From an uncultured Rhodobacterales bacterium (lineage in GTDB: Bacteria > Pseudomonadota > Alphaproteobacteria > Rhodospirillales > Rhodospirillaceae), in contig CAYYXR010000033.1 of NCBI GenBank assembly GCA_964475755.1, positions 1 to 32,000 of the forward strand: 32,000 bases of DNA, given 5' to 3'. This document shows positions 1 through 32,000 of the stretch, piece by piece. The position numbers were made by a program, and so were the translations under genes. The notes under the pieces were generated by a model. It was given only the letters and a program-made list of their open reading frames with translations, searched no databases and was not told the origin of the DNA. Positions within the stretch are counted from its first letter, which is position 1, and the number at the start of each line of letters is the position of its first letter.

Positions 1-245
1 AAACACCTGCACCTGGGCCGCTTACCGAGAGTGCCGCGGCGGAGCCGCACTTAGATGCCATCGGCCATACTCTTGATATGGTGGTATGGCTGGCGCAGCA
101 TCTCGGTAAACGCGGCAAGTATTTGAGGGCCGGCGAACTGGTCATGACCGGCAGCCTTATCCCGCCGGTCTTCCCCAAAGCCGGCGAGACTTACGTTTTT
201 GAAGTGGAAGGGTTGATGCCGGTTGAACTGGTTGTGAAAGCGTAA
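1..245 (+). CDS. 3' end of a hydratase gene (2-keto-4-pentenoate hydratase / fumarylacetoacetate-hydrolase-fold family); 5' end lies outside the window
   Basis: Frame 3 is open from the window edge to TAA at 243-245. It translates to ...VVWLAQHLGKRGKYLRAGELVMTGSLIPPVFPKAGETYVFEVEGLMPVELVVKA*, which resembles the C-termini of MhpD/HpcG-type hydratases. Called by eye only. Confidence 0.45.
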   Translation, partial: TPAPGPLTESAAAEPHLDAIGHTLDMVVWLAQHLGKRGKYLRAGELVMTGSLIPPVFPKAGETYVFEVEGLMPVELVVKA

Positions 246-284
246 CGCGGCATCAAAGTGCTCAGGTAAAAAGGAACGGGATTG

Positions 285-1076
285 ATGACTCAGGGATTTG
301 ATATGGGCATCGCCGGACGTACGGCGATCGTCAGCGGCTCCAGCGAGGGATTGGGCAAAGCCTGCGCCTTGGCGCTTTCAAAATGCGGTGTGACCGTTGC
401 CATCAACGGCCGCGACGAGACCAAGCTTAAGAATACCGCCGCGGAAATCGAAAAGGCCACCGGCGGAAAAGTCATACTCGCGCCTGGCGATGTCACGACC
501 GAGGACGGCCGGGCGGCGGTGCTTGCGGCGTGTCCCGACCCCGACATTCTTGTCAACAATGCAGGTGGGCCGCCGCCGGGCGATTTTCGCACCTGGGACG
601 AGGAAACCTGGATGAAAGCCCTGCAGGGCAACATGCTCTATGCGGTGTTCATGACCAACGGCGTTCTGGACAAAATGATGGAGCGCCGCTGGGGCCGCAT
701 CATCAACATCACCTCACAGGCGGTGAAAATGCCGATGCCGCTTATCGGTTTATCTACCAGCGCCCGCGCCGGGCTCACGGGATACATGGGCACCATTGCG
801 CGCGAGTTGGCGCAGTACGGCATAACCGTGAACAACCTATTGCCCGGATTCTTTCACACCAAGCGTCTTCAGCAGTATCTGGAAAGCGTTGCGTCATCGC
901 GCAACGTCAGCGCGGCCGAGGTCGAAGCCGAGCGGGCCGCGGCCAATCCTTCGCGCCGCTCCGGGAACCCCGACGAGTTCGGCGCGTGGTGCGCCTTCCT
1001 GGCCAGCGATCACTCGGGCTTCATCGTCGGGCAGAACATTCTGTTGGACGGCGGTGCGTATCCGGGCGTGATGTAG
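285..1076 (+). CDS. Short-chain dehydrogenase/reductase (SDR) family oxidoreductase
   Basis: N-terminal Rossmann motif AIVSGSSEGLGKA, NNAG motif, and a C-terminal IVGQNILLDGG tail typical of classical SDRs. ATG at 285 is preceded by AAGGAA about 8 nt upstream; the TTG at 282 in the ORF track is less likely. Confidence 0.85.
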   Translation: MTQGFDMGIAGRTAIVSGSSEGLGKACALALSKCGVTVAINGRDETKLKNTAAEIEKATGGKVILAPGDVTTEDGRAAVLAACPDPDILVNNAGGPPPGDFRTWDEETWMKALQGNMLYAVFMTNGVLDKMMERRWGRIINITSQAVKMPMPLIGLSTSARAGLTGYMGTIARELAQYGITVNNLLPGFFHTKRLQQYLESVASSRNVSAAEVEAERAAANPSRRSGNPDEFGAWCAFLASDHSGFIVGQNILLDGGAYPGVM

Positions 1077-1090
1077 TCGGGCAGCGCCGC

Positions 1091-2623
1091 TTAGGACGCA
1101 ATGACCTTCAGAGATTGTCCGGGCTGAATGGTTTCGCCGCTGTCGAAATCGTTCAGCAGCCGGAACCAGTCGCTGTTGAAATTGCCAAAAGGCAATGTCC
1201 TCGATAACGAGTCAACGGAATCCTCTGCGTGTGCGTCCACCACAATGAGCCGCAGCGGATGGATGGATCTGGCTTCATCCTCGCCCAATCTGCGGAAACT
1301 ATAGGTGGTCATCTTCAGTCCGTTGGTGAGCGCAGATGACAGGCGGGCGGGGGTAAAAAACAATAGTCGGAACACCGCATTGCCGTCGCCCCGATACACG
1401 ACCGCGCGCAGATCAACAGGCCCGTCGCTGGTGTTTGCTCGCACCGCGCCGGTCACCGCGCTGATGCCGTTTACGGTGATGTTTTCGATCTGGCGTAGTT
1501 CGACCTGTGCGAGCCATTCATTCTGCATGTAAGCGCCGAGGCTGCTGCTGCGCTCCACTTGCCCCATGTCGAAGACGATGCCTGCGCCGTCCGGATTCGA
1601 GGCGATCACCTTGTCGGTGGAATTGCGCAGCAGATAACCGCTCGGCACCTCGAATTCGATCCGCACGTCCGGGTGAATAAATTTCTGCCCGCGCACGAAT
1701 CCCTGCGCCGGATCGTCGCCGAACAGCATGCCGTTCACGTCTTGCAGATAACTTCTGCGCCCCACCAAGGGATTGGCGACGGTGGCGGTTTGCGCGGCTT
1801 CCTCGGCTTGGCGTACGCGCTCGATGGTGCGCGGGTGCGAGGCCATGATGTTGAATTCGTCTACTTTTCCGGGCGGCAAGCCGCTCATGCGCGCTTCCAG
1901 TTGCGCGTGCTCGCGCATGCTCGCGAGAAAACTCGCCATGGCGTTCGGATCGTAACCGGCGCGTGTGAGGTAGCGCACGCCGAGCGTGTCGGCCTCGAAT
2001 TCTTGCTGGCGCGAATAACGCTGAATGAACGTGGCCGCCAAACTTTGCCCCAACTGCATGACTTCCGCAGAGCCTGTGGCAATCCCCAACGCGGCCAACC
2101 CCAAGGTTGCCAATATGGACCGCCCTTGAGCCTGCACACCGTGCCGTCCGGTGACGTGCCCGATTTCATGGGCGAGCACACCGGCGAGTTCCGCTTCGCT
2201 GTCGGCCAGCGCAATCAAGCCGCGTGTAATGCCGATCTTGCCGCCGGGCAGGGCGGCGGCGTTCACGATGGGCGAATTGAGCACCGTGAATTCATAGGGC
2301 AGTTGCTGAAGTTCGGATTGCGACGCCAGCCGTTGTCCCACCCGCGTCACCAGGCTTTGAATGCGCGGGTGATCATAAGCCCCGCCGAACGCTTTGATCA
2401 TTTCCGGGTAGGCTTGCTCGCCCTGGCGCACATCGTCTTCCAGGGACGAAAAGCCCATGAAGGTATCCAAGCCGGTGGCCGGGTTTGTCGAGCATGACGC
2501 GAGCCAAGTTGATGCGGCAAGGGCGCCCACGCCGGACAAAAGAACGCCGCGTCGTGTCGGATTGAAATGTGATCTGTGGTGCGGTCTGTAATGCGAACAG
2601 CCGCATTGAAAGCCGTGGGTCAT
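1091..2623 (-). CDS. M48-family zinc metalloprotease, probable lipoprotein, with a LysM-like C-terminal segment
   Basis: HEIGHVTGRH (HExxH) motif. N-terminus has RRGVLLSGVGALAASTWLASCS (twin-Arg-like plus lipobox LASC). The C-terminus ...GETIQPGQSLKVIAS is LysM-like. Start is ambiguous: ATG at 2623 or TTG at 2668. Confidence 0.8.
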   Translation of the reverse strand: MTHGFQCGCSHYRPHHRSHFNPTRRGVLLSGVGALAASTWLASCSTNPATGLDTFMGFSSLEDDVRQGEQAYPEMIKAFGGAYDHPRIQSLVTRVGQRLASQSELQQLPYEFTVLNSPIVNAAALPGGKIGITRGLIALADSEAELAGVLAHEIGHVTGRHGVQAQGRSILATLGLAALGIATGSAEVMQLGQSLAATFIQRYSRQQEFEADTLGVRYLTRAGYDPNAMASFLASMREHAQLEARMSGLPPGKVDEFNIMASHPRTIERVRQAEEAAQTATVANPLVGRRSYLQDVNGMLFGDDPAQGFVRGQKFIHPDVRIEFEVPSGYLLRNSTDKVIASNPDGAGIVFDMGQVERSSSLGAYMQNEWLAQVELRQIENITVNGISAVTGAVRANTSDGPVDLRAVVYRGDGNAVFRLLFFTPARLSSALTNGLKMTTYSFRRLGEDEARSIHPLRLIVVDAHAEDSVDSLSRTLPFGNFNSDWFRLLNDFDSGETIQPGQSLKVIAS

Positions 2624-2704
2624 GGGATCACCGGAAGCATATGAATTCGCGCAGTGCGAACGATGCAAAGACGATATGGCATTCCTATGGCAGAGGAAAA
2701 GCCC

Positions 2705-3187
2705 CTATGCTTTGTAGATGACCTCTTCCCATTCCTGAATTTTGCCGTCCTTGAACACATAAACGCCCACGATCGGTCCCGGTTCCTCGCGCTTGTCGGG
2801 CCGGATCGTCGTGTCGGTGCGCGAATGCACGACCACCGGGCCTTTCGCAAAAGTGTCGTGCACAATCATCTCATAGCGCGTACCGCCCTTGAAAAAGGTC
2901 TCGAACAGCGCCGCCACGTCCTTTGCGCCGGTGGTGGCCGGTTGGCCGTTGATCTTGAAGCTGCAATCCTCGGTCATGTAGCCCATGATCTGCTCAACGG
3001 TAGAGGTCTTGTCGCCCCACAGCGCGCAGAAGGTTTCCACAAGCTCCACCTGCGTCTTCTCCTCGGCGGTCCACTTGCCCATGTCCGAGGTGGCGCGTGC
3101 AGAACTTGCAGCGATGGTAAGACCTGCGAGACCGCTGAGGCCGCCGGCAACGGTTTGGCGCCGGCTGAGCCCGGAAGGTTCAATCAT
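2705..3187 (-). CDS. Exported NTF2-fold protein (SnoaL / limonene-1,2-epoxide-hydrolase-like) with a Tat signal
   Basis: ATG at 3187 is preceded by AAGGAG. Tat-type signal SRRQTVAGGLSGLAGLTIAASSARA. The C-terminal GVYVFKDGKIQEWEEV pattern is typical of LEH/SnoaL-like domains. Confidence 0.65.
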   Translation of the reverse strand: MIEPSGLSRRQTVAGGLSGLAGLTIAASSARATSDMGKWTAEEKTQVELVETFCALWGDKTSTVEQIMGYMTEDCSFKINGQPATTGAKDVAALFETFFKGGTRYEMIVHDTFAKGPVVVHSRTDTTIRPDKREEPGPIVGVYVFKDGKIQEWEEVIYKA

Positions 3188-3215
3188 GATCTTCTCCTTC
3201 ACAAATGCGTTTGCA

Positions 3216-3740
3216 TTAATTATTGCGACTAACCGAAACCCCGAGCGCTTTGATCCTATCGGCGATAGGGATGAACATGTTCACGCCCCTGGGTACGCCG
3301 AAGTCCATCCGTCCACTCACGGTAATTCCAATAACGTTCCCATTTTCATCGAACATGGGGCCGCCGCTGTTTCCGGGCTGGACATTGACGTCACTCTGGA
3401 TGTAGCCGCCGTCGTTTTCGCTGCGGAAGGCACTGACTATTCCTGAAGACACCGTGCTCTGAAGATCCGGATCAAGCGGCGTGCCGATCACGAAAACCTG
3501 CGATGACAGTGCAGGGTCTTCCAAACGCAGCGGTAAGCCGGTCAAGCCCACGGACTCGGTCTTTATCAGGGCAATGTCCCGTGTCGCGTTGGTCACCAAG
3601 ACCTCTCCGAGGACTTCCCGGCCCGTGACGGTGCGGACTTTCACGAATTTGGCACCGCTGACGACGTGCTGATTTGTCAGCAAATAGCCGTCGTCGACAA
3701 AAAAGCCCGATCCATGCCCGTCACCCGCGAAGACGGTCAC
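3216..3740 (-). CDS. Trypsin-like (S1C/DegP-type) serine protease domain with no PDZ domain; probably the C-terminal part of a split gene
   Basis: Catalytic triad contexts TNQHVV (His), TRDIALIK (Asp) and GNSGGPMF (Ser). The only start is a GTG at 3740, which overlaps the TGA of the upstream ORF (GTGA). The frame stays open for 14 more codons upstream, and these look like protease-domain sequence. Confidence 0.8.
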   Translation of the reverse strand: MTVFAGDGHGSGFFVDDGYLLTNQHVVSGAKFVKVRTVTGREVLGEVLVTNATRDIALIKTESVGLTGLPLRLEDPALSSQVFVIGTPLDPDLQSTVSSGIVSAFRSENDGGYIQSDVNVQPGNSGGPMFDENGNVIGITVSGRMDFGVPRGVNMFIPIADRIKALGVSVSRNN

Positions 3741-4522
3741 GACATGCGCGCGGATATCGTTGATACCGTCCTGAACCGCGTTTCAGATTGGGGGATGTAG
3801 CCAATGGAATAAAGCGATGGAGGTGCGCCGTCCGGTGAAGATGGGCCGCTTGCGGTGGCCGGAGCGCCTGTAATCAGGTTGTGAAAGGCTTCGTCCGCCA
3901 ATAGACCTTTGGTCGCACTGGCGAAGGAGTCCAAGACCGACCGGTCCATGGCAGCCTCATCGTCGTCGAACTTTGCGACGCGCGCATAGCCTTGTGTGGT
4001 GGTTTCAAAAACCACTTCCCGGCTGAGGCGGCTAAAGACCTGCCAAACGACCGTTATCGTACTGTTGCTCGAATAGGTCCCTCGAATGAAACTCGCGTCC
4101 GCGCAAACACGTAGGTTCAGATCATTGATAAGTCCGGCGATGACATAATCGGCGCTGGACTTGTCGGGCTCGTCAAAAAGCGAGTTCGGATTGCCTTCAA
4201 CATTGTAGGCCGCGTTTCGGAACTCTTCGAAGAACACTGCGTTGAATTCCCTGTCGCGGTCTCCGCCGCCACCATAGGTAATATCGCTTCCGACACTAAT
4301 ACTGCCCCCACCCATGCACTGTTGGCGCGTGCCCACAACTTTGCTTCGGGGAATGCCGAATTCGATTTTGCGGAACTCAATCGGCTGAGCTTGCTCGCCG
4401 TCCTGCAATGCTATGGGAATGTGTTCGGGAAAGGGCGGTTCATTGGCGGCAAACGCTTCTGTCGCCAGCCCAAGAAACGCGATGGTGGCCATTCCGCAGT
4501 TCGCGGAGATCCTAGCTTTCAT
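3737..4522 (-). CDS. Secreted protein of unknown function, probably the N-terminal part of the downstream protease
   Basis: ATG at 4522 with GAGGGAG 7 nt upstream. Signal peptide MATIAFLGLATEAFA/ANE. No recognisable domain. Ends in a Pro/Ser/Gly-rich linker-like region (APATASGPSSPDGAPPS) just before the protease domain. Confidence 0.6.
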   Translation of the reverse strand: MKARISANCGMATIAFLGLATEAFAANEPPFPEHIPIALQDGEQAQPIEFRKIEFGIPRSKVVGTRQQCMGGGSISVGSDITYGGGGDRDREFNAVFFEEFRNAAYNVEGNPNSLFDEPDKSSADYVIAGLINDLNLRVCADASFIRGTYSSNSTITVVWQVFSRLSREVVFETTTQGYARVAKFDDDEAAMDRSVLDSFASATKGLLADEAFHNLITGAPATASGPSSPDGAPPSLYSIGYIPQSETRFRTVSTISARMS

Positions 4523-4694
4523 TGCGCAACTCCCTCAGTGGAACGCCATTCAAAAAATACGCGGGAAATCGTGTGATTGCAACGAACGCGCGAGTGCCGA
4601 TTTGAGATTAAATTTCTGCGTACTAGGTAACTTCTTGATGCCCTTTGGGCGAATTGCAGAAGATTGTTTGGCCAACCTATCGAAGGAGGATCAC

Positions 4695-4982
4695 ATGAGG
4701 AGCGGTATCGTGGGTGTGGATGTCGACAAAGCCCTAGACCACCCGTCCGAGATATTCACCTCGCCGGAGGAGGTTTTGGAGTGCACGGAAATTTCGGCGG
4801 ACAACAAAGCCGCCATCCTCTCCCGCTGGGCTTACGATGTGCGCGAAGTTGCGGTCGCGGAGGAGGAGGGCATGCCCGGCCCGGACACGGCGCTGATGCG
4901 GCGGATCAATCTCGCGCTCGATCAGTTGCCGAAACCCGGCGCGAACAACGGCGGTACGCCCGGCAAACAGGGCAATATCTGA
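4695..4982 (+). CDS. Small acidic hypothetical protein (95 aa)
   Basis: ATG at 4695 is preceded by a strong RBS, GAAGGAGGA. The longer 4413 start in the ORF track has no RBS and overlaps the divergent promoter region. No family recognised. Confidence 0.55.
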   Translation: MRSGIVGVDVDKALDHPSEIFTSPEEVLECTEISADNKAAILSRWAYDVREVAVAEEEGMPGPDTALMRRINLALDQLPKPGANNGGTPGKQGNI

Positions 4983-5074
4983 AAGCGCCGCAGATCGGCC
5001 CGCGCGCTTGATACGCTACGGACACCGTGACATCATCTTCGCCGTCTTCAGCTTGAGCAGAGAGTTTTCGTTTC

Positions 5075-6100
5075 ATGTCAGGTCGGTTTCCGTGGTCCAG
5101 ATATTCCGACGATCGCCTTCTGGATATGCGTATCAAAGACCTCAAGGTGACCGTCGAAGGCACTTGGCTTGAGGACTGCCTGAACGAACTCTACGACGAG
5201 TTGGAGCACCGTGGTCTGCGCATCCGCCCGCACGCCTGGATTTCGGAGGAGTGGTTCGCCCCGGACAATACCCCGGGCATCGCCATTCCGTTTTATCTCG
5301 CCCATCCGCGTCTCGCGCGTCTTGAAAAGAAAATGATGCTCGAAGTTGAAGGCGGCACGGAGCGCGCCTGCATGCGCATCCTGCGCCACGAAGCCGGGCA
5401 CGTGATCCAGCACGCCTATCAAGTGCAGCGCAAACGCCGCTGGCAGAAACTGTTCGGACCGTCCTCGAAGAGATACCCCAGCTATTATCGTCCCAATCCG
5501 GCCAGCAAGAATTTCGTTCAGCATCTGCCGTTGTGGTACGGGCAAAGCCATCCCGACGAAGACTTTGCCGAAACCTTTGCCGTGTGGCTGAGCCCGCGCT
5601 CGGCATGGCGTAAACGCTATTCAGGATGGGGCGCACTTAAAAAACTTAACTATGTCGACGAATTGATGGCGGAAATCGCCGACCAGAAACCGTTGCTCAT
5701 TCAAAAAGTTAAAGTCGATCCGTTGAGTTCGCTCAAGCACACGCTTCGCGAGTATTACGAGAAGCGTCGCGCACTTTATAAAGTCGATTACCCCAAAACC
5801 TATGACAGAGACCTTCTCAGAATTTTTTCTGCCGACCCAAAACACGCGCGGTTTTTGCCGGCCTCGCAATTTTTGCGGCAAAATCGTGCTAGAATACGTA
5901 AGATAGTCGCGAGGTGGACGGGGGAGCACCAATTGACCTTGGATTCTGTCATCGACAACATGATCGGCCGCTGCCGCGAGTTGAAGCTGCGTGCGGTCGG
6001 ACCCAAGAAACAGTTGATCTTCGACTTCACCGTGCTTCTGACGGCCAGGGCGGTGCACGCACTCTATAGTCCGTCGCGGCGCGAGTGGTTCGCGCTATGA
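5075..6100 (+). CDS. Putative zinc-binding metallopeptidase (HExxH family of unknown specificity)
   Basis: RHEAGHVIQHAY (HExxH) plus a downstream HPDEDFAETFAVW segment. The stop TGA at 6098-6100 overlaps the ATG of the next gene. Confidence 0.7.
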   Translation: MSGRFPWSRYSDDRLLDMRIKDLKVTVEGTWLEDCLNELYDELEHRGLRIRPHAWISEEWFAPDNTPGIAIPFYLAHPRLARLEKKMMLEVEGGTERACMRILRHEAGHVIQHAYQVQRKRRWQKLFGPSSKRYPSYYRPNPASKNFVQHLPLWYGQSHPDEDFAETFAVWLSPRSAWRKRYSGWGALKKLNYVDELMAEIADQKPLLIQKVKVDPLSSLKHTLREYYEKRRALYKVDYPKTYDRDLLRIFSADPKHARFLPASQFLRQNRARIRKIVARWTGEHQLTLDSVIDNMIGRCRELKLRAVGPKKQLIFDFTVLLTARAVHALYSPSRREWFAL

Positions 6101-7110
6101 GGAAACTCCGCGTCCTGGTGCTGTTGCACCCGGACCTCATGCCCCCGGACACGCTCAAGGGGGCATCCAAAAAAGACATTCAAGAGTGGAAGACGGAATA
6201 CGACGTCATCAGCACGCTGCGTAAGCTGGGGCATGAAGTCATTCCCCTCGGTGTGCAGGATGAGCTGAAACCCATCCGCGACACGTTTGAGGAATGGAAA
6301 CCGAATATCGTGTTCAATCTTCTCGAACAGTTTCACGGCGAGGCGGCGTACGATCAGAACGTCGCCAGCTACCTCGAACTGCTGCGCGTGCCCTATACAG
6401 GCTGCAATCCGCGCGGACTGATGCTCTCGCGCGGCAAGGACTTATCAAAAAAGCTCGTGACCTATCACCGCATTCCGGTTCCGAAATTCACGGTGTATCC
6501 GCTGCGGCGCAAAGTGCGCGGCACGTCCAAAATGGGCTTTCCGCTGATCGTCAAAAGTCTCAGCGAAGACGCGTCCCTCGGGATCGCGCAGGCATCGGTC
6601 GTGGACAGCGAAGAAAAGCTGGTCGAGCGGGTCGAGTTCATTCACGAGCGCATCGGTACGGCTGCGATCGCCGAGCAGTTTATCGACGGGCGCGAGCTTT
6701 ATGTCGGCGTGATCGGTAACGATCGGTTGCAGGCGTTGCCCGTCTGGGAGCTCGAGTTTGGCGATCTGGAAAAAGGGGGTAGCCGGGTGGCCACGGAAAA
6801 GGTCAAGCACGACCCCGAGTACCAATTGCGCCATGAAATTCTTCAGGGCCCAGCGGAAAACTTAACGCCGGAACAAGAAGCGATGATCCAAAAGTACGCC
6901 AAGCGTATCTACAAGACGCTGGAGCTCGACGGGTATGCCCGCATCGATTTTCGTTTGGGCATGGACGGCAAGCCGTATTTTCTGGAAGCCAATCCCAATC
7001 CCGAAATTGCGAAAATTGAAGAGTTCGCATCGGCGGCTGAATTCGCGGGCATCGAATACCCCGAACTCATCACGCGCATTCTCAATCTGGGCCTGAAACG
7101 GACCCACTGA
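6097..7110 (+). CDS. ATP-grasp enzyme of the D-alanine--D-alanine ligase family (non-housekeeping paralog)
   Basis: Pre-ATP-grasp N-domain (RVLVLLH..., NIVFNLLE), FPLIVKSLSEDASLGI, GRELYVGVIGN, and YARIDFRLGMDGKPYFLEANPNPEI. ATG at 6097 forms an ATGA overlap with the upstream stop. Confidence 0.85.
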   Translation: MRKLRVLVLLHPDLMPPDTLKGASKKDIQEWKTEYDVISTLRKLGHEVIPLGVQDELKPIRDTFEEWKPNIVFNLLEQFHGEAAYDQNVASYLELLRVPYTGCNPRGLMLSRGKDLSKKLVTYHRIPVPKFTVYPLRRKVRGTSKMGFPLIVKSLSEDASLGIAQASVVDSEEKLVERVEFIHERIGTAAIAEQFIDGRELYVGVIGNDRLQALPVWELEFGDLEKGGSRVATEKVKHDPEYQLRHEILQGPAENLTPEQEAMIQKYAKRIYKTLELDGYARIDFRLGMDGKPYFLEANPNPEIAKIEEFASAAEFAGIEYPELITRILNLGLKRTH

Positions 7111-7215
7111 CGCCCTCTGTATGCTTGACGCCGGTCAATGTGCGTCTCTGTGCGCGGCGTAGGCTGCTGGCGGCCCTGAGGATTGGGCTAAGCCGCGTGA
7201 GGAGCGCCGAACACC

Positions 7216-7680
7216 ATGATTCCCATAAACGAACATCACAAAATCTGGCTGGCTGTTTTGGACGGTGCCCAGGCGCAATTCTACGACGTGTCCCTCGCGC
7301 CGCTGAAAATCAAACCTCACCCCGACGGCCATTTCGACGGTAACAAACAAAAATCACATGAAATGGGCAGCGATAGCCCCAGCCGCAGCTTCGAAAGCGC
7401 CAGCACCGCCCGTCATGCCGCCGCGCCGCATGTCGATCCGCACGAACATGCCGAGGAACTATTCGTGACCGGTATTGCGCATCGGCTTTCCCAGGCCGGA
7501 TCGGAAAAGCGCTACGACAGGCTCATCATTGTCGCGCCGCCGCGGGCCATGGCCGTTTTCCGGAAGAAGATCGGAAAAGACGCCAAAGCGCTCATCGAGC
7601 GTGAAATCACTCAGGACTGGGTCAAGATTCCGCCGATAGATATCGAAAAGCATCTGGCGAAACAGCTGTCGCCCTCATAG
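7216..7680 (+). CDS. Host-attachment-protein family protein (eRF1-like fold family, as far as I recall)
   Basis: N-terminal WLAVLDGAQAQFYD, central HAAAPHVDPHEH region and LIIVAPPRAMAVFRK match the pattern of 'protein required for attachment to host cells' family members. GAGGAG lies 11 nt upstream of the ATG. Confidence 0.6.
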   Translation: MIPINEHHKIWLAVLDGAQAQFYDVSLAPLKIKPHPDGHFDGNKQKSHEMGSDSPSRSFESASTARHAAAPHVDPHEHAEELFVTGIAHRLSQAGSEKRYDRLIIVAPPRAMAVFRKKIGKDAKALIEREITQDWVKIPPIDIEKHLAKQLSPS

Positions 7681-7704
7681 CAAGACGGGGACACTGCACG
7701 CGAA

Positions 7705-7735
7705 GGCGGCCCCTTCAAGGGGTTGAGGGGCCGCC
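7705..7735. terminator. GC-rich hairpin between convergent genes (terminator-like, no clear U-tract)
   Basis: GGCGGCCCC (7705-7713) pairs with GGGGCCGCC (7727-7735) across a 13-nt loop, 25 nt after the stop of the host-attachment-family gene. Confidence 0.3.
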
Positions 7736-7916
7736 CGGTGCTTCCCAGGAGTCACCATCCGTGCGGAACCCTCCAGGGGACGGAAGGATTGCGGACCGCA
7801 CGGCTCACACTTCATATGGGGTTGCTTCTACCGATAATCAATATGTGCGTGGCGCACGCCGGAGGTGGGGTTCGGGGGAGGTGAGGGACCGCCGCCGGCG
7901 TGCACCACTACCTGTT

Positions 7917-8552
7917 TTACCCGTGATGTCGGTCCTTTCCGCCTGATCCGCCGACCCGTAAAAGATCGTCGGCCAGCTTTTTCTGTTCATCCGACAAGGC
8001 GGCGTAGAGCGGTTCAATGGCGCCGCGTACCTTCTTTTGTTGAGCTTTAGCCTTCTCCAGACGGCTTTGCGAGCGCTCAATCATTTGCTCGGCCTGCGTT
8101 AGCCGGTCGAGCACCGTTTCTTCGCGGTGTTCTCCACGATCCTCGCGGAAGTTTTTCATCCGTGATCTCATGTCTTCGCGGCTGACTTGAGCCTCCTTCG
8201 TGATTTCGCGCATGGTCTCGGCAAATGTGTTCCAGACCTTTGTTTGTGCATCGGTGATCTTCAGCTCCGTTTTCAGGAATGCAAGCCGGCCTTCGATATG
8301 TTCGCCGAACTCACCGCGTATGCCGCCATGCCGACCGGGGCCCATACGGTCAAAGCCACGTTCGACGTGGTCCATGACGCGCTCGCGCAGGCGTTCGTAT
8401 CGGTCTCCATGGCCAGGTTCGGCAGCATTGCCGGCTTGGGTGTATGCAGCACCAAGCGTTCCCAGGCCGATGACGCTGCCCAACGCGGCGGCGATGACCA
8501 GCCTGCGGGCCCGGCGCTCTGATAAATTTTGCGCGGAATTTTCTTCTGACAT
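7917..8552 (-). CDS. Secreted Spy/CpxP-family (LTXXQ-motif) periplasmic protein
   Basis: ATG at 8552 with GGAAAGGAAAAGCC upstream. Signal-like RRARRLVIAAALGSVIGLGTLGAAYTQA. LTXXQ-like motifs LKITDAQ and LSDEQ. Highly charged and helical. Confidence 0.7.
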   Translation of the reverse strand: MSEENSAQNLSERRARRLVIAAALGSVIGLGTLGAAYTQAGNAAEPGHGDRYERLRERVMDHVERGFDRMGPGRHGGIRGEFGEHIEGRLAFLKTELKITDAQTKVWNTFAETMREITKEAQVSREDMRSRMKNFREDRGEHREETVLDRLTQAEQMIERSQSRLEKAKAQQKKVRGAIEPLYAALSDEQKKLADDLLRVGGSGGKDRHHG

Positions 8553-8813
8553 GGCTTTTCCTTTCCTATGTCCCAACGGCGTACAGACGAAAAACTGCCT
8601 GGATTGCCGCCTCCATGTCCTTAGAACGGCGCGCATTTGCTCGTCCGTCGCTTACAGGGCTGTCATGATGGTTTCTGCCTTCCGCGTTTTTCTGCGACGG
8701 AACCGCCTGTCCCGCCCGTTAAATTCCCTGGAAGCGCTGCGCGCAGTTGCGGGAGCCGGACCGGCGTGAAATTGTCCAAGGCCGAAATATTGAATGACAG
8801 GCGGGAATTAGGC

Positions 8814-9386
8814 ATGTCGGCGGCGGCCCCTATGCGCGAAGAGGCCTGGACAAATGACGCTGAATTGGTGCGCCGCGCGGCGGGCGGCGATCAGACCGCG
8901 TGGCGGCGTATTGTCGAGATCAATCTGCTGCATATCCACGGGCTCGCGTATCGCATGAGCCTGTCGGAGCAACAGGCCGAGGACGTCAGCCAAGAGGCGT
9001 TCTTGCGTCTGTGGAAAATCGCACCGAGGTGGAAGCCGGATGCAAAGGTGTCCACGTGGTTGTATCGGGTGGCGCGCAATTTGATGATTGACGTCATCCG
9101 CAAGCGCAAGACCGAAGCGTCCGAGGATCTTGGCGAGGACATTCAATCCGATGCGCCGACGCCCCATGAAATTCTTTCCGCCGAGCGCGGGCGCGCGCAG
9201 ATTGGTGACGCAATCAAGCGTCTGCCGGAACGTCAGCGCACGGCCATCATGCTGGTGCATTTCGGCGAGTGCAGCGGGGCCGAGGCGGCGGAAATCATGA
9301 ACGTATCCGTTGAAGCGATAGAGTCGTTGTTGGCGCGCGGCCGCCGGGGGTTGAAAAAGATTCTGGCGTCCGAGGGCGCCGTTTAA
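8814..9386 (+). CDS. ECF (sigma-70 family group 4) RNA polymerase sigma factor
   Basis: Region 2 (DVSQEAFLRLWK, STWLYRVARNLMIDVIRKR) and region 4 (LPERQRTAIMLVHFGECSGAEAAEIMNVSVEAIESLLARGRRGL). The upstream 8637 start is an unlikely extension. Confidence 0.85.
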   Translation: MSAAAPMREEAWTNDAELVRRAAGGDQTAWRRIVEINLLHIHGLAYRMSLSEQQAEDVSQEAFLRLWKIAPRWKPDAKVSTWLYRVARNLMIDVIRKRKTEASEDLGEDIQSDAPTPHEILSAERGRAQIGDAIKRLPERQRTAIMLVHFGECSGAEAAEIMNVSVEAIESLLARGRRGLKKILASEGAV

Positions 9387-9397
9387 GGAGTAAGGCG

Positions 9398-9859
9398 ATG
9401 GAATACACGGAACACGATCTGCGCCGGGTCAGGGAGCTTATCGAGGCTTACGGCGTATCGCCGCAGCGATGGCCGGAGGATGAACGCCGCCTGGCACCGC
9501 TTCTGAACGAGCCGCCCATTGCGCAAATGGTGCGCGAAGAAACGGTGTTGGATGAATTGATCGGGTCCGCGCCCGCGCCGGCGCCGAGCCAGCAGTTATA
9601 TAACGCGGTTCTCTCCATGCCGTCGGGCCAGTCCGCCCGTGCGGCGTTCACGTTTGGGATTTGGCCGTTCCGCGCAGCGTGGCAGCCCGCGACATTGGCC
9701 GTCGCGGCCTTGGTTGCCGGTATTGCCGCGGGGCAGTTCACACAAGTGCAGTCGCCAGTGCAGGAGCCGGCAGGGCTTGGCCTTGACGAGGAGCTGGTCG
9801 TGGCCATGGGTGAGTTGGCTTTGGGCTCGATCTATTTGGATACGGACATAGAGCAATGA
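9398..9859 (+). CDS. Probable single-pass anti-sigma factor
   Basis: Lies immediately downstream of the ECF sigma gene (AAGGAG RBS, 11-nt gap). Soluble N-terminal domain followed by one TM segment (PATLAVAALVAGIAAGQF). No ZAS HxxxCxxC motif. Confidence 0.5.
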   Translation: MEYTEHDLRRVRELIEAYGVSPQRWPEDERRLAPLLNEPPIAQMVREETVLDELIGSAPAPAPSQQLYNAVLSMPSGQSARAAFTFGIWPFRAAWQPATLAVAALVAGIAAGQFTQVQSPVQEPAGLGLDEELVVAMGELALGSIYLDTDIEQ

Positions 9860-10383
9860 ACTGGAACAAATTTCTGGGCCTGGCCATCGTCGTCTCCGTC
9901 GCCGTCAATTTACTGCTGGCGGGGTTCATCATCGGGCGGATGATCCCGGAACGAGACCGGTTTAGCGAGCGGGTTAGCGCGCTTCAACGTGATGTCGGCC
10001 GCGAAGTGGAACGAAGTATGCGAGAGCGAATGCAGAACAACGGTGAACCGGAAGGCCAGATCGGAGATCTCAACATTATCTCCGGCGCCATGGCGGTTGG
10101 TGAGCAGTCGCGTCGAACCGTGCGCGATATCGCCCGCGAACATGCCGGCGATATGCGTGACGTCATCCGCGGCGTTCGGGAAAAGCGCCGCGAAATTCTG
10201 CGCCTGCTGGCCGAAGAGCCGGAAAACCTGGAAAAAATCGAGGGTGAATTCGATGCATTGTCGAACATGGCGGCCGATGCGCAGCGACGCGCACAGCAAA
10301 TTGTGCTAGATATCGCGCGGCAACTTCCAGAAGACGAACGCGCGGCATTTTTGCGCGGCGCATCGCGTCCTGCACGGCGATAG
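9856..10383 (+). CDS. Membrane-anchored periplasmic helical protein (CpxP/CnrX-like 'periplasmic heavy metal sensor' type)
   Basis: ATGA overlap with the anti-sigma gene. N-terminal TM segment FLGLAIVVSVAVNLLLAGFIIG, followed by a charged helical domain (REKRREILRLLAEEPENLEKIEGEFDAL). Confidence 0.5.
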   Translation: MNWNKFLGLAIVVSVAVNLLLAGFIIGRMIPERDRFSERVSALQRDVGREVERSMRERMQNNGEPEGQIGDLNIISGAMAVGEQSRRTVRDIAREHAGDMRDVIRGVREKRREILRLLAEEPENLEKIEGEFDALSNMAADAQRRAQQIVLDIARQLPEDERAAFLRGASRPARR

Positions 10384-10400
10384 ATGAGAGGTTTTGAATA

Positions 10401-10994
10401 TTGGCATCGGTTGAGCATGCAGGGCAGGCACAGGCGATATTGGATTTTTGGTTTGGCGCGCCGGGAACACCCGAGTATGCAGGTCCACGCGGCATCTGGT
10501 TCAAGAAGAACAAAGACTTTGACGAAGCCATTCGTGCGGCGCACATGGAAGACTACGAGCGCGCCCGCGATGATCTGTATGACGGTTGGATGCGCGAGGC
10601 ATCAACATCCCTGGCGCTCGTAATCGCGCTCGATCAATTCCCGCGCAACCTCTTTCGCGATGACCCCCGCACTTTTGCCGCGGACGTAAAGGCGCTTTCT
10701 GTTGGGCTCAATGCCGTCAATCAAGATTTCGACAAGGCGCTGCCGCCGCATCAGAGCATTTTCTTTTATCTGCCGTTTGAGCACAGCGAAATGCTGGAAG
10801 TGCAAATGAGGTGCGCGGACTTGATCTAGGCCATGCCGGACTTCGAACTCAAGGAGGGCTACCTGGGTTATGCCCTGCGGCACCTGGAAATTATCCAGCG
10901 CTTCGGCCGCTTTCCCCACCGTAATAAAATTCTTGGCCGCGAAAGCACTCCGGAGGAAAAAGAGTTCCTCAAGCAGCCGAATTCCGGCTTCTAG
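10401..10994 (+). pseudogene. DUF924-family gene interrupted by an in-frame TAG at 10827-10829
   Basis: N-terminal part has ILDFWFG..., LALVIALDQFPRNLFR and YLPFEHSE. The same frame continues after the TAG with the family's C-terminal signature HLEIIQRFGRFPHRNKILGRESTPEEKEFL, ending at TAG 10992-10994. Confidence 0.75.
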
Positions 10995-11088
10995 CGCACT
11001 TCGCGCATACCCTTTATTCATTTCCAAAATATAGGCAGCGATGCGCGACCTATTTATAGTGGCGCTTTGCATAAGCGGGGAGTTGGTC

Positions 11089-11532
11089 ATGAGCCTTTTA
11101 GATCTTTCGTCAGGTCCGTCGCCCATATTGGCGCCGGTCATCGCTCTTGTTCTCTGGTCTCTGGTGATGTGGGTGTGGCTGTATGCCACTCGCATTCCCG
11201 CCATCATCAAGAACAAGATCAGTTACGATCCGCGCACGCCGGTTGCTGAATTCCAGGCCAAGATGCCACCGCAGGTGCGCTGGGTGGCCGACAACTACAA
11301 CCATCTGATGGAGCAGCCGACGATCTTTTATGCGCTCGCGCTGGCCTTGGCCTTGATGGGCGAGGGGGACGGTGTCAACCTCACGCTGGCCTGGGCTTAT
11401 GTCGGACTACGCGTCGTGCATTCTCTCGTTCAGGCCACCGTCAACATCATCATTCTGCGTTTCGCTGTATTTACCGTGAGCTCATTTATACTTCTGGTTA
11501 TGGCGGCGCGTGCGGCCACGGTTGTGTTTTGA
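11089..11532 (+). CDS. MAPEG-family membrane protein
   Basis: ATG at 11089 with GGGGAG upstream. About four TM segments. NYNHLMEQPTIFYALALAL and VGLRVVHSLVQATVN patterns. Confidence 0.65.
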   Translation: MSLLDLSSGPSPILAPVIALVLWSLVMWVWLYATRIPAIIKNKISYDPRTPVAEFQAKMPPQVRWVADNYNHLMEQPTIFYALALALALMGEGDGVNLTLAWAYVGLRVVHSLVQATVNIIILRFAVFTVSSFILLVMAARAATVVF

Positions 11533-11536
11533 GTTT

Positions 11537-11556
11537 GCATTGATACATATCAATGC
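11537..11556. promoter_or_regulatory. AT-rich 20-bp palindrome (candidate operator) upstream of the flavodoxin-like gene
   Basis: GCATTGATA-CA-TATCAATGC has perfect 9-bp arms. It starts 5 nt after the MAPEG stop codon and ends 32 nt before the ATG at 11589. Confidence 0.35.
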
Positions 11557-11588
11557 TTGGTTATCGGTAATGCTTTAGTCTGTGATTC

Positions 11589-12083
11589 ATGAACAAAATT
11601 CTCGTCGCCTATTACTCCTGGACCGGGCACACGGCCAAGATTGCCGAAGCGCTCGCGCAAAAGCTCTCTGCCGATGTCGAAGTCATTAAGGATGCGCGTC
11701 CTCGTGTCGCGGGCGGGTGGTCCTATTTTATGGCGGCCGTGCAATCCCTGTTTAGGTGGCGTCCGGCCATCGCGCCGAGCGAGATAAATGTCAGCGCCTA
11801 CGATCTTGTCATTCTCGGCTGCCCGGTTTGGGCGGGCCAGATGGCGCCGCCCATGCGCTCATATATGGCGCGGGAGCATGGCCGATTTCGGCGCATCGCG
11901 TTGTTCTGCACCGAAGGCGGCGCCGGCGGCGACAAGGTACTCATATCAATGGCTGTTCATGCCGGGCAAAGCCCCATGGCATGGCTTGTCGTGACCAAGC
12001 CTGATCTGGAGGGTGACGCCTGGCAAGCGCGCGTTGATGCGTTCATTGCCGACATCAAAGCGTGGGGCACCAGGCCGGACTAG
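11589..12083 (+). CDS. Flavodoxin-family protein
   Basis: N-terminal KILVAYYSWTGHTAKIAEALA (FMN phosphate-binding loop type) and LVILGCPVWAGQM. Confidence 0.75.
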   Translation: MNKILVAYYSWTGHTAKIAEALAQKLSADVEVIKDARPRVAGGWSYFMAAVQSLFRWRPAIAPSEINVSAYDLVILGCPVWAGQMAPPMRSYMAREHGRFRRIALFCTEGGAGGDKVLISMAVHAGQSPMAWLVVTKPDLEGDAWQARVDAFIADIKAWGTRPD

Positions 12084-12096
12084 CCTTTCAGCCCGA

Positions 12097-12963
12097 TTAG
12101 CCTTTCAGATAGTGATCCCAGAACGCTACCGTGCGCGACCACGCATGTGATGCCGCCGCAGCGTCGTAACGCGCCTGACTGGTGTCGTTATGAAAGCCGT
12201 GGCCGGTGCCAGGATACATATGAATGCTATAGGGCACGTTGTGTGCGTCCATCGCCGCGCGGAAACCGGGAATGCCTTCATTAATGAGCGGATCGTTGCC
12301 CGCGAAATGCATCATCACCGGCACTTTGACCTTTGCGACGTCCTCGGCGCTTAAAACCCTGCCATAAAATCCAGCTGCCGCGCTCAAGCCTTCGACTTCG
12401 ACAGCGCATTGCAGTGAAACGCCGCCGCCATAACAGAATCCGACTGAGCCGACCTTGCCGGTGCAATCGGCGTGGTTTGCCAAGAACGGCACGGCGGCCA
12501 TCACGTCCGCGCCGATACGCGCACGGTCGGTGTTGGCGAACAGATCGCGTGCGGCCTCCTGGTCTTCCGGTGCGCCGCCCGCGACCGTCAATCCATCCGG
12601 CGCCACGGCGAAATACCCGGCCAGGGCCGCGCGGCGTGCCACGTCCTCGATATGTTTATTGAGTCCGCGGTTCTCGTGAATGATCATCGCGCCCGGCAAT
12701 TTGCCCGCGCCCTTGGGCCAGGCGCTGTAGGCGCGCACCTTTCCGTCCGCACCGTCGTACTCGATATAACCTGCCTCGAGGCGTTCGTCATTTTCGTCCA
12801 CCTGACGGCCGTAGGCGTAGTTGGGTTCGACAAGCGGCAGCATCACCGCTGCGCCGGCCGCACCCACGACCTTCGTGACCCGCGCCAGAAATTCTTGGCG
12901 CGAAAGTGAGGTGTGAATGTACTCGCTATAAAGATCGACAACACGCTGATCGACTTTGGGCAT
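12097..12963 (-). CDS. Dienelactone hydrolase family protein
   Basis: ATG at 12963 with GAGGAGAAAAGCC upstream. IIHENRGLN, nucleophile context VGFCYGGG, and a C-terminal GTGHGFHND His motif. Confidence 0.85.
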   Translation of the reverse strand: MPKVDQRVVDLYSEYIHTSLSRQEFLARVTKVVGAAGAAVMLPLVEPNYAYGRQVDENDERLEAGYIEYDGADGKVRAYSAWPKGAGKLPGAMIIHENRGLNKHIEDVARRAALAGYFAVAPDGLTVAGGAPEDQEAARDLFANTDRARIGADVMAAVPFLANHADCTGKVGSVGFCYGGGVSLQCAVEVEGLSAAAGFYGRVLSAEDVAKVKVPVMMHFAGNDPLINEGIPGFRAAMDAHNVPYSIHMYPGTGHGFHNDTSQARYDAAAASHAWSRTVAFWDHYLKG

Positions 12964-12988
12964 GGCTTTTCTCCTCATCTTCATCCGC

Positions 12989-13384
12989 TCACGGCGGGGC
13001 GTTCGGGCCTTCGAAGCGGCTGCTTAAATCCATCACGCGATTTGCCAGATATTCCACCCAATAGCGTACAAACGGGTCCACGGCGCCCAGTTTCTTTTGC
13101 AGAAAACGGTGCGGGATTTTCAAAAGTTCGGCACCGTCCTTTGTGAACGCCGTCGCGGTGCGCGTTCGGTTGTTGAGTAGCGACATCTCGCCAAACATCT
13201 GGCCGCGCCCGACCTTGGCGAGAAACACAGGCTCGTTATTTTCCTTGAAGGTGAAAATTTCCACCTCGCCGCGCATGACAATGTAAGCGATGTCCCCGGC
13301 TTCGCCTTTTCTGAAAATATTGATACCCGGCCCGACGACCTGTCGCTCAAGTATCTTTTCGATGCCGTCCAGGGAAAAGCTCAC
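12989..13384 (-). CDS. Stand-alone cyclic-nucleotide-binding domain protein
   Basis: FGEMSLLNNRTRTATA phosphate-binding-cassette motif. GTG start forms a GTGA overlap with the USP stop. Confidence 0.8.
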   Translation of the reverse strand: MSFSLDGIEKILERQVVGPGINIFRKGEAGDIAYIVMRGEVEIFTFKENNEPVFLAKVGRGQMFGEMSLLNNRTRTATAFTKDGAELLKIPHRFLQKKLGAVDPFVRYWVEYLANRVMDLSSRFEGPNAPP

Positions 13385-13902
13385 GCGCTGTCCTTCGCCA
13401 ATCCGGGTACGACAGTCACAGGAATGCCGACCTTGCCCGCGAACTTGCCGGTGACGGCCTCCACCAGCGGGCCCGGTTTTTTCCCGACCGCCGAGGAGAG
13501 AATAAGCATGGACAGCTCCGGATTCTCCTTCACCAGCTTGAACAGTTGATCGCGCCGGTTGCCCTTGCGCACGTATAGATCCGGCTCGCGTCCGGTTTCC
13601 TTCAGAACCCGCTGGGCATACACGCGCAGCACGCCTTCCGCGTCGTCGCGCGCTTCTCTGTCCGCCAACTCTTTCACGAACTCATAGTGCATGAAGTCGG
13701 GGTCGACGTCATAGACGTAGAGCAGGGCGATCTTGCCGCCGGTGGAGCGCGCGCGGGTGCAGGCATAGCGGATGGCCGCATCCAATTCGGCGGTTTCGTC
13801 CACCACCACCAGGAACTGACGGTTTTGTTCCAGGTGATAGGCAGCAATGCTGCCCTTCGGCGCGGTGTCGCTTGACGATGACTGCGGGGCTGCGGATGCC
13901 AT
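13381..13902 (-). CDS. Universal stress protein (UspA) family
   Basis: FLVVVDET..., ALLYVYDV, and a C-terminal GKFAGKVGIPVTVVPG pattern. Confidence 0.8.
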   Translation of the reverse strand: MASAAPQSSSSDTAPKGSIAAYHLEQNRQFLVVVDETAELDAAIRYACTRARSTGGKIALLYVYDVDPDFMHYEFVKELADREARDDAEGVLRVYAQRVLKETGREPDLYVRKGNRRDQLFKLVKENPELSMLILSSAVGKKPGPLVEAVTGKFAGKVGIPVTVVPGLAKDSA

Positions 13903-13922
13903 GGTGCGTTTTGTGCGCGTAC

Positions 13923-14264
13923 CTATTCTTTATCGAAACCTGCGGCGTCCCAGGCAAGGAAGCCGCCTTCCATGCGCTTGATCACGCCTTTGTAGCCGGC
14001 GGCGACGGCTTTTTCCGCCACAAGACCGCAACGGCGTCCGCTGCGGCAATGAAAGACCAAGTGCCTTTCGCCGGGATCGGGAATTTCGCTCGGATTGAAG
14101 GTAGACAGTGGCATCAAGATCGCGCCGGGAATATGTGCTTCGCCCCATTCGTTGGCCTCGCGCACATCCACGATCACCGCGGCGTCCGCGTCGCGCCACT
14201 CTTTGATCTGAGCAGGGCTCACATAATAAACCTGATCCGGCGGCAGGGACATTTTACGCTCCAT
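13923..14264 (-). CDS. Single-domain rhodanese-like sulfurtransferase
   Basis: Active-site loop HCRSGRRC and IVDVREANEW. The start may instead be the second ATG at 14252, which has GGAG upstream. Confidence 0.85.
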   Translation of the reverse strand: MERKMSLPPDQVYYVSPAQIKEWRDADAAVIVDVREANEWGEAHIPGAILMPLSTFNPSEIPDPGERHLVFHCRSGRRCGLVAEKAVAAGYKGVIKRMEGGFLAWDAAGFDKE

Positions 14265-14474
14265 GAAATCGAAATATGACGGTCAGTTTACGCTACTGCG
14301 TGCGAGTCTGAGAAGCTTGGAGGGGTAAAATTGGTTAACTGGGTCGAAAAACACGATGACCGGTGCAATTTACGTTCAAAGCCGTGCGAAATGCGCGCTT
14401 AACCGTGCAGCCGTGCACGGCAAACCGTTGCTTCATAAACGGTAAATCTGCGCGGAGTAGGGCGAAAAACGGCT

Positions 14475-15575
14475 CTAAACCGCGCTTCTGCGCAGGGCCA
14501 GCCGTAGCCCTTTCCATACCGACCCGGTCTCGAAGAAGCGAATACCCCACACACAGCCGAACCAGATGGATGCGATGACCACGGCCGATCCGATGGAAAG
14601 GGTCGATAAACCCGACAGCCCTTGGCCGAATGTGCAGCCCAGCGCCAGCGTTCCGCCGGTGCCCATGAGCGCGCCGCCGATGATATGCCGCGCGAAATCC
14701 GCGCGCTCGGTGAAGGTTTCAACGCTCAAATTGCCGGTTGCGGCGGCGTAAACGAACGATCCGACCGGCACACCAAGCAGCGTAAACATGCCGAGCAGGG
14801 CGCCGCTCACACCGAAGGCCGCGATACTTTGAACGAGATCCGCCGCCGGAGGTACGAAATTAAGCGCGGTTTTGTCGGCAAGGCCGCCGTACGCGGTCAA
14901 AATTTCACCGGCGAGCCATGCCGCGGGAACCGTCAATCCAATCACAAGGGCGCCGAAAAGTTGGTCTTTGGTGGCGCGAAACCAGTCGTCCCTGAGACAA
15001 AAAACCAGCATGCCGCCGCCGATGATTGCGGTGAACACCCAGCGCGCCGCCTCCGCGTTGATTCCCGGAAACACGGCGAGGAAGCGGTCGAAACCGGGCG
15101 CCATCAGCGTCACCATGTCGCCGAAATCGGTGAGATACACATTGGCCGGTTTGAGAAATCCATAGGTCGTGAGCGCCGCGAAGATGCCGATGACAATCAC
15201 CGTGATCAGCGATTTCACCGAGCCGGCGCCGATGCGCACCAAAGCCCGATTGACGCAGCCGCCGGCCAAACTCATGCCGAATCCGAACATGACGCCGCCG
15301 AGAACGAGCGCGAGCCACGACAGGCGCGGCACCAAATAGGCTGATGTGCCGAGGTTCACCAAACCCGCGGATTCCAAGGCTTGCGTGCCGATCAGCGCGG
15401 CGCCGCCGGCCATCATCCACGCGCGCATGCGCCGCCAATCCTTGGCGAACATGATGTCGGCCACCGCACCGAGGGCGCAGAAATTGGAGGCAAATGCGGC
15501 CGCGCCGACAACGGCGCCAAGTCCCAAACCGATGAGCACCGTTAATATGGCCGGGGAAAAGTCCACGCGAATCAT
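14475..15575 (-). CDS. YeeE/YedE family (thiosulfate/sulfur-compound transport) membrane protein
   Basis: Polytopic and Gly-rich, with the repeated Cys-containing motifs of the family (ASNFCALGA, LAGGCVNRAL, LALGCTFGQG). Confidence 0.85.
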   Translation of the reverse strand: MIRVDFSPAILTVLIGLGLGAVVGAAAFASNFCALGAVADIMFAKDWRRMRAWMMAGGAALIGTQALESAGLVNLGTSAYLVPRLSWLALVLGGVMFGFGMSLAGGCVNRALVRIGAGSVKSLITVIVIGIFAALTTYGFLKPANVYLTDFGDMVTLMAPGFDRFLAVFPGINAEAARWVFTAIIGGGMLVFCLRDDWFRATKDQLFGALVIGLTVPAAWLAGEILTAYGGLADKTALNFVPPAADLVQSIAAFGVSGALLGMFTLLGVPVGSFVYAAATGNLSVETFTERADFARHIIGGALMGTGGTLALGCTFGQGLSGLSTLSIGSAVVIASIWFGCVWGIRFFETGSVWKGLRLALRRSAV

Positions 15576-15584
15576 CCTCTACAA

Positions 15585-15598
15585 TCTGCGGGCGCAGA
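15585..15598. promoter_or_regulatory. 14-bp palindrome in the 39-bp yeeE-tusA divergent intergenic region
   Basis: TCTGCG-GG-CGCAGA has perfect 6-bp arms and is nearly centred between the two start codons (15575 and 15615). Confidence 0.3.
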
Positions 15599-15614
15599 GT
15601 ATAGTGCCCGCGCC

Positions 15615-15860
15615 ATGACGCAAGCGCACAGCACGTCTTCTCCGGTCCTGATCGATGCCCGCGGCCTTAATTGCCCGCTGCCGGTCCTCAAACTGCGCAA
15701 GACATTGCGGGGCTTGCCGCCCGGTGCCGTTGTGGACCTTTTCGCCACGGACCGCGCCGCCCTGCGCGATGTTCCCGCGTTCTGCACCGCGCATGGCCAC
15801 GCCTTCGAGGTTTCCGAGGCCGGCAACTACCTTTCCTTTCGCATCATCACAAAACCTTGA
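15615..15860 (+). CDS. tusA: TusA-family sulfurtransferase (sulfur carrier)
   Basis: Conserved GLNCPLPVLKLRKTL active-site Cys motif in an 81-aa protein. Confidence 0.85.
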   Translation: MTQAHSTSSPVLIDARGLNCPLPVLKLRKTLRGLPPGAVVDLFATDRAALRDVPAFCTAHGHAFEVSEAGNYLSFRIITKP

Positions 15861-15917
15861 GTGCGATTGCACATTTTTTGGGCTTAGGGCGTACGGTGCT
15901 TGAATAATGGGCGTGCG

Positions 15918-15938
15918 GCGGTGCACTATTGGCACCGC
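15918..15938. promoter_or_regulatory. Inverted repeat GCGGTGC-N7-GCACCGC upstream of the ammonium transporter gene
   Basis: Perfect 7-bp arms at 15918-15924 and 15932-15938, about 125 nt upstream of the ATG at 16063. Overlaps a TGGCAC hexamer. Confidence 0.3.
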
Positions 15939-16062
15939 AATACATCGCCTGAACCCCACGGGGAGGGCCCATGAGATCGCCGCGCGATTGTGGGACCGGG
16001 GGGAGCAGGGGTGACATATCCCGCGCAACGAAGCGCAACTCGACACACAGGGGAGGGTAATC

Positions 16063-17271
16063 ATGGGCGGTGACGTCTTTTTCCTACTTATGGGCGCAAT
16101 CATGGTGTTCGCAATGCACGCCGGGTTCGCATTCCTTGAGGTGGGCACGGTGCGCAAGCGCGCTCAGGTCAACGCTCTGGTCAAAATCATGTCCGATTTT
16201 GCGGCCTCGACCATCGCCTACTTCTTTATTGGTTATTCGCTGGCCTACGGCATGAGCTTTCTGCAGTCCGCCCAGATCATCTCGGGTGGTGACGGCACGG
16301 GATTTGCCCCGCAGGGCTACGACCTCGTGAAGTTCTTCTTCCTGCTGACCTTCGCGGCTGCAATTCCGGCGATCATCTCCGGCGGCATTGCCGAGCGCGC
16401 CAAATTCTATCCCCAGCTCATCGCCAGCTTCGTTCTCGTTGCCCTGGTCTATTCCTTCTTCGAGGGCATGGTCTGGAACGGCAATTTCGGCTTCCAGGAC
16501 ATCATCGAAGGCCTATTCGGGGCTCCGTTCCACGATTTTGCCGGCTCGGTGGTGGTGCACGCCATGGGCGGCTGGATCGCGCTGGCAGCGGTTCTGCTGC
16601 TCGGCAACCGTAAAGGCCGCTACCGCGACGACGGCTCCGTCGTCGGTATGCCGCCTTCGAACATTCCGTTCCTGGCCCTGGGTGCCTGGGCGCTGTCCGT
16701 CGGCTGGTTCGGCTTCAATGTCATGAGCGCCCAAAGCCTTGAAGGCGTGACAGGCCTTGTCGCGGCAAACTCACTGATGGCCATGGTCGGCGGCATCCTG
16801 TCCGCGCTGGTGGTCGGCAAGAACGACCCCGGCTTTATTCATAACGGCGCATTGGCGGGCCTTGTCGCGGTTTGCGCCGGTTCGGACGTAATGCATCCGG
16901 TGGGCGCCTTGGTGACCGGCGTTGCGGCAGGCGCCGTGTTCGTCTGGACATTCAACCTGTGCCAAAACAAATGGAAGATCGACGACGTTCTCGGCGTCTG
17001 GCCGCTGCACGGATTGTGTGGGGCCTTGGGCGGCATCCTTTGCGGTGTCTTCGGGCTCGAAGCCCTGGGCGGCATGGGCGGCGTAACGTTCATGGCGCAA
17101 CTCGGCGGCACCCTCATCGGCATCGTCGTCGCGTTGATCGGCGGGTTCGTGGTTTACGGCGGGCTCAAAGCCACCATGGGTATTCGCCTTTCGGAAGAGG
17201 AAGAGTTTGCCGGGGCGGACCTCGCCATCCACAAAATCTCCTCGACGCCGGACGAGGATATCGTCCGCTAA
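16063..17271 (+). CDS. amt: Ammonium transporter (Amt family)
   Basis: FAMHAGFAFLEVG, AGSVVVHAMGGW, LGWFGFN and VWPLHGLCGALGG motifs. GGGGAGGG RBS. Confidence 0.92.
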   Translation: MGGDVFFLLMGAIMVFAMHAGFAFLEVGTVRKRAQVNALVKIMSDFAASTIAYFFIGYSLAYGMSFLQSAQIISGGDGTGFAPQGYDLVKFFFLLTFAAAIPAIISGGIAERAKFYPQLIASFVLVALVYSFFEGMVWNGNFGFQDIIEGLFGAPFHDFAGSVVVHAMGGWIALAAVLLLGNRKGRYRDDGSVVGMPPSNIPFLALGAWALSVGWFGFNVMSAQSLEGVTGLVAANSLMAMVGGILSALVVGKNDPGFIHNGALAGLVAVCAGSDVMHPVGALVTGVAAGAVFVWTFNLCQNKWKIDDVLGVWPLHGLCGALGGILCGVFGLEALGGMGGVTFMAQLGGTLIGIVVALIGGFVVYGGLKATMGIRLSEEEEFAGADLAIHKISSTPDEDIVR

Positions 17272-17291
17272 ATTCGATTAAACCATCAAAG

Positions 17292-17322
17292 AAAAAGGCG
17301 GGGAGAAATCCCCGCCTTTTTT
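17292..17322. terminator. Bidirectional rho-independent terminator between amt (+) and DUF983 (-)
   Basis: GGCGGGG (17297-17303) pairs with CCCCGCC (17310-17316) across a 6-nt loop, flanked by AAAAA upstream and TTTTTT downstream. Confidence 0.8.
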
Positions 17323-17324
17323 AT

Positions 17325-17711
17325 TCACGATACGTTTTGCGTATTTTCATGTTCCACGTCCCTGAACTTGTACTGAAGCGCGACCATGGTCGCTTTTACG
17401 GGACGCAAGGAAAGGCCGGTGAATAGGGCAATGAATGACGGCCACAACACCACATGCACCCAAATCGGCGGGGCATAGGAGACGTCGATCACCAGGGCGA
17501 GGCCGGCGACAACAAGGCATAGCGGAAACATGACGAAGAATGCGGGTCCATCGCCGGAATCATGCCCCTTAAAGCTAAGCCCGCATACGCTGCATTTCTC
17601 CGCGATGCGGATATACCCGTCAAAGAGCGAACCGCGGCCGCAGCGGGGACAGCGTCCCAACAGACCCGCAATAAGGATGGGTGCCGCTTGTTTGTTCTGA
17701 GTGTCTTCCAT
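17325..17711 (-). CDS. DUF983 membrane protein (commonly linked to cytochrome oxidase clusters)
   Basis: Zinc-ribbon-like CPRCGRGSLF...CSVCGL, then DGPAFFVMF and TM segments. Confidence 0.8.
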   Translation of the reverse strand: MEDTQNKQAAPILIAGLLGRCPRCGRGSLFDGYIRIAEKCSVCGLSFKGHDSGDGPAFFVMFPLCLVVAGLALVIDVSYAPPIWVHVVLWPSFIALFTGLSLRPVKATMVALQYKFRDVEHENTQNVS

Positions 17712-17727
17712 CGAACTCTCTTCTCGA

Positions 17728-18477
17728 TTAAAGCGGCATGATGCCGCGTACAGGGTCCTTCATGCCGACAGATTCGGCGACAAGCGGGGCGCCGGCAGCT
17801 TTAAGCCGGCTCTTTCGCTCCGCGACGGGCGTGCCCATAATCACGTCCTCGAATTTTTTCAATTTTTCCAGTTCCGGCAAGGCAAGAGTCCGCGTGACAA
17901 GCCCATCTGTTTTTGGCCAGCGCGCTTCGTCTATGGCATACCCCGCATAAGACGCTGTGCGAAAAAATGACGCCAACGTGATGTCGGCGATGGATAAGCG
18001 CCCAAACAGAAATCCGCTCACCGGCAATTCGCTCTCCAGGTAATCGAGCACGGCAGGGATTTCTTCCTCGCGCGCTTTTTGCACGATGTCGTCTTGCGGG
18101 TCTTCCTTCCAGACAACGCGCCTCACAACCAGTTGATAGTAAAAATGCCAGATGAGAGCATCGCCCATCCGCGTATCGGCGAATTCTTCGAACCACCGTG
18201 CGCGGGCGCGCAACGGCGCGTCATCCGGCAGCAGGGGAGGGTTTGGATACCGCTCGTTGAGATACTCACAGATCAAGGTTGAGTCGCTTAAGGTCACTGC
18301 GTCATCGCAGAGAACGGGAATGCGGCGCAGAGGGCTCATGCGGCCAAAGTCATCATTGCCGAAAAAGGGAATGATCGGGTCGATTTCGTAAGGAACGCCT
18401 TTAATCTCCAGACAGGCCAGCACTTTGCGGACGTAAGGCGAAAGGCACGAGCCGATAATGCGTGTCGAGCCGGGCAT
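17728..18477 (-). CDS. Glutathione S-transferase family protein
   Basis: N-terminal thioredoxin-like GSCLSPYVRKVLACLEIKGVPYE, IPVL and SDSTLICEYL. ATG at 18477; the 118-aa upstream extension in the ORF track overlaps ctaE and a terminator hairpin. Confidence 0.85.
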   Translation of the reverse strand: MPGSTRIIGSCLSPYVRKVLACLEIKGVPYEIDPIIPFFGNDDFGRMSPLRRIPVLCDDAVTLSDSTLICEYLNERYPNPPLLPDDAPLRARARWFEEFADTRMGDALIWHFYYQLVVRRVVWKEDPQDDIVQKAREEEIPAVLDYLESELPVSGFLFGRLSIADITLASFFRTASYAGYAIDEARWPKTDGLVTRTLALPELEKLKKFEDVIMGTPVAERKSRLKAAGAPLVAESVGMKDPVRGIMPL

Positions 18478-18490
18478 GTCTATCTTCAAT

Positions 18491-18516
18491 AAAAAAGGGC
18501 CGGTCAGAGCCGGCCC
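18491..18516 (-). terminator. Rho-independent terminator after ctaE
   Basis: On the minus strand, GGGCCGG-CTCTGA-CCGGCCC is followed by TTTTTT (forward 18491-18496). It begins 17 nt after the ctaE stop. Confidence 0.7.
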
Positions 18517-18532
18517 TTTCTGCTTTCGGTTT

Positions 18533-19366
18533 TTAGCCGCCGAAGGTGCGTACCGGCGTCCCAAGCAGCCAGTACACCCAGACGAACAGGAACAGCCACA
18601 CCACGTCAACGAAGTGCCAGTACCAGGCTGCGGCTTGGAAGCCGACGTGCTTATGCGGTTTGAAGTGATCTTTGTTGGCGCGGAAACCGCAGACCAACAA
18701 GAACACTGTTCCAACGAACACGTGGAAACCGTGGAAGCCGGTTGCGAGATAGAACGTGGACGAATAGATCCCGTCAGTGAACCCGAATGCAGCGTGGCTG
18801 TATTCGTAAGCCTGCAGGCCGAGAAACAGCGCACCGAGCGCGGCAGTGATGAAAATCCATTTAGCCGCCAGCTTGTTGTTGCCTTCTTCGATGAAGATGT
18901 GGGCGCGGGTGACGGTGCCGCCCGAGGTGAGGAGAATCACTGTGTTATAGAATGGCAGGTCCCAGGCATCGAACGGCACAACGCCGGCCGGGGGCCATTG
19001 GAGCGTCACCGTGGAGAAGCCGAGAGAATTGTGAAAGAAGGCCCAGAAAAATGCGACGAAGAACATTACTTCGGAGGCGATGAACATCACCATTCCGTTG
19101 CGCAATCCGTCCGCAACCTTATCCGTATGCGCCTTTTGGATAACGGACTCTTTTACGACGTCACGCCACCAGAACACCATGGTCAGGATGACGAGGATGA
19201 ACCCTGGTATAAGAAGGGCGACACCCAAGTCTTCCATGCCGAGCACCGGCACGTTGTGGAAGTACATGATGGCGCTCACCGCCAAAACGAATGCGGAGAA
19301 GGCTCCCATGGTGGGCCATGGGCTGGGATCAACCATATGGAAAGGATGTTTAGCGTGGGCACTCAT
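18533..19366 (-). CDS. ctaE: Cytochrome c oxidase subunit III
   Basis: HPFHMVDPSPWP N-terminus, 7-TM pattern, and WYWHFVDVVWLFLF near the C-terminus. Confidence 0.95.
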   Translation of the reverse strand: MSAHAKHPFHMVDPSPWPTMGAFSAFVLAVSAIMYFHNVPVLGMEDLGVALLIPGFILVILTMVFWWRDVVKESVIQKAHTDKVADGLRNGMVMFIASEVMFFVAFFWAFFHNSLGFSTVTLQWPPAGVVPFDAWDLPFYNTVILLTSGGTVTRAHIFIEEGNNKLAAKWIFITAALGALFLGLQAYEYSHAAFGFTDGIYSSTFYLATGFHGFHVFVGTVFLLVCGFRANKDHFKPHKHVGFQAAAWYWHFVDVVWLFLFVWVYWLLGTPVRTFGG

Positions 19367-19385
19367 GGGCTAGTCCTTTTGGTTC

Positions 19386-19976
19386 TCAATTAACTTGCGC
19401 GGTTTCTTCCGTATCCACGCTCGCTTCTTTCATCATGTCTTCGAGCGAGCGGAAAAACGTATATGACAACGTTATGGTACGAACTTCATCGGTTGTACTG
19501 TCGTCAATCATTTCGGGATCGACAAAGAACGAAACCGCCATATCCACGGTTTCTCCTGGCTGCAGCGTTTGCTCCTGAAAGCAAAAGCAATCAATCTTAT
19601 TGAAGTACAGACCGGTTTTCTCTGGCGTGACGTTGAAGGTCGCGGTGCCGGTGGTCGGTTGGTCCGAAATATTTTTCGCAACGTAGTGCGCGGTTACCGT
19701 TTCACCGATCTTCATGGTGACCGTTTTCTGCGCCGGATAGAATTCCCAGGGCAATTCCTTGTCCACGTAGGAATCAAGGCGGACGGTCATGGGGATGTCT
19801 TCGGTCCTTGTGGATGGTGCGGACGCGATTTGCGTTGTGCCATCAAGGCCCAACGCCCGGCAAAAGGCATCGTAGAACGGGACAAACGCAAACGAAGCGC
19901 CGACCATCGCTATCGGCACCGCGAGAACGGTAACCGCCAGCCAAAGGTTTCGGCGCTTAAGTTTGTTTTGATCCAT
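19386..19976 (-). CDS. ctaG: Cytochrome c oxidase assembly protein CtaG/Cox11 (CuB insertion)
   Basis: N-terminal TM segment, FVPFYDAFCRALG and KIDCFCFQEQ motifs. Confidence 0.95.
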   Translation of the reverse strand: MDQNKLKRRNLWLAVTVLAVPIAMVGASFAFVPFYDAFCRALGLDGTTQIASAPSTRTEDIPMTVRLDSYVDKELPWEFYPAQKTVTMKIGETVTAHYVAKNISDQPTTGTATFNVTPEKTGLYFNKIDCFCFQEQTLQPGETVDMAVSFFVDPEMIDDSTTDEVRTITLSYTFFRSLEDMMKEASVDTEETAQVN

Positions 19977-20006
19977 TTGCGTTTCGTCCCGACGGTGCGA
20001 ACCGGA

Positions 20007-21641
<1,635 letters not shown>

Positions 21642-21660
21642 TTATACGGTCGTACCGTTA

Positions 21661-22506
21661 TTACTGTGCAGCGGCTACTTGTGTATCGGAAGCGGGCTCA
21701 ATGCCTGCTTGTTGTTGCTCTACGTATCGCTGGAATTCTGCTTTGCTTACGACATCGACAACGATTGGCATCAAGGAGTGTTCGACGCCGCAAAGCTCCG
21801 AGCATTGTCCGTAGTAGCGGCCTTCCTTGGTCACGCGAGTCCAGGTCTCGTTGACCCGGCCGGGCATGTTGTCGAGTTTCACGCCGAACGCCGGAATGGT
21901 CCACGCGTGGATCACGTCGTTGGACGTGAAAAGCAGGCGGATGGTTGTATCCACCGGCAGAATAACGTGGGTGTCGGTTTCGAACTGGCGATGCTGACCG
22001 GCGGCATAATCAATTTGATCGTTCGGGAGCGGCAGCGCGTCGTACGAAATATCGTATTCCGGCAGCTCATATGACCAGAACCATTGATTGCCTGTGATCC
22101 GCAAGGTCATGTCCGCTTCTTCGACGCGGTCCATATAAAAGAGGATGCGATAGGACGGGATCGCGATGGCGACAAGAATAAGTACCGGAATAACGGTCCA
22201 TGTCACTTCAAGCCACGTCTTGTGAGACCACTTGGCCGGAACCGGATTTGCGCGCTCATTGAAGCGGAAGATGCAAATCAGCAGAAGCACCAGCACAAAC
22301 AGAGAAATCGCTGTGATGATCACGAGAAGGAAGTTGTGAAAATCCACCAATTGCTCGGCGACCGGAGTAACCGGTGTTTGCAATCCCAATTGCCATTCCT
22401 TCGGAAATGACGGTGTCGGCATTTCCGCATAGTCGGCGGCGAGGGTGGGGAGGGCGGAAAAAAGAGTAGAAAATACGGCGGCAATCGCCAGAGTTACACG
22501 GCTCAC
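21661..22506 (-). CDS. ctaC: Cytochrome c oxidase subunit II
   Basis: CuA site CSELCGVEHSLM, two TM helices, WFWSYEY. I prefer the GTG at 22506 (GGAG 8 nt upstream) over the TTG at 22593 given in the ORF track. Confidence 0.9.
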   Translation of the reverse strand: MSRVTLAIAAVFSTLFSALPTLAADYAEMPTPSFPKEWQLGLQTPVTPVAEQLVDFHNFLLVIITAISLFVLVLLLICIFRFNERANPVPAKWSHKTWLEVTWTVIPVLILVAIAIPSYRILFYMDRVEEADMTLRITGNQWFWSYELPEYDISYDALPLPNDQIDYAAGQHRQFETDTHVILPVDTTIRLLFTSNDVIHAWTIPAFGVKLDNMPGRVNETWTRVTKEGRYYGQCSELCGVEHSLMPIVVDVVSKAEFQRYVEQQQAGIEPASDTQVAAAQ

Positions 22507-22828
22507 ACTTAGTCTCCATTGTAGCCCGCAGGCGGCCAATCGTTTAAGCGGCCCCGCCAGGGGGTTCAACTGAATTTTTACGAGGTTTTTCAATTTTTTG
22601 AGCCACAGCCCCGGCCGGTTCTGACGCCCCCGCAGGCCAACCTCTCTGCCCTGCCGGGAGAGTAGCCGAACGCTTTTGGCCCGTAAAGCCGCAACGGCGC
22701 AGTTTTCCGCCCTCCCCGAGCCTTCCGATTAGGGTTTTCCAGAGCCCCTGGATCGGCTACAAGTCGCCTCCGACGAATTCTCCCGGGCGGACGCCCATGG
22801 GTCCGGTGGGGTCAAGAGCAGGTGTGCC

Positions 22829-22972
22829 GTGTCTGATAATAATTCCAAAGATCCAAATGAGCTGACCCCGGCGCAAAAGAAGCGTTTGTGGCTGTTCGGA
22901 CTCGCCGTCGCGGCTGTTTCCGTATTCATGTATGTAAGTTTCATCATTAAAACCGCGGTCAAAGGCCCTTAG
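22829..22972 (+). CDS. Candidate 47-aa single-pass membrane protein (not in the supplied ORF track)
   Basis: GTG at 22829 to TAG at 22970-22972. Translates to (M)SDNNSKDPNELTPAQKKRLWLFGLAVAAVSVFMYVSFIIKTAVKGP: polar N-terminus, KKR, one TM. RBS is weak. Lies 71 nt upstream of the DUF420 gene on the same strand. Confidence 0.3.
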   Translation: MSDNNSKDPNELTPAQKKRLWLFGLAVAAVSVFMYVSFIIKTAVKGP

Positions 22973-23043
22973 TGAGCGCGACCGGCAACGGTGCGTTTAT
23001 CCACAGGGTCAATCGCAAATCATAATCACTGTCTAGAGTTCCC

Positions 23044-23475
23044 ATGACCGCCCAGCAAATTCTTCCGCACGTTAATGCCGCCCTAAATACACTCTCGACG
23101 ATCCTTCTGGTGATCGGTTTCGTGATGATTCGCAGCGGTCGTAAGGACGCTCACAAGAAAGTCATGATATCAGCGATTGCCGTCTCGGCTTTGTTTTTGG
23201 TTTTCTATCTCATCTACCATTTCACTGCGCCGATCTTTGTGTTTCCGGGCACCGGGTGGACCGTGCCGGCGTACTACGCAATGCTGATCAGCCACGTTAT
23301 TTTGGCGACGGTCGTGACACCCATGGTCATGGTTACGGCATGGCGCGCATGGCATGGAAGATTTGACAAACATAAAGCTATCGCCCGCTGGACACTTCCT
23401 ATTTGGCTTTATGTTACGGTGACCGGGGTGGCTATTTATGCCATCCTTTATCACGTTTACCCCGTCAGCCCGTGA
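23044..23475 (+). CDS. DUF420 (CtaM-like) membrane protein
   Basis: LPHVNAALNTLSTILLVIG, H-rich core (YLIYHF, ISHVILA), and HKAIARWTLPIWLYVTVTGVAIY, the characteristic DUF420 pattern. Confidence 0.85.
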   Translation: MTAQQILPHVNAALNTLSTILLVIGFVMIRSGRKDAHKKVMISAIAVSALFLVFYLIYHFTAPIFVFPGTGWTVPAYYAMLISHVILATVVTPMVMVTAWRAWHGRFDKHKAIARWTLPIWLYVTVTGVAIYAILYHVYPVSP

Positions 23476-23530
23476 TCGGCCCAAGGCTGTTCGTGGACCG
23501 GCGCCTTTCGACTCTGGCCAGTAGAACAAA

Positions 23531-25033
23531 ATGGACGAAAAAGAGGTCATCGCGCGTTCATTGCCGCCGCCGGTCGATGTGGCGGTCGATGGACATTTCG
23601 CGGGAAAGCTGACACCCCATCTTTATTACGAGCTGCGCGGATGGATTTTCCTGCCCATGGCCGCGCTTGGACTGGCCGGCTTTATGGCGCTTGTGCTGGC
23701 GATTGCCCGTGTGCCCGGCGCAGACATGCTAATGCCCTGGACCGGCCAGACCTTCTTTCAAAAGGGCCTTGTCGCACACGTCACCTTCGCATTTGTCGTC
23801 TGGTACATGGGCGTGCACGGCGCGATGACCATCCTTGCGACCTCGCAATGTCTGGCGGGCCGGGAAATGGGAGCCTTCAGCATTATTCTGGGGCGCACAG
23901 CTGTATATGGCGCCGGGTTTAGTTTGCTGATGATGCTGGTGCCCGCGCTTGCCGACTTAGGCGAACCGTCCCTCAACAACTACATCCCCGTTCTCATACA
24001 CCCGCTGTTCTACGCCGGGCTCGCGCTGCTTGCAGTGTGTCTGGCGTTGCCGGTGATGCGCCTGCTGGCTTTGGTGGCTCGGACAGATGACATGGAGGCG
24101 TCCGCATTCGGGGTGGCGGCAGCTGGAGTGATTTATCTTACCGCCCTTGTTTGCGTCGGGGCGGCGGCGGCGACCATTCCGCAAAATGCTGGTGCTGAGG
24201 GCACGAATGAATATGTCATGTGGGGCGGGGGACACGTTCTGCAATTCGCGAACACGCTTTTGATGCTGAGTGCGTTCTATATTCTTTCCCGCATCACCCT
24301 GGGCGAAAATCCGATCGAAGCCAAATGGTTCAAGAACATGGCTTTGATTATGGTCGCGGGCGCGGCAGCAGGGCCGCTGTTGTACTTGTCGTACCAGGGT
24401 GGCGATCCAACCCAGCGCATGGCGTTCACTTATATGTACTGGTTCGCGCTGCCGATACCGTCGGCGGTGATTTTGGGGAGCGTCGTCGCGCTGCTTTACA
24501 AGCGTAGACACGATATTTTGACTGGGCCACCTGAAGCCATCGGTATGGCAACCGCACTGGTCCTTTTCGCGTTCGGCGGCGTCATCGGATATTTCGAGGG
24601 TTCGGTGGATACGCGGACCCCGAGCCACTATCACGCCATGCTGATCGCCGTGACCCTGGCGTTTATCGCACTTTATTTCGCGCTGTTTCTGCCGTTGATC
24701 GGGCTGCGCACGTCCCGCAAGAAGCTGCGCATGGCCATGTATCTGCTACTGGGCGGGGGGCAGTTCCTGCACTCCTTGGGGCTATATTTGGCCGGCCTGG
24801 AAGGGGTGGTGCGTAAAACCGCCGGGGCCGCCCAGGGGCTGGACAGCGGCTGGAAGGTCGCCACCATGTCCATGATGGGTCTGGGCGGGATTATCGCGGT
24901 TTCAGGCGGCGTGATCTTTGTGGTCCTGGCCGGTAGAATGCTGTTGGCACGGTGCGGTGGAGGTGGTACCGCAGGCGCCGTCGCGCCCGACGGCCCCGCG
25001 CTGGATGCCAGAACCGGGGCAGGCGCGGAATGA
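23531..25033 (+). CDS. Heme-copper-oxidase subunit-I-like polytopic membrane protein (divergent paralog lacking the CuB His-His pair)
   Basis: 500 aa with 12 or more hydrophobic segments. GLVAH83VTF, MWGGGH235VLQF and DTRTPSH366YH368AM align by eye with the helix II, VI and X ligand motifs of the CtaD in this window. The stop overlaps the ctaB ATG. Confidence 0.65.
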   Translation: MDEKEVIARSLPPPVDVAVDGHFAGKLTPHLYYELRGWIFLPMAALGLAGFMALVLAIARVPGADMLMPWTGQTFFQKGLVAHVTFAFVVWYMGVHGAMTILATSQCLAGREMGAFSIILGRTAVYGAGFSLLMMLVPALADLGEPSLNNYIPVLIHPLFYAGLALLAVCLALPVMRLLALVARTDDMEASAFGVAAAGVIYLTALVCVGAAAATIPQNAGAEGTNEYVMWGGGHVLQFANTLLMLSAFYILSRITLGENPIEAKWFKNMALIMVAGAAAGPLLYLSYQGGDPTQRMAFTYMYWFALPIPSAVILGSVVALLYKRRHDILTGPPEAIGMATALVLFAFGGVIGYFEGSVDTRTPSHYHAMLIAVTLAFIALYFALFLPLIGLRTSRKKLRMAMYLLLGGGQFLHSLGLYLAGLEGVVRKTAGAAQGLDSGWKVATMSMMGLGGIIAVSGGVIFVVLAGRMLLARCGGGGTAGAVAPDGPALDARTGAGAE

Positions 25034-25938
25034 ATCAGGTTTCGGGAACGGATAGGATCACCATGCAAATTCGCAGCTACATCGAGCTGATGAAATTGCG
25101 GATCGGCTTTTTGATCGCCGTCAGCGCCATGGCCGGATACGCCGCCGTGGCGCATCAGGTGGACGCATGGCAGTTGGCGATTTTGTTTGTCGCGATGCTG
25201 CTGGGGTCTTCGGGCTCCGCCGTTTTCAACCAATTTTACGACCGGGATATCGACCGCCTGATGCCGCGCACCGCGCAAAGGCCGCTGGCCGCCGGTACGC
25301 TGGAAGATCCGCGCCGTGCGCTGTGGTTTGCGGGCTTGTTGCTGTTGGCCGGATGTGCGCTGGCGCTACTGGCGTTTAATTGGGTGGTCGCGCTGCACTT
25401 ATTTCTCGGCGCCTTCGTGTACGGCGTTGTGTACACGGTCTGGCTCAAGCGCCGTCATTGGACCAACATCATCATCGGCGGTGCGGCGGGTAGTTTTGCC
25501 GTACTGGCCGGCGCGGCGGCGGTCGATCCGAACATCTGGCTTCTGCCGGCGTTGATGGCGATTACGCTCTTCTTATGGACGCCGTCGCACTTTTGGGCGC
25601 TTGCGATTCTCATTAAGGATGATTACGCGAAGGCCGGTGTACCGATGCTGCCGGTGATCGCCGGCGATGCGGTGTGTGCGAAGTGGATTTTCGCGAACAC
25701 GATTGCGTTGGTTGGGTCGGCCTTATTACCGGTGGTGTTCGGCCAACTCGGCTGGCTCTATGCCGTCGTGTCCACCGCGTTCGGACTGCGGTTTTTGTGG
25801 CTGAACTGGATGCTGGTGCGTGATCCGTCACGCGATCTGGCGCGGCGCAATTTCCTGTTCTCGATGCAGTATCTGGCCGGTGTGTTCCTGGCGGTTGTGA
25901 TCGACAAGCATGTGCCGCTGTCGGCCATCAGGCTATAG
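25030..25938 (+). CDS. ctaB: Protoheme IX farnesyltransferase (heme O synthase)
   Basis: UbiA-family motifs NQFYDRDIDRLMPRTAQRPLAAG and YTVWLKRRHWTNIIIGG. ATG at 25030 forms an ATGA overlap with the upstream stop; ATG at 25063 is an alternative start. Confidence 0.92.
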   Translation: MNQVSGTDRITMQIRSYIELMKLRIGFLIAVSAMAGYAAVAHQVDAWQLAILFVAMLLGSSGSAVFNQFYDRDIDRLMPRTAQRPLAAGTLEDPRRALWFAGLLLLAGCALALLAFNWVVALHLFLGAFVYGVVYTVWLKRRHWTNIIIGGAAGSFAVLAGAAAVDPNIWLLPALMAITLFLWTPSHFWALAILIKDDYAKAGVPMLPVIAGDAVCAKWIFANTIALVGSALLPVVFGQLGWLYAVVSTAFGLRFLWLNWMLVRDPSRDLARRNFLFSMQYLAGVFLAVVIDKHVPLSAIRL

Positions 25939-25986
25939 GCCAAAGCGGCGAAATCAAATTCACAGCAATTGCGGACAGGAGCGGCG

Positions 25987-26748
25987 ATGAGCCGGATTGT
26001 CTGGATTACCGGGGCGGGCAAGGGCATCGGACGAGCGGTGGCCCTGGCGTATGCGGCGCACGGCTGGACCGTTGCGGTGAGTGCGCGCACGGGCGATGAT
26101 CTTGACACTCTTTCCGCCGAGGCCAAAGACGCAAACCTGCCGGGCCGCGTTGTTCCTTATGCTGCGGACGTGACCGATCACGACGCCATGAAGCAGACAT
26201 TCAAGCAGATCGAACATGACGTGGGCGCGGTGGAACACGTCATTTTGAATGCAGGTACGCACATGCCGAGCCCGGCGAAAAAATTCAACACCGAAGCTTA
26301 TCGTACATTGTTGGAAATCAACGTGATGGGCAGTGTGAACGGGCTTTCCGCTGTTTTGCCGACCTTCATCGAACGTAAATCAGGGCGCATTGGCATTGTC
26401 GCATCGGTGGCCGGATACAGCGGGTTGCCCGCGGCCGGGGCATACGGCGCCAGCAAGGCAGCGCTGATCAACATGTGCGAGGCATTGAAGACGGAATTGG
26501 ACTCGTTGGGTGTGGGTCTGTCCGTCATCAATCCCGGATTTGTGCGCACGCCGTTGACCGCCAAGAATAAATTCCCGATGCCGTTCCTGATTGATGCGGA
26601 TGTCGCCGCGCGGCACATTTACAACGGCATGCAAAAGGGCAAGTTCGAGATCGCGTTTCCGCGCACTTTCGTGATCATCCTGAAGATTTTGCGCATGCTA
26701 CCCTACGGTCTGTACTTCCCGATCATTAAGAAGGTGACCGGACTATGA
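25987..26748 (+). CDS. SDR-family oxidoreductase
   Basis: ITGAGKGIGRAVAL, NAG, and YGASKAAL (YxxxK). ATG at 25987 with AGGAG 5 nt upstream. Confidence 0.85.
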   Translation: MSRIVWITGAGKGIGRAVALAYAAHGWTVAVSARTGDDLDTLSAEAKDANLPGRVVPYAADVTDHDAMKQTFKQIEHDVGAVEHVILNAGTHMPSPAKKFNTEAYRTLLEINVMGSVNGLSAVLPTFIERKSGRIGIVASVAGYSGLPAAGAYGASKAALINMCEALKTELDSLGVGLSVINPGFVRTPLTAKNKFPMPFLIDADVAARHIYNGMQKGKFEIAFPRTFVIILKILRMLPYGLYFPIIKKVTGL

Positions 26749-27185
26749 GTGCTTCGCGTTCAGTTGGTCCGGCCGACGCCTATATACGCTTTTACGAAGA
26801 GCTTGGCCCTGACACTGTCGATCGCTTGAGGGAGGTTGCCAGCGATGACGTCCGCTTTCGTGATCCGTTCAACGACGTTACAGGACTGGAGGCGTATCGC
26901 CGGCTGTTGGTAAAGATGTATGACACTTTGCCCGATGCGAAATTTATCGTGACTCATCAAAGCGTGGACGGGGATACGTGTTTTATTCGCTGGCGCTCAG
27001 AGGCGACGTTGCGCGGAAAGCCATGGATTGTAGAAGGAATGAGCGAATTGAGGTTCGCACCCGACGGCAAGGTGCGTGAACACATCGACCATTGGGATGC
27101 GGCGGGGCAATTCTACGAACGTTTTCCAATCATCGGGTCAATGATCAGGTTCATTCGGCGGCGCGTGGCGAAGGCGCATCAATAG
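26745..27185 (+). CDS. NTF2-fold (SnoaL-like) protein
   Basis: ATGA overlap with the SDR stop. VRFRDPFNDVTGLEAYRRL and CFIRWR patterns, typical of the SnoaL-like partners of SDRs in lipid-modification clusters. Confidence 0.65.
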   Translation: MSASRSVGPADAYIRFYEELGPDTVDRLREVASDDVRFRDPFNDVTGLEAYRRLLVKMYDTLPDAKFIVTHQSVDGDTCFIRWRSEATLRGKPWIVEGMSELRFAPDGKVREHIDHWDAAGQFYERFPIIGSMIRFIRRRVAKAHQ

Positions 27186-28533
27186 CGCGGCGCGCCAGAC
27201 CATCCAGCCTCTTGCGGATAACGCCCTGCCGCGCGGCGGTGATGGGAAATCCCCAGATCATGAAAATGGTCATGATTTTTAGAGCCACGGGCACAAGCGA
27301 ATACCCCACCGCCACGGCGAGCACCGCCGTGGCGTCATTCGCGCCGCCGGCGGAAAATCCAAACGCATCCAGCACGGGGAAAGCGATGCCTACGCCCAGC
27401 GCAAACGCAAGCTTAGTCGACATGCTCCAGAGGGCGAAAAACAGACCGGCCCGTTGCTCACCTGTTTTGAGGGTATCGTAGTCAACGACATCGGCCTGCA
27501 GGGCCGGGGGCAGGGCGAGGTCCGCGCCAAGGCCCATGCCGGTGACGACACAGATGAGTCCAAATGCGATCACTTGGCCGGGCTCAAGCAGAGGCACCCA
27601 AACAAAAGCAAGGCACGCAATGATCATCGATACACACCAGGTTCGGTGTTTGCTCCATTTGCGGCTGAGCATAAGCCATGCGGGAATGGCCGCGACGGCG
27701 CTGAAGAAATAGACCAGCGTCAGAACGCTTCTTGCTGTTTGACCGGCTTGCAGGGCGTGTTCGAGATACAGGAGAAATAGGGAGGCCGGGATGCCTGTCG
27801 CGAGACCGTTGATAAACCATGCCGCGATTAGACGAACAAACGGCCGGTTTTTTGCAATATGACGCAGTTGCAGAACAAACGATTTCGAGCTGTTTGGCTT
27901 TGTTGTTTCAGACCTTGCGCGGGATATGTCCGGCACGCGCCACAGCATAATGGCAATGAACGGCCCACCAATGAGAACGGCCATCCAGGAAATCGCCGCG
28001 TAGGCGTCTTGTTCGGTGCCGCCTGTACTGGAGACAAATGTCGGTACAATACCGGCGGCCAGTATGCCGATGACCATCATGCCTTCGCGTGCGGAGGTAA
28101 TCCGTGCGCGTTCGAAATAATCGCCTGAAAGTTCCGCACCCCAAGCCGTGTAAGGCACTTGAACCAATGTCCAACCGACGTAAAGCAGCACCGACCAGAG
28201 CATAAAGTATGTGACAGTGACGTTTTCCGGCGGCTGAAAGAGTTGGAGGATCGCAATACCGCCGACGATGCCGCCGACGACGATCCAGGGTTTGCGGCGG
28301 CCCCAACGTGAGTGCCATTTATCGCTATATAGGCCGACAAAGGGATCGACGACGACATCTATGCCGCGCGCAATCAGCAAGGCAAGTCCGGCGGCCGAAA
28401 GTCCGAGCGCTTCACCGTAAAACGCCGGTAGGAAGATGAATGCCGGGATCATGGGCATGGCTAGGGCAAAGCCGGGCAGGGCATACGCAATGAGACGCCC
28501 TGTCGGAACGTGATCGGCGTTGTGCTGTGTCAT
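27151..28533 (-). CDS. MFS transporter, glycoside-pentoside-hexuronide (GPH)-like
   Basis: 12-TM pattern. N-terminal GIDVVVDPFVGLYSDKWHSRWGRRKPW is the typical GPH/MelB-like signature. The start lies 2 nt after the CFA-synthase-like stop. Confidence 0.85.
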   Translation of the reverse strand: MTQHNADHVPTGRLIAYALPGFALAMPMIPAFIFLPAFYGEALGLSAAGLALLIARGIDVVVDPFVGLYSDKWHSRWGRRKPWIVVGGIVGGIAILQLFQPPENVTVTYFMLWSVLLYVGWTLVQVPYTAWGAELSGDYFERARITSAREGMMVIGILAAGIVPTFVSSTGGTEQDAYAAISWMAVLIGGPFIAIMLWRVPDISRARSETTKPNSSKSFVLQLRHIAKNRPFVRLIAAWFINGLATGIPASLFLLYLEHALQAGQTARSVLTLVYFFSAVAAIPAWLMLSRKWSKHRTWCVSMIIACLAFVWVPLLEPGQVIAFGLICVVTGMGLGADLALPPALQADVVDYDTLKTGEQRAGLFFALWSMSTKLAFALGVGIAFPVLDAFGFSAGGANDATAVLAVAVGYSLVPVALKIMTIFMIWGFPITAARQGVIRKRLDGLARRAIDAPSPRAAE

Positions 28534-28535
28534 GG

Positions 28536-29747
28536 TTATTGGCGAACCAGCTTGAATTGGCCGACGTTGATCGCGTTCGCCCTAAAGCCGCCTTCGCAGT
28601 ACGCAAGATACATTTCCCACATGCGGCGAAAGCGCTCATCGAAACCCATTGGCTCTATCGCGTGCCAAGAGGAGAGGAATCTATCGCGCCAGAGCTTGAG
28701 CGTTTGCGCGTAGCTTGCGCCGAACATTGTTGCGCCTTCGAAACTCAACTTGGCGCGGTCGAACTGTTCCCTCAGGGCTTCCACCGAAGGCAGCATGCCG
28801 CCAGGAAAGATGTATTTCTGGATGAAGTCCGCGTTACGCCGATACTGATCAAACCGGTTTTCGGCGATGGTAATGATTTGCAATGCGGCTGCGCCGCCAT
28901 TGGTCAGGCGTTCGTGAATCATGTTGAAATATCTGGGCCAATGGCGCTCGCCGACGGCTTCGAACATTTCGATCGAAGCGATGCGATCAAAGGTGCCTTC
29001 TACGTCTCTGTAGTCCTGAAGGCGCAGATCGACTTTGTCCGAAAGCCCGGCCTGCTGAATGCGCTGGGAAGCAAAGGTAAGCTGCTCCTTAGACAATGTC
29101 AGACCAGTGATTTGACAGCCATGCGTTCTGGCGGCGTATTCGGCAAATCCACCCCATCCGCATCCAATCTCAAGAATGCGGTGTTCGGGCTTTAAGTCGA
29201 GCATTTCCGCAATGCGGCGGTATTTTGCGATTTGCCCCTCGGACAGCGGCTGGTCGGGCGCGTCGAACATCGCAGAAGAGTACGTCATGGTTGGATCGAG
29301 CCACTTTCCGTAGAACTCGTTCCCCAGGTCATAGTGGGCGGCGATATTCTTACGGCTTCCCCTTTTTGAATTGGGGCGCATCACGTGAAGAAGTCTGTTC
29401 CACGTTTCATATATGGCGTTTTGCAGGCCGTTTCCTTGCCACTTATTTGGATTCATTGCCGCGAGCTCGATAACCTTGGATAGGTCGGGGCTTTCCCAGT
29501 CGCCGTCCAAGTAAGCTTCAACGAATCCGGACTCTCCTTGCGTTAAAAAGCGGCGGATAGCCCGATATCTGTTTATGCGGACAGTTGCTTTTGGTTCCAG
29601 TGAAAGGCGCCCATCCAAATGATAGGTCGAGCCGTCCGGAAAAATGAGTGTCAGCTGCCCTTTTTCCAGCCGGCTTGCGATACTGATAAATTTTTCGATG
29701 AAGCTGTTGCCGGGCGCTGAAACATCGCCGTCAGTTGCGTTCACCAT
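28536..29747 (-). CDS. Cyclopropane-fatty-acyl-phospholipid-synthase-family SAM-dependent methyltransferase
   Basis: NIAAHYDLGNEFY, SAM-binding ILEIGCGWGGFA, SIEMFEAVG, IQKYIFPGG and YLAYCEGGF motifs. Confidence 0.9.
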   Translation of the reverse strand: MVNATDGDVSAPGNSFIEKFISIASRLEKGQLTLIFPDGSTYHLDGRLSLEPKATVRINRYRAIRRFLTQGESGFVEAYLDGDWESPDLSKVIELAAMNPNKWQGNGLQNAIYETWNRLLHVMRPNSKRGSRKNIAAHYDLGNEFYGKWLDPTMTYSSAMFDAPDQPLSEGQIAKYRRIAEMLDLKPEHRILEIGCGWGGFAEYAARTHGCQITGLTLSKEQLTFASQRIQQAGLSDKVDLRLQDYRDVEGTFDRIASIEMFEAVGERHWPRYFNMIHERLTNGGAAALQIITIAENRFDQYRRNADFIQKYIFPGGMLPSVEALREQFDRAKLSFEGATMFGASYAQTLKLWRDRFLSSWHAIEPMGFDERFRRMWEMYLAYCEGGFRANAINVGQFKLVRQ

Positions 29748-29770
29748 ATCTGCCTCGCTTCACGCTTGGG

Positions 29771-30586
29771 TCAAGCTGCGATCTCTTTCCGATCCTTGAC
29801 AACCGTCACCGGATTGGGCGGCGGCGCCGGATGGTGCACAAGCGGTATGCCCTTCATCCATAATCTTAGAGCCTCCCAATGGATTCCACCAATAACCTTT
29901 AGGGTCATAAGCGGATATTTGAAAAATAGCTTCAAGGCCGCGCTTCGGGTTAGCCCATGTTGGGTGCCGTTGAACGCGGCATACAATAGCTGTCCATCAC
30001 CGTCTGTTTCATCTATCGCGATGGAAATCGCGCCGTCCGGCGGCTTAATTCGAAAATGATATGTCATGTCCATTTCTATGAATGGAGAGACGTACATTTC
30101 TTTTTTGCACGACTGCTCAATGAACGATCCGGCCTTCGCACAATTTTTATCAGTTGGGATGAGATAGGAATGACGCTCATGAAACGTATTCGTAACCTGA
30201 TACAAAATGGCCGCAAGGTCTTCGCCGGTGCTGCTTTTGGTATAACAGAAATAAACACTGAGGGGATTGAAGACGTATCCTAGGATGCGGGGGTAGCAGA
30301 GCAGGCGAATAGACCCGCCCCTTAAGTCGATTCCTGCAACTTTTAATTTGTCCTCGACCCATGCGCGCAGCGGTGCGCCGTCACCGGCTCCGTGGTCCCG
30401 GTCGTGAAAGGACAGCAAGCCAAAGGTGTTGTAGCTAAATCCACGCAGGTTTTGATGAAGGCGCGGTAATTCGTTCAAATCCAAGAGCATTGAGAATACG
30501 CGATATTGCAATGCATGCTGCTTGGGGCGAGTTCTATTGTGAACGACGCGCCCTTCATAAATGCAGGAATTCAGTTCGCCCGTCAC
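29771..30586 (-). CDS. DUF1365-family protein
   Basis: N-terminal IYEGRVVHNRTRPKQHALQYRVFSMLLDLNEL, then YPRILGYVFNPLSVYFCY. GTGA overlap with the upstream gene. Confidence 0.8.
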   Translation of the reverse strand: MTGELNSCIYEGRVVHNRTRPKQHALQYRVFSMLLDLNELPRLHQNLRGFSYNTFGLLSFHDRDHGAGDGAPLRAWVEDKLKVAGIDLRGGSIRLLCYPRILGYVFNPLSVYFCYTKSSTGEDLAAILYQVTNTFHERHSYLIPTDKNCAKAGSFIEQSCKKEMYVSPFIEMDMTYHFRIKPPDGAISIAIDETDGDGQLLYAAFNGTQHGLTRSAALKLFFKYPLMTLKVIGGIHWEALRLWMKGIPLVHHPAPPPNPVTVVKDRKEIAA

Positions 30587-31944
30587 GCCGCCTCGCTGTA
30601 AATCGCAGGCAGTGCGATCCTGCCGGATTCATTTTCAACGTGCCACGGCCTTCGTACGCCACCCAACGCTTCCGCGACCGCCAGCCCCGACTGTAACCCG
30701 TCTTCATGAAACCCATGACCGAAATAGGCACCACAAAACCAAGTTCGGTTGGCGCCTTGCAGGGTCCACAGCGATTTCTGCGCGTTTAGAGCGGCGTGAT
30801 CAAAAATGGGGTGCTCGTACTCGAATGACTTGATGAAACACTCTTCGTTGGGGGGCCGGTGAGGGTTGAGGGTCACAAATATCGGAAAACGCTCGTCGAT
30901 ATTCTGAAGAAGGTTCATCCAATAAGTCAGGCTGACCAAATTGGAAGTGGATGCAGCTTCGTCCGAGATGTAATTCCAACTTGCCCAGGCGCGGCGCCGC
31001 TTCGGCATCAGAGAGTTATCGGTATGCAGAACGGCGGTATTGCGCTCATACCGAATGGCGCCGAGCGTTTGTTGCTCCAGCGCGCTGGCATTGGCCAGTA
31101 TTGAAAGCGCTTGATCGCTGTGCGTTGCGAGCACGACGTGATCGAACCGGCGCGTCTGCCCGTTTTCCAATGTCAACTCAACGTGATCAGAGTGACGGAC
31201 AATCCTTTTTACGCCGCAATTCAGGTTGATACGGTCTGCAAATGATTGCGTCAGCCGCTGAACGTAACTTCGGCTGCCGCCGGTGACCGTTCGCCACTGA
31301 AGTCTGTTTCGGGCCTTTGCCTCCAGAAGCCCGTGGTTCTTGAAGAAACGCACAAAGGCGGTCAATGGATAGGCGAGCATCTCTCTATAAGACGCGGACC
31401 AGATTGAGCGGCCCAAAGGCAACAAGTAGTCTTGAATAAAACTTTCCGAATAGCCGTTCGTCTTCAGGAAGGTGCCCAGCGTCAACGAGGGCTCGGCCGC
31501 TTTTTGATCAAATTCCGATGCCTCGCGGAAGAATCGTATGATGTCCCAAACCATGTTCCAAAATCGAGGCCGCAATAGGTTCCGCTTCTGAGCAAGCATG
31601 CTTCGAAGGTTGTATCCGGAATACTCGAATGCGCCGTTTTCCACAGATGCCGAGAACGACATGTCGCTCGGTTCCGTCGCGACGCCGAGGTGTTTGAATA
31701 GAGCAGTTAGATTAGGATAGGTGACTTCGTTAAATACAATAAAACCAGTATCAACGGGAATTGATCGTTCCTGCATACGCCAGTTCACGGGAACATCAAC
31801 GGTGTTGCAATGTCCGCCTATCCAGTTTACTTTTTCGAAGACTTCGACGTCATGACGTTTGTTCAGCAGCCACGCAGCGGCCATGCCCGATACGCCCGTC
31901 CCAATGACGGCAATTTGCAGACGGTCTTTGCTTAAATGTGTCAC
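30583..31944 (-). CDS. FAD-dependent oxidoreductase (amine-oxidase / phytoene-desaturase-like)
   Basis: N-terminal dinucleotide-binding IAVIGTGVSGMAAAWLL...VEVFEK and C-terminal WFCGAYFGHGFHEDGLQSG. GTG at 31944 with AGAGGG upstream. Confidence 0.85.
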   Translation of the reverse strand: MTHLSKDRLQIAVIGTGVSGMAAAWLLNKRHDVEVFEKVNWIGGHCNTVDVPVNWRMQERSIPVDTGFIVFNEVTYPNLTALFKHLGVATEPSDMSFSASVENGAFEYSGYNLRSMLAQKRNLLRPRFWNMVWDIIRFFREASEFDQKAAEPSLTLGTFLKTNGYSESFIQDYLLPLGRSIWSASYREMLAYPLTAFVRFFKNHGLLEAKARNRLQWRTVTGGSRSYVQRLTQSFADRINLNCGVKRIVRHSDHVELTLENGQTRRFDHVVLATHSDQALSILANASALEQQTLGAIRYERNTAVLHTDNSLMPKRRRAWASWNYISDEAASTSNLVSLTYWMNLLQNIDERFPIFVTLNPHRPPNEECFIKSFEYEHPIFDHAALNAQKSLWTLQGANRTWFCGAYFGHGFHEDGLQSGLAVAEALGGVRRPWHVENESGRIALPAIYSEAA

Positions 31945-32000
31945 CCATACCCTCTATTTTTGCGCCCCAATTAAAATCAGGCGGATCTCTCAACTGTCAA

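Follow-up and report, generated by a model that had tools for sequence, protein, structure and literature searches.

The catalytic enzyme most similar, by profile score, to the protein described here is eNOR, an NO reductase of the heme-copper oxidase (HCO) superfamily, which carries heme As in both sites and whose operons often include ctaA (Murali et al., PNAS 2024, PMC11214002). In addition, Murali et al. described gNOR as the first HCO family that replaces an active-site His. A 2026 preprint on Ferrigenium straubiae reported an operon with eNOR II, eNOR I, sco1, cytochrome b/FeS genes, a heme o synthase gene and the gene of a COX-subunit-I-like 'hypothetical protein'; the latter (IMG 2878407321, KO K02274), detected in proteomics, was labelled 'eNOR scaffold protein ... 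of unknown function' (bioRxiv 10.64898/2026.01.22.701106). On the side of the aa3 oxidases, CtaM has been described as a DUF420 protein needed for aa3 activity (PMC9145763, PMC8239418). How the hydrophobic and reactive heme O/A travels from CtaB and CtaA to subunit I is a long-standing gap in our understanding of oxidase biogenesis. SURF1 is missing in many bacteria.

Here we analyzed a stretch of 32,000 nucleotides (the window) from an uncultured Rhodobacterales bacterium, which encodes a 500-aa, 12-TM homologue of HCO subunit I without a CuB/FeB site, designated X (23531..25033, + strand). Being a subunit-I look-alike that is tied to ctaB and lacks the copper site, the X family represents a concrete and widespread candidate for a part in heme O/A transit, and it is found together with aa3 oxidases as well as with NO reductases of the eNOR type, which are of environmental importance.

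Organization of the locus

The reading frame of X starts with an ATG at 23531 and ends with a TGA at 25031-25033. It is followed by ctaB (25030..25938, + strand), the gene of heme O synthase, which was identified by TIGR01473 (278.1 bits, cut-off 210.3) and PF01040. The ctaB start codon (ATG, 25030-25032) overlaps the stop codon of X within an ATGA (25030..25033, + strand), an arrangement read directly in the sequence and pointing to translational coupling; the same 4-nt overlap recurs in two further loci (L005 and L009). Located 55 nt upstream of X is the gene for a 4-TM protein of the DUF420 (CtaM) family (23044..23475, + strand; PF04238, 140.8 bits, E 4e-41), and the whole string of small ORF, DUF420, X and ctaB begins with a conserved 47-aa single-TM ORF (22829..22972, + strand). 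Both the overlap with ctaB and the preceding DUF420/CtaM-like gene had been recognized in an earlier interpretation made from the letters and reading frames of the window (the sequence-only reading), and both are confirmed here. The ctaC-ctaD-ctaG-ctaE operon of an A-type aa3 oxidase is encoded divergently (18533..22593, - strand) and has neither its own ctaB nor SURF1. A subunit II gene adjoining X is absent from the window, and a scan for promoters and terminators at the locus returned nothing beyond chance.

X is a homologue of HCO subunit I

The Pfam profile of COX1 (PF00115) matched residues 39-435 of X with 48.8 bits (gathering cut-off 34.8, E 6.5e-13). The AF2 model of X (pLDDT 87, pTM 0.87) contains 12 long helices and was matched by Foldseek to subunit I of A-, B- and C-type enzymes with TM scores of 0.65-0.72 and E ~1e-7, the best solved structure being subunit I of Thermus thermophilus ba3 (PDB 1EHK, 3S8F, 4G71; TM 0.70-0.72). 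PDB searches with X as a single sequence or as a narrow profile matched no oxidase; ba3 was reached exclusively with a diverse profile of 81 X-family sequences, which aligned to ba3 subunit I over its full length with E 3e-27, although identity is just 18-19%. When the family was compared by hhalign to an alignment of four CtaD sequences, only the helix IX-XII region was matched (E 0.5). Since sequence and fold both match HCO subunit I, X, with its 12-helix fold, is a real homologue of this subunit; the homology had been proposed in the sequence-only reading.

X belongs to a large family that, by sequence comparison, is separate from ctaD and comprises 1,319 clusters at 50% identity from at least 594 species, in addition to thousands of metagenomic variants. 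Terasakiella pusilla DSM 6293 and Telmatospirillum sp. J64-1 are cultured bacteria that carry X. An HMM of the family scored eNOR-like proteins with a median of 176 bits, ba3 with 87 bits and A-type CtaD with a median of ~11 bits; judged by these scores, the nearest catalytic relatives of X are the eNOR/B-family enzymes, and X is probably derived from this branch. The earlier description of X as a paralog of the CtaD encoded 2 kb away is thus correct with respect to HCO homology, whereas a recent duplication of the neighboring ctaD was rejected because of the low A-type score (11 versus 176 bits).

Predicted heme pockets are retained and the CuB/FeB site is lost

Ligand positions were assigned by aligning the 81-sequence profile to T. 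thermophilus ba3 subunit I. The invariant His83 in helix II (codon 23777..23779, + strand) occupies the position of an axial ligand of the low-spin heme (ba3 H72), and His366-Tyr367-His368 in helix X (24626..24634, + strand), likewise invariant, aligns with ba3 H384 and H386. Accordingly placed in the alignment, H366 is at the position of the proximal ligand of the high-spin heme and H368 at that of the second low-spin heme ligand, so that the bis-His coordination of a low-spin heme by helix II and the second helix X His is predicted for H83/H368. Arg428-Lys429 in loop XI-XII (24812..24817, + strand) is invariant and aligns with the Arg-Arg pair at the heme propionates (ba3 R449-R450); together with H366, it would complete the positions expected around a high-spin heme.

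H83, H235, H366 and H368 are invariant among 39 close and ~130 distant homologues. Family-wide, this applies to H83, W231, G234, H235, Q238, P364, H366, Y367, H368, R428 and K429, and overall ~14 residues are invariant across sequences down to 26% identity.

The copper site shows the opposite picture. Among the three His that hold CuB or FeB, X has H235 alone, the sole CuB-ligand position kept (ba3 H233); it is part of His235-Val-Leu-Gln238 in helix VI (24233..24244, + strand), a segment assigned by conservation and the ba3 alignment, in which the invariant Q238 lies opposite ba3 V236. In helix VII, the ba3 alignment places Leu284-Tyr285 (24380..24385, + strand) opposite the His-His CuB pair H282-H283, and Phe239 (24245..24247, + strand) stands where ba3 has the cross-linked Tyr (Y237). 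Column 239 contains Phe in 98 of the 131 family sequences and Tyr in five, and X therefore lacks the cross-linked His-Tyr cofactor of the A, B and C oxygen reductases. Across the same 131 sequences, helix VII has no conserved His, Asp, Glu, Cys or Met; one family representative (P0179) kept HH in this helix. Tyr is frequent at position 285 in the family. Furthermore, the K-channel residues Y244, Y248, S309, T312 and T315 of ba3 correspond to hydrophobic consensus positions, so that X has no analogue of the B-family K-channel, although an unrelated proton pathway may exist.

Taken together, both predicted heme pockets are retained in X and the CuB/FeB site is lost, which agrees well with what had been read from the sequence. 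The alignment reproduced the earlier assignment of H83, H366 and H368 as heme-ligand positions and of H235 as a CuB-ligand position, the missing helix VII pair and the Phe instead of the cross-linked Tyr at +4 of H235, and the ligand spacings given (152 and 131 residues in X versus 179 and 135 in CtaD) are correct. H327, noted earlier as the only His between H235 and H366, is unconserved among X homologues, with no conserved ligand-type residue in helix VII either. With a single CuB ligand left out of three and no cross-linked Tyr, the conclusion that X probably cannot build a canonical heme-CuB center still stands.

Comparison with eNOR and other HCO relatives

eNOR subunit I (Murali et al., PNAS 2024, PMC11214002) scored 143-185 bits with the X-family HMM and shares with X the 12-TM fold, the helix VI motif W-x-x-G-H-x-x-Q-x-x-N, the helix X H-x-H and the lack of a cross-linked Tyr; moreover, both are often encoded in one operon with ctaB and SCO1. 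In the same alignment columns, eNOR-like proteins have H-R-W-H-Q-Q-H-H-H-F-H-R-R, whereas X has H-E-W-H-Q-F-(L/I/F)-(Y/F)-H-Y-H-R-K. In helices VI and VII, eNOR-like proteins encoded together with X show GHxSQQ and S(E/A)HH, as opposed to GHxLQF and (L/I/F)(Y/F) in X. Without the helix VII His-His pair, X is unable to coordinate FeB or CuB in the established way. It lacks the three-His site and the helix VI/VII signature of eNOR, and in the window no subunit II gene adjoins it; NO reduction by X would not be expected. Relative to ba3, heme-ligand and propionate residues align, whereas the His-His pair, the cross-linked Tyr and the K-channel residues are replaced as described above.

HCO relatives with changed active-site ligands have precedents in gNOR and NOD. 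There, one His is replaced by another polar ligand and catalysis is predicted, whereas in X two His are replaced by Leu/Tyr or Phe without a conserved compensating ligand. With gNOR, the published record, having lost one His only, X represents the most extreme active-site ligand loss known in the HCO superfamily.

The F. straubiae operon has the same architecture as one of the loci compared here (L074), in which X shows the complete signature of the family, and the X members of L074, L078, L058, L067 and L048 fit the description of the 'eNOR scaffold' operon. Based on operon architecture and KO assignment, the F. straubiae scaffold protein appears to be an eNOR-operon member of the X family, which differs in genomic setting from the X of the window, located beside an A-type aa3 operon with DUF420. 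The family thus seems to have been noticed already: the statement that no characterized member is known holds in so far as no function has been assigned, the preprint label itself reading 'unknown function', but it overlooked that an apparent member already bears the name 'eNOR scaffold protein' (bioRxiv 10.64898/2026.01.22.701106).

Genomic neighborhood of X

The neighborhood of X was compared across 82 loci, 40 of which have at least 8 kb of flanking sequence on each side (full-flank loci); ORF clusters 1, 3, 12 and 18, antisense artefacts of greedy clustering in high-GC loci, were left out. ctaB is the tightest genomic partner, located within 1.5 kb of X in 57-58 of the 82 loci and within 10 kb in 37 of the 40 full-flank loci, and in one protein (P0186) X is naturally fused to a heme O synthase scoring above the TIGR01473 cut-off. 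DUF420/CtaM follows with 52 of 82 loci within 1.5 kb. The proximity to ctaB and to DUF420 seen in the window thus each recurs in most loci, and synteny around X, including the ctaB link, is held across phyla. A true CtaA (PF02628) was found beside X in at least 10 loci and SCO1 in 19. In a search with a Rhodospirillales CtaA, directed at the clade of the window, none of the 120 matches listed out of 7,706 was located on an X-bearing megabase contig.

A-type cta operons accompany X in 36 loci, eNOR-like operons of the order II-I-X-ctaB-SCO in seven, and 31 of the 40 full-flank loci encode a complete oxidase or eNOR in addition to X. Eight full-flank loci contain X with an adjoining ctaB and no structural oxidase gene (DUF420 in six, ctaA in two); L049 and L073 combine ctaB, a small ORF, DUF420 and X with a ctaA on the opposite strand. 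No ctaB is contained in the X-linked cta operons of Alphaproteobacteria, and only one of ~24 has SURF1 after ctaE; SURF1 is usually missing from its classical position in X-linked cta operons.

Possible electron-transfer partners were observed as well. A gene for a 160-190-aa COX2-like protein with the motif CxExCGxxHxxM overlaps the X stop codon in six loci (L045, L019, L026, L037, L014, L024). In the first four of these, the small CuA-motif gene lies directly downstream of X and no other oxidase is present, L045 consisting of X and the small COX2-like gene only. That this gene is always the subunit II of X itself is not supported, as in L078, L074, L048 and L058 it lies ahead of a complete eNOR-like subunit I. 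In addition, P0216 is a fusion of cytochrome b and X, P0154 and P0182 are X proteins with weak cupredoxin (COX2-like) tails, and Delta/Nitrospirota loci carry X-ctaB together with NifU, Mrp and cytochrome b-FeS genes.

Putative function of X

Since X is almost always encoded beside heme O synthase, and sometimes fused to it, a role in modified-heme supply is most likely, and the X family most likely helps to make or deliver modified hemes for oxidases and NO reductases. More specifically, we tentatively propose, with a probability of about 0.45, that X is a maturation scaffold that binds heme O/A and serves its transfer or maturation rather than catalysis. Co-produced with heme O synthase, X would be a membrane-resident acceptor of farnesylated heme, or its 'scaffold', with one heme held by H83/H368, a second by H366 and the propionates by R428-K429. 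CtaB would release heme O into this subunit-I-like pocket, and X would make it available to CtaA wherever heme A is required and pass the heme to the nascent catalytic subunit, which would be CtaD of the adjacent aa3 oxidase here and eNOR subunit I elsewhere, possibly with DUF420/CtaM as a co-worker. Functionally, such a protein might be likened to SURF1/Shy1 and CbaX, membrane-bound accessory factors through which subunit I receives heme a, although X has no kinship to SURF1 or CbaX in sequence or fold, and to NifEN, the inactive paralogue of nitrogenase NifDK that acts as a scaffold in cofactor maturation. The scaffold proposal is supported by X being an extra gene with two different heme-A-dependent enzymes, in A-type cta and in eNOR-like operons, and by the oxidase-free loci pairing X with heme A pathway genes, of which L049 and L073 carry the full set. 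The sequence-only reading had offered a role in heme O/A handling or oxidase biogenesis and, alternatively, a heme-only relative of oxidases and NO reductases; the former is strengthened by the cross-phylum link to ctaB and the P0186 fusion, and the latter survives as a second reading.

This second reading draws on features that sit less easily with a scaffold. The strict invariance of the distal-pocket residues H235 and Q238 points to ligand chemistry more than to a passive carrier, and the electron-transfer modules fused or adjacent to X (P0216, P0154, P0182 and the COX2-like genes) argue against a pure chaperone, which needs no electrons. X might instead be the catalytic subunit of a stand-alone, copper-free membrane oxidoreductase with heme O in its active site, a possibility that we regard as doubtful. 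A cytochrome b partner or the small cupredoxin with its CuA motif would supply the electrons, and O2, NO or H2O2 would be reduced at the H366 heme, with H235, Q238 and the frequent Y285 on the distal side. Heme O synthase genes are commonly part of oxidase operons, and ctaB might lie beside X because X itself uses heme O, like cyoE in the E. coli cyo operon; the COX2-like genes overlapping X in six loci, the locus reduced to X and such a gene, and the Delta/Nitrospirota loci would fit as well. However, a dedicated subunit II of X is missing in the clade of the window, the small COX2-like gene clearly goes with the adjacent eNOR-like subunit I in several loci, and a complete oxidase or eNOR is present in most full-flank loci, which makes X an extra gene. 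Moreover, the Tyr cofactor, a second metal site and a conserved B-type proton channel are all missing, and a fusion with heme O synthase would be unusual for an end-user enzyme.

The electron-input fusions and partners would also suit an oxygenase, and the P0186 fusion joins X to the preceding step of the heme A pathway, with ctaA, ctaB and DUF420 as neighbors. On this basis, X could be a heme-modifying or auxiliary heme A synthesis enzyme, i.e., a new enzyme on an oxidase scaffold, which we consider improbable. The H83/H368 heme would be a fixed electron-transfer cofactor fed by cytochrome b or cupredoxin partners, and heme O in the H366 pocket would be substrate or reactive center, mirroring the two-site heme A synthase with its cofactor heme b and substrate heme O. 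X would then oxidize or modify heme O, relay electrons or O2 to CtaA, or catalyze a step in the formation or loading of heme A-type cofactors beyond CtaA and SURF1, for example by helping to provide eNOR and aa3 with heme A when O2 is very low. Heme A synthesis requires O2 and an electron donor, and to our knowledge the bacterial donor is still unidentified; how eNOR obtains heme A near anoxia is a question raised in the literature. Nevertheless, catalysis is putative in this case, aa3 has no known need for further heme modification, and X is related neither in sequence nor in fold to CtaA/Cox15, an 8-TM family with two four-helix halves, and has no PF02628 match. A general replacement of heme A synthase by X was rejected, since a normal CtaA adjoins X in at least 10 loci. 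Very improbable, finally, is the view that X is a duplicated oxidase subunit in decay or without function, or else a hemoprotein for gas sensing or regulation that is unlinked to heme supply: the missing metal site and Tyr of the catalytic center, and the merely generic or 'hypothetical' names of X in the sources, would fit, but the breadth of the family, its invariant residues, the cross-phylum synteny, the detection of the apparent F. straubiae homologue as a protein and the absence of an output or signaling domain speak against it. A pseudogene is largely ruled out by conservation and family breadth.

X genes carry annotations such as 'cbb3-type' or 'cytochrome c oxidase subunit I' together with KO K02274. 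In metagenomic surveys they will therefore be taken for oxygen reductases, whereas the sequence suggests that X is unable to act as one.

Identity and ligand map of the subunit I homologue

The intact ORF at 23531-25033 (+) encodes a 500-aa protein, here called X, which matched the Pfam COX1 model (PF00115) over residues 39-435 with 48.8 bits (curated threshold 34.8, E 6.5e-13), far below the 546 bits of the CtaD encoded 2 kb away, and matched none of the NCBIfam models. An AlphaFold2 model built with 39 homologues was confident (pLDDT 87, pTM 0.87) and showed 12 long helices, and Foldseek searches with it retrieved A-, B- and C-family subunit I of heme-copper oxidases (HCO) at TM 0.65-0.72 (E ~1e-7), with NO reductases (NORs) scoring weaker. 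The relationship to HCO subunit I proposed in a sequence-only reading is borne out by these results.

Solved oxidases were not reached from X by single-sequence search or a narrow profile; the ligand map was obtained from a profile built on a diverse set of 81 family members, which aligned over its full length with Thermus thermophilus cytochrome ba3 subunit I (E 3e-27). Here X H83 and H368 correspond to the low-spin heme ligands of ba3 (H72 and H386), H366 to the high-spin heme ligand H384, H235 to the CuB ligand H233 and R428-K429 to the heme propionate pair R449-R450. The remaining two CuB ligands, H282-H283, align to L284-Y285, the cross-linked Y237 to F239, and V236, beside the active site, to Q238, while opposite the K-channel residues Y244, Y248, S309, T312 and T315 the family consensus is hydrophobic. 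In 131 representatives there was essentially no variation at H83, W231, G234, H235, Q238, P364, H366, Y367, H368, R428 and K429, helix VII contained no conserved His, Asp, Glu, Cys or Met, and H327 was not conserved. The ligand columns read H-E-W-H-Q-F-(L/I/F)-(Y/F)-H-Y-H-R-K in all 80 fetched genomic homologues, and decay of X was ruled out on conservation. Every residue-level claim of the earlier reading (heme histidines, H235, the HxH pair, Phe at +4) proved correct, including the absence of a helix VII His-His pair.

Alignment and predicted fold firmly support X as a homologue of HCO subunit I that retains both heme pockets, would be unable to build a canonical heme-CuB/FeB centre and is predicted to lack the Tyr cofactor and a B-type proton channel. 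gNOR has been stated to be the first HCO family replacing even one active-site His (Murali et al., PMC11214002), a study in which X is not described. The sole exception among the 131 representatives, P0179 (447 aa), carries, at the CuB position of helix VII, a His-His pair ('APFHHL') together with the family motifs GHxLQF and PAHYH, which suggests that the metal site was ancestral and lost later; P0179 may be an evolutionary intermediate.

Genomic context of X

As the earlier reading had it, the TGA of X (25031-25033) overlaps the ATG of ctaB (25030-25032, +) in the sequence gcggaATGAatc, and a DUF420 gene (PF04238, E 4e-41), from the family to which CtaM belongs (PMC9145763), lies upstream; the ctaB product is identified as heme O synthase by the equivalog TIGR01473 (278 bits, cut-off 210). 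This arrangement is fixed in the clade of the window down to 52% identity, with ctaE-ctaG-ctaD-ctaC on one strand and, diverging from these, a 38-47-aa single-TM ORF, DUF420, X and ctaB. In the window this small ORF (22829-22972, +, GTG start, 47 aa) heads the string; it shares the motif FMYVSxIxKTAxxGP and 43-61% identity with counterparts in related loci, is called as a gene in the loci L001, L003 and L005, and may encode a small subunit or assembly peptide. The aa3 operon ctaC-ctaD-ctaG-ctaE (18533-22593, -) contains neither ctaB nor SURF1. Residues 137-267 of its CtaE (COX3; 18533-19366, -) weakly matched the DUF420 Pfam model (E 3e-5, below cut-off), which hints that DUF420/CtaM may resemble the C-terminal helix bundle of subunit III. 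The genes at 25969-31944 (short-chain dehydrogenase, SnoaL-like, MFS_2 transporter, cyclopropane-fatty-acyl-phospholipid synthase, DUF1365 and amine-oxidase-type flavoprotein) are syntenic with L001 and L005 and appear unrelated to X.

Among 82 fetched loci, in which ORFs were called mechanically, ctaB was found within 1.5 kb of X in 57-58 and DUF420 in 52, with a SCO1-like gene nearby in 19 and true CtaA (PF02628) in at least 10. Of 40 loci in which X is flanked on either side by ≥ 8 kb, 37 had ctaB within 10 kb (33 within 1.5 kb) and 31 encoded a complete subunit I, A-type or eNOR-like, in the vicinity, eNOR being an NO reductase of the HCO superfamily; one (L045) had X with a small COX2-like gene only. 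In eight, ctaB adjoins X and no structural oxidase gene is present, with DUF420 in six and ctaA in two of these; L049 and L073 are complete, ctaA lying opposite a strand that carries ctaB, the small ORF, DUF420 and X. The X-linked alphaproteobacterial ctaC-D-G-E operons contain no internal ctaB, and the gene after ctaE is SURF1 in only one of ~24, DUF983 in nine and DUF2189 in four (L001-L062 range). Fusions also occur: in P0186 (748 aa) an X domain with the full signature is fused to heme O synthase (TIGR01473, 250 bits, cut-off 210), in P0216 X is fused to a cytochrome b domain, P0154 and P0182 have tails that weakly resemble COX2, and P0234 has TPR repeats. It is firmly supported that X is genetically tied more closely to heme O synthase than to any structural oxidase gene.

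The loci L078, L074, L048, L058 and L067 share the order small COX2-like gene, eNOR-like subunit I, X, ctaB, SCO1, and genes for cytochrome b-[4Fe-4S]-FlpD proteins lie close by. Proteins that unite cytochrome b with two [4Fe-4S] motifs and an FlpD (MvhD-like) domain are encoded repeatedly beside X and eNOR genes (L024:240-1793 (+); L074:7811-9388; L048:14942-16534); they correspond to the 'Cytbc1-like' proteins treated in the Ferrigenium straubiae preprint (bioRxiv 10.64898/2026.01.22.701106) and echo the fusion P0216. Small TM proteins of ~134-140 aa (L080:8415-8831 (-), also L058, L059, L067 and L070; in L067 the called ORF has 289 aa) match the COX1 model at positions 342-399 only (helix X-like 'PIHTHF'), and their genes lie near X-ctaB in 'delta'/Nitrospirota loci with genes for NifU-like and Mrp/NUBPL proteins and a small 2x[4Fe-4S] ferredoxin.

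Possible function

Reviews on how oxidases are assembled and how heme A synthase evolved make no mention of an X-like protein. In F. straubiae, the 'eNOR scaffold protein' IMG 2878407321, annotated 'hypothetical protein' with KO K02274 (COX subunit I), was detected by proteomics, its level being close to that of eNOR I (bioRxiv 10.64898/2026.01.22.701106). Its operon has the same architecture as L074, and on this comparison, made by architecture and not by sequence, it very probably belongs to the same family as X.

We favour, at a probability of roughly 45%, a role in handling farnesylated heme, in which X, shaped like subunit I, would act as acceptor or scaffold on the way from CtaB/CtaA to the nascent catalytic subunit; as a scaffold, the nitrogenase paralogue NifEN offers a conceptual analogy only. 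This reading is favoured because X accompanies, as an additional gene, two different enzymes that depend on heme A, aa3 and eNOR, the latter with heme As at both sites and ctaA in many of its operons (Murali et al., PMC11214002), and because X also occurs in heme-A-pathway loci with ctaB, usually DUF420 and sometimes ctaA, where no structural oxidase gene is present. The main rival, which we consider rather less probable, is a heme-only redox enzyme that merely needs heme O, in favour of which speak the distal His and Gln, both invariant, and the partnering with cytochrome b and cupredoxin. Less likely still is a heme-modifying or CtaA-assisting enzyme, which would account for the ctaB fusion and the electron-input modules alike; as a general replacement for CtaA, X is ruled out because the two co-occur.

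Distribution, relatives and annotation of the family

A first homology search returned 282 relatives (52-80% identity) from Rhodospirillaceae-type genomes, all under generic names, e.g. 'hypothetical' or 'cbb3-type cytochrome c oxidase subunit I'. When 1.84 billion representatives were searched exhaustively with a profile, 1,319 matched at E ≤ 1e-3, of which 481 reached E ≤ 1e-30, and the set stayed free of ordinary oxidases; a scan of one genome per species placed relatives in at least 594 species, and a search seeded with a Rhodocyclaceae member added 6,643 further 90%-identity clusters. Carriers among the matches listed include the alphaproteobacterial Rhodospirillaceae, Terasakiella, Telmatospirillum, Magnetovibrio, Hyphomicrobium, Rhodomicrobium and Rhodoblastus, as well as Beta- and Gammaproteobacteria, 'Deltaproteobacteria', Nitrospirota and Nitrospinota.

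With one X-family HMM, co-encoded eNOR-like enzymes scored a median of 176 bits, ba3 87 and A-type CtaD a median of ~11, and the helix VI signature GH-x-x-Q-x-x-N is common to X (WGGGHVLQFAN) and eNOR-like proteins (WxxGHxSQQIN), which makes eNOR/B-family enzymes the nearest catalytic relatives; a recent origin of X as a paralogue of the neighbouring ctaD is ruled out by the same scores. Automated surveys will score family members as oxygen reductases, since these are labelled 'cytochrome c oxidase subunit I' or 'cbb3-type cytochrome c oxidase subunit I' and assigned KO K02274. Locus L011 (CANISR010000020.1), labelled Candidatus Marinimicrobia, carries a 64%-identical X in full Rhodospirillaceae cta synteny and is thus probably mis-binned, and L024 (JBLNBU010000172.1), labelled Actinomycetota, may merit like caution.
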